Positions 1 through 64,000 of a DNA stretch of 64,000 nt are shown piece by piece. Under the pieces are notes generated by a model. It did no database searches, was not told the origin of the DNA, and saw only the letters and a program-made list of their open reading frames with translations. Numbering within the stretch: position 1 is the first letter of the stretch; the number at the start of each line of letters is the position of its first letter. Source of the DNA: Guillardia theta CCMP2712 (taxonomy: Eukaryota > Protista > Cryptophyta); contig NW_005434621.1 of NCBI RefSeq assembly GCF_000315625.1, positions 201,398 to 265,397 of the forward strand, written 5' to 3'. The position numbers were made by a program, and so were the translations under genes.

Positions 1-99
1 CGCCTCGCCTCGCCTCACCTCTCTCCTCTCCTCTCTTCCGCCATCGTCTTATCTTCTGCTGTCTGTTTAGCTCGGGCTCGAAGCCGACCTTGTCGCCTC

Positions 100-170
100 C
101 GAAGATGTTTGCGTGATCCGCAAGAGTTTTGACGCGCGCAAGGGGAAGCGAAACGTGAGTTTATGTAGAG

Positions 171-224
<54 letters not shown>

Positions 225-873
225 GTGGTGGTGGTAGTGGTGGTGGTAGTGGTGGTGGTAGTGGTGGTGGAAGAGGAGGAGGAGGAGGAAGAGGAGACTG
301 ACATGTTGCCTGTGGAATAGGATGGTCCTTCCTTCACGTATGTGGTGGACGTGGACATGGGTAAAGAGGGGAAGAGAATCAAAATGCACGCGGAGCAGGG
401 GAAGCTGGAGAGAGTGAGCGAGGAGGAGGAGAAGAAGCAGGAGGAGGGGCACAGGACGACGACAGGGGACGTTGGCGCGAGCATGTGAGGCCTAGAGCTC
501 GACAGGAGGAGGAGGGACTGACGGGGTCGTTTGCTGGGAACAGTGCGTCGAAGCACAGGCATCCTGTGGCGATCATCGGCTGCGGACCAGCTGGACTGTT
601 TGCTGCTCTGAGACTTGCGGAGGAAGGAGTGGGGTGCGTTATCTATGAGAGAGGACAGCCAGTGGAGGAGCGAGGGAGAGACATCGGGGCGATGATACAC
701 AGGCGGCTGCTGGACCCTGACAGCAACATCTGCTACGGGGANNNNNNNNNNNNNNNNNNNNNNNNNNNNNNNNNNNNNNNNNNNNNNNNNNNNNNNNNNN
801 NNNNNNNNNNNNNNNNNNNNNNNNNNNNNNNNNNNNNNNNNAAGGCAAACTCAATTTTCTACATATACAAACA

Positions 874-911
<38 letters not shown>

Positions 912-3524
912 AAACACCCCAAAATACATAAAAATACATATATATAAATAAAAAAAAAAACACCCAGGGGGGGGGGGGGCACACGCGTCTTTGGCGGGTT
1001 GGAAACTTGTTGTTTATCTTAGCGTGTTTGGTGCTGATTTTGGTCGATAATTTCTTTGTCTTGCCTTTTTCTCATCTTTCATCTCCCCTCCCCTCCCCTC
1101 CCCTCGTCTCTTGTCTTCTCTACTCCTCCCCTGCCCTCCCCTCCTCTCCTCTCCTCTCCTCTCCTCTCCACTCCCCTCCCTTTTTCTCCTCCTCTCCCGT
1201 CCTCTGCTCTCATTGCAGGAAGGAACAGTGAGGACGTGCGGTGGGTGTTGAAGCAGCTCGTTCGCTTCGGAGCCCCTGACAGCATCTTGGTGGACGGGAA
1301 GCCACATCTAGGCACGGACAGACTTGTGCGGTAAGAGATGAAACGAAGCGAAGATAGGAAGCGACCTCGTGCTATCTGTTGCGAACATGATACAAGGGTT
1401 TTTGTCTGTTTGTTGACATGATAGATTTGATCTTTCTCTGCTATGATCTTGATTATTTTGATTCTACAATGTCATAGAGGATGCTTGTATCTCCTTCTGC
1501 TCGTTTGGTCCCGATCAGTGAATGAATTCCATGTCCTTCTATCCTTTTGATATCAAATGACATCAAGATAAAGTGAGATTGAAGTGACACATTCATTGTC
1601 TTGTATGATGGAGTTTCCGTTGATTGTCTTGTTTCGTTTCATCCTGTAATTCTCCTTCCCGTCAGGATTCTCAAGACCATGAGAAATTTCCTAGAATCAA
1701 ACAATGTTGTCTTCAAGTTCGGCACCATCGTCAAAGATATCAAGGTAAGCTTCTGCTTCCTCCCTCCCTCCCTCCTGCCCTCCCTCCCTCCCTCCCTCCC
1801 TCCCGCCCTCCCGCCCTCCCGCCCTCCCTCCCTCCCTCCCTCCCTCCTCCCCCATCCTCGTCCTGCTCTTGTTTCTCTCTCACCTCCTGCCATTCCTCCC
1901 ATCACTCCTCGCCATCCTTCGCCTCCTTCCTCCTCCTCCATCCTCCTTGTAGTTGTGACTTGAGCGTCGAGATCGTATGCACGAGCGTAAACCCGGAGGA
2001 GCTCTGCGTGAACGGCATGTCCTTCTCAAGGAGACAAGTGAGCTGGATGTTCCTTCCTCTTTCAGTCTTCTACTCCCCCACCCTCCTCTCCCCTCTCCCC
2101 TCCTCACCTTTCCTCTGTCTCTTCTCCACTGTTCCCTCCTCCCGCCCTCCCTCCCCCCCTCCATCCCCTCCACGAAATGAGGTCGCAATTTCATCCAGTC
2201 CCAATGGGCGAACTCAGCACTTGTAGCCTCGGTAGACATGAACGAAGAGTTCATGCGCTCCTTCTCAGGTCAGATTCATTTCCCAACTCTTCGAACCCTC
2301 GTCCCTCCCTCCCTCCCTCCCTCCCTCCCTCCCTCCCTCTCCCTCCCTCCCTCCCTCCCTCATTCTCTTCTCATCAATCTCTCAGATCTGGCAGCAAGAG
2401 AGCCTCACGGGCAGGCAGCGCTCGGCGGTCTGACCTTCCAGCGGAGCATGGAGCGAGAGGCGGCGATCAGAGGAGGAGGAGACCTAGTCTGCCCAGTCCA
2501 GAGAGTGACAGACTTTCTCGAAGCAAGAGCAAGCAGGGCCGAAGCCGGCTTTCCGCAGGTGAAGGACGAGAGGACGGGGAGAGGGACGGAAGGAACGAGA
2601 CAGAGAAGGTGGAAGTAGCCTAGAAACGAGTAGGGAGGAGGAGGCAGGAGCTTGAGGATGTAGGAGTTGGAGAAGGAGAAGGATAAAGAAGAATGGAGAG
2701 GACGGGCAGGAGGAGCAGCAGGAGCAGGAGGTACTGACATGCATCTAGTCGAGCTACAGGCTCGGCACGAAACCTGCAGCTCTGCACGACCTCTATCCTC
2801 AGCCGATATCAGACGCGATTACGCGGGCCCTTGTTGAGTTTGACAGGAGGTATAATACTTTCACTTCTCTTGACTCCAATCTCTTGTACCTCGCACTCCT
2901 CTGTATCCTCTTTCCCTCTCCGTGTTCATGCTGCCCAGGCATTGCTCCCTTCCTCTCGCTCCTCATGGCCTTGCTCGTCCTGCCTTCTCACTTGCCCCGC
3001 CATCGCCATCAGCCTTGCTCCTCCTCCTCCTGTCTCGTAGCCCCTCCTCCTCCGATCTCTCTTGATCCCTCCTTTTCCTCCTCCTGCCTCTCCTCCTCCT
3101 CCTCCTCCTGTCTCATCCTCCTCCTCATCCTGTCTCGCTCAAGAATCCCATGGCAGGCTCCCGGGATTCATCACGCCAGAGGCTCTCCTGCATGGCGTTG
3201 AGACCAGAACCTCCAGTGCTGTGAGGATCACACGATCTGATGAAACCTTGCAGTGCGTTGGCATCGAGGTCTCTTTGTCCTCACCCTCATCCCCATCCTC
3301 GTCATCGTCTTTCTCCATCCTCCTCCATTCCTCCTCGCTGCTCCTTCCATGCGCACATCGTCATCATCATCCATGCCCCTTGCGTGCTTCCTCCCTCCTG
3401 AGAAACTCTGCAGGGGCTGTTTCCTTGTGGGGAGGGCGCAGGGTACGCAGGAGGGATTGTGAGCTCGGCAGTGGATGGGTTGAGGTATGCGGCGATGCTT
3501 ACAGAGACAGTGGGAAGAACTTAA
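100..3524 (+). CDS. FAD-dependent oxidoreductase (HI0933-like / plant At4g30720-type family), multi-exon, 5' partial
   Basis: Spliced exons read IRKSFDAR, VAIIGCGPAGLFAALRLAEEG (Rossmann GxGxxG), ERGQPVEERGRDI, GKPHLGTDRL, ELCVNGMSFSRR, WANSALVASV, CPVQRVTDFL, LHGVETRTSSAVRI and GLFPCGEGAGYAGGIVSSAVDG. Stop TAA at 3522-3524. Interrupted by the N gap at 742-841. Confidence 0.85.
172..292. repeat. Intronic microsatellites (GGACGA)n, (GGT)n, (GGA)n
   Basis: Tandem repeats visible directly. Confidence 0.9.
742..841. other. Assembly gap (100 N) followed by poly-A/poly-G low-quality sequence
   Basis: N run, then homopolymer tracts at 875-980. Confidence 0.95.
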
Positions 3525-3773
3525 AACTGCACAGAGTCGCAACAGCCGTCGGTGACTTGCTGCTCCGATGAGCTTCGGGCAACTGGAGGGAGGGGCACAC
3601 ACGGATTGAGCAAGGAAGGAAGAGGAGGAGAAGGGGAGGAGGAAGGGGGGGAGAAACGTTGAGAGTGAGGGAGGACAGGATGGAGTAAAGTAAGCTTGAC
3701 TCCTTCATTGCTCCTCAAAAACAACATTGCACAACTTCGTGATAAAAATTCGGAGATGAAAACTTGTCACAAA

Positions 3774-5223
3774 TCACGAGATGGTGCAAAGGTGAACCGT
3801 CACAAGGACCGCCTGTTGCTCAGGCGTCAAGTCGTGAAGCTCCTTGACTGTAGCTTGTGTGCTTCTATGGCTGACACCGACCAGAGGCCTCCGTACCAAG
3901 TCCACAAAATAGACAATCCCTGCGTCGTCATCAATAACAACCAACACAAACAAGAGCATCATCAACATCAACATCAACATCCCAAACACCTCCTCAACCT
4001 CTTCCTCGTCCTCCCCCACCTCCTTCATCATCATCGTCACCACCACCATTACAATCAAAATCACCATCGCTATCGCGATCATCAACTGAATCACGATATC
4101 ACATCATCACAATCTCCATCATCTTTCAAATCCTCTTGACCCCCTACTCCTACCTTTGAATCGCCCAGAGAGCCTCTTCAAATCAATCCGCACGGTCGAT
4201 CCTTGGGGCCCAACGATCATGCTTTGGATCTCTTTCATTGACTTGCTCCCGCACCGTTTACAGTCCACTGCTCTGTACGTGACTCTCCGTCCTCAAAATG
4301 CGCGACAAGTACAGCACCTGCTATGAGCTCGTCCCCAACACGCACGCCATTCTTCGCTGCATCGCTGCGAGTTCCGTCTTGTCAGTGCCAGCGGAGGAAA
4401 CAAGCGAAAGTCATCTCACCTGTCCGGTAGGACATCCTGCACGAGTCTGCAGACCAACCCTGCCGAGCGCGATGAGACGAGGAGAGGAGGAGCAGGGGGG
4501 ACGAGGGGAGACGAGGGCATCTACCAGTGCTCTTGTCGACTTTCTCATGAATCAAGAGCCCCACACCTGCGCAAGCATCTTCTCAGCGTTCGTATCCGAT
4601 TGACTTCCAGTCACGTCACCGGCGCGGACCTCCTCGTCTCGCTTCGGAGAGCGGGTTTCGCTCTCGCTAAAAGAACCATCCTGTTCTGCATCTGCAAAGA
4701 CTGTCGAAGCACTGGAGTGCATGGATGGGAGGCTGGAGGTGTTGGAGCCCGTGTAGGCTGCAGGGGAGCAGCACGAATCAACTCTCGCTGCTTTCAAGAT
4801 GTGCTACGCACCAGGAAGCGACAGAGTTCGGCCAGAGCTCTTCCCTTCGTAGTTTGGCTGGTAGGAAGAAGCCAACCTGGAGTTGATCACAAGACCTGGA
4901 AATGAGATTAGAGAGATGGCAAGGCAAACATTCTTGCTACCATGGCCCACCACCGGACGTGGGATCACAGGTTTGGGGAGATCTTGAGGTTTCAGCGGAA
5001 GCTCCGGAAAGCTGTAGGTGCTGGAACCAGAAGCTGGCCTTCCATTGTAGGGATGGTCCAACTCCTTTGGCGAAAAGTACTCCATGCTCGAAGTCGTCCT
5101 TCCCTTGTTCGAGTAGTACTCCAGATGCGACGCCGCCTTTCCCTTGGGCGAGTAGTACTCCATGCTGGATGCGGCCCTGCCGTTGTTGGGTGCGTGATAT
5201 TCTTCAGCAATAACGTACTCCAT
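3774..5223 (-). CDS. PDZ-domain protein with low-complexity N-terminus, multi-exon
   Basis: Minus-strand exons at about 4460-4170 splice to RVGLQTRAGCPTG...SDAAKNGVRVGDELIA|VDCKRCGSKSMKEIQSMIVGPQGSTVRIDLKR, a PDZ signature. Upstream exons lie in ORFs 4804-5223 and 4552-4797; last exon about 3921-3774. Start codon uncertain. Confidence 0.65.
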
Positions 5224-6660
5224 TCTGGATCGCCTGCACAGCCACCATCAGCGCCTCTTCATCAGCATACTATCCTCGCACTTGCAAACCAAAAAAGCTG
5301 AATCCGCTTCTTTCACAAGAACTACATAGGCGCAAGGAGCAAAAAATGAGGTATATGTAAGTATGAAAATTGAGGAAATTATGCACTTCAATGATGTGTT
5401 GCGCAAATTCTGCGAGGAGAAACCATGATTGCATGGAAATCAAGGAGACGCAGACAAGACTACAAGTCCTGGAAGTACAACGCGCAATGCAACATTGTGA
5501 ACTGATGGAACTCATACCTGCTCCTATCCTCCCTATCTACCATGCCATTGTCTTTCTCCATGCATTTTCATCTGACTCTCTTCCTCTCATCATCCGCTTC
5601 TTCTCATTCCCTGAGGTGCATGTTGTTGGACCGAGTTCTGCCATGCCTTTGGCCACTTCTTGTACCCCCCTTTTTACCACCCCCTGTTGGACCCACCTAA
5701 TGTGTACCTCACCACCTACCACTGATCACATACCCAAGTCGTCCTACCCCACCCACAAACATCCCATTTTACTTTACTTGTACCCACCCTGTACCGGAGA
5801 AAAATTGCCATCACCCCAACTTCTTCAATGCAAAAGGGGGGTTTTGAATATACCCCTACCGGTCTCTACTAGTACCCCACCCTGCTCCAGGAGTGACTTT
5901 GTGGAACCCACCCCTGTAGATGTTTACAAATGAAAAAAAATCCACCACCCCACCCTAGATCAGAGCGTTGACCGTACTTTGCCCGGGTCCTCGAATAGAC
6001 ACATCCCCATAGCAACCACCCCTCCTTTTCCCACCCCATCCTACCGATACCACCCCACCAATGCCTCTCTGATTTTCGGAAACGAACTCAGTGAACCCAA
6101 ACCAAGTACCCACCTTATCTTTTGATCCATATTTGTCGTAAAAGTAGGGGTACTCTGGTTCATATATGCCCTCAATTGTCCTACCACCACCACCCGCCAA
6201 ATCCGTCCTCTACCCTACCCCAAGTCCAAGATTGTGATCACCCCTCCCTGCAAGACCTGTACCCAAAAGTCACACCCACCCCACCCTCGTCAAGAACCGA
6301 GTCGGTCCGATTGCTGCCCCCTACACCCACCCCGACAGATGATCTAGTACCCTCCAGTTTTCCAGATTTTGGCGTTGAAAATACCCCTTTGTAAATACCC
6401 CTACCCCCTCTCTCGGAAACATTCGGGACACCACCCGTACTGCAGATTGCAAATTTGGTACCGAGGGAGGGGGTGGGGCCACAACTTTGACTCCCGACTA
6501 GGGATCAGTTTTTACTCAAGTGATCATATTGACCCGGATGCGTGGCTAGCCACAGGCACGGCGCCGCACTCTGCGGTCACCCGGCAGTGCGGCCCCGGGG
6601 CCCGGGGCAACGCCGGGATTTGAGTAAAGATCATCCGTGACGGTATGACAGATTGTCGCC

Positions 6661-6747
6661 GCTTTACTCAAAGTTAAGTTAAAAATAAGTACGAGGACGA
6701 TAAGGAGATGAGATCGTACTGATATTTAACTTAACTTTGAGTAAAGC
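6661..6747. repeat. 87-bp inverted repeat (34-bp arms, 2 mismatches, 19-nt loop), MITE/hairpin-like
   Basis: gctttactcaaagttaagttaaaaataagtacga (6661-6694) versus tcgtactgatatttaacttaactttgagtaaagc (6714-6747). Confidence 0.9.
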
Positions 6748-7188
6748 ACATGGACCGGATGATTTGATAGTCTCTGAAGGGGTAGGGGGGTACCTCGGCA
6801 CTGCAGGTGTTTTTTTGTCAACCTTGTTTCAGTTACGCCACAACATTGTACCCTACCCTTTGACCAAAAAAGTACCCCACCCTCTGTGAAGAATCTTCAA
6901 CTTGCTAGTACCCCCACCCCCCGTGCAACATGACTCGAATTTACCTCCGCCCTACACCCGCCCAGGCAATGCAGTGCCCTGTGAAGGAGCTGATGGACGG
7001 GGGCAGATGAAGAGGGGAGGGCAGGGAGAGGGGAACAGTGAAGGCAGCAGCAAGACGTTCGATCCCGTCAGCACATTGCTACCGTCAGAGTAGAACGCTG
7101 ATCTCATCTGTGTTGCTGCGGCAGAAACCCTTTCCAACTCTTGTCCGCACTCACATCCAGCAAACGGACTGGAAACGTTGGAGGAACC

Positions 7189-10100
7189 ATGGCAGCTGTG
7201 TATGTGGCTACCCGGAAGGGACGAATAAGGGGGAAGAAAGCGGCTTCCATCCCTACCATTCAGTTTCCTTCCGAAGAAGACAGCATCCTCATCGCAGAGC
7301 TTCACCGGCAAGTCCTCAGGTATTCTTGTCCTCCTCTCCCTTTCAATCCCGTGACTGTGCAATGCCGCGACAGCACCATCGGAGACACATGGCAGCGCAG
7401 GAAAGTTTGTCTGAGCAAGGACAAGCTTCTGCTCGGAAAAGTCGGAGCGATGGACGTGATTGACTACATACCGCTGGATGAGGTCATGGCCGTCGTGTCC
7501 AAGACAGCTCCATCAGAACAAACAGAAGACAAGTCCCATAACCAAGGAGAGAAGAGGGCCAGCATCAAGCGATCGACAACTCTGAGGATAGACGACGTGA
7601 GTCTGCCGCGAGAGCCTCTCTCTACGTCCGCTGTTTGATCATGAGCACAGGACGAGCTGGACGAGAAGATCTTCATCATCACGACCATACCCGAGGGACA
7701 CAACTCGGGCAAGTCGACAGTGCTGCTGGCATCGAGCAAGGATGAGCGAGACACTTGGGTATGGAGCATGATGGTGGAGAGGAGCTAAAGGTGTGTGTTT
7801 GAACAGATCACAGCTATCCACCAAGCTGTCAAAGTCTATCTCAAGGAAAAGCTACGGCAAGGAGAAACGAAGCTAGAGAGGCGACAGAGGCAGCTGAGAA
7901 GAATCTACTCGAGCACAGCAAGTCAGCTCTTCTTCTCGGCTGTGATCATGGCGTCTTTCATTTGCGCCATCCTGTCGGCGCAGCTGCAGCCTCCAGACGG
8001 CTCGCAACAAGCGAGAGCGTTCAGAGCCTTGGAAATAACCTACACGTGCATCTTCGCATTTGTACGTACAGCAGGTGAAGCGAGGGGTCGCTGACGAGGG
8101 AGGTAGGAGCTGGTAGTCAACGTGCTGAGCAACTGGTACTGGCCGTTCGTATCGGACGGGTGGAACATCCTCGGTGAGGAGGGACGAGGGTCTGGGGAGT
8201 CATCTGACATTGTAGGGGCGACGCGCATGGGGATGCAGACTTCGTGGTCGTGATGATAACTGTTCTTTCGGAGATCATCCAAGGGGTGCCTGGGCTGAGC
8301 GCGCTACGTCTGATTCGTATCTTCAAGATGATACGAGTGTTCAGGTGGGGAGAGATAGAGTAGCAGGAGCAATGCGAGGGAGAGAGCAAGAGAGGGAGAG
8401 AGAGGGAGGGAGATGGGGGAAGAGACGGGCGTAGGTAGGGGCGCAGATGTGACAAGAGGGACGAGGATAGCGACTGACTTGGAATGCGGCGGGACAGGAT
8501 GCTCAACTCGTTCCGCGTGCTGATCAACGCCCTGTCGTCTTCGGGTAGGAAGGGAGCAGGCGGGCATGAGAGGAGAGAGCTGACGAGGGGACGCAGTCAT
8601 TCCTGTGCTGAACGCGTTCTGCATCTTGCTTATCTTCACGTCGATCTTCGCGATCATCGGGACGAACGTGTTTGCTGGGAGGAGCGAGGACTTCTTCGGG
8701 AACTTTTTGAAGTCGATGTTCACCCTCTTTCAAATGGCAACGGGAGACTCCTGGGCGTCTGCAGTGACGCGGTCGCTGTTTACTGAAGATGAACACTCCA
8801 ACTTCTGGGCAAGTGGAGGTCGGGGAGAAGGGAAGGGAGGGAGCTAAGCTTTTGTGCGGACAGACGGCGATGTACTTTGTGGTCTACATGCTCATCGTCA
8901 ACGTGGTGAGGAGAAAAGACTAGAGACCATGGCGAGGAGTGAGCAAGAGAGCCCAGGTGCTGATGAACATCGTGGTGGCTGTACTGCTGGACGAGTTCAT
9001 CTCGACGGTCGAGCGAGAGCGCAGCGAGAAGAAGGCCAGGAACGAGGAGACCCTCGTGAGACATGATCGCCCTACATGAAGGGAATAGGAGAGACTGAGA
9101 CTTGCTGTGCTGTACAGATCGGACTCGTGAGGGAGTTTCACGCAAGAGGCCCGCTGGACCCACTGGTGACAAGCCTGATGGACTTCTCGACGCTGGAGGA
9201 GCTGTCGTTGAAGATCTTCCAGCTCTATCAGGTCGCTCAAAAGCTCTCGAGCGTCTTGTGGGCTCGCGGACTCACACGTGTGGGAGCAGAAGATGGACCT
9301 GGACGAGTCCGGGTCAGTCAACCTCGAGGAGCTCAACTTCGGGCTCAAGGTAAAGCAGAGTAGAAGGAGCGAAGGACGTAGAGGAACGGAAGAGGAGGAG
9401 GAGGAGGAGGAGGAGGAGGAGGTAGACGCTGACAGGCGGGTACATCAGAAGCTCAAGCTGAGCCCTCCCGTGACGCTGACGGAGGAGGATTGGGACGCGA
9501 TCACGGACTCCCGGAAGCTGCTGAACTCGCAGGAGGAGCTGGGGCCAGAAGAGTTCGAGACGATGATCCTGACGCAGATGTCGAACTATGTGCATCGCAA
9601 GGTAGAGGGAGGGGAGGGAGAGGAGAGGGGGAGAGGGGAGGGGACGGGGAGAAGGAGGGGAGGTGAGAAGAAGGGGCTAACGGAAGGCGAAGGTTGCTAC
9701 GGCGATCAAGAACGAGGCGCAGGAGTTCAACTACGACGTCCTGTTTGCAATCAAGTCGCTGCTATTCTCAGTGGACAAGATAGACAACCCGATCTTCAAG
9801 TCGAAGAAACAGACTCCACGGAAGTCGAAGAGGGAGATCTTGAAGAAGCTCTTCAACTCTCCTGTTCACAACGCTTTCTCGCACTGGAAGTCGACTGTGA
9901 CAATTGCAAACTCTTTGCCAGAGACGAAGTATGCGAATCTGGAGGAGATTCACGTTTGCATTCAAAGAATGGAATCTACTCTGAGCAAGATCGTCTCGGA
10001 TCCTTCCCCAGGTAGACCCCAGGACCTTCACATCCTCCGACTCACCGACGCCGTGGAGAAGATACAGTCGTCCATGTCGCGGCACGACGACACCTTGAGA

Positions 10101-11092
10101 AGGATAGAGGAGAAGATGTCTCGGATGGAGAGGCACGGGAGCGAAGGGCCCAAGCGGCCGCATGGAGGAGCGAACGGGGGAGGGCAACGAGGAGAGGAGG
10201 GGCAGTCGCAGGTGGGGACGATGCTGGGGTCAGACATCATCGTGGTAGGGAAGGGCAAGCAGGAGGAGCGAGAGGAGGTCAAGCTCCAGAGCTTGTCTCA
10301 GCTGACAGCCAAGAAGAAGATGGGGAGGATGCAGAAAGTTCACTCGATGCCGATCCATTCAGAAACCCCGAAACACGAGAAGCTCAACGGGAGCAGCTCA
10401 GCCGTCTACCCCGGACCCTCGCAAGCTTCGCCGCAGTCCTCCAAGAGACTTGACAAGTTCCTTCCCAACGGGGACCCTCCCGACGGAGATCGCCCGAGGC
10501 TTCCGGCCGAGACGTGCAGGGGCAAGGGAGACTACGTGAAGCTGTCATGGTTCGAGCTGCCGGTCAACTTCGACTCGCTGCGATCGTCGAGCATCTTGCG
10601 GCGGGAGCNNNNNNNNNNNNNNNNNNNNNNNNNNNNNNNNNNNNNNNNNNNNNNNNNNNNNNNNNNNNNNNNNNNNNNNNNNNNNNNNNNNNNNNNNNNN
10701 NNNNNNNNNNNNNNNNNNNNNNNNNNNNNNNNNNNNNNNNNNNNNNNNNNNNNNNNNNNNNNNNNNNNNNNNNNNNAGGAGGAGGGGGGGCTGGCGGTAG
10801 AGCGATCGTCGTACGTGGACGTGCACTCGCGGGACGGGACGGGCTACAGCCGCTTCTTCCAAGCGAGGTAGGAGAGAGAGGGAGGGAGAGGGAGGAGAGG
10901 GGACTGATGAGGAGGCGCAGGAGGGAGGGAGAGCAGGCGACAGGGGCGATGGGGAAGACTTTGACGGGGAAGTACGTAGGGGGGAAGCTGAGGGTAGAGG
11001 AGGAGGGGGGGGAGGTGCGAGAGGTGGAGCTAGACAGGAGCATTCATCAGGCGATCAGCAAGATCCGCGTGCTGAGGTTTGAGAGACAATGA
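7189..11092 (+). CDS. Single-domain (6TM) voltage-gated cation channel with N-terminal PH domain and C-terminal EF-hand, copy A
   Basis: PH: WQRRKVCLSKDKLLL...IDYIPLDEV...IFIITT...ASSKDERDTW|ITAI. S1-S3: QLFFSAVIMASF, ELVVNV...DGWNIL|DFVVV. S4: ALRLIRIFKMIRVFR. S5: VIPVLNAFCILLIFTSIFAIIG. Pore: FTLFQMATGDSWAS. S6: VLMNIVVAVLLDEF. EF-hand: DLDESGSVNLEEL. The true start may lie upstream (about 7007). N gap at 10609-10776. Confidence 0.88.
10609..10776. other. Assembly gap (168 N) within channel copy A
   Basis: N run; the matching segment of copy B is 13030-13197, also 168 nt. Confidence 0.95.
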
Positions 11093-12301
11093 GGAATGGA
11101 GGGGTTAATTACTTGAACAAGTTTTCTTTCTCATCAAGATTGAAAGGCTTGATTGTAAGACGAGGACTAGGATTGTAATGCCCTGACTTCACTGTCAAAG
11201 TTCTATGAACTTTCATTAATTTTCTATACTCGACTTGCCAGCTCTCACACAAGCGATATCAACACCGAATTTCTCCATTCCTGTCTCCTCCAGCTACTCA
11301 CCTCAACATCGATGTACCGATCTTCCGCTTACATTTCATCCGATCTTGTCATCCGATGGTTCAAAAGGCGTTGACTGCTTGTTCCAGACGATCATGTTAG
11401 AGTCGATCTGCTCCGACCAGCACCAGCGGCGTCAGACTTGCAAGTGACCGCGCGAGGGTCCTGGCGGTCAGTTGGCATCCGACCCTCTTCAAAGGTAGAG
11501 CGAGTGGCCAGGTCGTTGCTGAACTTGTTGTGATCGACTCTGCCGTTGATGTCAAAGTTTCACATCGGTCAAGGTTCTGCTGATGAAGAAAACATGTTAG
11601 GGGTTGACAATCCTGTCGATCTCGTAGTTCATATCAAATCATAGCTGTCAGCTCAACTTCCACGCACAGATAGTTTCTTGCTAGTAAGAGCCAAGTGCGT
11701 TGGGGGCAGTATAATCCTGTTATTGATTCTCGTTCAACCTGATCCCCTCATGGACAAGTTCATCCTTGTTCGAGGAATTCGATACATCTCACGTTGAAAG
11801 AAGATGCTTCCTTTATCTGCAAATAATTCAGGCTCTTGTCCTTTGATTCGAAGCTTCTGAGTCTGTCATGGTTGACGGATAGATTCCCCCTTCACCAAAG
11901 GCTTCACTGACATCTACCAGTCAGTTGAGATGTGACGCGTGTCTTGGTGTATTAAGAGAAGGGAGAACATTTCATACGATTGACTTGTTGACTTGTATAG
12001 ATGAAGAAGACCACAACGACAAGCTTCAGGTAGCTGTTGAACGACTACACAGCAGGGACTGCTTTAGTTTGTTCAGTCAAACTTCACAAGATGCTTTCCG
12101 GCTATCCGCTGACAAGGTCGGAGAACAGCAGCCAGATCAGCGACTTGGTGTAAAGAGAAAGGCAAGTGCAGCGCAGCGTAGCAGAAGCAGGAGCAGTGCA
12201 TGTGAAGATAGAGGGTTGAGACCACAAGGCCGAACCAAGGTTGGACCCCCTATCAGATCACTCGAGGTAGAGGAGAGGAGGTTAGCAGTGAAGGAGGAAG
12301 A

Positions 12302-12381
12302 AGCGGTAGAAGGGATCAGACTTGAAAAGAGTCCAGGGAGGAGCGGTAGAAGGGATCAGACTTGAAAAGAGTCCAGGGAGG
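12302..12381. repeat. Perfect 40-bp tandem duplication in the spacer between the channel genes
   Basis: agcggtagaagggatcagacttgaaaagagtccagggagg occurs twice. Confidence 0.9.
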
Positions 12382-12720
12382 GAAGGAGGTAGAGGATGAG
12401 GAAGGGGACAGCAAGGGAGACAGCAAGGGAGGGAGGAGGAGAAAGAGTAGGGGACGGCAACATAGGGAGAGAGCAAACAAACGATAGAGGAAGAACGAGC
12501 AGGTTTGTTGGCTAGAATCGTGAAATGCGAGCTGTAGGGTGAGCAAGCAACGTTGAAGTGAACTACTAATGATATCGAGACAGCTAGTATCAAGGAACAA
12601 ATTAAGAAATAATGATCCTGCATGACTATTCAACGCCCTCCTCTTCTCATCATAGTAAAGCGGTTGCTATAAAAGCAACGTTCTGAACAGTCCTTGAGAA
12701 GACAAACTCATCCTCTGATC

Positions 12721-15700
12721 TCAGAATTGATATCTCAGCACGCGGATCTTGCTGATCGCCTGATGAATGCTCCTGTCTAGCTCCACCTCTCGCACCTCCC
12801 CCCCCTCCTCCTCTACCCTCAGCTTCCCCCCTACGTACTTCCCCGTCAAAGTCTTCCCCATCGCCCCTGTCGCCTGCTCTCCCTCCCTCCTGCGCCTCCT
12901 CATCAGTCCCCTCTCCTCCCTCTCCCTCCCTCTCCTACCTCGCTTGGAAGAAGCGGCTGTAGCCCGTCCCGTCCCGCGAGTGCACGTCCACGTACGACGA
13001 TCGCTCTACCGCCAGCCCCCCCTCCTCCTTGCACAGCTGCTCCACCGCTCTGCCCATCCTCTCCGTCTCCGTCGACCCCTCCCCGTCCTCCCCGAGACCC
13101 GCCGAGAAGCACTCTCGCGCCACCCCGTCCTCCCCGACCTTGAGGTACACGTGGTACGTGTCGTAGAGCAGCACCTTGACGCTCTCCGCCCTCGCCTGCT
13201 CCCGCCGCAAGATGCTCGACGATCGCAGCGAGTCGAAGTTGACCGGCAGCTCGAACCATGACAGCTTCACGTAGTCTCCCTTGCCCCTGCACGTCTCGGC
13301 CGGAAGCCTCGGGCGATCTCCGTCGGGAGGGTCCCCGTTGGGAAGGAACTTGTCAAGTCTCTTGGAGGACTGCGGCGAAGCTTGCGAGGGTCCGGGGTAG
13401 ACGGCTGAGCTGCTCCCGTTGAGCTCCTTGTCCTTTCTGGGCGAGAAGTAAGGAAACGAGAGGTTTTTGTGTCTAAAAACAGATCTGCTTGACGCCCGAC
13501 GCTCACTGAGACTCTGGAGCTTGACCTCCTCTCGCTCCTCCTGCTTGCCCTTCCCTACCACGATGATGTCTGACCCCAGCATCGTCCCCACCGGCGACTG
13601 CCCCTCCTCTCCTCGTTGCCCTCCCCCGTTCGCTCCTCCATGCGGCCGCTTGGGCCCTTCGCTCCCGTGCCTCTCCATCCGAGACATCTTCTCCTCTATC
13701 CTTCTCAAGGTGTCGTCGTGCCGCGACATGGACGACTGTATCTTCTCCACGGCGTCGGTGAGCCGGAGGATGTGAAGGTCCTGGGGTCTACCTGGGGAAG
13801 GATCCGAGACGATCTTGCTCAAGACAGCTTCGATTCTTTCCATGTTGACATTAAGAGTCTCGAGGCTAACGGCTTTAGTTTGGCGAAACGAGCTGGGCAA
13901 CCCCATCTCATGCTTCCAGTGCGAGAAAGCGTTGTAAACAGGCGAGTTGAAGAGCTTCTTCAAGATCTCCCTCTTCGACTTCCGTGGAGTCTGTTTCTTC
14001 GACTTGAAGATCGGGTTGTCTATCTTGTCCACTGAGAATAGCAGCGACTTGATTGCAAACAGGACGTCGTAGTTGAACTCCTGCGCCTCGTTCTTGATCG
14101 CCGTAGCAACCTTCGCCTCCCGTTAGCCCCTTCTTCTTCTCCCCTCCCCTCCTTCTCCCCGTCCCCCCCCCCCTCCCCCTCTCCTCTCCCTCCCCTCCCT
14201 CTACCTTGCGATGCACATAGTTCGACATCTGCGTCAGGATCATCGTCTCGAACTCTTCTGGCCCCAGCTCCTCCTGCGAGTTCAGCAGCTTCCGGGAGTC
14301 CGTGATCGCGTCCCAATCCTCCTCCGTCAGCGTCACGGGAGGGCTCAGCTTGAGCTTCTGATGTACCCGCCTGTCAGCGTCTACCTCCTCCTCCTCCTCC
14401 TCCTTCTCGTTCTCGTTCTCGTTCTTTACACGTCGTCTGCTGCTTTCTGTCTCTATTTCGATCCCTATCCTACCTCCCTCCTGTTGTCTTCTTCCTTCAC
14501 TTGCTCATCTAGCATGTCTCCCTGCTTCCCTCATGGTTGACTTCCCCCCTGCCCCTGCCCCTGCCCCTGCCCCTGCCCCTGCCCCTGCTCCTGCCTCTGC
14601 CTCTTCTGTTCCTCTACGTCCTTCGCTCCTTCTACGCTGCTTTACCTTGAGCCCGAAGTTGAGCTCCTCGAGGTTGACTGACCCGGACTCGTCCAGGTCC
14701 ATCTTCTGCTCCCACACGTGTGAGTCTGCGAGCCCACAAGACGCTCGAGAGCTTTTGAGCGACCTGATAGAGCTGGAAGATCTTCAACGACAGCTCCTCC
14801 AGCGTCGAGAAGTCCATCAGGCTTGTCACCAGCGGGTCCAGCGGGCCTGAGCCACGGAACGACTTGACGAGTCCGATCTGTACAGCACAGCAAGTCTCAA
14901 TCCCTCCTCTTTTTATCAACAAGACTTACAATGTCCTCTTGACGCTTTGCTTTCTTCTCGCTGCGCTCTCGCTCGACCGTCGAGATGAACTCGTCCAGCA
15001 GTACAGCCACCACGATGTTCATCAGCACCTGGGATCTCTTGCTCACTCCTCGCCATGGTCTCTAGTCTTTTCTCCTCACCACGTTGACGATGAGAATATA
15101 GATCACGAAGTACATCGCAGTCTGTTCAGTGTGCAACAGCTTAGCTCCCTCCCCTCCTACTCTCTGCCCAGCTCGCTTCCTCCTCCCCTCATTACATTTG
15201 ACGTATTCTCACCCCTCCTTTTCTCCTCCACCTCCTCTTACCCAGAAGTTGATGCGGTCGTCGTCGATAAAGAGTGAACGTGCAATCGACGACGCCCAGG
15301 AGTCGCCAGTCGCTATTTGAAAGAGGGTGAACATCGACTTCAAAAAGTTCCCGAAGAAGTCCTCGCTCCTCCCAGCAAACACGTTCGTCCCGATGATCGC
15401 GAAGATCGACGTGAAGATAAGCAAGATGCAGAACGCGTTCAGCACAGGAATGACTGCGTCCCCTCGTCAGCTCTCTCCTCTCATGCCCGCCTGCTCCCTT
15501 CCTACCCGAAGACGACAGGGCGTTGATCAGCACGCGGAACGAGTTGAGCATCCTGTCCCGCCGCATTCCAAGTCAGTCGCTATCCTCGTCCTTCTTGTCA
15601 CATGTGCACCCCTACCTACGCCCGTCTCTTCCCCCATCTCCCTCCCTCTCTCTCCCTCTCTTGCTCTCTCCCTCGCATTGCTCCTGCTACTCTATCTCTC

Positions 15701-16859
15701 CCCACCTGAACACTCGTATCATCTTGAAGATACGAATCAGACGTAGCGCGCTCACACCAGGCACGCCTCGGATGATCTCCGAAAGAACAGTTATCATCAC
15801 GACCACGAAGTCTGCATCCCCATGCGCGTCGCCCCTACAATGTCAGATGACTCCCCAGACCCTCGTCCCTCCTCACCGAGGATGTTCCACCCATCCGATA
15901 CGAACGGCCAGTACCAGTTGCTCAGCACGTTGACTACCAGCTCCTACCTCCCTCGTCAGCGACCCCTCGCTTCACCTGCTGTACGTACAAATGCGAAGAT
16001 GCACGTGTAGGTTATTTCCAAGGCTCTGAACGCTCTCGCTTGTTGCGAGCCGTCTGGAGGCTGCAGCTGCGCCGACAAGATGGCGCAAATGAAAGACGCC
16101 ATGATCACAGCCGAGAAGAAGAGCTGACTTGCTGTGCTCGAGTAGATTCTTCTCAGCTGCCTCTGTCGCCTCTCTAGCTTCGTTTCTCCTTGCCGTAGCT
16201 TTTCCTTGAGATAGACTTTGACAGCTTGGTGGATAGCTGTGATCTGTTCAAACACACGCCTTTAGCTCCTCTCCACCATCATGCTCCATACCCAAGTGTC
16301 TCGCTCATCCTTGCTCGATGCCAGCAGCACTGTCGACTTGCCCGAGTTGTGTCCCTCGGGTATGGTCGTGATGATGAAGATCTTCTCGTCCAGCTCGTCC
16401 TGTGCTCATGATCAAACCAGCGGACGTAGAGAGAGGCTCTCGCGGCAGACTCACGTCGTCTATCCTCAGAGTTGTCGATCGCTTGATACTGGCCCTCTTC
16501 TCTTCTTGCCGGACGGTCTCGTCAATGTTTTCTTCTGTGCTTGTCTTGGACACGACGGCCATGACCTCATCCAGCGGTATGTAGTCAATCACGTCCATCG
16601 CTCCGACTTTTCCGAGCAGAAGCTTGTCCTTGCTCAGACAAACTTTCCTGCGCTGCCATGTGTCTCCGATGGTGCTGTCGCGGCATTGCACAGTCACGGG
16701 ATTGAAAGGGAGAGGAGGACAAGAATACCTGAGGACTTGCCGGTGAAGCTCTGCGATGAGGATGCTGTCGTCTTCGGAAGGAAACTGAATGGTAGGGATG
16801 GAAGCCTCTTCCTTCCCCCTTATTCTTCCCTTCCGGGTAGCCACATACACAGCTGCCAT
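12721..16859 (-). CDS. Single-domain voltage-gated cation channel with PH and EF-hand domains, copy B (inverted paralog)
   Basis: Reverse-complement near-copy of 7188-11077 with the same exon structure. Pore FTLFQIATGDSWASS; C-terminus ...VLRYQF*. Confidence 0.88.
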
Positions 16860-17690
16860 GAGGCTCCCACACGGCAGTCTACGTGCTTCTGTGAACTCGG
16901 TCTACAAGGTTCAGCTGCTCGTCACGGAACTTGCCCTATTCGGAGACGGCGGAGAAGATTCCTAGACTCTCAGGGGTAACGGCACAACTTAACAGCTGTT
17001 AGGCTTCTTTTTCGTGATGGTAGAATTCTGATCTCAATGACGATCAAACTAGAGTTTGAGTTGTGAGCGAGGAGCTTAAAGCTCAAGATGTTAGCAAGGA
17101 AATTGTTAGAAGACTAGAAGCTGCCACTACTGATGACTAGCTGCTCGATGTCCCTCGCTTCACAAGTTCGAAACCATAAAAGAGCTGTGGGTACCGTGCC
17201 CGTACAATCGACCTTACTTTAGTAGGCAGAGGGGGTGGGGGTGGATCATGAGGAGGCCTGACCGGTACCTTAGAAATATCTACAAGGGGTTCATGTCGGA
17301 ATGGGGTCAACTGAGGGGTGGGGTCCTGAATAAAACCTTTTTACTACCGTAATCTTTTGCATGAAAAAAAAAAAAGGCGAAAATGATCAAGAAAAAAAAG
17401 GTCAAAGTTTCAAATAACGGATTTCCGTTACATTCGCATGTTTCCGATACTAGCCTACTCTATGTATTTTCACTGCGTGGCTGATCATCGGTCTTTTAGG
17501 ACTATGGTGCATGATTGCTTCAGCTACGGACTAACGTGAACGCCTGTACACAGAGAGAGGTCAAAACAACTCGATGAAATGTTCATTGTCCAAAAGAATT
17601 CACTGCTACTTTAGTACAACCCATCCCCCAAGAACCTGGGCTTCTGGTTTTCGGCCTGCTAGACTGTCAGAAAGGAAACCCTGCTACAAT

Positions 17691-19466
17691 TCACAGGGAA
17701 ACCTCCTCAACAGGAACCAGGCTGTCTCCAAGAGTCTTCATCTGCATCTCCCTTCGAAGCTGCAGACGTTCGTTAGAGTTTACTTCGACCACGAACTGGC
17801 ACAAGTACCTCCTGCTGAAGCCTGCTGCCCGAGGGCTGGACCATCTGTCTCTGGACCATCTCACACCCTGGAGTTCCTGCGGGGCATCCCTCCCTGAAGG
17901 CAACATCCTGCGGATCCCCTGCAAGTCAGAATCCTGAGGACGCAAACATTATCCTTCGACTGACCCGGAAAGGAGAATCTCTGCGCTGAACTTGCTCGAG
18001 GTGCTCGCGGGCAAGGTTCAAGCGAGCCATGTCACGTCTCATCTTCGAAAGCTCGCGACCTTCGCGAATTTGTCTTGATTCTCCGATGTGGGCCATTTGG
18101 CTTCGGGGGCTTGCGACTTGGGGAGAGAACTGACGGAGAGATTGAGCCTGAGCCACTCGCATGCCGTTGGATGCCGGATAAGAGGACATGGCCTGCTTGC
18201 GGACGGCCCTATCGATGTTTGCCAAGTAAGGCCTTCGCTCGCCAACCTGTTTGTCGTAAAAGTTCGCACGGAATTCCTTAGCCTGCCCAAGGAGTCAAAA
18301 GTGCACAAAGATTGCTATCGTTCGTACAGGATCTTCCATTTGCTCGCTGTCGATGATAAACTGGTCTGTTCCGGCCTTCGAGTTCTTGTGCTGAGGGGCT
18401 TGAGCTAGTGCTAACGTAAGACATTTCGGTACTCAGAAAGGATCAAAACTACCGTAAGCACCCCACATCATGTTCTTGCCACGGCCCATCATTCCTTGTC
18501 CTGAGGGGTACGCCCCACTGACCATGGCTTGCCGACGCATCATCTCCATTTGCTTCACTTTGTTGACGTAATCAACGTATTCCTGACTCGCATGTGTCAG
18601 ACTACAACAAGAGCACATGAAAAGCAGGATGTCCATCACCTTGCGCAAAGCAGCGCTTTTCTGCTCCTCCTTCTCATATGTTGACTTGGCTGCTTGAGCC
18701 TGCACACAAACCTAACCAACCAACCAACCAACTTCCATCCGCCCATACCTCCTCGTGGGTCTTCTGAAGATTCTGCTGGATTTTCTTCACCTCCTCGATG
18801 TCATGATCCAAGGTGAAGGCCGAGCCTGCAATGTACAAGTGAATATCATCACTAATAGTCATGATAGCTGTGCACCAGGATTTCTCATATAGTCTTCAGG
18901 ACGGAGAACCAACGGCTGCTTCTGCTTCGGGTCAACAAAGCTCTGCAGCTGCTCTGGGGAAGGTGGGTCCAAAAGCTCTGCAGACACAACATCGGGATTA
19001 TTTCAAAGGCAGTCAAAGAGAAAATCCTTACCTGGATGAGTCCATCCCCCAAGGTGATTCCCAGGTCCAGCATCTTCAACGTCTTCATCTGACCCCTGCT
19101 CCACCAGTCAAAGCGACGAAAGGGAAATCATATCGCCATACAGCACTCTCTGAGTTTGCATAGAAGTCTGCAGCAGGATTGTCTGATTCGGGGTTGATGC
19201 TGATACTTCCCTCCTGACAAAAGATTCAAACCAGGAAATGTTATTGTCTCAATGAGAAGCTCAACCTCCATGAGAGACTTGGATAGATCGTTCTCCAAGA
19301 TGGTAGTGTTGCGATGCGTGGTGAAGACAACAATGCAAGCCAGAAGGATAGCCCCTTCAAACAGGAATCACAACAATCCTCTTGGCGCCCAGAACAATAC
19401 AAACATACCGCAGAGAGTAGCAGCGATGCTTGCCTTTACCCTCTTGCTCTTGTTTCCGTCTGCCAT
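17691..19466 (-). CDS. Hypothetical type II membrane-anchored protein, multi-exon, coiled-coil rich
   Basis: ATG at 19466: MADGNKSKRVKASIAATLC|GAILLACIVVFTTHRNTT (signal anchor). Later exons fall in ORFs 18674-18862, 18433-18705, 17926-18225 and 17691-17945. No recognisable domain; could be two genes. Confidence 0.5.
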
Positions 19467-19630
19467 GGTTGTTGTTTCCTGCCTTGCAAAGGCACCTAAT
19501 ACGAAACATCACATTTCATGTATTTTCACAATTCCAGGTAAATGTGATGGCTTCAAGACCCCTGGCTCACACAGCTAATCGATTTTGGCATTGTTCAAAC
19601 AAAGACGACATCCGCATTATCACCACCGAA

Positions 19631-19674
<44 letters not shown>

Positions 19675-20085
19675 CCAGCATCAGCGTTCTGACAGAATGA
19701 TGATGATGCACAGATTCCAATGCCTTATGCACCATTACTCTCATCGAATTTGTTATTATCGGTGTTCGCTCTTATGCTGACTCCGTTCACCGCTCTCACT
19801 CATTCCCATTCTCCCTCTTCCACGCTCTTGAATCTCCTGCCTTTACCCGCTCCGTTTCCTAGTTTCCTCCCTCCTTCCCTCGCCTCCCTCCTCTCTCCCT
19901 CCTCTCTCCCTCCTCTATCCTTGCTCTCTCCCTCCTCTCTCCCTCCTTCCCTCCATCCTCTCTCCTCCTCTCCTCGCATGCTTCCTCACCGTATCCTTGC
20001 ATGGCGATTGCAGGTAAACGAAGAGGCAGATGTTGAAAATGATTTAGCTTGATACTTTTAAAAAATAATCAGTTAGCTGAATGCA

Positions 20086-20553
20086 ATGAACGGAATCTTC
20101 CCGGACTTGGAAATGAGGTGGGTACTGGGCTTATAAAAGAGGGGGTCGGGTCAGGAGGTGGGTTGTATCGAATGGAGGCACTCGATTTTCCGACGACCAA
20201 GTAAGGCGGAGATGCGCGAGGAGGAGGAGGACGAGGACGAAGAAGACAAGAACGATGAGGACGAGGACGAGGATGAAGATCACGATGAGGAACATAGATA
20301 GTGAGTCTGATCACTTTGGGTGAAAACAGGCATGTGGATGCTAGATAAGATTCATGTAGATGCAGAGGATGTCAGTGTTGAGATATCATGAGGAAGAACA
20401 AGAGAAGGAACGAATAGGCGAGGCAGAACAAGAGGATTCAGATCTCGATGATTTGGTACAAAAACGTAGGTTTATCCTTATCTCAATGCGAGCCTAGCGA
20501 AACCGATTGGACAGTTTTAAACTTTTCCCAAGGAGAGAGTAAGCGGAGGATGT

Positions 20554-20589
<36 letters not shown>

Positions 20590-22556
20590 AAAGCTTTCAA
20601 GGGAAGGTCTGGTCCCTTATGACCTCTGATGCTACAGGTCTGTGGTTGAGTACGTCTGGATAGGAGGGGACGGGCCCCTAGACCTCCGGTCGAGGGCGAA
20701 AGTGCTTCCTAAGACGGTTCAGGGCCTCGAGGATATTCCCGATGCTGGCTTCGACGGCTTCCAGACAAACCAGGCTCCACCCGACTGGTGATTTGAAACC
20801 TTTGATGAGTCTTTCTGTGACGAGGTGGCTGATGCTATTTTCCTTCCCAGCTCGGAGGTCAGAATGAAACCCCGAGGTCGGAGCAACCCGCTGCTCTGCT
20901 CCTCCTGCTCTTGTAGCTGACTCGCTGCCCAGCTCTGTTTCAAGACCCATTTAGGCCCACCGGTCTGAACCTGATGGTTCTCTGCGACTGCTGGTTGCGA
21001 GAGCCATGGCTGAATCGCCAGGAACTGCTCACCCTGATTCGCAGGAGTCCTGACAAACGACCGTTGCCGTCCAACACGAGGATCATGGCGCAGCAACTGT
21101 TCGACGTGCAGCCTCAGGCCGAGCCTTGGTTCTCAGTAACGCAGGTGATGGGAGGCTCCTGGGGCAGAGCAGAGGTCCTGACGCTCGCTCTAGGAGTACA
21201 CCATCTTCAAGGACGGAAAGCCCCTGGGCTGGCCATCCGCGACCGCGAGAAGTTTTGGAGGTGATTTGACGTGAACGGCCTCCAGCTCGACCTGACAACA
21301 GGATTAAGGCCCCACAACGCAGCTGGGCTATCCCGGGCCGCAGGCGATCGATCCTGTGTCGCTGCGAAGCAGGCTCTCATTCCCTGACAGGGTCCATACT
21401 ACTGTTCGGCTGGAGCCGATGTCTCCTTCGGAAGGCAGATAGCAGAGGCGCATTTGAAAGCTTGTCTGTGCGCAGGTTGCTTCATGATTGGCTTCTGTCA
21501 CCTGTTCACAACTTGCTATCTATCAAGGTGTCAAGATCAGCGGCGTTCATGGCCAACCGATGCCAGGACAGGTTCCGATAGATCTGTGGAGTTGTGAGTG
21601 CGTTTCCTCTAAGACGTGTTCAAACTTCAGTGGGCGTTCAAGGTCGGGACTTGCCAAGGGATTGAAATGGGGGATCATCTCACCATGGCAAGATACCTTC
21701 TGAACAGGTTGCCTTGAACGTAGTTTCGATTCCTTCCTTCACTCGCTGCCTGTCAGAGTTGGCGAACACTTCGGATGTGTAGTGTCATTCGATCCCAAGC
21801 CAATTCCAGGTGAAGCTGGACAAGGCTTTTTTCGATGCAGAATGGTGAAATCTCTTGTCAGGGGACTGGAATGGAGCCGGATGTCACACAAGCTTCAGCA
21901 CGAAAGTTCGTCGCATCATTGCGCTTGCCCATCGTTCGTTCTTGACTGGGAAGTGTCAGGCGATGAGGGAGGTGCCAAATAAAGGAGAGGTTGGAGGCTT
22001 CGAGGAGATCAGGCTCGTGTATCCTTCATCTTGTGCTGGAGGTGAAGGGAATGCAGGAGGGGCATCATCAACCTCGAGAGGAAGCATCAAGTGAGTTGAC
22101 TTGCACTAGCTCAATCGTCTGACAACCTTGAAGGAACATATCATGGCCTACGGAGAAGGCAACGAGAGGAGATTGACGGTCTGTCGTGTCGTCAGTCGGG
22201 CATGAGGTCTGATGGCAAGGCAGGGGATGCATGAGACAGCGCACATCGACACCTTCTCCTGGGGTGTTGGAAACTGCATGGCTCACATCCGAGTACCCAA
22301 GTACCATGAGGGCGTCGTGGTTCTCAACCCTAACCCTAGGATCGTCTTGCAGGTCAACTGAGATCGCAGGATGTGGATACCTCGAAGATCGCAGGCCGGC
22401 GTCAAATATGGTATCACCCCGCACCAGTGTCATGTACTCCCTACCGTTGCATCTCCACCGCCCCAGTCCTTTCTCAAGCAGCTTCTTGACGCTTTCATGT
22501 TGCAGGACCCTTATGTGGTAACTTCTATGTTGTTCAAAACTTGCTGTTTGGATTAA
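20086..22556 (+). CDS. Type II glutamine synthetase-like protein with a degenerate active site
   Basis: Exons: [44 protein letters not shown]|EYTI, GYPGPQ|[13 protein letters not shown]|[24 protein letters not shown]|[17 protein letters not shown]|DPYVVTSML. Stop at 22554-22556. First exon tentative. Confidence 0.9.
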
Positions 22557-22758
22557 AACAAGCATCACGCGAGAGATTTCGATTAAGCTGTTTACTAGAA
22601 CGAAGGTGTATCAACATCTCGTGCAAGACAAGAGTCTTCACTGCGACATTTAAAAAGTTCGCACACTGAAGATGAAGATGAAGGTCAGAGCTGTGGAGAT
22701 AGCCTCCGAAAATCTCTGTGACAGGCGGATCGGCACCACCAAGAGTGCTATGTGGCCT

Positions 22759-24805
22759 TCATTTCTTTAGAAGGTTGGCAAAAGGGTCATTAGAGGCGTT
22801 AGCTTGAGCTCCCGAGGAGTTCCCTGAGCCTCCCATCATCATCTGCCAGAAATCATAAGGCAAAAAATCGATTCAGGAAGTGACATCAATACTCACGCCT
22901 GAATTCATGCCCATGTTGCCCATGCCGCCTCCCATTCCCATGTTGTTACCCATACCCATGCCGCCTCCCATGCCCATGTTGCCCATGCCCATGCCCATAT
23001 TATTGCCCATGCCCATGCCCATATTATTGCCCATGCCCATGCCCATATTATTGCCCATGCCCATGTTACCGCCCATGCCCATGTTACCGCCCATGCCCAT
23101 GTTACCGCCCATGCCCATGTTGCCCATTCCCATTCCCATGCCGCCTCCCATGCCCATGTTGCCCATGCCCATATTATGGCCCATGCCCATATTATTGCCC
23201 ATTCCCATGCCGCCTCCCATACCCATGTTACCGCCCATGCTCACGTTGTTGCCCATTCCCATGCCGCCTCCCATGCCCATGTTACCGCCCATGCCCATGT
23301 TGCCCATGCCCATACCCATGCCGCCTCCCATGCCCATGTTGCCCATGTTGCCCATGCCTCCCATTTGATTGTTGGGCATAGCATGACCCTTTTGTCCTGG
23401 AAATCCTCCTCCTTGCTGAGGATTGGGTGCCATGAGACCAGCGTACGGGTTGTTCACATTAGCTGCTTGACCTGAACCGTAGAGTGCCAAGATATCATCT
23501 TTGCTCTTCTTGGGATGTGCATCATGCGAGCCTCCAAAGTCAAAGTTGCCAAAGTCCGCGTTTGTTGAAGGCTGTGAAGTACCAAAGGAACCGAAGTCAT
23601 TTCCTCCATTGCCGGTGGCACCGTTTGATGAGAAAGGGTCAGAGCCTCCGAAGTTGCCGAATGGATCTCCTCCAGCGCCAAAAGGATCTGATTGTGCTTG
23701 GGGAGCTGCTGCAGGGGCAGGGGCAGGGGCAGGGGCAGGAGCCGAGAAATCGAGCAGATCGACAACAGGAGCGGCAGCTTTTCACATTGTAAATCAAACA
23801 TCTTTCGTCGGGAAACAAAAAAGACTAACCCGGTTTCGGCTGTTGTGACGGTTGGTTAGCAGTGCCAGAAGACACATTCAGCTCTTTCTGAAGCTTCTGG
23901 GCAAGCTTGAAGTCTTCAGCCTCTTGATGCTTCTTCTTCTCCTGGATGGCCAAGGAAAGTATCAGACGGGAATTTCAAGGATGATCGAAATCACCTCATG
24001 GGTGTCATTGGCTGAAGCGTTACCTCCCTTGGACCCTCCCACAGCAATCCACTCCTTACGCTCGTACTTGGCCCGGATGAACTCCTCTAAATCCCTGAAA
24101 GCAACCAGCACCGTAAGCACAGCACAAGTATCGTGATAACATTCAGTTCACAACTTCTCTAGGCGGGCACTCACAAGGACGAGGTGTTCTCATTCGGTTT
24201 CTTGTAATGTCTGGTGTTGGTGTTGCCCTCGAAGTAAGCGTTGGATACCTTGTTTCCTCTGGCTTTCATCCACTGCAAGGAATCCTCAACCAGAAGGCAA
24301 GGACTGAGAGGAAGAGGAGAGGAAGAGGAGAGGAAGAGGAGAGGAAGAGGAGAGGAAGAGGAGAGGAAGAGGTGAGGAAGAGGAGAGAGGCAGGAGGAGA
24401 GATGGGGGAGGGGTGGGGGGGGGTGAGGCGAGGCGAGGAGCAGAGAAATTCACCTCTGCCCACTTGATCTTCCAGCCGTCAAGAGTCACAGACTTCACTT
24501 TGGAGATGTGAACACCGAGCCTCCTGTGGATCCCAGAGCAATTGAGACAGACGAAGATACCAAGATTCATCGAAGCCCAACGAGGACCTGAAAGATGCCT
24601 TCAACCATTCGCGCATCCACAATCACCAGTTGGATTCACCCAGTGCATTGCAGTCAGCGCAGTGCCGATTGTCCGGATTCTTGATGCATGCGTCCAGAAT
24701 CTTTTGTGCCTTGTCCTTTTCTTGAGACGAGATCTGAGACCCGCTCATGTTGAAGTCCGAGGGGTCAATGCCCAGTTCTTTCATATGATCTTCAGGAGAA
24801 GACAT
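22759..24805 (-). CDS. ArfGAP (SMAP/AGD5-like) with a Met/Gly/Asn-rich C-terminal region
   Basis: [10 protein letters not shown]|[37 protein letters not shown] (C4 zinc finger plus catalytic Arg) and [13 protein letters not shown]. Also DPF/DFG motifs and GNMGMGGG repeats (22900-23370). Ends [10 protein letters not shown]. Confidence 0.92.
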
Positions 24806-25789
24806 CGTTGAATCTAAACAAAAATTTCAATGATAGCGACATGCCGATACAACGCTAATGGTGAACACGGAAATGACTCATTGGTTCTGTCATCACACCA
24901 TGAGCCAAGCACTTGGCTTATCTTTGAGCTCATAACGTAACATTCATGGTTCTCCACCCCTACCTCCTCCTCACGGGCTGCTGGCTACACCTCTTGCTTG
25001 ACCTCTCTGCGCTCTCCTGCACCCTCATCTCATACTCTGTAATCTCTTCTTTATCCTCTCTCCTGTCATGTCCCCTACCTCACTGTCTGTTCCCCATTCT
25101 CATCATTCCTTTCTCGTTGCTTGCCCAGACCCGCACACCGCGCTCTGGAAGCCTTCATTACTTCAATAAATCTTCCAAAAACATTGCAGTTGTTTATTGA
25201 TTTTCAATTCTTTGCAGTAAAATAGAAGTACCCCACCATTATGAACTGGGATCTACCACCCCATTACCCCCATCATCTAGATAAATTTTCTCTTCGTAGG
25301 AAGGGTACACACAGGCCTTTCTACATGCCATGAAGGGTGGGGGTAGATGTATATAAAATCAGACAGTTCTGACGTGGACAGAGTTGAGGAAGACAGGACG
25401 AAAATTTAAAAACAATTTTGAAGGAAACTGATGGGTAGGGGGTCAGTTTGGATGGGGTAGGGGGTACTTCCAAATGATCGAGAGAGGGTGCTACACATAT
25501 GAAATTTTGGGGTATTAGAGAAGGTTAGGGGAAACAAAGTGGAAGTGGTGTGAATTCTCGAAGGGGTAGGGGTACTACAGAGGAGGTGTAGTGTTAGTCC
25601 CCACCTTCAAATCTTCCATATTCAATTCCAAATATTGAGAGGAGAAATTGAAATGAGTGTGAATTTGCAAATCAGCTGCCGAAGATTCAAGGAAACACGG
25701 CAGCAACCTCAAAGTCCGCTCTAGAATTCAATAAATGAAGTCAAAAGTTTGAAATCGGAAAGCAACTTGAAAAAAGTTGACCGTTTCCT

Positions 25790-27574
25790 TGCACCAGATC
25801 GGACGCCCGGCCGCCGCCGGGCCCGGGTTGGCAGCCACGGTGCTGGGCGGCCGCCCGGCCGTACAGTGATAGTAAAGCTACGGTCAGTGAAAACTAGCCC
25901 CGGGCCATGCAGTCACGCCGTGACGGAGTCACGGCGTGCCGCGTCCCTCAGTCCGACCGGGCGGTTGTACCGTTAGTAAGGGGCGGGCCGCGGCGTGTAC
26001 GGTCCCGGCTGAGTGAGCCGCGGGCTGCAGTGCAACTTACTACTAAATCAGTGGGCGCTGCGCCGCTGTGCCGCTCGCCGGCGGAGCGGCTGACAGGCCT
26101 GATGGAACGTATGCCAGCCGTGCCAGTCAGATAGCGCCGAGTTAACAAAAACTCTCCTGTAAACCAAGACGACTTACGTGGCAGGCGGCAATGTAGTACA
26201 TGTGACGAAGAGGAGGCCTTCCTAGCCGTCTTGCTAAGGTCCCCTCATGTCTGGATGCTTGGGTTTCACATCCTAGCATACAGTCTATCTCTCATGTGCT
26301 CCTCAATTCTGGTTTTCGTGTGCCGCATGATTAAACTCGGTCTTGAGCAAAAACTGTCTTGTTGAGATTAAGGTCGATGTGATATCTGCGTGACTTTGGA
26401 CTAGTACAAGTCTAACAAACTTGTATTCCGTCGGTTATGAGCCTCGGTTACATACTCAATCATGTTGATCTTATATTTGGTTAGTTGAATTGTTTACTGG
26501 AGTTTTTTCTTTCTTGGTATTGTTTTCCGTTACTGTTGAAAATTCATGCAACTTTCTATCAAGCCTTACACATTCGGATGACTCTTCTCTTCAATCAGGC
26601 TCTCTCTCTAGCCGCAAGTTGTTTAGGCCTCTCATCTCAGCCTCAATTTGTTTGATTGATCTTCGAATAGGAAAAACAAGCCTTTCCCCAGCCAGATTGG
26701 TCGGTCGAATATCTGCTTAACCGTGTGGAAACGCACTTGAAGCTGATTCGATTCTTATTTTCTTGATCTTTGAGTAGGATCAAATGGAACTCCCAGGAGA
26801 TCTGGCGGAAGTTTCATGTCATGGAGCTAGGCTGTGGCATGCATAACTGGAGCTACTTCTGGATCGGCGAACAAGGTACTACTGCACAACAATCTTCAAA
26901 TGCCTTGAAACGGATGTTCCAATCTTGCGGCAGCAATCTCTGGTCACAAGTTCTTTACGGTTCAAAACATTTATCTTTTGGTCTTCAAATGCCGGCGGGC
27001 ACGCTCTCTCTATCTCTCTTATCTTCTCTCTCTTCAGACTCTCTTATCCTATCCTCCATCTCTCGTCATTGCATCCGCTCGCCAGGCATCTCCCCTTATC
27101 TCTGTACCGCACATCTAACAGCCCTGCATGAAAATCTTCTTCAGAATGGACAATCCTCGAATGGTTATTGCCCACTCAGCATGACTGTGAACTTGACGTT
27201 GTATCATCGTATCTTGACTTGGATCTGCTGACATTCTCTTGTTTGTGTGACTTTCTGACGTCCGATGTAACGTACTATTTCAGAAACTCGGGGGGAGGAT
27301 GGAACGTATGCCAGCCGTGCCAGTCAGATAGCGTGACTTTGGACTAGTACAAGTCTAACAAACTTGTATTCCGTCAAGGCCCGGCAGTCCCACCGCGCAG
27401 CGCCCGGCCGGGCCCGGGGCTCACTGGACTCGTATGGCGCACACCGCCCGGTACGGTACCGTACGGTACGGTACGGTAGTACGTACTGTAATAGTCAATA
27501 CCAGCCCCCGCCTGTAGTGTAGTACTAATTATCTTCAAGTACTACCTGTAGTGTAGTACTAATTATCTTCAAGG
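25790..27574. repeat. GC-rich non-coding repeat (CCGGG/CGGTAC-rich) split by the LTR insertion; 29-bp direct repeat at about 27511-27574
   Basis: Compositionally distinct blocks at 25790-26099 and 27377-27510 flank the LTR element. cctgtagtgtagtactaattatcttcaag occurs twice. A similar GC block lies at 6530-6620. Confidence 0.55.
26100..27376 (+). mobile_element. Non-autonomous Ty1/Copia-type LTR retroelement (TRIM-like, 1277 bp)
   Basis: Termini TGATGGAA...TTCCGTCA. 5-bp TSD AGGCC (26095-26099 and 27377-27381). 5' LTR 26100-26432 followed by PBS-like GGTTATGAGCC. PPT GGGGGGAG at 27290-27297 before an internally deleted 3' LTR (27298-27376). No gag/pol recognised. Confidence 0.85.
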
Positions 27575-27975
27575 CTTCAAGTTTTTGCACTACCAACACA
27601 TAATTTTTTATCTTTTACTAACTTAATGAAGGATTCTCAGTCTAGTACTGATTTACAGTACTTGATGTATGTTTTAAAAGCAAGTTGTATTGCTTTACCG
27701 TACTTGAATCAATAATGTAGGCCCGGCGGTTGAGAAGGGTGGTCCACCCTCCCCCTTTGGGTCTTTTCAAATTGTACAGCGAAGATTGATTTTCTGAATA
27801 AATATAATCATTCAATATTATTGATTGATAATTTATGGGTCTAATTGTGGGGTTAGAACGGAGGAGAGGGGCAACCGGCAGACGTTGTGCCGCGGGGCAT
27901 GGTGGCAAGAAGAGGGAGGGGGGGAACCTGAGCGAAGAGGAGGCGGAAACAACAGGAAACTCCTGACATAGAATC

Positions 27976-30900
27976 ATGGCTGATCCTAGATACAAGTACG
28001 TGCAAGAAAGGATTGAGCAGGGGTTGAGGGGTTGGGAGTTCAGTCCATCGGTCGATTCTCTGCTCTCCCAAGGGAAGAACCGCCAAATCCTTGAAGATTT
28101 TATGAAACCAAATGGACCTGAAAAAATGATGATATGCTGTCAGGTAGTGAACTCTTGTTGACAGAAGATTTTTCCCTGACAATTTTGCTCTCACAGCGAA
28201 GTACCAGCGGGAAGAATAAGTTGTACATGACCACGGGACAGGACGAAATTCTGAATGGCAAATGCTGTTACTTCACAAGAGTTAATCCGAAGGGGATTGA
28301 TGTCAAGTCCTTTGAATTGGATTGCGCTTATGGAGAAATTGTTGGAAATCCACTTTCAAACTTCAACGTGGTAGTACAAGACGTTTTCCGGGTACGTTGC
28401 CTGTTGTCGTCATCACATAAGCCTCATTATTCTGTTCCCTCAGCCCGCAATCGAGTCTGAAGAGTCCTTTGGAAAGTGCCCTGAAGAAAATTGGAAAGAA
28501 TACTCTGGCACTGTGTCAAAGTTTGCAGAAATGCTCACAGAAGCTGTACACAGTCTGAAGGGTGGAATTGAGTTGCCTATGCCCGATTCAAAATATGAAA
28601 CAGTAATTCTTTCACTTCGTCTCGACCTATCTGACTGAAACTTTGCAAGATTCAACCCACCCAGCCGGCTTTCGCCAAAGCTGCTGTTGATAGGTTTAAT
28701 TTTTTTCATTGATGTTTCGTGAATGTAAAACCTCTTATCCAGCGACGTCGTAACTCACTTCGAAAACATCGTGGAGAGATGGTGCTCGCAAATTGAAGAT
28801 CTTCTCGATGAAAAGCAACCTCCTTCCAAAGACGCTGATGATTCTGGCCCTGAGACAGGTAAACCATCTTGCCAAAACGATGTTGAACACTCTTGACACG
28901 TTGTATCAGAGTTCGAATATTGGAGGACAAGGATGGCCAAATTCAATCATGTTGTAGAGCAATTGAAAAAGCCCATCGCTAGAGTTGTGATTGGTGTGCT
29001 CACTACCGCCAAATCAAAACACTTGAAACGGTGGAAGCTATGTGACAATGGGATCACTGACGCATTGAACGAGGCCAAGGACAATGTCAAATACCTGTCT
29101 ACTTTGCAAAAGTATACAGAACCACTGTATACAGGCACACCTGAAGCGATCATTGAAAGCCTTCCTGCTTTGATGAACAACGTAAAAATGATGTTGACCA
29201 TTGCCAGATACTACAGCACTCAAGAGCACATGACAACTTTGTTTGTCAAGATTACGAATCAGATGATCAAAACTTGCAAGAAGAGTATTGAATGCCCTGT
29301 CATTGGAGAGAACAAAGTCAGGTTGTGGGACCAGGACTATGAAAGCTTGCTAAAACGACTGGAGATGAGTCTTAAGTTGAACGATGCGTATCAAGAGCTT
29401 TATCGCCTTACCAAAGAAAAGCTTCAGACCCAGCCCAAAGTGAAACAATTCGATTTCAATGAAAGTAGAATATTCGGAAAATTTGACCTTTACTGTAAAA
29501 GAGTTCAAAAGCTCATGGATATGTTTACTACCATAGTACAATTCAGTGCCCTTGCAAATAACAAAGTTGAAGGTATGGATTCTTTGATTTCGCAATTCTT
29601 TCAGCTTGTTGATGACTTCAAGAAAAAACCTTACGACCTTTTGGACTACACCAAGAATGCATTTGATCGTGATTTTCTTGAGTATAATGTGAACATTGCA
29701 GAATTGGAGACTCAACTCCAAGGGTTCATCAATGCAAGTTTCGAAAACATTACAAGCACTGAACATGCTCTTGCGTTGCTTAAGCAATTCGAGACCATTC
29801 TGCAAAGGGAAACTCTCAAATCCGATCTTGACAGCAAGTACACCGTCATCTTTCACAACTATGGTCTAGATTTAGAGACAGTGCAGAAAATCTACGACAA
29901 GCAAAAAAATGCCCCTCCGACTGTTCGCAACTCTCCACCAGTTGCAGGCAATTTGATTTGGGCGAGGCAGTTGCTTCGAAGAATTGAGGACCCGATGAAA
30001 AAGTTTCAAGCCAACAAGAACATCATGACCACCAAAGAGTCTAAAAAAATCATCAAGACTTACAACAAAGTAGCACGAGCTCTGATCGAATATGAAACTC
30101 TTTGGCATCATGCTTGGTGTAAGTCTATCGAGGCAGCAAAGGCTGGTCTTCAAGCTTCACTGATTGTGAGACATCCGAAATCAGGAAGGCTCTTCGTGAA
30201 TTTTGACAGAGAGATCTTACAGCTAATGCGAGAGACAAAATGCATGCAGCGGATTGGAATTGAGGTTCCAGAAAGTGCAAAAATGGTCCTGTTGCAAGAG
30301 GACAAATTCAAATCCTATTTCAACCAACTTTTGTTTGTATTGAAGGAATACGACAGAGTCCTAGGAAAAGTCATTCCTGTGATTCGTCCACTTCTGAAGC
30401 CGCATCTCGATGATTTGGACAGGAAGATTCAACCTGGAATGTTGATGTTGACTTGGCAGTCCATGAACATTGATGGGTATCTGAACAGAATTCATCAGGG
30501 TCTTGCGAAATTTGAAGAACTTGTCAAGAAGATCAACGACCTCATAGAAAACCGAGTGGAGTCAAATCTCAAATATATCAGCAAGACATTGCTGGTTGAT
30601 ATTCAGTCAGATTCTTCATTCACTTTGGATCAATTCGTCATCATGCAAGAAAAGGTGACCAAGAAGAAAACTCAGATGATGGATGCCAAGAATCTCGAGG
30701 TTGAGCGTGCTGTTGAAGATCTCATCAACATAGTGCTCAATTTTCCCATTGAAGACACGGAAGTTTCCAGTATCAGCGAAGAGACGATCCAGAAATTGAG
30801 GGATCACTATAGCCGGCTCATGTACTTGGCTATCTTGAACACCACAAAGAGCTCCTTTCATACCTTGAAGCGCAGGCTGGCATCGCGATCTGGAATGGGG

Positions 30901-33900
30901 GCAATAGTCGCTGACAAGCCCTTCTTTGACGTAAATGTAGAGCTTGCAGTGCCACATGTTACTATGAACCCGAGCTTGGATGAAATTCAAGCAGCGATCA
31001 ATCGATGTGCCATCAATGTGTTGAAGTGTTCGAAGAGTATTTGCCAATGGGGCCAAGACCGTACACAAGATGTCAACAAGCTCCAGACATTTCACTCATT
31101 GATTGCCCAAGACCGCGAGATCGTGAAAGTTGTCCTTTTGCTGACTGGAAGTGTTGAAGGTACAAAAAAACAAGTCCATGATTACCTCCAGACATTTTTG
31201 CAATATGAACATTTGTGGAAAATGGACAAACAGGCTGAATATAAAAAGTTCATGGCAACGGAACCGGACAACGAAGCATTTGATAATGAATTGAAGAAAT
31301 ATGTTGAAATTGAGCTCACAATCGACAATATTCAAAGGGTGCACAATATTGGATGTATGTCGTTGGATACAAATCCAGTGAAAAGCTCGCTAAAGTCAGA
31401 AGCTGCTGCATGGAAGTCCCAATATTCTAGAAATTTGCATTCGCAAGCACGAGACGAAATGTTATCATTGCAAGATATGATGAAAGAGACACTTCAGAAG
31501 CTTGAGCGTCCATTGAATGATTTAGATGACGTGCGAGATGTCATGAATGTGCTGAAAGGAATTCGAGAGCGAGAGTCCGAGATCGATTATCAGATCATAC
31601 CTGTTCAAGAGAAGTATCAACTGCTCTCAAACAACAACGTGTATGTTGAAAAAGAGGAGTATGACGAATTGAGCAACCTTGAAGAGACATGGATCAGGGT
31701 CAAATCTCAAGCAATGGCTGCTGGAGACCGCCTTGCTAGCTTGCAAGCTGGGTTCAAACAAACCTTGACGGAAAATGTGAAAGAATTTGTTGCTGATGCG
31801 AAAGATTTCAGGCAAGATTTTGTTGACAACGGCCCTATGGTGCAGGGAATTCCACCCATGGAAGCTGCTGAAAGGTTGAACAAGTACAAGCGATTGTTTG
31901 AAGAGCGACAAAGAAAATGGGATTCTTATTGTGAAGGAGAAGAGCTGTTTGGTTTACCCATAACCCAGTATCCAGAACTGGAACAGTGCAAGAAAGAACT
32001 TGAACTGCTGGACAAATTGTATTCCTTATACGTGAACGTGGTTCAAGGAATCAAGGGATATGGCGATCTGCTATGGGCTGATGTTGTAGCAAATATCGAC
32101 AGCATGACAGAAGCTGCCACTGCATTTCAGTCTCAGTGCAAAAGAATGCCCAAGCAGCTGAGAGATTGGGAGGCTTACGGCGAGCTGAAGAAAACTATCG
32201 ATGACTTCTTTGAAGTGCTGCCACTGTTGCAGCAATGTTCAAACAAAAGCATGAGAGTTAGGCACTGGAAGGCAATAATGCAAGTATGTGGCAAACAGAT
32301 TCCGATGGACGAAAATGGTCCGTCGGCCGAAAACTGCAAATTGCAGCATGTGCTAGATCTTGGAATGGTTTCGTTCTCGGAAGATATTGAGGATATTGCC
32401 GGGGGATCTGAAAAGGAGTTGCAGATCGAGAACAAGTTAGACGCTATCATCCAAATTTGGGAAGCCCAAGCATTCGCATTTTCCCCTTTCAAGAATCGAG
32501 GTCCTGTCATTCTTGAAAGCAAAGCTTTGGGTGAAATCATGGAATCTTTGGAGGAATCACAAATGAATCTTGGGTCAATGGCTGGCAACAGATACTCAGC
32601 TCCCTTTCGTGAGAGAGTTATGGAATGGATAGCAAATCTTTCCACGGTATCAGATGTTGTAGAGCAATGGGTTGCAGTGCAGAATCTCTGGGTGTATATG
32701 GAAGCGGTGTTCTCAAGTGGAGACATTGCAAAACAACTTCCCCAAGAGGCAAAACGGTTTCAAACAATTGACAAGAACTTCATGAAGATCACTTCCAAGG
32801 CAAACGAAGTTCCGAATTGTGTTCAACTTTGCTGTGGGAATGAGTTGATGAGGACACTTTTGCCACATCTCACGGAACAATTAGAACTTTGTCAGAAGTC
32901 ATTGACGGGTTATCTGGAAACCAAAAGAAATTGTTTCCCTCGCTTCTACTTTTGCTCTGATGGTGTCTTGCTAGAAATTCTTTCTCAAGGTTCTGACCCT
33001 CATGCAATCGTTCAACATTTGCAAAACGTCTTTGATTCTTTAGCTGCGCTTTCATTTGACAAGCAGAAGAAGAATACTGCTGTCACTATGGTTGCTAACG
33101 ACAAAGAAGAAGTGAGGTTTTCGACTCCGTTGAATCTTGGTGGAAATGTTGAGGATTATCTAGGGGATCTCGTGAATCAAATGCAGGAAACTTTGCATGA
33201 TATTTGCAGGGAATGCGGAGCAGAATGTGAAGGAATGAGCTGTGAAGAAATCGTCGAGAAGTTTCCAGCTCAAGTTGGCATCATGGCTATTCAATTCCAA
33301 TGGACCAATGAAACAGAGGATGCACTCAAGCGAGCTCGACAAGACAAGTCTTCCTTGCATGGTTCGAATAAGAAAGCACTGGCCGTTCTCAATGAATTGA
33401 TCGGAATGACGGTGATTGACAAATGGAACAAATTGGAACGCACCAACATCGAAACTTTGATTACCATTCAAGTTCATCAAAAGGATGTTTCAGAAGAGCT
33501 TGCAAAGAAGAAGGTGAAGGATCCACAGGATTTTGAGTGGTTGAAGCAAGCACGATGTTATTGGAAGGTAGAGAAGGACTGGACGGTCATTTCAATATGC
33601 GATGTTGATTTCGATTATTCACACGAGTATCTTGGATGCAAGGAGCGCCTCGTTGTCACTCCATTGACAGATCGATGCTACGTGACACTCTCTCAAGCGA
33701 TCGGAATGTTCCTAGGAGGAGCACCGGCTGGTCCTGCAGGAACTGGAAAGACCGAGACCACTAAGGACATGGGACGAATGTTAGGAATTTTTGTTGTTGT
33801 TTTCAACTGCTCTGATCAGATGGACTACAAGGCATTGGGCAAGATTTACAAGGGTCTCGCCATGGCTGGTTGCTGGGGATGTTTCGACGAGTTCAATCGC

Positions 33901-36900
33901 ATTGACTTAGATGTTTTGTCAGTTGCTGCCTCTCAAGTAGCCTGTGTTTTGGCAGCACAACGAGAACGCAGCAAAGAGTTTGTGTTTACTGATGGACAAA
34001 CAGTTCAATTGAGACCTGGATGCAGTTATTTCATCACCATGAATCCTGGCTATGCAGGAAGGCAGGAGTTGCCTGAAAACTTGAAAGCCTTGTTTCGTGG
34101 AGTTTGCATGATGGTTCCAGACTTCATGTTGATCATCAGGGTGAAATTAGCTGCATGTGGATACTATGAGAATCAGGTCATTGCTAAGAAGTTTGACCTT
34201 TTGTACAATTTGTGCAAGCTGCAGTTGACAAAGCAGACGCACTATGACTACGGACTTCGAAATATCCTCTCTGTCTTAAGGACAGCTGGTAAAGTCAAGC
34301 GTGAGAACCTCAGTGCACCTGAGCCATTCTTGATGATGCGAACACTACGTGACATGAACATGTCCAAGATGATTGCTGAAGACGTTCCTCTCTTCTTATC
34401 TTTGATTGAAGATCTTTTTCCAAACATTACTGCAGAGAAGGCCACCTTTCCACAGGTTGAGAGTGCAGCAGAAAACTATGCAAAAGAGAAGAATCTGCAA
34501 TGGAAAGAAGCTCCTGAATGGGCGGGCAAGGTTGTGCAGGTTTTGGAGACCTACTTTGTAAGACATGGGATTGGAATCGTTGGGCCCACTGGAGCTGGAA
34601 AGACTATGGCGTTGGAAACACTCGCAGGGGCATTGACGATGACTGACGAGAAGCACGTCATCTTGAAAATGAATCCTAAGGCTGTGACGGCTGCCCAGAT
34701 GTTTGGAAAGTTGGATGCCACAACTGGAGATTGGACAGATGGAATCTTTGCTGTGCTATGGAGGAAAGGAACCAAGGCAAAGAACTCAAAGACTTGGATT
34801 CTGCTCGATGGTCCTGTAGATGCAATTTGGATTGAGAACCTGAACACCGTGCTGGATGACAACAAACTGCTCACTCTGGCGAATGGTGATAGAATTCCGA
34901 TGACGCCTGAGATGAAGGCAATCTTTGAACCTGAGAACTTGATGAATGCCTCTCCAGCTACTGTTTCCCGCATGGGAATCATCTTCTTCTCTATCAGTGT
35001 CCTTGGATGGAAGCCATTGGCTCAGTCATGGCTGCAGACGAGGAGAGATAAGGAACATCAGATCTTGAGAAGTCTCATAGACAAGTATGTTGACCCCCTG
35101 TTTGAATTCCTGTTCCGAGACTGCAAGGCTGTTATGTACTCCACAGAGGGAATATACTTGAACAGTGCCTTCAAGATATTTGAAGAGTTAACTGCTCCTT
35201 TCATCGACACCAAACAAATCCTATCCGATGAACACATGGAACGACTCTTCATTTTTTCGCTGTGTTGGTCCCTTGGTGCCCTCCTGGAACTCTCGGATCG
35301 TACCAAATTCAATGAGAAGTTGATTGCAATCGCAGAGAATGCTCCGAATCTTGACGAGGGCGATACCTGTTATGAATATTTGGTCGACGCGCAGGGAAAT
35401 TGGCAACATTGGAGAACTAAAGTTGAGTCCTGGGAGTATCCTCAGGATCGTGAACCAAAGTTTGCAGAGCTTCTCATTCCAACCTTGGACTCACTTCGAT
35501 ACGAGTCGATGCTTGCTACGTTGGTTCCAGCTGGAAAACCAGTTTTGTTCACTGGTGGTCCAGGAGTCTCGAAGACTGCATGTATCTTGATGTATCTTAC
35601 AAACCTGAACGAGGAAATCTACAACATCAAGATGACTCCGTTTTCTTTCGTCACAACTCCGATGATTTATCAGAGGACTCTGGAGAGCACTGTAGAGAAG
35701 AGACAGGGAAGGACTTACGGACCACCTGGTGGAAAGAAGTGCGTCTTCTTCATTGACGACATCTCTATGCCTGTCATCAACAACTGGGGCGATCAGATCA
35801 CAAACGAGATAGTCAGGCAAAGCATTGCCGAGGCTGGTCTTTACAATCTCGATAAGCCAGGTGAATGGAAGGGCTTGGTGGACATCTGTTACACAGCAGC
35901 TATGACACATCCAGGAGGAGGTAGAAATGACATCCCGAACCGTCTGAAACGTCAGTACTGTCTGTTCAATGTAACAATGCCATCGTTGATCGCTGTAGAC
36001 AACATCTTCGGATCAATTATCCGTGGTCGCCTGTCCGAATCGTCTGGAGTACCCAAAGCTGTGGCGAACCTTGCATCGAAATTGACAGAGGCTACCATTC
36101 AGCTTTGGCAGAAAACTTCAAGTAAGATGCTTCCAACGCCAGCGAAATTTCACTACTTGTTCAACATGCGAGAGCTTTCAAGAGTATTTGCTGGAATATT
36201 TGAGGCCCCAAGAGAAACTGTCCGAGACGAAGTCTACCTTGTCAAGCTTTGGCGTCATGAGTGCGAAAGGGTGTTCTCCGATAAGCTCACGAATCTTGCA
36301 GACAAGGAATGGGAAAACAACTGTATTTTAGATGTAATAGAAGATGTTTTTGGAGGTGAGATGAGAAGCAACGTTCAAGGGATGTGTTATTTCGTGAACT
36401 TTCTTGGTGATCCGATCATCGATGCGGATGGAGTGGTCGAAGATGAAAGACCAAAGCTTTATGAGGAGGTGAAGGATCGCGAGTTCGTGAAGAACAAGGC
36501 GTTAGAATTCCAATCAAAGCACAATGAGGAGAACAAGGTTGGCAAGTTGGAGCTTGTCTTGTTCGAGTATGCCTTGGAGCATTTGATGAGAATCAATCGA
36601 GTCATTTGCATGGATCGTGGTTCAATGATGTTGGTTGGAGTTGGAGGATCTGGAAAGCAAAGCCTTACAAGGCTTGCATCCTTCATAGCAGGAAATTTCA
36701 CTTTTCAGATAGTAATCACGAAACATTACAACACTGGAAACCTTTTTGACGACCTGAAGCTGTTATACAGGACTGCGGGAGTTCAAGGCAAGCCAGTCAC
36801 TTTCATTTTCACTGATGCCGAAGTCAAAGAAGAAGGATTTTTAGAGTACATCAATCAAATCCTTTCCACAGGAGAGGTGTCAGGCCTGTTTGCAAAAGAT

Positions 36901-39900
36901 GAACAAGACACCATCGTCGGGGAAATGCGTCCAATCGCAAAGAAAGAGGCAGGAAAGGGTTTCGTGGACTCAGCCGACAACCTTTGGAAGTATTTCCGAG
37001 ATAGGGCGAGAAACAATCTGCACGTGGTCTTGTGCATGTCTCCGGTGGGAGATTTGCTTTCAAGTCGCTGCAGGAAATTCCCTGGGCTTATCAACTGCAC
37101 GACTGTCGATTGGTTCCTTGCATGGCCGGAACAAGGATTGAGAGATGTGTCAGAGTCGCTCATCGGCAGGTTCGACATGGCGTCCACAGCTGAAGTGAAA
37201 GCTGCTGTCATCAATCACATGGGAACGGTTCATAAGATAGTTCAAGATGCAACTCTTGAATACTTCCAGAAGTTTCGAAGGAATGTGTATGTCACCCCTA
37301 AATCTTACTTGTCATTCATCAAGAGCTACACAGACGTCTACAAACGAGAGAAAGACAAGGTAGACGTGTTGAAAATCAAGATCGACAATGGTCTTGAGAA
37401 GCTCTTCCAAGCACAAGATGATGTCAAGAAAATGAAAGTGGAATTGGCGGCCGCTGAGGTTGTTCTGGCAGACTCTGTAAAGAAGTCATCAGAGCTCATG
37501 AAGGAGATTTCAGTAGCCACGCAGGCAGCAGAAAAGGTTAAATCCTCTGCCAAGGAGATTGCAGATGCTGCCAATGAGAAAGCTACAACGATTGGAGCTG
37601 AGAAGGCTGAGGTCGAACGAGATCTCGAAGCGGCAAAGCCGGCCTTGCTTGAGGCAGAAGACGCCTTGAAGGCAATCAAACCTGACGACATCAAGAACCT
37701 CAAGAGCTTGAAGAACCCGCCTGTTGTCATCAAGATCATCTTCGATGGCGTGTTGATCCTTAGACGCAGACAGATGGGAGTGAACTGCTACAAGGATAAC
37801 TATTCGGAAGCCTCCAAGATGATGAACGAATCATCCTTCCTCGCAGATCTGCAGAACTTCCCCAAAGAAAGCATCACTGACGAAGATTGTGAGCTCCTCG
37901 CACCGTATATCCACCATCAGCTCTTCACAGAGGAGATGGCGGCAAAGGCTTCTGGCCTTGCTGTAGGTCTTTGCAAGTGGGTGAAAGCGATGGAGACGTA
38001 TCACATGATCGCCAAGGTTGTGATACCCAAGATGGATGCGCTGAGGCTCAAGGAGGCTGAGTTGGCCACTGCTATGAAGAAGCTGGCAGCTGCAGAGGCT
38101 GAGCTGGAGAAAGCTCAGAGCGAGACAGACAAGCTGCAACAGAAGTTCGATGAAGCCATGTCAGAGAAGCAACGGCTGCAGGAAGAGGCTGATACCACCA
38201 AGAGAAAGATGGATGCTGCTACTCAGCTCCTCAACGGCTTGGCCGGAGAACGAGACCGATGGACTCAGCAGTCTGCTGATTTTGCAGATCAGATAGCAAG
38301 GTTGGCTGGTGACAGCGCCATCGCCTGTGGGTTCATGTCGTACACGGGGCCTTTCAACAAGACCTTCCGAGATCTTCTCTTGGGCACGCTCTTCCTCGAA
38401 GACATCATGTCCAAGAACATCCCTGTGACGAAGAACCTCTCTGTTACCACCATGCTCACAGATGAAGCCACAACTGGCCAGTGGAATCTCCAGGGACTCC
38501 CTACCGATGATCTGTCGATCCAGAATGGTATCCTGACCACCACGGCTTCGAGATATCCTCTCATGGTGGATCCCCAAGGTCAGGGCTTGACTTGGATCAA
38601 GAACAAAGAATCGAGCAACGATTGTAAAGAAACTAGCTTCGTCGACAAGATGTTCAGGACACATCTCGAAGACTGCATGTCCTACGGCAAGCCTCTTCTG
38701 CTCGCGAATGTCGAAGAAGAACTGGATCCAGTTCTAGATCCCGTTCTCGACAAGGCATTCCAAAGGAAAGGCAAGGGATACATCGTGGCTCTAGCCGACA
38801 AAGAATGCGATGTCGAACCGGAAAAGTTCAAACTGTACGTGACCACCAGGCTTGCGAACCCTCACTTCACTCCCGAGTTGTCTGCAAAGGTGACGGTCAT
38901 CGATTTCACTGTTACGATGAAGGGGCTCGAAGACCAGCTGCTAGATCGTGTCGTTCAGTTCGAGAAACCTGAGCTGCAGACAGAGCGAACAAAGTTAAAG
39001 ACGGAAGTGAATGATTACAAGGCTAAGATCATGGAGCTTCAAGATGACCTGCTTTATCGTCTAGCAAACTGCGAGGGATCCTTGTTGAACGACGAGGACA
39101 TCATTGACGTGCTCAACATCACCAAGAAGACTTCTGCGGAAGTGACGGAGAAGTTGAAGAACGCGGGCGAGGCTGAAGAAAGGATCCGCGCAGCTTGTGA
39201 GGAGTATCGTCCCATCGCTGCCCGGGGATCAATCATCTACTTCTTGATCGCAGAGATGAGCGTTGTGAACCCCATGTACAACACGTCTCTCGCTCAGTTC
39301 ATCCAGGTGTTCCAGCTCTCCATGGTCCAGTCAGAGAAGGCTGCCATCCCAGCCAAGAGGATCACCAACGTGGTGGAGGAGTTGACGTTCCGAACCTTCC
39401 TGTACGTCTGCAGAGGCTACATGGAGATCCACAAGAAGATCTACACGCTGCTCCTTGCGCTGAAGCTGCAGCTGCAGGCCGAGCTCATCAACCAGGATCA
39501 CTTCTCCTGCTTCGTGAAGGGCGGAGCGGCCCTCGACATCAACGCCGTGAAGAAGAAGCCCAAGGAGTGGATCCCCGACCAGGTCTGGCTCAACATCATC
39601 CAGCTGAGCATGTCGATCCCATTGTTCAAGGAGCTCGCTGACATTGTGACTCGCAACGAGAGCCTGTGGAAGCAGTGGTACGACCAGGAGGCCCCCGAGG
39701 CCGTCCCTGTCCCCGACATCGACGACCGACTCGACAAAGTGAACAAGATGCTGCTAGTGCGAAGCATCCGAACCGACCGAACGATGATCAGTGCTGAAGA
39801 GTACATAGAAGAGGCGATCGGGAAGAAGTTCACCGACACTTACCCCCTCAATCTCGAGCAGACCCATCAGGATATCTGCGAGCTCGTGGACAGCCCAGAG

Positions 39901-41688
39901 CGCGTTCCCGTCATCTTCGTCTTGACTCCCGGGTCCGATCCGACTGAGCTTGTGATCGCGCTGGCCAAGAAGAAGAAGAAGGAGGTGCTCTCGGTCTCCA
40001 TGGGCCAGGGTCAGGAGATCGTTGCCCGACGATACATCGAGCAGTGTGTGGCCAACGGTGGTTGGGTGCTGCTGCAGAACACCCACTTGGGGCTCAAGTA
40101 CCTGGTGGAGCTCGAGCAGACCATCGGCAAGCTCGAGGAGATCGAGTCTGAGTTCAGGGTGTGGATCACAGCAGAACCTCACAACGGCATCCCCATCGGC
40201 CTCCTCCAGATGTCCATCAAGATCACCAACGAAGCTCCTGTCGGCATGCGCGCAGGCATGAAGAGGTCGTACGCCTGGATCACCCAAGACACCCTGGATG
40301 CTGTTCCTCGCATCGAGTGGCGAACGCTGCTCTGGGTCCTGTGTCACCTACACAGCGTGGTGCAGGAGAGGAGGAAGTTTGGAGCCATCGGCTGGACGGT
40401 CCCTTATGAGTTCAACCAGTCTGACCTGAGCGCCTGCACCAACTTCCTGCAGAATCATATCCTGGACATGGACGCTAAGAAAGCCAAGGAGGTGACATGG
40501 TCCACAGTCCGGTACATGATCGCTGAGATCCAGTACGGAGGAAGGATCACCGATGACTGGGATAGGAGGCAGATGAACACTTTTGCTGAGAAGTTCTTCT
40601 GCAACGCCGTGCTCGAGCCCAACTACAGCTTCCTCAAGGGCTACACCATCCCGCAGGGGACGGACATTAACTTGTTTCGGGAGCACGTTAACTCCTACCC
40701 GGCGACTGACAGCCCTGAGGTGTTCGGTCTCAACATGAACGCCGATCTTGTCTTCAGAGTCGACAACGCCGAGAAGGTGTTTGCAACTATCCTTGAGACA
40801 CAACCCAAGGGCGGCGGCGGTGGCAGTGGCAAGTCGAGGGAGGAGGTTGTGACCGAGCTGTGCAAAGACCTTCTCTCCAAGTTGCCGGCTAACTTCAACA
40901 TGAACGAGATCAAGTCCTCGTTGAAGAAGGCCGGGGAAAGCAAGCCCGTCAACATCTCCCTTCGGCAGGAGATCGACGTGTTGCAGAAGGTGATGACAGT
41001 CGTCCGCAGCACTCTCAATAACTTGCAGCTTGCGATCGACGGCACCATCGTTATGTCGGACGACCTTGCCTCTGCTCTCGACTCGCTCTCCAACGCCAAG
41101 GTTCCCCCCACGTGGCTGCGAGGCGCCTGGTTCTCCCCTACCGTCGGCATTTGGTTTCAGAGCCTGATCAACCGCTTCGAGCAGTGGGATAGGTGGATCA
41201 AGGGCGGCCGACCCAAATCCTACTGGCTTCCCGGCTTCACCAACGGCCCAGGTTTCCTGACGGCCTGCCGCCAGGAAGTGACCCGATCGCATTCGGGCTG
41301 GGCCCTCGATGACGTGGCAGTGTTCACCGAGGTGACCAAGCACGACCCTGAGGACGTGAAGGAGTCGCCATCGGAGGGAGTCTACATCCATGGAATGTAC
41401 CTCGACGGGTGCGGATGGAGCAAGAAGGAGAGCAAACTGGTAGAGGCTCCTCCTAAGATCCTCTTCATCCCGCTGCCTTGCATGTGGGTCACTGCCGTAC
41501 AAAAGGCGAACAAGAAGGTTGACTACATGGTCTACGAGTGCCCCGTGTATGAGCGGAAAGATCCAAGGAAGCGCGGCATGACGGCTGCTCAGCCCAACTT
41601 CGTGTTCGCTCCTGAGATCAGGACTGAGGACCCACCGTCCAAGTGGATTCTTCGCGGAGTTGCGCTCCTGACGTACTACGGAGAGTAA
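27976..41688 (+). CDS. Axonemal outer-arm dynein heavy chain, gamma type (DNAH5/DNAH8/Chlamydomonas ODA2-like)
   Basis: 4251-aa ORF plus short 5' exons. P-loops GPAGTGKT (AAA1), GPTGAGKT, GGPGVSKT and GVGGSGKQ; motifs CFDEFNR and [20 protein letters not shown]; C-terminal KWILRGVALL. Tail motifs (ITDALNEAKDNVKYL, PPVAGNLIWARQL) fit the gamma/DNAH5 class. Confidence 0.96.
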
Positions 41689-41897
41689 GGGGACGATGGA
41701 GGAGAAGAAAGACGATAATGGGATAACATGTGTAGAGGATTGATTTGAATAAATGAAGTTTATCTTCCCTTGTCCTGTGAACATTCCATGTGAACAACAT
41801 CCAATCATCTCGCCGCTCTCGCCTCTTGCTTTCAACCTCTCTAGTAGGGTAACAGCCAGTGACCGTGCACTCGCTCCTAGTCGACGTGACTGCCTCG

Positions 41898-44303
<2,406 letters not shown>

Positions 44304-44369
44304 GGTCGCCACAATCGCATTGGTCGCAATCCCAACAAATTGTTTACTCAACACTAGTTCCAAACAAGC

Positions 44370-45090
44370 CCTGACTACCCCTCTAAACTTGACCTACCCC
44401 CATGGAACACATCACTGTACCCCTCAAATACTATATGTATACCAGTCCCCAAAAGGGTCCTCGTAACACCCTACCCTACTCTTTCAACCACTACACCTAC
44501 CTACCTATCATTCCGGTCTCGCCACCCGCCCCCTCAAAGGTTGCAACAAGTCAATTTTAAGATGTGAATTTGTACCATAAAGTGATTTATATTATTATTG
44601 TTTCTATAAATAAACTAAATTATTTTATTCATAAAAGTATATTGTATACAAGTGTGGAAGATGGACGACCAGTGTGGATCCTTCAATAAAAATGTCATGA
44701 TTTCCCAAAATTTGGTGTTTAAATTTTAAATTCTCAAAATTAATCTATTTATTTGAAATTACATAATATAGTTTTTGACTTGTGTCTTTGTCAACGTTCT
44801 TGCGGTAAAAATCCTCTCAAGAATTCCAGAACTCGAAGTAGGGTCCCATCAGGATTCCTTGATGAAGGGGGGTGGGGGTCCAGATCCAAAGCATGCGGGT
44901 GGGGGGTGATAGGTTATTGAAAGGGGTAGGGTACTGTGGCTATCCAAGGTGGGGTTATCTTGTAGAAAGTGGGGTGGATTTCAAGGAAGAAACAGGGGAA
45001 AGACACTGATCGTTTCCAGATGGGGTGGAAACTGCAGGGGTGGGGGTCAAGACAGGTGGGGTAGAAGTCTGGGTGGGTGGTCAAGTCGCG
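44370..45090. promoter_or_regulatory. Putative bidirectional promoter: AT-rich core flanked by TACCC-rich and GGGTA-rich blocks
   Basis: Lies between the divergent PAK and LUC7 starts. Similar motif-rich blocks occur in the other head-to-head intergenic regions. Confidence 0.45.
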
Positions 45091-45098
45091 GCGCGGCG

Positions 45099-47452
45099 AT
45101 GTCGAAGTCTGCGAAAGATGCGCTGGCGGCACAGCTGGACGCGCTGATGGGGAAGGAGCGAGATGTGCCGGTAGAGAAGGTGAGAGAACAGAGACCCTCC
45201 ATGCTCTCTCCTCCATGTCCCGATCCTCTCCTGTTGGACTGTCCAGCAGGCAGAGTGAGCATGTCTCGTAGCTGGTTTGGGTGTACCCTCGAACCTGGGA
45301 AGGAAGGGCAGTCACTTAGGATTTTGCTGTGCTGTTGAACACTCAGCGATAATGTTGATCATGGATGGCTGAGTAGCCTGCCTTGCATGATCAAGTGATG
45401 AGTGTGCGAAGGCAGAAAGCTGTATACACAGGCTTCCGAGCACTTGGGAAGTTGGTCCATAGGAATCAATGATCTGTGTTGCTCTGGAGAAGATCTTTAT
45501 TATCGCACCCTTCACCTCCACAGCTATTTCATCTCCTTACTCATCGTCTTCCGCCAGCGCACGAACAGGAGAATAAACTTCTGGGACGATGACGTGGACA
45601 AGTATTGGATTTGCGGCTGTTCCCCGCATTTGATCCTCAGGGTTGGATGCACCACTCAGCGAACCATGTTTGCTGATATGATGTCTGCAGAACTCTCGTT
45701 CTGATCTCGGAGTGTGGGACAAAGTGCAAGTACATAGAGTAGAGATGGGGAGCTCGAGTTTGACGAGATGAGTCTAGGATGAGGACGCCAAAGCTGCCTG
45801 GGACGTGTTGCCTCAAGAGGAGAAGGATAAATATGGATACGAGTACGAACTGATGCGGTGATAATGCTGGTTTGATCCTCGATACCATGCGCTCAATTGC
45901 ACGACAGGTTCCTAGAGCAACTTGTTGCCGATTTGGACAAGTCAATCAGAAGGTGTGATTTCTCTCAGTATGACAACACAACTGAAGCTTGTTGTTTTCT
46001 GTGTTAGACACCAAGAGAAACTCAAACAGGTAAATAGTGACGATGGATTCAATCCTCACCTCTAAGTTCTGGATTATTGCTGATGGAGCTTACATTGCCT
46101 TGATAATCTGGGGTGAGTTGTAATCGTCGTTCAGGAACAATCTGGCAAGAAGTTCAACCTTAGCAAGGAGACGCAAGCTCAGGTACTAAAGGATCTTCTT
46201 CCTGTGCTGCGCTCTAGTCTGATCAAGACGTCCGCCAAGGTTGATGCCCTCGCCCAGCAAATCAAGGAGTTGCACCAGAAGGCGCAGGTTGACTAATTGA
46301 AGGCATGTCGCGTCGAAGCATGACGACTGACTCGCTTGCTTTCTTGCTCGTTCAGGCGCTTGGTGATGAAGGAGAAGTAGATGGAAGTTTGAAGGCAATG
46401 GGGGTGAGCCAGATCATTTTTCTCCTTCCACACTACGGCCTTGTCACTCATTTCGTGTTGGTGAACTAGGAAGTGGAAGAGCTTACCAAGCAGAAGGAGA
46501 CTCTTGAAAATCCAATATTTCCTGGCAAAGAGAAGGTGATTGCAAATTTTTTCGCCAGGGTAAAGGAAAGTGAGTCTGGTCTAGGTTATGGAAGTGTGCG
46601 AGATTTGCTGCAACTTTATGGCCAATACGGACAGTGAAGTGAGCAACAGTATCCTTTGACGTCAAGCTTGTCATGATTCGCATGTATAGGTTCGCAAGGC
46701 GGAGCATCTTGCTGGAAAGCAACATCAGGCAAAGTCAAGTACATGCAGTATGCTTGTCTGACATGCAAGAAGGGTTGGGCTCAAATCAGGGAAAAGCTCA
46801 AGGAGCTGAGGGTATATGTGTTCAACATGTTTTGTCAGACTCTAAATACTCTTTTGTAGGCGATGCATGATGGAAAGGGGCCGCCGCCGCCTCCTCCGAA
46901 GAGGAAGGAAAGGGTGAGGCTATTGATGCGAGCCAACACGTGTTGTGAAAGATTTCTGGTTGAAGGAGAGGGACAATGACAGAGACCGCCGAGATCGGTA
47001 ACTTACCTCTTATAAAACGATAGATCCTCTTACTCTCCCTGCTCAGTTCGCGCGAGCGCGGCAAAGACAGGTTTGAGGCGGTTCCTCTTACAGGAGGGAA
47101 TTGACGAGAGTGAAGGTCTCGCGAGCGAGATAGGCACCGGGACTATCGGGACCGGTTTGTCTGCTTTTCTCTATCTTCCACCTTAACTGGTCTGCAGGGA
47201 CCGACGGGATGATCGCAGAGACCGATACAGGTGGCTGACAAGATCGATGAGCGACTCTCCTCATGCCGACTACAGGGACTATGACCGTGACCGGGACAGG
47301 AACAGGGACAGATCGAGAGAGAGGGACGGGTCTAGGGAGCGGGATCGTTCTAAGGAAAGGGACAGGTGGGTCCAGGCTGATGACAAGGTGCATGGAAGGA
47401 GCTGATGAATGTGACCAGGCACAAGGATCGCGACTACAGAGACTCTAGGTAG
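45099..47452 (+). CDS. LUC7: LUC7-like U1 snRNP protein with RD/RS-rich tail
   Basis: AQLDALMGKERD, RSDLG, KYGYEYELMR|FLEQLVADLD, ALGDEGEVD, ZnF2 MEVCEIC...RKAEHLAGKQHQ|GWAQIREKL, and an Arg/Asp-rich C-terminus. Confidence 0.9.
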
Positions 47453-47585
47453 AAATGGAGAAGTCGGTTGCGAATCGAAATTTGGTCGGCGGACTCAGAA
47501 CTGAACTTGTAGACTCTCTGAACTTGTCAGATTGTCCTACTTGCGATAATGAAGGCTTGAATGGGTATCGTGGAGCAGCATCTCA

Positions 47586-49021
47586 TCACATGCCTGTACT
47601 CGTTACGTCTCGCAATTCTTTTAGGCAGCTGCCTGCATCTCTTCCTCCAGCTTCTTGTCCAGATCCCACACGCCGTGTCCAGTTCCTGCGATCCCCAACT
47701 GTTACTCGCGATCAACCCTCATGTCCTGTCCTCTCACCGACACGCTTGATCTGAGCGACGTACTCCGCCATTGTCTTGATCGCTCGCACCTGCAAGTCAC
47801 AATCAGACCTTCGATCTGGGCGAGCCACGAGAGACTTTGCACGGTCTAGTCTCATCCTGCTGTAGAGCAAGCAAGAGAGGGATAGAAGAGCGAGAATCAT
47901 TGATATGGTGAGGTTTCCATGCAAGAAATTTACCTGATCCCCGAGATAGTTTTCGATCTCGTCGCAGAACTGACTGTAAGAACGACAGATCAAGGCAGAT
48001 AGACAAGGGATGAAAAAGCAGAAATAGAACATGTGAAGGGATATAAAACATGTGAAGATGATCGCATGACAGAACTTTGAGAGACTTACGGATCCTCGCA
48101 CTCCGCACCAAGTGCGTGCAGATCAAGCAATTTCCGATAAACAAACTTCTCAAGCTGCCAATCCATGTAAGTCGATCAACACGAGTAGCGAGTAGTGCAG
48201 TACCATCAAAGCAAGCTCGAACGCATAGAGAGCATCCGATGTTCCGTCGACTCTGCTAAACTGCATGTCTGGGACAGCCAGCTGGCAAATTTTCGTCAGT
48301 TGTCATCAACACCACGTCGATGACAGACCGGCTTGAGAACAACTTTCCCACCACGAGTGTTCTGGTACCTGACAACAGATGAGCGCAGACGCGGGCACAG
48401 AGATAGCACATTACTTCATGAACTGCTCAGCGTGTCCCCTTTCCTCCTGCGATTGGTCCGCAAAGAATTTGGCAAATCCTGCCCTTGCGTCAGGGAAGAA
48501 GGCCTTGCATTGCGCCGCAACCTTTGAGTGCTACGGTATCGCGATCGAAGTAAGAGAAGAGAGCATGGTAGGCATACGAAGCTGTGTACTCGACGTTGAT
48601 ATGGTCATTGAGCGCCTATTTTGCCCAAAGGTCAGCTTGACTGCAAGCACAGGGAACCAACAACCACACCTGCTCAAGCTTGATGTCCCAGTTCACACGG
48701 CACCTGCTCTCTGGTTCGGTCTCACCCTCCTCGGGTTGAAAGACAAGACTGCGCATCTGCGCGCAGGCTCCATCATGTTGAGCCAGTCCGAGGGGCAACT
48801 CTCACCTGATTCTCTGCATCCGAGAAGCCAACCTTGCCGAAGTCGATGACCTGGTCGGGCTGCTCCTTCGCCGCCCTGATGCGAACTGCAGCCGGACCAG
48901 CACGTGCGAGGCTCCGCATGTTGCTTCTCGATCTCAGGAGAGCAGTAGAAGGAGCAAAGGCATCAGCCAAAGAGGCCATCGCAGCGATGGAAGCGCAGAT
49001 ATACGGGAGCTTGATCCACAT
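47586..49021 (-). CDS. FTN: Ferritin with a bipartite plastid-targeting presequence
   Basis: Leader [24 protein letters not shown] plus an Arg/Ser-rich transit peptide. Ferritin motifs [83 protein letters not shown]. Confidence 0.92.
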
Positions 49022-50404
49022 GTCTGATGAACGAAGCAGTCAGGGCTCAAAGGGCTCAAAACGTATCTGTCGATTGATGGACAACAACCGCACAATCACT
49101 GGTTCAAAACATTGGGGCGGGGCCATCTAAATGCTCAGAAATGCAGGCTAGGTTTGGCCCTTCCAGAAGAAAACATGTCACAGTCAAACCACACATCACA
49201 GAGTCCAGAACATGCATCGAGATTACAAGATCGGAGAGCAAAAGAGATGTTGTCGATGTGAAATCAACGAGCGCTCGGTTGCATCACAGGAGTCTTTCCT
49301 GAGAGAGCGTGAGGTCGCGAGGGTGGAAATGACGAGAGAAAGGAGTAGAAACGATCGTAAGCATGAAAACACAGCACACGAAGACATGTAACACTCATTA
49401 TCAGCTTCAGTTGATGAGGAGAACAGAGAGGGCAGAGATGTGGGGAGAACATGTAGTTGGGGTATGACAAACTAATTGGGAATATGATCTTTGGAGGGAG
49501 CCACGGATAAGATTGAGGTTGAGGATCACTGCGTTGAATGTTGGGGAGTGAGGATTCAGAGTAAATCTGCATGAGAAGGAGAGGAGGAGGGAAGGAGGAG
49601 GTGGCATCGTCATATGGGGAAGCAACTGCATGGGCTGCTTGTGGCCCTCAAAGCCATGCGGAAGGCGAGGAGGGGTTGCGGTACTGTTGCAGTTGACAGC
49701 GGGGGTGGGTCAAGGTAACCGGTACATGCGAGCTCTAAATAACGGGTACTGTGTTTCAATAGACTCGTTCTGGGGTGGTAGGGTAGTTGATGAAACATCA
49801 TTTGATATGGTAGGGTAGTGGTAGAATTGTGGGGGTGGTATGATGAAAGAACCAGGTACTTTTCCTAGAGAAAAGCGTTTCTAAGTAGGGGTACTTGAGG
49901 ACTTCCAGGGTAGTTCAAGATTGAAGGCGTGGGGGTAGTCGAATTTGTATGGGTAGGTGGCGTCCAAGCAACACGCAAAGAGAGAAATAGGGGGGGTGGT
50001 AGACTTAAAATTGGTTTTTCATCCATGAATACAGGAAATTGTACTGTAGTCTCAAAAAGTGTTTTTATTTACTGGAGGATAATCTAAAAATAAGTTATCA
50101 ATATTTATAATATAAATAAATGTAATATGCTTTTTGTGCTTTGTAACGATGAAACGCACTTGTAACCACTATGTAACGCAGGTAGCACCCTCCACTACCC
50201 ACCCCCTTGAACATAGGTGCTCCACTTGCACCTACCCTCGACACTCATGTTTTCATATACCCCTAACTTGTACTGTTGAGTACCCACCCTATGTAGAGTT
50301 TTGTGTTATACCCTCTGAGGCCCCCACCCAACAGTTCACCCCACCCCTTGATTCCTTACCACCCCACCACCCCTACTACGCTTGCGTCCCTCGGATCCTC
50401 TGCA

Positions 50405-52217
50405 ATGCGTGCCTTCCTGCTACTGGCGGCGGTTCAAGCGGTAGAACATGAATCCAGCCCCTCTACCCCTCTCCTCTCTCCTCCCTCTACCCCTCTCCTC
50501 CTCCTCCCTCTACCCCTCTCCTCTCTCTTCCTCCTCCCTCTACCCCTCTCTTCCTCCCTCTACCCCTCTCCTCTCCTCCTCCCTCTACCCCTCTCCTCTC
50601 TCTTCCTCCTCCCTCTACCCCTCTCCTCTCTCTCTACCCTCCCCCTCTTTCCTCCTCCCTCTACCCCTCTCCTCTCTCTCTACCCCTCTCCTCTCTCTCC
50701 TCCCTCTACTCCGCTCCTCTCTCCTCCCTCTACCCCTCTCTCCTCCTCCTATTCTCAGCTCTCCCTTAACCCCCTCGACTTTGACCTTCTCACTACTCTT
50801 CACCATAAATGTTTCCCTCTCCATGTCTATTCTATAACGTAACATCCGCTGTTTTGCTCTGTTGAAAACAAACCACGCCCCCTCTTCTCGGGCTAGTCTC
50901 TCCTCTGTCATCTTGCTTGATTTCGACGTCATATACCTGCAATGCCTCCTCCTCCTCCGCTTTCTTCTTCCATTCTCGATTTGGACTTCCATTTTTTACA
51001 CGGTTCCTTGCGCCCATTCTTCGCCTCCTACCTCTTCTCCTTCGGGGTTTGAAGTCTATTCAGTTTGCTGAGGCCGTGCATACGGCTCAAACCCTGCTCT
51101 CTCGTGGTTGTTTCTTCATTCTCCTCGTGCTTCTCGTGTTGTCTGTGATGGTATCCAACAAACCTCTTGCAGCGTGTTTGTCCTGGCTTGAGTCCTCTTC
51201 TTTGACCAGCAAACTTGCAGGTTGCTGCATCAAGCTTCTCGCTGGTGCCTTCCTCCCTCCAGAATGATCGATTGGCGAGGTTTTGTTGACCAACGAGTGG
51301 CTCCTACTCTTCTGACCCTGCATGCGCCCAGGGCTTCGTTGCAGTCTGCCTTCGCCTCTAGTTCCCCTCTGCGCCTCCGTGGAGGAGGACCGAGACCGAA
51401 GGTTAGCGTCCTCAATGATCTCCCAGTATCCTTTCTGACATTCCCCGAGGTCTTCTTTGACATCACCATCGGCGGCAAGTCGGAAGGCAGGATTGTGATG
51501 GAACTCTTCGCGGATGTAGTGGTGAGTGGACTGCTGCAGTGCTCAGCACTACTGATGAGTTGTGATCTCGAACAGCCGAAGACTGCTGAGAACTTCCGCT
51601 CCCTGTGTACCGGAGAGAAAGGAATGGGCAAGCTTGGCAAGGCTCTTCACTACAAGGGGAGCAAGTTCCACCGAGTGATCTCCGGTTTCATGTGCCAGGT
51701 GCTCAGACCATCCGAGGTCAACGGCGTCGTGGTTGTTGCTGACGACATTTAGGGTGGAGACTTCACCAGAGGCGACGGACGTGGAGGAGAGTCGATCTAT
51801 GGTGAGAAGTTCGCCGACGAGAACCTCAACCACAAGTTCAAGCACTCTGGTACTTTACTGCACCCGATAGCTCTTCTTTGAGTCAAGCCTTTTTTTTTAG
51901 GCCCGGGCATTCTCTCCATGGCCAACGCTGGGCCCGACACCAACGGATCGCAGTTCTTCATCACCACCGTGCCAACCCCTCACCTGGACGGACGTCATTG
52001 CGTGTTCGGCAAGGTTCGAAGAGCTACGGCCGATTCGCTTCTGTGGGTGAACTCGGAGCAGGTTGTGGACGGCATGGACGTCGTTTCCAAGATCGAGTCG
52101 AACCCCACCAGCCGAGGAGATGCCCCGGTACTCGTTGTTGAAGCCTGTCGGGTGTGATCTGAAAGCTTCGCACAGGTCAAGGAGGTTGTGATTGCTGACT
52201 GCGGACAGATCGAGTAG
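50405..52217 (+). CDS. Cyclophilin-type peptidyl-prolyl isomerase with N-terminal targeting presequence
   Basis: [36 protein letters not shown]|[39 protein letters not shown]. Stop at 52215-52217. First exon [12 protein letters not shown] (50405-50440) inferred to splice in phase 0 to 51345. Confidence 0.92.
50455..50760. repeat. Pyrimidine-rich intronic minisatellite (CCTCCCTCTACCCCTCT-like units)
   Basis: Repeated units visible directly. Confidence 0.85.
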
Positions 52218-52452
52218 AGGGCTGCTTGTTCTGGGAGCTAGGAGCATGAGGGTGCAGTAAACCACTCGTGTCTTCTAGTGTTTTATGCGATTCTTTGATT
52301 ATCGAAAGCGTCTGGGTGATTTCTCAATCATCCCTCGTCGTCTCGCGTACGTTCTGAGCGGTTAGAGCACAGATGAGCGCGCTATACAGGCAGTGAGTGG
52401 TGGGCCATCATGGCATACGAGTCGAAATTCTCCGATCCAGCAGGTTAAGTTC

Positions 52453-55400
52453 CTAGAACCCTGGTGCCTTTGTGCTTGCCCCGAGCAGCATATGTAGAAG
52501 ACGCTCTACAGACTCCCTGAGACGTCCGTGAGGGGAGAAGAGGAAAGGAGTACAAAAAGACCTCAAGACCGCATCGTTGGCATTCACCGTCATCGTCAGC
52601 GTCCTCTCCGCCTAGGATGCAAGTCACAACCCCACAATCTCACCGCATCTTCACCTGATTCGCCGTCATCTGCAAGCAGCATTCTGATGTCACGCCGCTG
52701 CCCTCGAATAGGCCGCAGCCATGGATGGAGTTCTCCGCCGAGTCCGCCACCAGCCCCATGTGCAGCCCATTGTTGAGCATCGCCTTGAGCGTTGACACGT
52801 TCATCCACTTCTCGGTGGTGCTGATGGTCTGACACTGACCGCAGGAGGAGCACGAGGCGAACTTGGAGTCGAAGTCACTCTTGCTCAGCTGCACTGCCGT
52901 CGTGAACTTGCAGGAGAAGACAGGAAGCTTCAGCGACAGGACCCGCTGCTCGGCTGCGGAAGAGAAGGAGATCGTCATGCCGACGGGGTTGACGAAAGGC
53001 CTTGAGCAAGCCATGGACGTGGTCAGCTGCAGCTGCTGCTTCGCTGCGATCTGGTTGGTGTGGCTCGAGACCGATCCCGACAACTCCTGCGAAAAATGGA
53101 TCTGAATGGCGAAGTTGGTCATCTCCTGCGGCATCTTGTTCCCCACGAAGATCGCCAACTTCCCGTTGCTCTTGGAGTACTGCGACTTGATTCCAATCTG
53201 TACAAACGAGTCTTCATACAAGATCCCCTCCTTGTTCACAGCCAGCCGCACAAGCCAATTGAACATCTGCTCGTAGGTGGCACCTGGCGACTGACCGCTG
53301 ACCGACAAGTCCACGTGAGTCCCGGGAGCGTCGAAGCCTCCCATGAGCGACATGCTGCCTGCTGCGAAGTTGGGCGGCTGCATGAAGGACGAGGCGAAAG
53401 GATCAGGTGCGCTGTTCATCGCCATGGCCGGCACACTAGCAGCTGCGTTAGGCGGCTGAGGAGGAGTTGCGCCAGACAGGTCGAGAGAAACCAAGTCGTC
53501 GATCAACGAGGCGTTGGCCTTGGGTGCTACTGATGCTGAAGATGATGGAACTACAGGGACTTGTGGCACAGGGGGCGGCATGTAGGGATTGTCAGCAGGG
53601 GGAGGAGAAAAAGGAGGGGGAGGAGGTTGCGAGTACTGCACAACGGGTGAGAACAAGGGAGGCAACCGAGAGGAGGAGAAGGCAACTCACGTTTCCATGA
53701 TTGTGCAGTCCCTGCCCGCTCGGCCCTAAAGAGAAGATGTCATCCTCCTTTGGATGCATGCTTGAACTCGCGATAGTTTGCGGCATCCTGTCAAGGTGTC
53801 ACGGGAAAATCGTACGGCCTACAGGGCGGCGGGGAGCGCACCCCAGGGGCGAGTTGAAGGGATGAGTTGGAGGAGGAGGAGGTTTCGGAGACCCGAACAG
53901 CTCCTGCAGCTGGGGTCACTGCTGGGCTGTGGCAAAGAGGTAGGCGCGTTCACCTCCAGCACGTTCATATCCTCTCTCTTCGACGCCTTGGGGCGCACGT
54001 CAGGTCCGATCCCCTTAGAAGAGGAAAATGTTTCTCACCTTCACCTTCTCCTCCGCCGCTGTCTTGGTCGACTCCGCCAGAGCCTGTCGCAGCTCTTCGT
54101 CCTCGTCGTAACTCGCTGCTAAAAATAATGAGGATGAGGAGGACAAGGAGGAGTTTTGTCAACATTCCAAGAGGAGGAGGGGAGTGACTTACCTGATAGG
54201 GGGGACTGGAAGACAGGAGTCTCGGCGTTCGTCTGGAAAAATCTTCAGAGATCAGGAGGAGGAACAGAAAGTGATGATGGAGGAGGGGGTGGAGAAGACA
54301 GGACGGAGGATGTGAGGAGATGGTGCTGAGATTCTGACCGTGGGAGATGTATGCTGCTGCGCTTGGTCTGGCCGCTTCTTCCCCCTGCGATGGAACTTCA
54401 ACACAACCAGAAGACCACGTGCACCATGGCTGACATTAGCAGATCTTCATATTCATTCAACTTCTCCGTGATTTGATCATTCAATGTCAAGAATTGCATG
54501 AGCCGAGCCTGAATATATGTGAAAATTTCGTGAAAATCACCATTCTTGTCTTCACCTCATCTTGTATTTCTCCAACTTGGTTCTGTATCGCAACCACACA
54601 CGCTTTACACATCATTACTACTTCCGCCAGAGCCTGATGGCATGTCAGAAGATCCTGGACAGCTCTCTACCGTATTCACCTCGTTGCCGTGTAAGCTTGA
54701 CGCATCTTCTGCTGTCAGCATCGACGACAGCAGCGTAAGGTACTCCTTCCCCTGATCCAGATCGACCTTCTGCTCCGACCCAAATGCAGGCGGGAGCAGG
54801 TGAGACGTTTCAGCTTCTAAGGGAAGAGATGGAGGGGAGCATCAATTCATTCACCTTGAGATTGATATCTGCGTTGTATCCAGCCCCAGGAGCGTAGTTG
54901 CCGTTGGAAAAGTCCTCGCGCATCTGTCACGCAGAAAAAGCATCAGGTAAGTTTTTTGCCTCATCCCTGCCTCTCACATCTCCATATCCCGCGTCCATAT
55001 TCGATGGCCTCGTTGCATTCGGATAAGAGCTCAATCCTGGACGCATCTGCAACATTTTCTCACCAGTTCAGTCGCTACCTTTCCTTCGCCTCCGTCCCTC
55101 CGTCCCTCTCTCCCTCCGTCCCTCTCCTCTCCCTCCCTCCCTCCCTCCCTCACAAATAGACTCACAGGTTGAAGGCCCTGTTGTCTATCCTGCATAGCCC
55201 TCTGCTGCAACTGTACTTTCTCCTCTGTCACACAGGCAGTCAGAACCCTCTCTCTATTCTCCTGGCAGCTTTCCAGATCTTGCCAGCTCTTTGGCAGAAG
55301 CAGCATATTCGTTCATTCTCCCATCCGTCCCGTACAGCCTGCCACCAGACCTCAATCTCAACACGTCTCCTTGCAACAAGAAGGGTACCGAGACCAACTT

Positions 55401-55991
55401 CGAATCAGCTCTGCAGCCTTCTGCTGCACATTGGGATAGTTTCCCTACACGGTCATCAGCCTTAGTCTCTGCCCCCCTGCCCTCCTCTTTCACCTTCCCC
55501 GGCGTCGCAAGCTTGAGGACTCGGGACAGAACTTTCTTCATCACCAACACTTGGAACTGAAATCCGTTGCTCTGCCATGCTGCTGAGTGCTCCAACTTCA
55601 CACGGAGGCAAGATTGACCTGCATGCACTGATCTAGAAGGTCCAGAGACACCACAGAAACCTGCGTCGCAGACTGTCAGGTATGCAAGGACCACCCAATC
55701 CCCTCATACTTGCGGGCTCTTGTCTTTGACTCTAGCCTTGATGTTCTTGACAGCTTCCATGATTCTGGACCCAAAAATCAGCCGGCATGCTTCCTCTAGC
55801 GTATTCGGAGAGGAATACAAGTTGGGGTGCTCCTGGAGAATCTGGTTGATTTCAACCATCGCTGCATAGAAGGCTCAGCATTCGTCCCCTCCCTCCTTCC
55901 TCGTCGTCATACCTGTCGGATCGCCTTCCCCGTCCCTCCCTGGGTTCGTTGCCCGGAATATAGCGCCCTTGAGTTTGACCACCTCTCCCAT
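52453..55991 (-). CDS. VHS + GAT + alpha-adaptin appendage-domain protein (TOM1/GGA-like adaptor)
   Basis: N-terminus MGEVVKLKGAIFRATNP...MVEINQIL...EAVKNIKARVKDKSPQ|VVLAYLTVCD (VHS-like). KVDLDQGKEYLTLLSSML...RLMQFLTLNDQITEKLNEYE (GAT-like). Pro-rich linker with SLIDDLVSLD and DPF. C-terminus NKEGILYEDSFVQIGIKSQY..GKLAIFVGNK...LKLPV..CKF (AP-2 alpha ear-like). Confidence 0.75.
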
Positions 55992-57238
55992 GTCTAGTCT
56001 GCCAAGTCCGGTCACCTTGACCTCGTCGCTTCCTCAGTCTGTACTAATCATCTGCTATCAGCTATCCTGTGTGCATGGGATCTCTACGTGCAAGGCGTCA
56101 TGGATCTCTGCCCAATCCCAAGCACTCCTGCATCCCTCTTTGTTGATAAATCCACTTGCGAAACACAGGAAGCTTGCATTCTTCTATCTGTGGCTTCGTT
56201 CACAATGTACGAAGCAGTTCAGAAGCTCTATGATTTCTTCAGAGCGACTTCTGCCTAGTCAATCTCTACCAAGCCTCGTCCTCCTGTATCTCTGCGAATC
56301 CTCCACATACCCTTCAATCACACAGCGCTTCCTTCAAAATCTCCTCCGTTTCAACCTGTATCTTCTCGATCCTCCACCTCCTCAACCTGACCATCCATCT
56401 GTTCCTCATCCTGATATCTCTGCCTCTCCTTCCTCCCCTCTTCCTGTCCCTTCATCTCGCTTCTCGCCCATTTTTGTTTCTCCTGCCACCTTCGGCATTA
56501 CCTAGTGACTGTACTACCCTACCCTCTAGAGCTCCTACCCTCTGACCCGTTCCACTACCCTCTGAAGATTGTGTCCTGTACCCCCGAATCATCTGCATCA
56601 CCCCTGCTTTTCCCTTTTTATGACCCCTCGTGTCCGACCTTTTATGTATACCCTACCCACCATCGGGGCGATTGCTGCTACATGCCACCCCCACCCCAAG
56701 CAACGATGAGTAATACTCTACCCCTATCCGAAGGGTCTACAACTTTTCCCTCTGCATTAGGTGGAGGGACCGGTCCTTGAGCCACTGTAACTACACCACC
56801 ACCCCTTTGACCTAAGGGATTCAATAACCATAATTCAGGGGTAGGGGTGCTATGTACCACCCCTTCGTTGCACCTCCAAAGTACCCCGTGGCCTTCTGTG
56901 TATGTTGACTATAATACCATCTCACCCGCCTTTCTGACCTCTACCCCTCCAAGTACTGTAAACCACCCTCCCATTGTTAGCTATTTTGACAAGGTTCACC
57001 ACCCCCAGGGACACAGTACCCCTGTATTACCAAACCCCCTACCCCCCTCTGCCCCATGTTCTGAGGCGGGTTGTATTTGACTACGTCCATCAAAGTAAAG
57101 ACGAGAAGAATGGAGCGACGCGAGGAGGAGGAGGGCAGCAGCATAACGAAAGCAGATGCTTCCTTCTCCTCTCCTCTCCTCTCCTTGTCCTCCTCTTTCT
57201 CTCCACTCCAGACTTCCTCCCTCCCTCACAGGCCGACC

Positions 57239-60123
57239 ATGATGGGCAAATCACGCCCACGCCATTGTTGGCGTTCACCGCGAAAGGGCGTGCATTGTGC
57301 TGCGAGCATGGGACTAGCGTGTGCCCTGATAGCCAACTTTGTGCATCCTTGCATCTCCCAGGGAATCTGGACTGATGTTGTGATGCCGGACTTGGTGGAC
57401 GCAGTTCCCAGCTTCAATGCATTTTATCCGCACCTATCACAATCATCGGATCAGGCTTCGTCTCCAGAGCTGGAGACTACGAGTGCACATTTCGAACAGA
57501 CTTCACCATCTGCTCCTCCTTCTCAACAACTCCTGCAACCTTCTGCAACGAGCCAGAGGTCAGGACGTCGACGGCTCGTGTTGCTTCGCGGTCGATGCTG
57601 ATATGCAACAGCCCTTCGTGGAACCTTCCTGGCATGCAGATGAGCTTTGAAGTGCGCAAGGCAGGCATTCCCCTCTACAAGGATGACTTCTTCGAGCTCG
57701 TCTCCGCATACGCTTTCATAAACTCCACCATCCCTTCCATCGCCGGGGCCTCTGGGAAGTACAACGGAGTACAGAGGACCATTACGTTGGTGGGGCGGGC
57801 TTCGATGCCTACCCCTCCTTCACGGGGGCATGCAGCCTGTGCTATCAGTCCCCTCATGCTCCTCTCTACACCTGCCTGTTCGTGGGCCTGCAGGAGAAGA
57901 TCGAGACGCAGGCGTTGGACGTGCTCAGCGTCAACCAGGTCGTGTGCGAGATGCCGACGTGGCGGCATGCCCAGGGGTTCGTCGACGTTCATCTCCTCCA
58001 TGCACAGCAGCCCGTGCGATCGCGTGCTGTCCTCAGCTTCATCCACGAGTGCGAGTCCATCGATAGGACTGAGCTTTCAGTGCTGGGAGGAGGTGAGGGA
58101 GAGTGGCACGTCCAGTACTCCCTACCTAATCTACCCCTGTCTACCACCACTGCCTTCTCCTCCTCCTCATTCTCCTCCTCCTCTCCATGCCTTCTACTCT
58201 TCCACTCACCTCTTCATTCCTGACGCCTCTACTCCACCAGCACTCCCTTGTCCCACCTCCTCGTCTCCCTACTTCCTCTACGCTGCTGGCGGTGACTAGT
58301 CTTTCTTCAGAGGTCGTCAGGATCGCAGGACACGGCTTCAGCCCGCTGGAGCAATACCTCTGCGAGTTTGCGGCGGAAGGGCATGCAGTCTTGCAGGAAG
58401 CCTCCTACATCAACCGAACGCTGCTCAGCTGCTCCAGCCCTGAGTGGACGGTCGATTTCCCTGCTGCGTCTCTACGAGTCCTCGCCCGATCCACTGGAGA
58501 GTATCTGGCAGTCAACTCGAATTCGTCCTTCCTCCTCCCCTTCACCGCTGAAGTGATCAGCTTGTCGCCCTCCCAGGGACCAGCGGCAGGAGGAGCCTCC
58601 ATCACCCTCACAGTGAGCGACGTCCCTGCTTGTCGTCTGCTGCGAGAGTCTGATTTTACCATCCGTGCCTCCCTCCCCGTTCCGTTCCCTTTCGTTCCCC
58701 ACTCATTTATGTACTTTTTGAGACGTCTTCTACTCTCTTGTTGTGACTGTCAACCAACCTCCTGACTTGTAGAACCTTCCTTGACCTTCCGTTCAGGGAC
58801 GGGGGCTCTTCTCTTCGAATGTTTTTCTTGTCAAGTTTGCCTGTGGCGACTACGAGCAGATAGTCAGTCTGCACGGCAAGACACCTCGTGACGCCCAGCA
58901 CGTCGTCCTCTCATCGCCGGACTGGATGGGAGAAGGATGCACGTCGGACGTGTCGATCGTCATGTCTGGGAAGGAGGTGCTGTACAGGACCAACGGTGAG
59001 ATAGAGGATAGGTTGCTGATCGCTGATCGGGATTGTGATTATGGACTGATACTGATACTGATACTGATACTGATACTGATACTGATACTGATTTGTGAAA
59101 CACGAGCAAACTTTGTTGTCCTGGTTGACTGAGGTGCAGGGAGCAAGCTCGTCTTCACTTTCCTCCCCTCGTCGATCAGGATGGCCAACACGACCGGGCC
59201 GCTGGGAGGAGGATCATACCTGTCTGTGATCGGAAGAGCTTATCCATTGGTGAGGGAATAACTTATGCAGCAAGTGAAATGCGGAGCATCAGGAAGAAAG
59301 GAGGAGGAGAAGGAGGAGAAGAGGAAAGGGGAGAGAAGAGGAAGAGGAGGGAAAGGATTGTTCAAGATGTAAAAAGACGTCTGTAGCGAGCAACGTACTG
59401 ACAATATCGAATCCAAGAATTTTCTTGACGACTTCTCCCTGACGGTTCTGCGATACAGGGCGGAAACTTTCAGCTCGTGTTCGCCGGAACCTCAAGTGAG
59501 GTCAACGCAGCCATTGCGGACCCGACCTGCACTTGTCAGTCAAGCTGTCGAGCTTATAAATGCCTCCAAGGAACAAGAATATCTCCTCAACTCATTACCG
59601 TGCAGGTAGAAATGCCTCCATCTCAATCCTCCTCCTTGTGTCCTTCTTTCTGTTCCCAGCTTCCCCCCTCTCCTCCTCCCTCTCACCATTGTTTCTCTCC
59701 CTCCTCCTCCTCCTCCTCCTCCTCCTCCTCCTCCTCCTCCTCCTCCTCCTCCTGCTCCTGCTCCTGCTCCTCCTCCTCCTCCTCCTCCTCCTCCTCCTCC
59801 CACATCTATCTCACCTTAGCTACAGATTCCTTTTTGGCCGGGAGTCGGAGTCGCAAACGTAAGCATGCTGATCGCAAACTCGCCTGCTTCATCCTCCGGT
59901 CTGCTGAGAACCTTGAGAGTTTACATGGGCTCTTGACAAGCTCGATCAGCTTTCATCTTCGCAGACTTTCAATACTCTCAAGACTTCTGGGAGGTGCCGT
60001 CGACGACCTTCGGACCTGCAGGGTCAGTGCCAAAATGACTTTGTTAATTTGTTGAGCCTGTGTCGCTGTATCCGATGATGATGACGACGACGATTACGAT
60101 GATGATGATGCTGATGATGATGC

Positions 60124-60158
<35 letters not shown>

Positions 60159-60192
60159 CTGATGATGATGATGATGATGCTGATGATGATGC

Positions 60193-60223
<31 letters not shown>

Positions 60224-63200
60224 GAGGACAAGGATTCTGACAAGAATTTCAAACAGAGGGGATTTTCAAATCACGGTCTTCGGCAACTTTCTTGTCAACA
60301 AGTTCTACACGTTGAGGTCTTTCTCTCCGCGTTGATTCACCTCCTACTCAACGTGAACGAAACCGTGAACGCGCAGGATGATCGGAGAGGAAGACGTCTT
60401 GACCGCCGCAGCTTCAGCCGTCTTGCCCGACCGCGTCACCTTCCACGTGCAGGACTCGAATGGGAAGGAGAGGAACGTCAAGCTCTCAGTGGTGAGAGAT
60501 GACGTGGAGATCGGGCTGAAGAACAAAAGGGAACAAGGCTTCTCTTTCCGAGGTTATCATTATCCTCCTCCTCCTCCTCCCTCCTCCTCCTCCCTCCGCC
60601 TCTCCCCTCCTCCCTCCTCTCTCCTTCTCCCACCCTTGTTGCCCCCTGTGTCTAGCCTCGTCTCTCTCGTGCTCCTCCTTGTTCTCCCTGCTCTCATCCT
60701 TATCCACCTGCTTTGCCCTTCTCTTTTCCATCTTCTCTTTCTTTGTCTCTGTGACTGACTTCCTGCCCGTCGGGGTCCTTGTCATGTACCATGCTCTACA
60801 GCAATCCTCTTCGACCAGTCCGTCTTAGCCCTCGCTGATCAGACCAAACTTTCCCTCAGAGGGCAAAGTCTCAACACGTCGTCGACCTCTCGATACATCT
60901 GCAGGCACTTTGGCGTCAATGTGCTGACATCGGCCGCATGCCAGTCGATCAGCAACGGTGCGCTTCTTAGATCGTGCTCAGCAACTTATCGTCCCTCGTT
61001 CATCCTCCTCCTTCCTCCATCCCTCCCACCTCTTCTTCCTCTCCTCTCCAATTCCCAACTTCTTCCACCTTGCCCACTCTTTCCCCTCAGTTTTGAAACT
61101 CCCCTCCACCCCCTTCCCCTCATCCCTCCCTCATTCTTCCCCTCTCCCTTTCTCTCCTTCCTCTTCCTCTCCTACTCTCCTTCTACTCTCCTCCCTCTCC
61201 TTCTACTCTCCTTCCTCCTCCCTCCTCCTTCTACCGTTCTCTCTTTCAGTATGATCTGACTTGTATCCTCTCATTATCGGCCTGCAGTGACCGTCATCAA
61301 TGACAACTTGATCGAATGCGACCTCCCACCGACCAGCGTCTGTCCCTTCTGTCAGGAGAACGTCTCTGTGTGTTATGCAAACAACCCGTCGATGTGTCTG
61401 CTAGCAAACTCATCGCTCAGGACGCAAGTTCTGGTGCCTGACATGTTTCTTCTGTCCTTGCTGTCCAACTGAACATCGACTGCCGAGCAGACTGTGGACA
61501 GAGTTGGCATCGTTGAAAGCGCGTTACCATCCGTGGTCTACGTGAAGGATTTCGAGCTGGTAACGACGTACATTCATCCTTTATCTCCCTCTGCTCCTCG
61601 CCATGAGATTGTCTCCAGCGTGTGTTGTGTGCTCCTTGCCGAACTGCTGTTGGTTCAGTTTGCACTCTGACAAGTGAACATTGTAACATCACATCATCAC
61701 AATCTGAAGGCGCTGACAAATTGCTGTCATTACTCACCGAATACTTGTTAGGTCACCATAACAGGAACCAGCCTCATCTTCGGCGCTCCTTTCTGCAACG
61801 TGGAGGTCTTTTGCGACTTTCTCTCCGACCAGATCGTCAGGTCGTTGAGGTACAACGTCAGCAGCAGCGCAGGTCAGCTGCGGCAACCTCGTAACCCGCC
61901 ACTCCAGACTCACATCAACATCACAGGTTGGTTGAACATCGATGAACGATTTTCTTCTCCTCCTCCCTCCTGGGTGATCGTGACCAAAGTCCCTCGTCGC
62001 CGTTGTCTCACCCACTCTCTAGCTCATCGTCAACGACGAGATTGTTTTACTCTCCAACCAGCTCCATGCTCAAGGAAGCGTCTTGTCTCACGGAGGTACC
62101 TCCACCACTCCTCTTCACTCCCTCCCATGATTCCCTCACAGAGAGCTGGATCTGCATCTCGGAGCTGCTCCAGCAAAGCATCCCTCCTGGGGAGGTTGGG
62201 GTTGGTAAGATGCATGCTCCCTATCATCCCCTGCTCGGGTTTCCCTTTTTTCTCGCTGTGTCCTTTCCTTCCTCCTTCACCATCACCATCACCTACGCTC
62301 TCCCTCCTCCTCCTCCTCCTACTTCTACCTCTCCTCCTCCTACCTCTCTTACTCCTCCTACCTCTCTTACTCCTCCTACCTCTCTTACTCCTCCTACCTC
62401 TCTTACTCCTCCCACCTCTCTTACTCCTCGTACTCTTCCTCACCCCCTCGCATCGTTTGTTCCTTCAACCTCTCACTCATTCCTCAAGAACTTTTCTACT
62501 CCGGGCTCTCCTTCGCCTTCCAGCTGGTGGGTCTCCCCCCCCGCTCTGTGCAGCCACCCTGACGAACTCGGCAGATTGCGGGGGTGGTTGTGATGGATCA
62601 AGTGACGGACGTGGGGTACTGCGGGAGTGAGGGTCCTCTAAAGTCAACACCTTGCAAGTGACTTTGATCGATCAGCGAACGTGACCTTGGTCTCCTCGCT
62701 CCAAGTGGACTCAAGTAACCCCGAAGGCTCTTATGACATGTCGCTGATCGTTACCAGCAGCATGGCAGCTCCCCGTCAACTTCACCATCACGGCGGTACA
62801 GGCGAGCAGGTGACTTTGTTGACTCTGTCTTTGTCCATTTTGTTTACTTTGTTGACTCCCTTGACTGACTTTGTTGACTTTTGTGTTAGGGGGCAGATGA
62901 GCACGAGGGCGCGGGAGCATATCAAGGGCGACAGCCTGTCGGCGGTCAATGTCACGAACTCGGCACAAGTTGACAACGACAAGATCAGGTCAGTTGTACA
63001 TGGGGAGGCTGCAGGAGAGAGAGATGTTGCGGCGGCCTGTTATCGTCTGATGAGAAGGAGGAAGGAACGGATCGATGATGTTCGTGCCAGGTGCGATGCT
63101 TTCTGGTGGGACCTTGGGCGCTCGGGCAAGGTCCGGCTGCACAACAGCAACGGGAATTTCTACGGGGGAGCGACGGAGGAAAGAAGAGCTGCTGGTTGAA

Positions 63201-64000
63201 AGAGGGGGAGCTGAAAGTTGCTTGCAGATCGTCTTTGCCAAGAGCAAGTTCGTCAACGTTAGCTCGTCGAGAGGGTCCGCAGGGGGAGGGGATAAGTGAA
63301 TGACTGTCTTGCTGCCTTGCCCCCTCCTGACCTTTTCTGCTCCCTCAGCCTCCTCATTGAAGGAGAGTCGTTCTGCTACGCCGACGTCTCTTGTGCGTCG
63401 AACCATTACTTCTGCCGCTTCCAGGTCCTGCGAGCTGGAACGAGAGCGTGAATGTGCAGTGGCGATGATAATGATTATGAGGAGGAGGAGGAGGAGGAGG
63501 AGGAGGAAGTGGTGAAGGTGGAAAATATAGAAATGTAAGGACAGGGATGAAGGGGAGGTGGATGTATTGCTATGACAAAAGCAATGATGATTGTGATGAC
63601 GACGTTTGACTAATCTCCTCCAGACAAATTCTCATGTGCAAGACGTTGCTGCGGTTATCATCAGCAACTCAAAGATATCATGCACAACAACCACATGGCG
63701 TTCTGAAGCCGGAGGTAACTCCTCCTCCCTCCTCCCTTCTCCTCCCTCCTCTCTCCTCCCTCCTCAACTCATTCCCCTTCCTCCCCTTCTTGATTGTCTT
63801 TGTCTTCACTTTTCTTTGTCCTTTCCTCGTCTCATCTTGAACATGCAAGCAGAAACCCAGCTCACCGTGCATGACGTCAACCAGAACAATCTCCAGATTC
63901 GAGGAGGTGAAGGATCTTTCTTTCCCATCCCCTCCACCTCCTCCTCTTTCCTCTCGGTCCCTACCCTCCCTTCCTATTTACTCCTCCTCTCTCTCCTCTC
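57239..64000 (+). CDS. Large secreted/cell-surface protein with IPT/TIG-like repeats, multi-exon, 3' partial
   Basis: Hydrophobic leader MGLACALIANFVHPCISQ. IPT-like segments VRIAGHGF...YLCEF...YINRTLLSCSSP, VISLSPSQGPAAGGASITL, GPLGGGSYLSVIG and VINDNLIECDLP. Runs off the window end. Confidence 0.6.
60073..60221. repeat. (GAT/GCT)n trinucleotide microsatellite, intronic
   Basis: Visible directly. Other microsatellites: (CTGATA)n 59046-59092, (CATCGT)n 19631-19672, (CCT)n 59698-59800, (GCCCCT)n 14545-14587. Confidence 0.95.
62335..62430. repeat. 18-bp tandem repeat (cctcctacctctcttact), about 5 copies, intronic
   Basis: Visible directly. Confidence 0.85.

Follow-up and report, generated by a model that had tools for sequence, protein, structure and literature searches.

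The window, the whole 64,000-nucleotide stretch of Guillardia theta CCMP2712 DNA analyzed herein, contains two channel genes, A and B, which lie tail to tail in the inverted arms of a palindrome (Table 1). This near-identical pair, as given in the preliminary description, was confirmed, and arms and islands were mapped by an identity profile. The homology of the arms begins 1 nt 5′ of both ATGs (7189 and 16859) and stops 205 nt 3′ of both stop codons. Past the arm ends, no residual similarity was detected on either side, and the 5′ flanks of A and B are unrelated up to position −1. The two halves of the spacer are unrelated to one another, and tRNA and Rfam searches of the spacer gave no match. 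With inverted arms flanking a unique spacer, the locus has the layout of a gene palindrome.

Both gene models are intact and have 13 intron positions in common. The counterpart of the unread stretch in gene A measures exactly 168 nt, with no indel, in gene B (13030-13197) and in L017 and L018, two contigs from a metagenomic relative. Past the gap, the ORF of gene A is open in the same frame, and its last 30 residues are those of B. Since all counterparts measure 168 nt and the frame is kept, continuity and frame across the gap are consistent; the unread letters could hide a further island.

Table 1. Features of the palindrome and its two genes, in positions of the window
Feature	Position	Strand	Counterpart in B	Description
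Palindrome arm A	7188-11076	+		3889 nt; carries gene A
Palindrome arm B	16860-12734	-		4127 nt; carries gene B
Spacer	11077-12733	no strand		1657 nt; unique
Gene A (CDS)	7189-10871	+		14 exons; 931 codons, 56 of them unread
Gene B (CDS)	16859-12935	-		14 exons, 929 codons, all read, open
Island 1	7507-7563	+	16541-16488	PH-like domain loop
Island 2	8736-8890	+	15314-15095	pS 0.65, pN 0.16
Selectivity filter TGDSW	8740-8754	+	15310-15296	residues identical in B
Island 3	9034-9162	+	14951-14833	pS 0.59, pN 0.27
EF-hand loop DLDESGSVNLEE	9296-9331	+		identical in B
Island 3b	~9388-9401	+		indel in intron 12 (A 9350-9448; B 14645-14358)
Island 4	9888-9981	+	13915-13822	C-terminal exon
Island 5	10292-10380	+	13511-13426	predicted disordered stretch
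Unread N stretch	10609-10776	+		168 N = 56 codons, inside arm A

From motif, architecture, and host group, the gene product is predicted to be a single-domain (six-helix) voltage-gated cation channel of the PH-like/EukCatB type. The pore exon matches PF00520 (Ion_trans) with 32.7 bits (cut-off 25), and its top solved match is NaChBac (PDB 6vwx; E 1e-11). In the spliced model, S4 reads LRLIRIFKMIRVFR, with basic residues at each third position. The filter aspartate aligns with the filter glutamate of the NaChBac LESWAS motif. TGDSWAS is found in A, B, and the paralogs, and was compared with TGESWSE of EhEUKCATB1. The flanking domains are more weakly recognized. The EF-hand loop gives a weak Pfam EF-hand_5 match (E 0.038), and PF15404 (PH_4) reaches 24.4 bits, under its cut-off of 27, over its C-terminal part only; the PH-like region of the spliced sequence contains the usual tryptophan in its final helix.

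Divergence islands and near-identical blocks

Outside the islands, A and B are 99.5% identical in exons, 98.4% in introns, and 100% in the 3′UTR. The identity profile (50-column windows) runs at 96-100% except at six islands, whose borders are sharp, with the switch from block to island taking a few bases. The 220 A-B mismatches in 3701 ungapped columns are clustered far above chance expectation: their variance-to-mean ratio per 50 columns is 12.9, compared with 0.93 (maximum 1.65) in 2000 shuffles, and 42 of the 74 windows are free of mismatches, where shuffles give at most 10. An even spread of divergence, named in the preliminary description as speaking against its reading, is hence not what the alignment displays. 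In the background, pS/pN is 0.013/0.004, and in the islands together it is 0.69/0.34, with a synonymous difference of about 0.45-0.85 per island. The six cassettes thus exceed the remainder of the gene pair ~50-fold in synonymous difference.

The five peptide pairs quoted earlier are all present and in frame, and the sixth island (3b), which had been noted in part, is intronic. Island 1 reads APSEQTEDKSHNQG in A and S-TEENIDETVRQE in B (pS 0.45, pN 0.35). Island 2 runs from the last residue of the P1 helix over the P2 helix and the loop leading into S6 to the start of S6 itself, and takes in intron 8. Its differences are mostly synonymous and intronic, and the conservation of TGDSW inside this divergent pore segment holds, the residues being the same in both copies. 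Intron 8 measures 55 nt with GC-AG borders in A and 120 nt with GT-AG borders in B. Island 3 covers the post-S6 linker and intron 10 (62 nt in A, 52 nt in B) and reaches into the beginning of the following exon. The introns within islands 2 and 3 are ~70% identical, on par with the exon parts. Intron 12, the site of island 3b, carries a GAG-type microsatellite and measures 99 nt in A, while a 189-nt block that also occurs in the contigs of the relative lengthens it to 288 nt in B.

In islands 4 and 5, synonymous sites are saturated, with dN values of 0.64 and 0.85, respectively. The B type of island 4 resembles the paralog on C451 and a sequence from Hanusia, and the A type is the derived form. 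Island 5 retains an [RK]xxSxP motif in both types, in differing contexts; its assignment to a disordered stretch comes from AlphaFold2 on the C-terminal ORF (mean pLDDT 45), used for order versus disorder alone. Micro-inversions or frame-shifted copies were considered as an origin of the islands and rejected, since the islands align in frame. Reverse-complement scores of islands 1-4 do not exceed shuffled scores; for island 5, the reverse-complement score of 3.0 is not below the weak forward score of 2.0.

A metagenomic relative and the history of the arms

The relative is known from four ENA metagenome contigs alone, including L017 and L018; a scan of JGI metagenomes by means of the C-terminal ORF yielded no relative. 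The contigs carry the same palindrome: in L018, an arm leads into a spacer of 1664 nt, past which the contig stops 22 nt inside the inverted arm, and the spacer is 86-90% conserved with that of the window. The duplication is therefore not recent. Between this genome and the relative, exon blocks are 95.6-97.8%, intron blocks 92.5-94%, and the 3′UTR 95% identical. At 24 block sites, A and B agree with each other and differ from L017 and L018, which also agree with each other, whereas A differs from B at 7 sites. Judged from the metagenome contigs, paralogous arms thus appear closer within a genome than orthologous arms between lineages, neutral sites included. Direct observations are the mosaic of blocks and islands with their contrast in age, the palindrome common to both lineages, and the concerted pattern. 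The earlier proposal of an old duplication homogenized by arm-to-arm exchange is supported by the pS values of islands and background, the equal divergence of introns and exons within islands 2 and 3, the shared palindrome, and the 24 versus 7 sites; these sites, agreeing within and differing between genomes, support arm-to-arm conversion well. With the relative as outgroup, homogenization is seen to have gone on after the lineages split.

The cassettes of the relative appear to be combined differently from those of this genome. The contig with the 5′ flank of A carries B-type islands 1, 2, and 3; the contig on the b-side spacer carries 2B, 3B, 4A, and 5A; and that on the a-side spacer carries 4B and 5A. 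Hence, with sampling incomplete, islands 1-3 were seen in the B type only, and island 5 is of the A type in both contigs that cover it; no contig with the 5′ flank of B was found among those of the relative. For island 4, independent short-read assemblies contain the A as well as the B type, with borders that coincide and flanks that are nearly the same. The linkage of cassettes to a spacer side or 5′ flank could be chimeric, since L017 and L018 share identical stretches of 214 and 559 nt, which these MEGAHIT k127 contigs cross. Furthermore, L017 and L018 diverge by 5.3% in the a-side spacer, so two strains may be mixed. B-type islands 1-3 beside the 5′ flank of A, together with A-type island 5, suggest that islands may be overwritten or exchanged.

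The locus is probably a true nuclear gene palindrome whose arms were homogenized by recombination and in which six old segments escaped. The duplication would predate the split from the relative, and repeated arm-to-arm recombination since then would keep exons, introns, and 3′UTR 98.4-100% identical. We infer gene conversion as the process, perhaps accompanied by crossovers inverting the spacer. The six short segments that escaped homogenization would be old, their synonymous sites being near saturation and their introns equally diverged, and exchanges resolving in identical blocks would overwrite or swap whole cassettes, creating lineage-specific combinations.

That the mosaic arose in the reference assembly, either as consensus blocks from mixed reads of two alleles or paralogs or by islands placed on the wrong arm, is very improbable. 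Sanger reads are short compared with the arms, and arm A contains an unread stretch within the repeat. However, blocks of 99-100% identity beside islands of 55-75% are impossible by averaging uniformly diverged copies, and 31 single A-B differences remain scattered through the blocks, so the arms are not simply collapsed. The island 4 mosaic as well as the spacer and the end of the palindrome moreover recur in independent Illumina metagenome assemblies of the relative, and 85% of the sampled words of the locus are present in run X1, which belongs to a separate study of 2021 and is probably DNA.

The channel family comprises at least six paralogous loci (C451, C38, C35, C60, and two on C47), which could in principle have served as donors. 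A recent inverted duplication that afterwards took up its islands patch by patch, through ectopic conversion by such family members or a divergent haplotype, would fit the polarity, which differs island by island: the pore island of A equals the family consensus, and islands 4 and 5 of B resemble C451 and Hanusia. In the 87-Mb assembly, however, no third locus matches any island at more than ~80%, the best matches being at ~70-80%, and the A-type islands 4 and 5 have no match elsewhere at all, which argues against a recent donor in the genome. In addition, the relative already has island 4 in its A and B forms and island 5 in its A form, and its palindrome is the same; patchwise import is accordingly given hardly any weight. 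For dating the duplication, a second copy from Hanusia phi is absent from the database searched. The single Hanusia fragment is 65% identical to the paralog C451, 55% to B, and 46% to A; being closest to C451, it dates C451 and not the split of A and B.

Selection on the islands and subunit difference

Both copies have most likely been working genes, since each cassette type is under purifying selection, with a pN/pS of 0.14-0.67 for same-type cassettes between lineages. Next to none of the sampled words of the locus occurred in 13 runs guessed to be RNA. The preliminary description had coupled conversion with selection that protects the segments distinguishing the subunits. Old duplication and homogenization stood; for protective selection no signature was seen, pN/pS being below 1 in every cassette, both between types and between lineages, and the filter unchanged. 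Short islands that are long-lived beside often-converted blocks are nevertheless more easily explained with some selection, so that the idea of selection stays open. Whether the islands persist by selection for difference or are heterologies not yet erased is about an even choice.

A stronger version holds that selection guards the islands because they make A and B functionally different subunits, with the differences lying in the outer vestibule, in the gate linker after S6, and in regulatory segments of the C-terminus; the subunits would co-assemble into heterotetramers whose properties follow the A:B ratio, which the two unrelated promoters would set. Although neutral short heterologies are expected to be overwritten, the islands are ~10 times older than the split from the relative and yet flanked by blocks converted many times since, and both types of island 4 persist with the same borders in the relative. 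The unrelated 5′ flanks allow separate regulation of A and B, island 5 keeps its [RK]xxSxP motif in differing contexts, and an analogue is known in frog ATP1A1 paralogs (bioRxiv 10.1101/2020.08.04.234435). Nonetheless, this version is rather unlikely: pN/pS exceeds 1 in no cassette, both copies share one filter and differ in the pore island by conservative changes, the relative yielded islands 1-3 and island 5 in one type each, and island 5 lies within a stretch predicted as disordered by a low-confidence model.

An extension that is less likely still regards the palindrome as a cassette shuffler, wherein selection would keep both versions of the islands, and conversion or flip-flop crossovers would reassort them between two differently regulated genes, giving strains with different pairs of co-assembling subunits. 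If this were true, subunits would differ in the outer vestibule, the gate linker, the coiled region, and the context of the phospho-motif, and channels with graded properties would result. If the copies differ functionally at all, the islands mark the exact segments to swap.

Comparison with known channels and palindromes

EukCatB single-domain voltage-gated channels are known from haptophytes, cryptophytes, and pelagophytes (PMC6509283; bioRxiv 10.1101/2020.04.29.068528). The channel described here resembles them in its one six-helix domain, the arginine-rich S4, the TG[E/D]SW filter, the C-terminal EF-hand region, and the cryptophyte host. It differs by an aspartate in the filter, where the Na+-selective EhEUKCATB1 has a glutamate, and by having, in addition, a PH-like domain at the N-terminus and a long extension at the C-terminus that finishes in a small conserved domain. 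The engineered E305D mutant of EhEUKCATB1 (TGDSWSE) conducted Ca2+ and Ba2+ (PMC6509283; bioRxiv 10.1101/2020.04.29.068528). The locus suggests that cryptophytes have an EukCatB-like channel with a native TGDSW filter, for which the published mutagenesis of the haptophyte channel predicts Ca2+ conduction. With NaChBac of the BacNav channels (PDB 6vwx), the P1 helix, filter, and P2 helix are collinear, whereas the gene here is eukaryotic and intron-rich, has extra domains, and encodes the filter TGDSW instead of TLESW.

As to its history, the locus illustrates a known process, concerted evolution by gene conversion, with unusual clarity. In gene palindromes of sex chromosomes and elsewhere, gene conversion from one arm to the other maintains the similarity of the two (reviewed in PMC3403216). 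The likeness includes the inverted arms, the unique spacer, arms more alike within a genome than between orthologs, and a structure kept in a relative. In contrast to those palindromes, the arms here are 3.9 kb with one gene each, belong to a unicellular alga with no sex-chromosome context, and are broken by six old unconverted islands. The two genes form a compact system of less than 10 kb in which to ask whether short heterologies survive via selection or via mismatch-driven termination of conversion tracts. The ATP1A1 paralogs of Leptodactylus likewise evolve in concert, with few differences held by selection against conversion (bioRxiv 10.1101/2020.08.04.234435). In the frogs, as probably here, conversion homogenizes the paralogs save at discrete positions that last from lineage to lineage; the frog positions are single substitutions of proven function, whereas those here are cassettes of 57-155 nt, intron sequence included, with a putative role.

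Architecture of the inverted channel gene pair

Arms A and B form an inverted repeat that environs a unique spacer, as listed in the table. Their similarity extends from 1 base upstream of both start codons to 205 nt past both stop codons. Beyond the arm start, no similarity is detectable between the 5' flanks of A and B, nor between the two halves of the spacer. In a global alignment read in 50-column windows, identity is 96–100% per window outside six sharply bounded islands. Herein, the 220 mismatches in 3701 ungapped columns are clustered: counted per 50 columns, they give a variance/mean of 12.9, as opposed to 0.93 (maximum 1.65) in 2000 shuffles, and 42 of the 74 windows are free of mismatches, as opposed to at most 10 in the shuffles (n=2000). 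Hence, the mosaic of near-identical arms and islands is confirmed, including the abrupt switches claimed in the preliminary description, whose coordinates and five peptide pairs were all right.

Coordinates of arms, islands, and other features within the window
Feature	A	B	Remarks
Inverted repeat	7188-11076 (+)	16860-12734 (-)	
Spacer			unique, 1657 nt; 40-nt tandem duplication at 12295-12374, copies 95% identical
Exon-1 candidate intron	7320-7373	16728-16675	54 nt, GT-AG, in frame
Island 1	7507-7563	16541-16488	loop of PH-like domain
Island 2 (pore)	8736-8890	15314-15095	P2 helix, loop to S6, intron 8, S6 start
Intron 8	8809-8863	15241-15122	A: 55 nt, GC-AG, donor GCAAGT; B: 120 nt, GT-AG, donor GTAAGA
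Island 3	9034-9162	14951-14833	post-S6 linker and intron 10
Island 3b	about 9388-9401	within 14645-14358	indel in intron 12: A 99 nt, B 288 nt
Part of intron 13	about 9638-9682 (mirror)	14127-14168	purine-rich, low-complexity, GGAGGGGAG-type
Island 4	9888-9981	13915-13822	C-terminal exon
Island 5	10292-10380	13511-13426	C-terminal exon
[RK]xxSxP motif	10330-10350	13470-13450	in island 5
N run and counterpart	10609-10776	13030-13197	168 nt (56 codons)
C-terminal ~80 residues		12935-13180	YVKLSWFELP ... VDVxSRDG..RFFQAR

The gene models, built from GT-AG borders and frame continuity and checked against relatives' proteins, are open in both copies. Each comprises 14 exons with 13 common intron positions, amounting to 931 codons in A (56 of them unread) and 929 in B. 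The unread codons belong to the N run; its counterpart in arm B and those of two metagenome contigs likewise measure exactly 168 nt without an indel; the reading frame is equal on either side, and the end residues match B. Because of this equal length and shared frame, the gap is consistent with continuous, in-frame sequence. Such an exact match is unexpected for a gap length stated as an estimate only. The exon-1 candidate intron leaves the frame open whether spliced or retained, and splicing improves the PH β1–β2 sequence. A separate 2021 sequencing run, probably of DNA, contains 85% of the sampled words of the locus, and runs guessed to be RNA contain almost none. In run X6, a 2023 freshwater metagenome, 26% of the sampled 31-letter words are present, implying near-identical Guillardia-like DNA in that sample.

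Channel type and family

At its N-terminus, the protein carries a PH-like region whose PF15404 score (24.4 bits) is under the cut-off. Segments S1–S6 follow, S4 being rich in arginine; the pore exon matches Ion_trans (32.7 bits), and the filter reads TGDSWAS. An EF-hand loop (DLDESGSVNLEE) is also present, and a long C-terminal extension has a small conserved domain at its end. Among solved structures, NaChBac matches the pore exon best (6vwx, E 1e-11); in this alignment, E of LESWAS lies opposite the filter D, and island 2 falls on the P2 helix plus the loop leading to S6. Cryptophyte single-domain channels have been assigned to the EukCatB clade (PMC6509283), of which A and B are putative members by filter motif, architecture, and host group. 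The haptophyte EhEUKCATB1, with an EF-hand pair and the filter TGESWSE as opposed to TGDSWAS, is Na+-selective, and its E305D mutant (TGDSWSE) conducts Ca2+ and Ba2+ (bioRxiv 10.1101/2020.04.29.068528). By inference from this analogy, A and B would be Ca2+-permeable voltage-gated channels. The C-terminal ~80 residues recur in paralogs of the family, including the ends of P0004 and P0006; a small β-β-β-α-β-β domain is predicted here at low confidence, and Pfam returned no match.

At least six further family loci sharing the filter TGDSW (or TGDAW) occur in the 87,145,349-base assembly (contigs C451; C38:261.5-264 kb; C35:444-445.7 kb; C60:94-98 kb; C47:99 kb and 316 kb), the closest being that on the 6.9-kb contig C451 (69–88% nucleotide identity). 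Across the whole assembly, no family locus is close to any island, and the A-type islands 4 and 5 have no other match in the genome, which excludes a recent in-genome donor. The polarity of the islands is not uniform. At the pore, A's sequence is that of the family consensus, present as QMATGDSWASAVTRSLF in C35 and C60, and B's is derived; at islands 4 and 5, B resembles both C451 and a fragment from Hanusia phi, and A is derived. C451 is closer to this fragment than either A or B is, so the fragment does not date the A/B split.

Age of the islands and concerted evolution of the arms

Outside the islands, A and B differ by seven synonymous and seven non-synonymous changes (pS 0.013, pN 0.004). 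All islands pooled reach pS 0.69 and pN 0.34, the pore island 0.65 and 0.16, and synonymous sites are saturated in islands 4 and 5. The introns within islands 2 and 3 have diverged as much as the adjacent exon sequence, with indels in addition; this speaks for an old divergence and against fast protein evolution alone. The islands are homologous, align in frame, and are not inverted or shifted copies.

A relative is represented by four ENA metagenome contigs (L017–L020; PRJEB17505, two samples; MEGAHIT, k127) found by protein searches. L018 extends from the pore exon past the C-terminal exon, enters the spacer on the B side, crosses all of it, and reaches 22 nt into the inverted arm; these form a terminal inverted repeat with copies 1664 nt apart. 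Hence, the palindrome is older than the split from the relative. This genome and the relative share 95.6–97.8% in exon blocks (A versus B 99.5%), 92.5–94% in intron blocks (98.4%), 95% in the 3'UTR (100%), and 77–90% in the unique flanks, where an A/B comparison is not applicable. Where L017 and L018 both cover the blocks, A and B jointly differ from both contigs at 24 sites, A differs from B at 7, and a further 23 sites vary in one contig only. This pattern is the signature of concerted evolution that went on after the split. Arm-to-arm homogenization of an old duplicate, as proposed in the preliminary description, is well supported by the contrast in pS and by this pattern.

Each island of the relative was assigned a type from its identity with A's and B's versions. 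L019 and L020 join A's 5' flank to B-type islands 1, 2, and 3 and a B-type intron block. L018 is of B type at islands 2 and 3 and of A type at islands 4 and 5, followed by B-side spacer; L017 is of B type at island 4 and of A type at island 5, followed by A-side spacer. B's 5' flank, A-type islands 1–3, and B-type island 5 were not found in these contigs. Both island-4 types occur with unchanged borders and near-identical flanks; thus, the mosaic is independently reproduced. The combinations differ from those of the reference, which fits conversion tracts or crossovers resolving within identical blocks; one spacer flip and two conversions would account for all contigs. These linkages may be chimeric, since L017 matches L018 without a difference for 214 nt and again for 559 nt, and such stretches are beyond phasing in a k127 graph. 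Their A-side spacers (L017:1788-2423, L018:3946-4582), from the two samples, differ by 5.3% next to the identical 559 nt of arm—meaning that either two strains may be mixed or conservation is far stronger in the arm than in the spacer.

Persistence of the islands

Between this genome and the relative, pN/pS is 0.14 for cassette B2, 0.27 for B4, 0.37 for B1, 0.5–0.6 for A5, and 0.67 for A4 (B3 is identical), and 0.22–0.33 for the blocks. By this measure, every cassette is under purifying selection, which suggests that both copies are, or were, translated; no cassette shows adaptive change. Within the pore island, the filter is the same in A and B, as previously noted, and the replacements are conservative (M/I, AVT/SIA, TEDEHS/IDDDRI, VVYM/VIYI). 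In a low-confidence fold (mean pLDDT 45), island 4 is placed at a loop and helix start ahead of a long helix, and island 5 within a predicted disordered stretch. Both island-5 types, the paralogs, and Hanusia contain an [RK]xxSxP motif (KVHSMP, KNLSFP, RTLSYP), which we take to resemble a basophilic-kinase or 14-3-3-type site and which may serve as a phospho-site or 14-3-3-type site.

The preliminary description regarded the islands as protected by selection. In favor of some selection, islands of 57–155 nt have lasted between frequently converted blocks for roughly 10 times as long as the lineages have been separate. However, the cassettes lack a selective signature of the adaptive kind, and some of those in the relative are apparently overwritten, both of which favor passive persistence. 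The two explanations are about equally probable; selective protection is hypothesized, as is an A/B heterotetramer. The mechanism itself has precedents in gene palindromes and in paralogs like those of frog ATP1A1, and the A/B pair offers an unusually clean and experimentally tractable probable case of it.

What the first reader, a model, noticed from the sequence alone, without database searches (positions are those of the whole stretch)
7189..11092. PH domain fused to a bacterial-Nav-like single-domain voltage-gated channel with EF-hand and TGDSW filter
Seen: one polypeptide with a PH domain, one 6TM unit (S4 RLIRIFKMIRVFR), filter TGDSWAS, an EF-hand (DLDESGSVNLEE) and a long tail. Established: single-domain Nav/Cav-like channels (bacterial NaChBac/NavAb, CatSper, algal EukCat) carry TxE/DxW filters, and the characterised ones I know of lack a PH domain. 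Inference: a channel integrating voltage, phosphoinositide or small-GTPase binding (PH) and Ca2+ (EF-hand). Asp in place of Glu at the filter may favour Ca2+ or non-selective conduction.
Basis: partly seen in the sequence, partly recalled or inferred. Interest (0 to 1): 0.75.

Follow-up and report, generated by a model that had tools for sequence, protein, structure and literature searches.

The report
PH-domain-bearing single-domain voltage-gated cation channel
This is a real 15-exon gene of the cryptophyte alga Guillardia theta: a bacterial-style one-domain voltage-gated cation channel with a pleckstrin-homology (PH) domain joined to its front end, and it is one of about forty such genes in this genome and of a large protist family that I found described in no paper.

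Summary
Window 7189-11092 (+) is one 15-exon gene, 987 codons with the gap counted as 56. The public model is GUITHDRAFT_111617 / EKX42342.1 of Guillardia theta CCMP2712.

It encodes, in order:
- a hydrophobic-then-basic N-terminal peptide;
- a PH domain;
- one 6TM voltage-gated unit (S4 RLIRIFKMIRVFR, filter TGDSWAS);
- one canonical EF-hand loop with a degenerate partner;
- a heptad segment and a long tail.

The fusion does not depend on splicing, because exon 4 alone encodes both the PH C-terminal helix and S1-S2.

The 168-N gap matches exactly 168 in-frame, stop-free bases in the inverted paralog and in an environmental contig. Public DNA contigs bridge it with 168 letters.

The PH fold is supported by family profiles, Pfam hits above threshold in relatives, and AlphaFold models (VIA Z about 10-11 to GRK2, IRS-1 and Akt PH).

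The closest solved channel is NavEh (EukCatB) of Emiliania huxleyi. Its published Glu-to-Asp filter mutant, which gives this gene's filter type, passes Ca2+.

The design is not unique. About 41 loci in this genome show it, as do Hanusia phi and MMETSP transcripts and many environmental proteins. Automatic databases already hold the fusion, but I found no paper on it. Function is untested. The scan had noted this same stretch before.

The parts
7189..11092 (+). Whole coding region of copy A. The 15 exons are 7189-7319, 7374-7596, 7651-7758, 7807-8061, 8107-8173, 8239-8344, 8498-8544, 8597-8808, 8864-8905, 8957-9055, 9118-9231, 9290-9349, 9449-9601, 9693-10867 and 10921-11092.
   Evidence: The frame is kept across all junctions with canonical splice sites. 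The public model P0263 (GUITHDRAFT_111617) has the same start and stop. The junctions agree with homologs and with the public models of paralogs P0225 and P0264.
7189..7239 (+). N-terminal peptide MAAVYVATRKGRIRGKK: small or hydrophobic residues at 2-8, then a basic run from residue 9.
   Evidence: The pattern is conserved in four paralogs that are only about 50% identical in this exon. It matches the published description of the NavEh inactivation N-helix, with hydrophobic turns followed by Arg9-Arg13. Its function here is inferred.
7258..7869 (+). PH domain, residues about 24-175, spread over exons 1-4. The helix Trp is at 7756-7758 and the beta2 motif W-x-x-R is W50/R53.
   Evidence: Family PH profile E 3e-34. 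Pfam PH 23.9 bits on P0263. The family profile finds only PH domains in the PDB. AF2 models of relatives give 7 strands plus a helix, with VIA Z 10-11 to PH domains.
7807..8061 (+). Exon 4, the fusion exon: end of the PH C-terminal helix, the linker, S1 and the start of S2 in one uninterrupted exon.
   Evidence: Translation. The same arrangement lies in single open frames in paralogs L019, L021 and L023.
7921..8498 (+). Voltage-sensor domain S1-S4. S4 is RLIRIFKMIRVFR with five R/K at every third position. S2 has F..E and S3 has WNILD.
   Evidence: The family consensus keeps WNxFD and LRLxRxxR.
8526..9004 (+). Pore module: S5, P1 helix, filter TGDSW (8740-8754), P2 helix and S6.
   Evidence: Pfam Ion_trans 30.7 bits on exon 8. 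PDB matches to NaChBac, NavAb and NavEh. The model of relative P0096 shows two pore helices.
8809..8863 (+). Intron 8, a GC-AG intron with donor GCAAGT.
   Evidence: It is needed to keep the P2 helix and S6 in frame. The same intron position has a GT donor in copy B and in the environmental ORF P0001. The public model skips 15 conserved codons here instead.
9190..9589 (+). EF-hand-like C-terminal domain: a canonical loop DLDESGSVNLEE (9296-9331) plus a degenerate second hand, preceded by the conserved GPLDPL motif (9148-9165).
   Evidence: PS00018 pattern match. EF-hand_5 scores 17 bits on exon 12. The equivalent position in Hanusia P0040 hits EF-hand_1 at E 8e-8. NavEh has an EF-hand-like domain in the same place.
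10020..10136 (+). Heptad-repeat (coiled-coil-like) segment in the tail, residues 649-687.
   Evidence: A crude heptad scan found 7 of 8 a/d positions hydrophobic. This is inference only. BacNav and EukCat channels carry a C-terminal coiled coil.
10609..10776 (.). Assembly gap (168 N) inside exon 14.
   Evidence: The matching stretch is exactly 168 nt and open in frame in copy B (window:13028-13198:-) and in L025. DNA contigs of runs X2 and X3 bridge it with 168 letters.
12721..16859 (-). Inverted, tail-to-tail paralog (copy B) with the same 15-exon design and no gap.
   Evidence: It has 86 amino-acid differences from copy A, clustered in islands.

Best explanation
Shown:
- The stretch is one intact gene of Guillardia theta CCMP2712 (GUITHDRAFT_111617).
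- Its product is a single-domain voltage-gated cation-channel subunit of the NavEh/EukCatB-BacNav type.
- A PH domain sits directly before S1, joined to it by a helical linker that lies in the same exon as S1.
- An EF-hand-like domain follows S6, then a tail.
- The gene belongs to a large clade in which the PH domain is a constant part of the channel.

Inferred:
- Four subunits form a depolarisation-activated pore. Because the filter is TGDSW (Asp, not Glu), it probably passes Ca2+ as well as Na+.
- The four cytosolic PH domains dock on anionic inner-leaflet lipids, most likely phosphoinositides, through the conserved beta1/beta2 basic residues (R40, R53). Because they are tied by a helix to S1, they make gating or availability depend on membrane lipid state.
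- The EF-hand domain gives Ca2+ feedback.
- The heptad segment helps tetramer assembly.
- The conserved hydrophobic-plus-basic N-terminus may act as an N-type inactivation plug, as in NavEh, or as a second lipid anchor.
For: Gene and fusion:
- The exon model is coherent.
- Exon 4 carries both the PH helix and S1-S2.
- Paralogs have PH plus S1-S2 in single open frames.
- The public model P0263 is one polypeptide with the same start and stop.
- P0225 matches G000:C35 at 100%, which names the genome.

PH domain:
- Pfam PH scores 23.9 bits on P0263. Relatives score above the cut-off: P0220, P0223, P0232, P0233 and P0270 at 26-29 bits, and P0052 at 54.6 bits.
- The A1 profile finds only PH domains in the PDB, led by PLEKHA6 at 8e-6, then PLEKHA7, pleckstrin, cytohesin and TAPP1.
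- The AF2 models have pLDDT 82 and 87. All 50 top Foldseek hits have the PH superfold (PH, PTB or FERM-F3), and VIA Z is 10-11 at rmsd 1.8-2.7 A.
- The Arg/Lys at W+3 of beta2 is kept in 19 of 25 family representatives, and in this gene too.

Channel:
- Ion_trans hits.
- The nearest structures are NavEh (8j7m, 7x5v), then NavAb and CavAb.
- The E305D mutant of EhEUKCATB1, with filter TGDSWSE, conducts Ca2+ and Ba2+.

Family:
- In the tree, a 56-row group holds 33 PH-bearing rows, 22 N-terminally truncated rows and 1 row without PH. It is separate from the PH-less group that holds the NavEh-like P0212.
- The family includes Hanusia phi and MMETSP transcript-derived members.
- About 41 of about 53 PH-family loci in this genome have a channel match just downstream on the same strand.
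Against: - There is no RNA evidence for this particular copy. The one RNA run laid gave 0 reads and is no test.
- The 168 bases in the gap are unread in copy A.
- Pfam PH on this gene's own sequence is just below the curated cut-off.
- The structures were predicted for relatives (P0040, P0096), not for this protein.
- Lipid binding, ion selectivity, voltage dependence and tetramer formation are all untested.
- The residue at W+1 of beta2 is Gln, not Lys/Arg, so the classical K-Xn-(K/R)-X-R phosphoinositide motif is only partly present.
- The branch that supports the PH clade is moderate (SH-aLRT 82, quick tree, no bacterial outgroup).
Confidence: 0.6

Rival explanations
1. The architecture is as described, but the PH domain is a protein-binding or targeting module, not a lipid sensor of gating. 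It might bind G-beta-gamma as the GRK2 PH does, a small GTPase, or a scaffold that sends the channel to flagellar or ejectosome membranes.
For: The best structural matches include the GRK2 PH, IRS-1 PTB and FERM F3 domains, which bind proteins. The classical phosphoinositide motif is incomplete, with Gln at W+1. The variable beta-strand loop (residues 89-102) is one of the fastest-changing islands between the two copies, as a partner-recognition surface might be.
Against: By sequence profile the nearest PH domains are lipid binders: PLEKHA6/7, cytohesin/GRP1, TAPP1 and pleckstrin. The key beta2 Arg is conserved in 76% of the family representatives. No partner is known.
Confidence: 0.22
2. The PH domain is mainly structural: a cytosolic assembly or coupling module under the voltage sensor, comparable to the T1 domain of Kv channels or the PAS/HCN domains of the CNBD channels, with no ligand of its own.
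For: It sits directly before S1, joined by a predicted 26-residue helix and a pre-S1 helix. It is a constant feature of the clade. Sub-lineages insert EF-hand pairs into it, so it tolerates use as a scaffold.
Against: Conserved basic residues lie at the canonical lipid-binding strands. A heptad segment already exists in the tail for assembly.
Confidence: 0.1
3. Copy A is a non-functional duplicate or partly an assembly artefact of the inverted pair. Only copy B or other paralogs would then make protein.
For: There is an assembly gap inside exon 14. Read contigs that mix A-type and B-type islands show that assemblers confuse the copies. One intron donor is GC rather than GT. No RNA evidence exists for copy A.
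Against: No stop or frameshift occurs in 931 readable codons. pN/pS against copy B is 0.54, with the differences clustered in a few islands rather than spread as in decay. A read contig matches copy A without any difference over 754 bases that include an A-specific island. GCAAGT is the usual consensus of functional GC-AG introns (own knowledge).
Confidence: 0.06
4. The PH exons and the channel exons belong to two neighbouring genes.
For: None found. It was only conceivable before exon 4 was read.
Against: Exon 4 encodes the PH helix and S1-S2 together. Single open frames with PH plus S1-S2 occur in paralogs. Transcript-derived proteins of Hanusia phi and MMETSP carry both parts. The public model is one protein.
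Confidence: 0.01

Closest known systems
NavEh = EhEUKCATB1 of Emiliania huxleyi (EukCatB; PDB 7X5V, 8J7M; PMC9114117; bioRxiv 10.1101/2020.04.29.068528)
   Same: It is a single-domain eukaryotic voltage-gated channel. It is the best structural match of the family model (Foldseek E 1e-10 to 1e-9). It has a T-G-x-S-W filter and an EF-hand-like domain after S6. Its N-terminus is hydrophobic residues followed by a basic cluster starting at residue 9.
   Different: NavEh has no PH domain. Its filter has Glu (TGESWSE, Na+-selective) where this gene has Asp. It has a tall extracellular S5-P1 loop, whereas here the loop is short. In my tree the NavEh-like sequence P0212 falls in the PH-less sister group.
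EukCatA of diatoms (PtEUKCATA1, OsEUKCATA1; PMC6509283)
   Same: It is a single-domain 6TM channel of algae with red-alga-derived plastids. Asp at filter position 0 occurs in some members. It is permeable to both Na+ and Ca2+ and has a C-terminal coiled coil.
   Different: It is a different clade with different filter motifs (for example TLDAWAD), and no PH domain or EF-hand is reported.
Bacterial NaChBac / NavAb / CavAb (BacNav)
   Same: It has the same 6TM fold with two pore helices. The filter T-x-[ED]-S-W-A-S is nearly identical to the TLESWAS of NaChBac. It is a homotetramer with a C-terminal coiled coil.
   Different: It is bacterial, about 270 residues, and has no cytosolic N-terminal domain and no EF-hand.
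Four-domain Cav/Nav (best sequence match: T-type Cav3.1 domain IV)
   Same: The channel core of the family scores highest against single repeats of T-type Cav (E 4e-43 for P0040). An EF-hand-like domain follows the last S6.
   Different: Those are four linked repeats in one chain, whereas here there is one repeat per chain. They have no PH domain.
Classical phosphoinositide-binding PH domains (PLEKHA6/7, cytohesin/GRP1, TAPP1, Akt1, pleckstrin)
   Same: Seven-strand sandwich plus a C-terminal helix with the conserved Trp. A basic residue at the end of beta1 and an Arg at W+3 of beta2. Profile and structure matches.
   Different: Sequence identity is only 12-20%. The beta1-beta2 motif is incomplete. 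The long variable loop lies between the fourth/fifth and sixth strands. None of these domains is part of an ion channel.
Kv channels whose N-type inactivation is switched off by PIP2 binding to the ball peptide (Oliver et al. 2004, from memory, not checked here)
   Same: This is a functional analogy only: a basic N-terminal plug whose availability could depend on inner-leaflet phosphoinositides.
   Different: It is a different channel family with no PH domain. The analogy is a hypothesis, not a finding.

Membership tests
Voltage-gated ion channel superfamily, single-domain 6TM type (Pfam Ion_trans PF00520) | Pfam Ion_trans at or above the gathering score | tested here: met
   30.7 bits on exon 8 alone (cut-off 25). 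93.6 bits on the public model P0263.
Voltage-gated ion channel superfamily, single-domain 6TM type (Pfam Ion_trans PF00520) | S4 with at least four basic residues at every third position, plus acidic or aromatic counter-residues in S2 and S3 | tested here: met
   RLIRIFKMIRVFR has five such residues. S2 is ...FAFELVV... and S3 is WNILDF.
Voltage-gated ion channel superfamily, single-domain 6TM type (Pfam Ion_trans PF00520) | One repeat per polypeptide, with a T-x-[ED]-x-W pore loop between two pore helices | tested here: met
   There is a single Ion_trans stretch with filter TGDSW. The two pore helices are seen in the AF2 model of relative P0096, not modelled for this protein itself.
EukCatB sensu Helliwell (NavEh-type) | Groups with the haptophyte EukCatB sequences in a phylogeny | tested here: inconclusive
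   NavEh is the nearest solved structure. However, the NavEh-like P0212 sits in a PH-less group beside, not inside, the PH clade (SH-aLRT 82-92, quick tree, no bacterial outgroup). The papers place unnamed cryptophyte sequences in clade B, and their lists could not be read.
EukCatB sensu Helliwell (NavEh-type) | Filter TGESW with Glu at position 0 (Na+ selectivity) | tested here: not met
   This gene has TGDSW. Asp also dominates among the 150 closest relatives, and only four sequences among the proteins held at that point (168) have TGESW.
EukCatB sensu Helliwell (NavEh-type) | EF-hand-like domain after S6 | tested here: met
   A canonical loop at residues 471-482. Homologs hit EF-hand_1 at the same position.
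PH domain (Pfam PF00169) | Pfam PH at or above the gathering score (25.1 bits) | tested here: not met
   23.9 bits, E 6e-5, on P0263, whose retained intron 1 disturbs beta1-beta2. The score is met in relatives: P0220 26.4, P0232 27.9, P0233 27.9, P0223 28.9, P0270 26.9 and P0052 54.6 bits. Failing by 1.2 bits lowers formal membership, not the fold assignment.
PH domain (Pfam PF00169) | Seven-strand beta sandwich capped by a C-terminal helix with a conserved Trp | tested here: met
   The AF2 model of P0096:18-425 has 7 strands plus helix 137-162. The P0040 model reaches VIA Z 10-11 against PH domains. This gene's exons align along the whole family profile (E 3e-34), with Trp154 in the helix. 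This was shown on relatives, and the joined protein of this gene was not folded.
PH domain (Pfam PF00169) | Phosphoinositide-binding signature K-Xn-(K/R)-X-R in beta1-beta2 | tested here: inconclusive
   R40 in beta1 and R53 at W+3 are present, but W+1 is Gln. R/K at W+3 occurs in 19 of 25 family representatives. Binding itself cannot be tested here.
EF-hand (PROSITE PS00018 / Pfam EF-hand_1) | Canonical 12-residue Ca2+-binding loop | tested here: met
   DLDESGSVNLEE(L) fits the pattern at every position. The Pfam score is only 17 bits on the 20-residue exon. The second hand is degenerate.
CatSper | Weakly charged S4, T-x-D-x-W filter, heteromeric sperm-specific complex | not tested
   No CatSper chain appears among the listed PDB sequence matches or the top 50 fold matches. 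Helliwell et al. place the EukCats apart from CatSper.

The most novel reading that the evidence does not exclude
The PH-bearing clade would be a distinct, undescribed class of voltage-gated Ca2+-permeable channels. In this class a built-in phosphoinositide sensor, rigidly linked to S1, sets whether the channel can open or whether its N-terminal plug can inactivate it. One subunit would then detect the coincidence of voltage, membrane lipid state and Ca2+. With about forty paralogs, these channels would be the main fast Ca2+ entry route of cryptophytes, for example downstream of their channelrhodopsins in flagellar or ejectosome responses.
Probability: 0.25. Interest if true: 0.8.

Novelty: new variant of a known kind. 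Interest (0 to 1): 0.6.

Why it matters
Many voltage-gated channels depend on phosphoinositides, but the lipid binds to the channel body. A dedicated lipid-binding domain fused to the voltage sensor has not been characterised in any of them, as far as the papers I could search show.

Here such a fusion is conserved across a large protist clade and expanded to about forty genes in one alga. That argues for an important and selectable function.

The close relatives EukCatA and EukCatB/NavEh express well in HEK293 cells and have given cryo-EM structures, so the idea can be tested directly.

The work also corrects four errors in the public gene model. It gives cryptophyte biology, including work on its channelrhodopsin-driven behaviour, candidate voltage-gated Ca2+ channels.

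Tried and rejected
- RNA evidence. The only RNA raw-read run (X6) laid 0 reads from about 6% of the run, under a different organism label, so it is no test. X7 matched only 18-base scraps.
- Exon-by-exon Pfam. This was too weak for the PH domain (PH_4 E 0.015 on exon 3 only). I had to go through paralogs and public protein ids.
- Joined model. The joined spliced protein of this gene was never sent to any search or folding tool. It was built only inside local scripts for translation, hydropathy, patterns, a local HMM scan, a tree and pN/pS. So there is no structure prediction of this exact protein.
- Big protein search with exon 8. It did not return this gene's own model. The third word search did.
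- Supplementary lists of the two EukCat papers are not held. I could not check whether these very genes are the authors' cryptophyte EukCatBs.
- Literature searches. Searches for pleckstrin/PH together with EukCat, Guillardia, cryptophyte or voltage-gated channel terms, and for the accession numbers, found nothing relevant.
- Exon versus intron conservation. This fails as a test of the model because introns are as conserved as exons between the copies.
- No complex prediction was run, because no binding claim is made.


Full report
**Gap first.**
The finding holds 168 N at 10609-10776. Three independent comparisons show that the two sides are continuous and in frame.
- The window carries an inverted, tail-to-tail paralog (copy B, minus strand 12721-16859) that is colinear with the finding. 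The flanking repeat arms end at 13198 and 13029, so the stretch of copy B that matches the gap is exactly 168 nt. It reads as 57 open codons in the frame of exon 14 (window:13028-13198:-).
- An environmental contig that carries a third version of the gene (L025, ENA ERZ930071, 90-94% identical) also has exactly 168 nt between the matching flanks, again open in frame.
- Logan contigs of two public DNA runs bridge the gap with 'same length'. One of them matches copy A without a single difference over 754 bases that include an A-specific island.

The letters of copy A in the gap remain unread. Read contigs can be chimeric between the two copies: one mixes an A-type and a B-type island. I therefore rate continuity as very likely, not proven.

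**Gene model.**
- From the ATG at 7189 to the TGA at 11090-11092, the + strand reads as 15 exons and 14 introns of 45-153 nt.
- Thirteen introns are GT-AG. Intron 8 has the donor GCAAGT.
- Most introns have a CTGAC/CTAAC-like branch site shortly before the acceptor.
- The product has 987 codons if the gap is counted as 56.
- The joined protein was assembled only inside local scripts. To the search and folding tools I sent exons by reference, or public protein ids. No structure prediction of the exact joined sequence was made.

**Organism and public model.**
- The window is G000:C53:201398-265397 of an 87.1-Mb assembly.
- A named protein of Guillardia theta CCMP2712 (GUITHDRAFT_108723, P0225) matches contig C35 of that assembly at 100%.
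- The public model of the finding itself is P0263 = GUITHDRAFT_111617 / EKX42342.1 / XP_005829322.1 / UniRef100_L1J229, 887 aa, named 'EF-hand domain-containing protein'.
- It uses the same start and stop and is one polypeptide, so the fusion is also what the genome project predicted.

The public model differs from mine at four places, and at each one the homologs favour my version:
- It keeps the in-frame intron 1, an 18-residue insert in the beta1-beta2 loop. The public model of the C60 paralog (P0264) and all relatives lack this insert.
- It replaces the conserved S3 motif WNILD by an odd splice.
- It avoids the GC donor and so deletes 15 residues of the P2 helix. The family consensus keeps these residues.
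- It splices around the assembly gap.

**The fusion does not depend on splicing.**
- Exon 4 (7807-8061) encodes the end of the PH C-terminal helix, a basic linker, S1 and the start of S2.
- In more distant paralogs of the same genome, the PH domain from beta2 onward and S1-S2 lie in a single open frame (L019, L021, L023). Pfam sees PH (E 4e-4) and Ion_trans in one such frame.

**Is the N-terminal domain a PH domain?**
- Taken exon by exon, Pfam is nearly blind: PH_4 at E 0.015 on exon 3.
- On the public model P0263, PF00169 scores 23.9 bits (E 6e-5, profile 15-104 of 105) against a cut-off of 25.1, and PH_4 scores 21.8 bits.
- Relatives pass the cut-off: P0220 26.4, P0232 27.9, P0233 27.9, P0223 28.9, G. 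theta P0270 26.9 and P0052 54.6 bits. Each has Ion_trans in the same chain.
- A profile of the family's N-terminal domains (alignment A1), searched against all PDB sequences, finds only PH domains. The order is PLEKHA6 (8e-6), PLEKHA7, pleckstrin, cytohesin-2/3, TAPP1, GRP1 and Akt.
- AlphaFold2 on the Hanusia phi relative P0040:60-195 gives pLDDT 82. All 50 best Foldseek matches are PH, PTB or FERM-F3 domains. VIA-align gives Z 10-11 at rmsd 1.8-2.7 A over 85-94 residues against the GRK2, IRS-1 and Akt1 PH domains.
- A second model, P0096:18-425 (pLDDT 87), shows seven strands, a 26-residue C-terminal helix, a short pre-S1 helix, then S1-S6 with two pore helices.
- A family PH profile built without any window sequence matches the spliced product of this gene over residues 24-175, E 3e-34, running through three exon junctions (local script).

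I conclude that it is a genuine, diverged PH domain.

**Lipid-binding residues.**
- The beta2 motif W-x-x-R is kept. R/K at W+3 occurs in 19 of 25 family representatives and in this gene as R53. By motif alignment this is the position of Akt1 R25, Btk R28 and GRP1 R284 (own knowledge).
- A basic residue ends beta1 (R40).
- W+1 is Gln, so the classical signature is incomplete.
- Phosphoinositide binding is therefore plausible, not shown.

**The channel.**
- Hydropathy gives six membrane segments.
- S4 has five R/K at every third position. S2 and S3 carry the usual Phe/Glu and Asp.
- The pore loop reads FQMATGDSWAS, close to the TLESWAS of NaChBac.
- Exon 8 alone passes Pfam Ion_trans (30.7 bits). 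Its best PDB sequence matches are NaChBac, NavAb and the Emiliania huxleyi channel NavEh.
- The family model's best fold matches are NavEh (8j7m, 7x5v), then NavAb, CavAb and NavMs.
- NavEh is EhEUKCATB1, the characterised EukCatB. It is Na+-selective with filter TGESWSE. Its E305D mutant (TGDSWSE) conducts Ca2+ and Ba2+.
- This gene carries that Asp naturally. So do most of the 150 closest cluster representatives, where [ST]GD[SAG]W dominates and TGESW is rare.
- A channel permeable to Ca2+ as well as Na+ is therefore the likeliest reading, by inference from the mutant and from the diatom EukCatAs.

**After S6.**
- A conserved GPLDPL motif is followed by an EF-hand. Its loop DLDESGSVNLEE fits PS00018 at every position.
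- The second hand is degenerate.
- Pfam scores are weak on this gene (17 bits). The same position in Hanusia P0040 hits EF-hand_1 at E 8e-8, and NavEh has an EF-hand-like domain in the same place.
- The start of the tail is conserved in relatives (P0018, P0095).
- A crude heptad scan marks residues 649-687 as coiled-coil-like. This would fit the C-terminal coiled coil of BacNav and EukCat channels.
- The rest of the tail hits no Pfam family.

**How widespread is the design?**
- In the tree of channel cores, this gene sits in a starred group of 10 rows. That group lies within a group of 56 rows: 33 carry the family PH domain, 22 are N-terminally truncated fragments, and only one lacks it.
- The neighbouring group of 22 rows, which holds the NavEh-like P0212, has no PH domain.
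- Members with names come from Hanusia phi (EukProt entries P0028, P0038, P0040, P0151, P0155, P0244, P0267) and from an MMETSP transcript (P0197). The rest are metagenomic or metatranscriptomic.
- ESM Atlas holds clusters of 219 and 65 eukaryotic Ion_trans proteins in which 12-17% of members pass Pfam PH.
- Within G. theta, the family PH profile finds about 53 loci. At about 41 of them a channel match lies just downstream on the same strand. I compared by hand, and because the lists are truncated this is a lower bound.

**Literature.**
- The two EukCat papers place cryptophyte sequences in clade B. The methods I read (bioRxiv 2020) say hits were inspected for voltage-sensor, ion-transport and EF-hand signatures. 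Neither paper contains 'pleckstrin'.
- No paper in the library combines pleckstrin/PH with EukCat, Guillardia, cryptophyte or voltage-gated channel terms in a relevant way, or cites the accession numbers.
- The fusion therefore exists in automatic annotation. UniRef names the C60 paralog 'PH domain-containing protein'. As far as I can see it has not been described or studied.

**Mechanism.**
Shown:
- One gene.
- The order: N-terminal peptide, PH, helical linker, S1-S6, EF-hand-like domain, tail.
- An intact voltage sensor and an Asp filter.
- Family-wide conservation of the PH domain.

Inferred:
- A homotetrameric, depolarisation-activated, Ca2+-permeable cation channel.
- Its PH domains dock on anionic inner-leaflet lipids and, through the helix into S1, couple gating or availability to lipid state.
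- The EF-hand domain provides Ca2+ feedback.

The N-terminus (small or hydrophobic residues 2-8, basic from residue 9) is conserved in four paralogs that are otherwise about 50% identical in this exon. It matches the published description of the NavEh inactivation plug. It could equally be a polybasic lipid anchor.

**Verdict.**
This is a new, large variant (a PH-bearing clade) of a known kind of channel, and its function is untested. The scan had already noted this same stretch in other readings. I found no note of it on other DNA.

Noticed in passing
window 7189-11092 (+) versus 12721-16859 (-): The two inverted copies are a mosaic. Introns are 94.8% identical, yet 86 amino-acid differences cluster in a few islands: residues 89-102 (PH loop), 368-380 (after the filter), 425-440 (after S6), 606-635 and 742-769 (tail). 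Overall pN/pS is 0.54. This looks like gene conversion with local diversification. It was already noted by other readers of this scan.
   Followed up: partly
L025 and L026 (ENA ERZ930071 / ERZ930064, PRJEB17505): Metagenome contigs carry a third version of this gene, 90-94% identical to both copies and with the same exon-intron layout. A close Guillardia relative or strain was therefore present in that sample.
   Followed up: partly
G000:C35:443686-446741 (-), loci L016, L018, L027: The public model GUITHDRAFT_108723 (P0225) starts inside the PH domain. Upstream exons encoding the conserved N-terminal peptide and PH strands beta1-beta4 lie at C35:446405-446741, so that model is N-terminally truncated.
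   Followed up: partly
proteins P0004, P0033, P0048, P0052, P0158, P0159: A sub-lineage of the family has an EF-hand pair inserted between the first and second halves of the PH domain, giving a split PH. P0052 hits Pfam PH at 54.6 bits on the first half only, followed by EF-hands and then the channel.
   Followed up: partly
proteins P0183 and P0198 (NCBI MGB1605709.1, MGB1597082.1): Two members of these eukaryotic channel clusters are deposited as 'MAG: ion transporter, partial [Promethearchaeia archaeon]'. They are at least 90% identical to members of the PH-channel clusters. This is probably eukaryotic contamination of archaeal bins.
   Followed up: no
whole genome G000: Pfam Ion_trans finds more than 150 matches in the G. 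theta genome, including several multi-repeat loci (for example C32:380701-386709, C55:29525-34147, C25:325634-329932). This is a very large voltage-gated-type channel repertoire for a unicellular alga.
   Followed up: no
window 9380-9434 and other introns (for example 8345-8497, 9602-9692, 10868-10920): The introns of this gene are strikingly purine-rich (GGAGG/GAGGGA runs, and a (GAG)n run at 9393-9425). This gives the + strand a strong GC skew over 8-10 kb.
   Followed up: no
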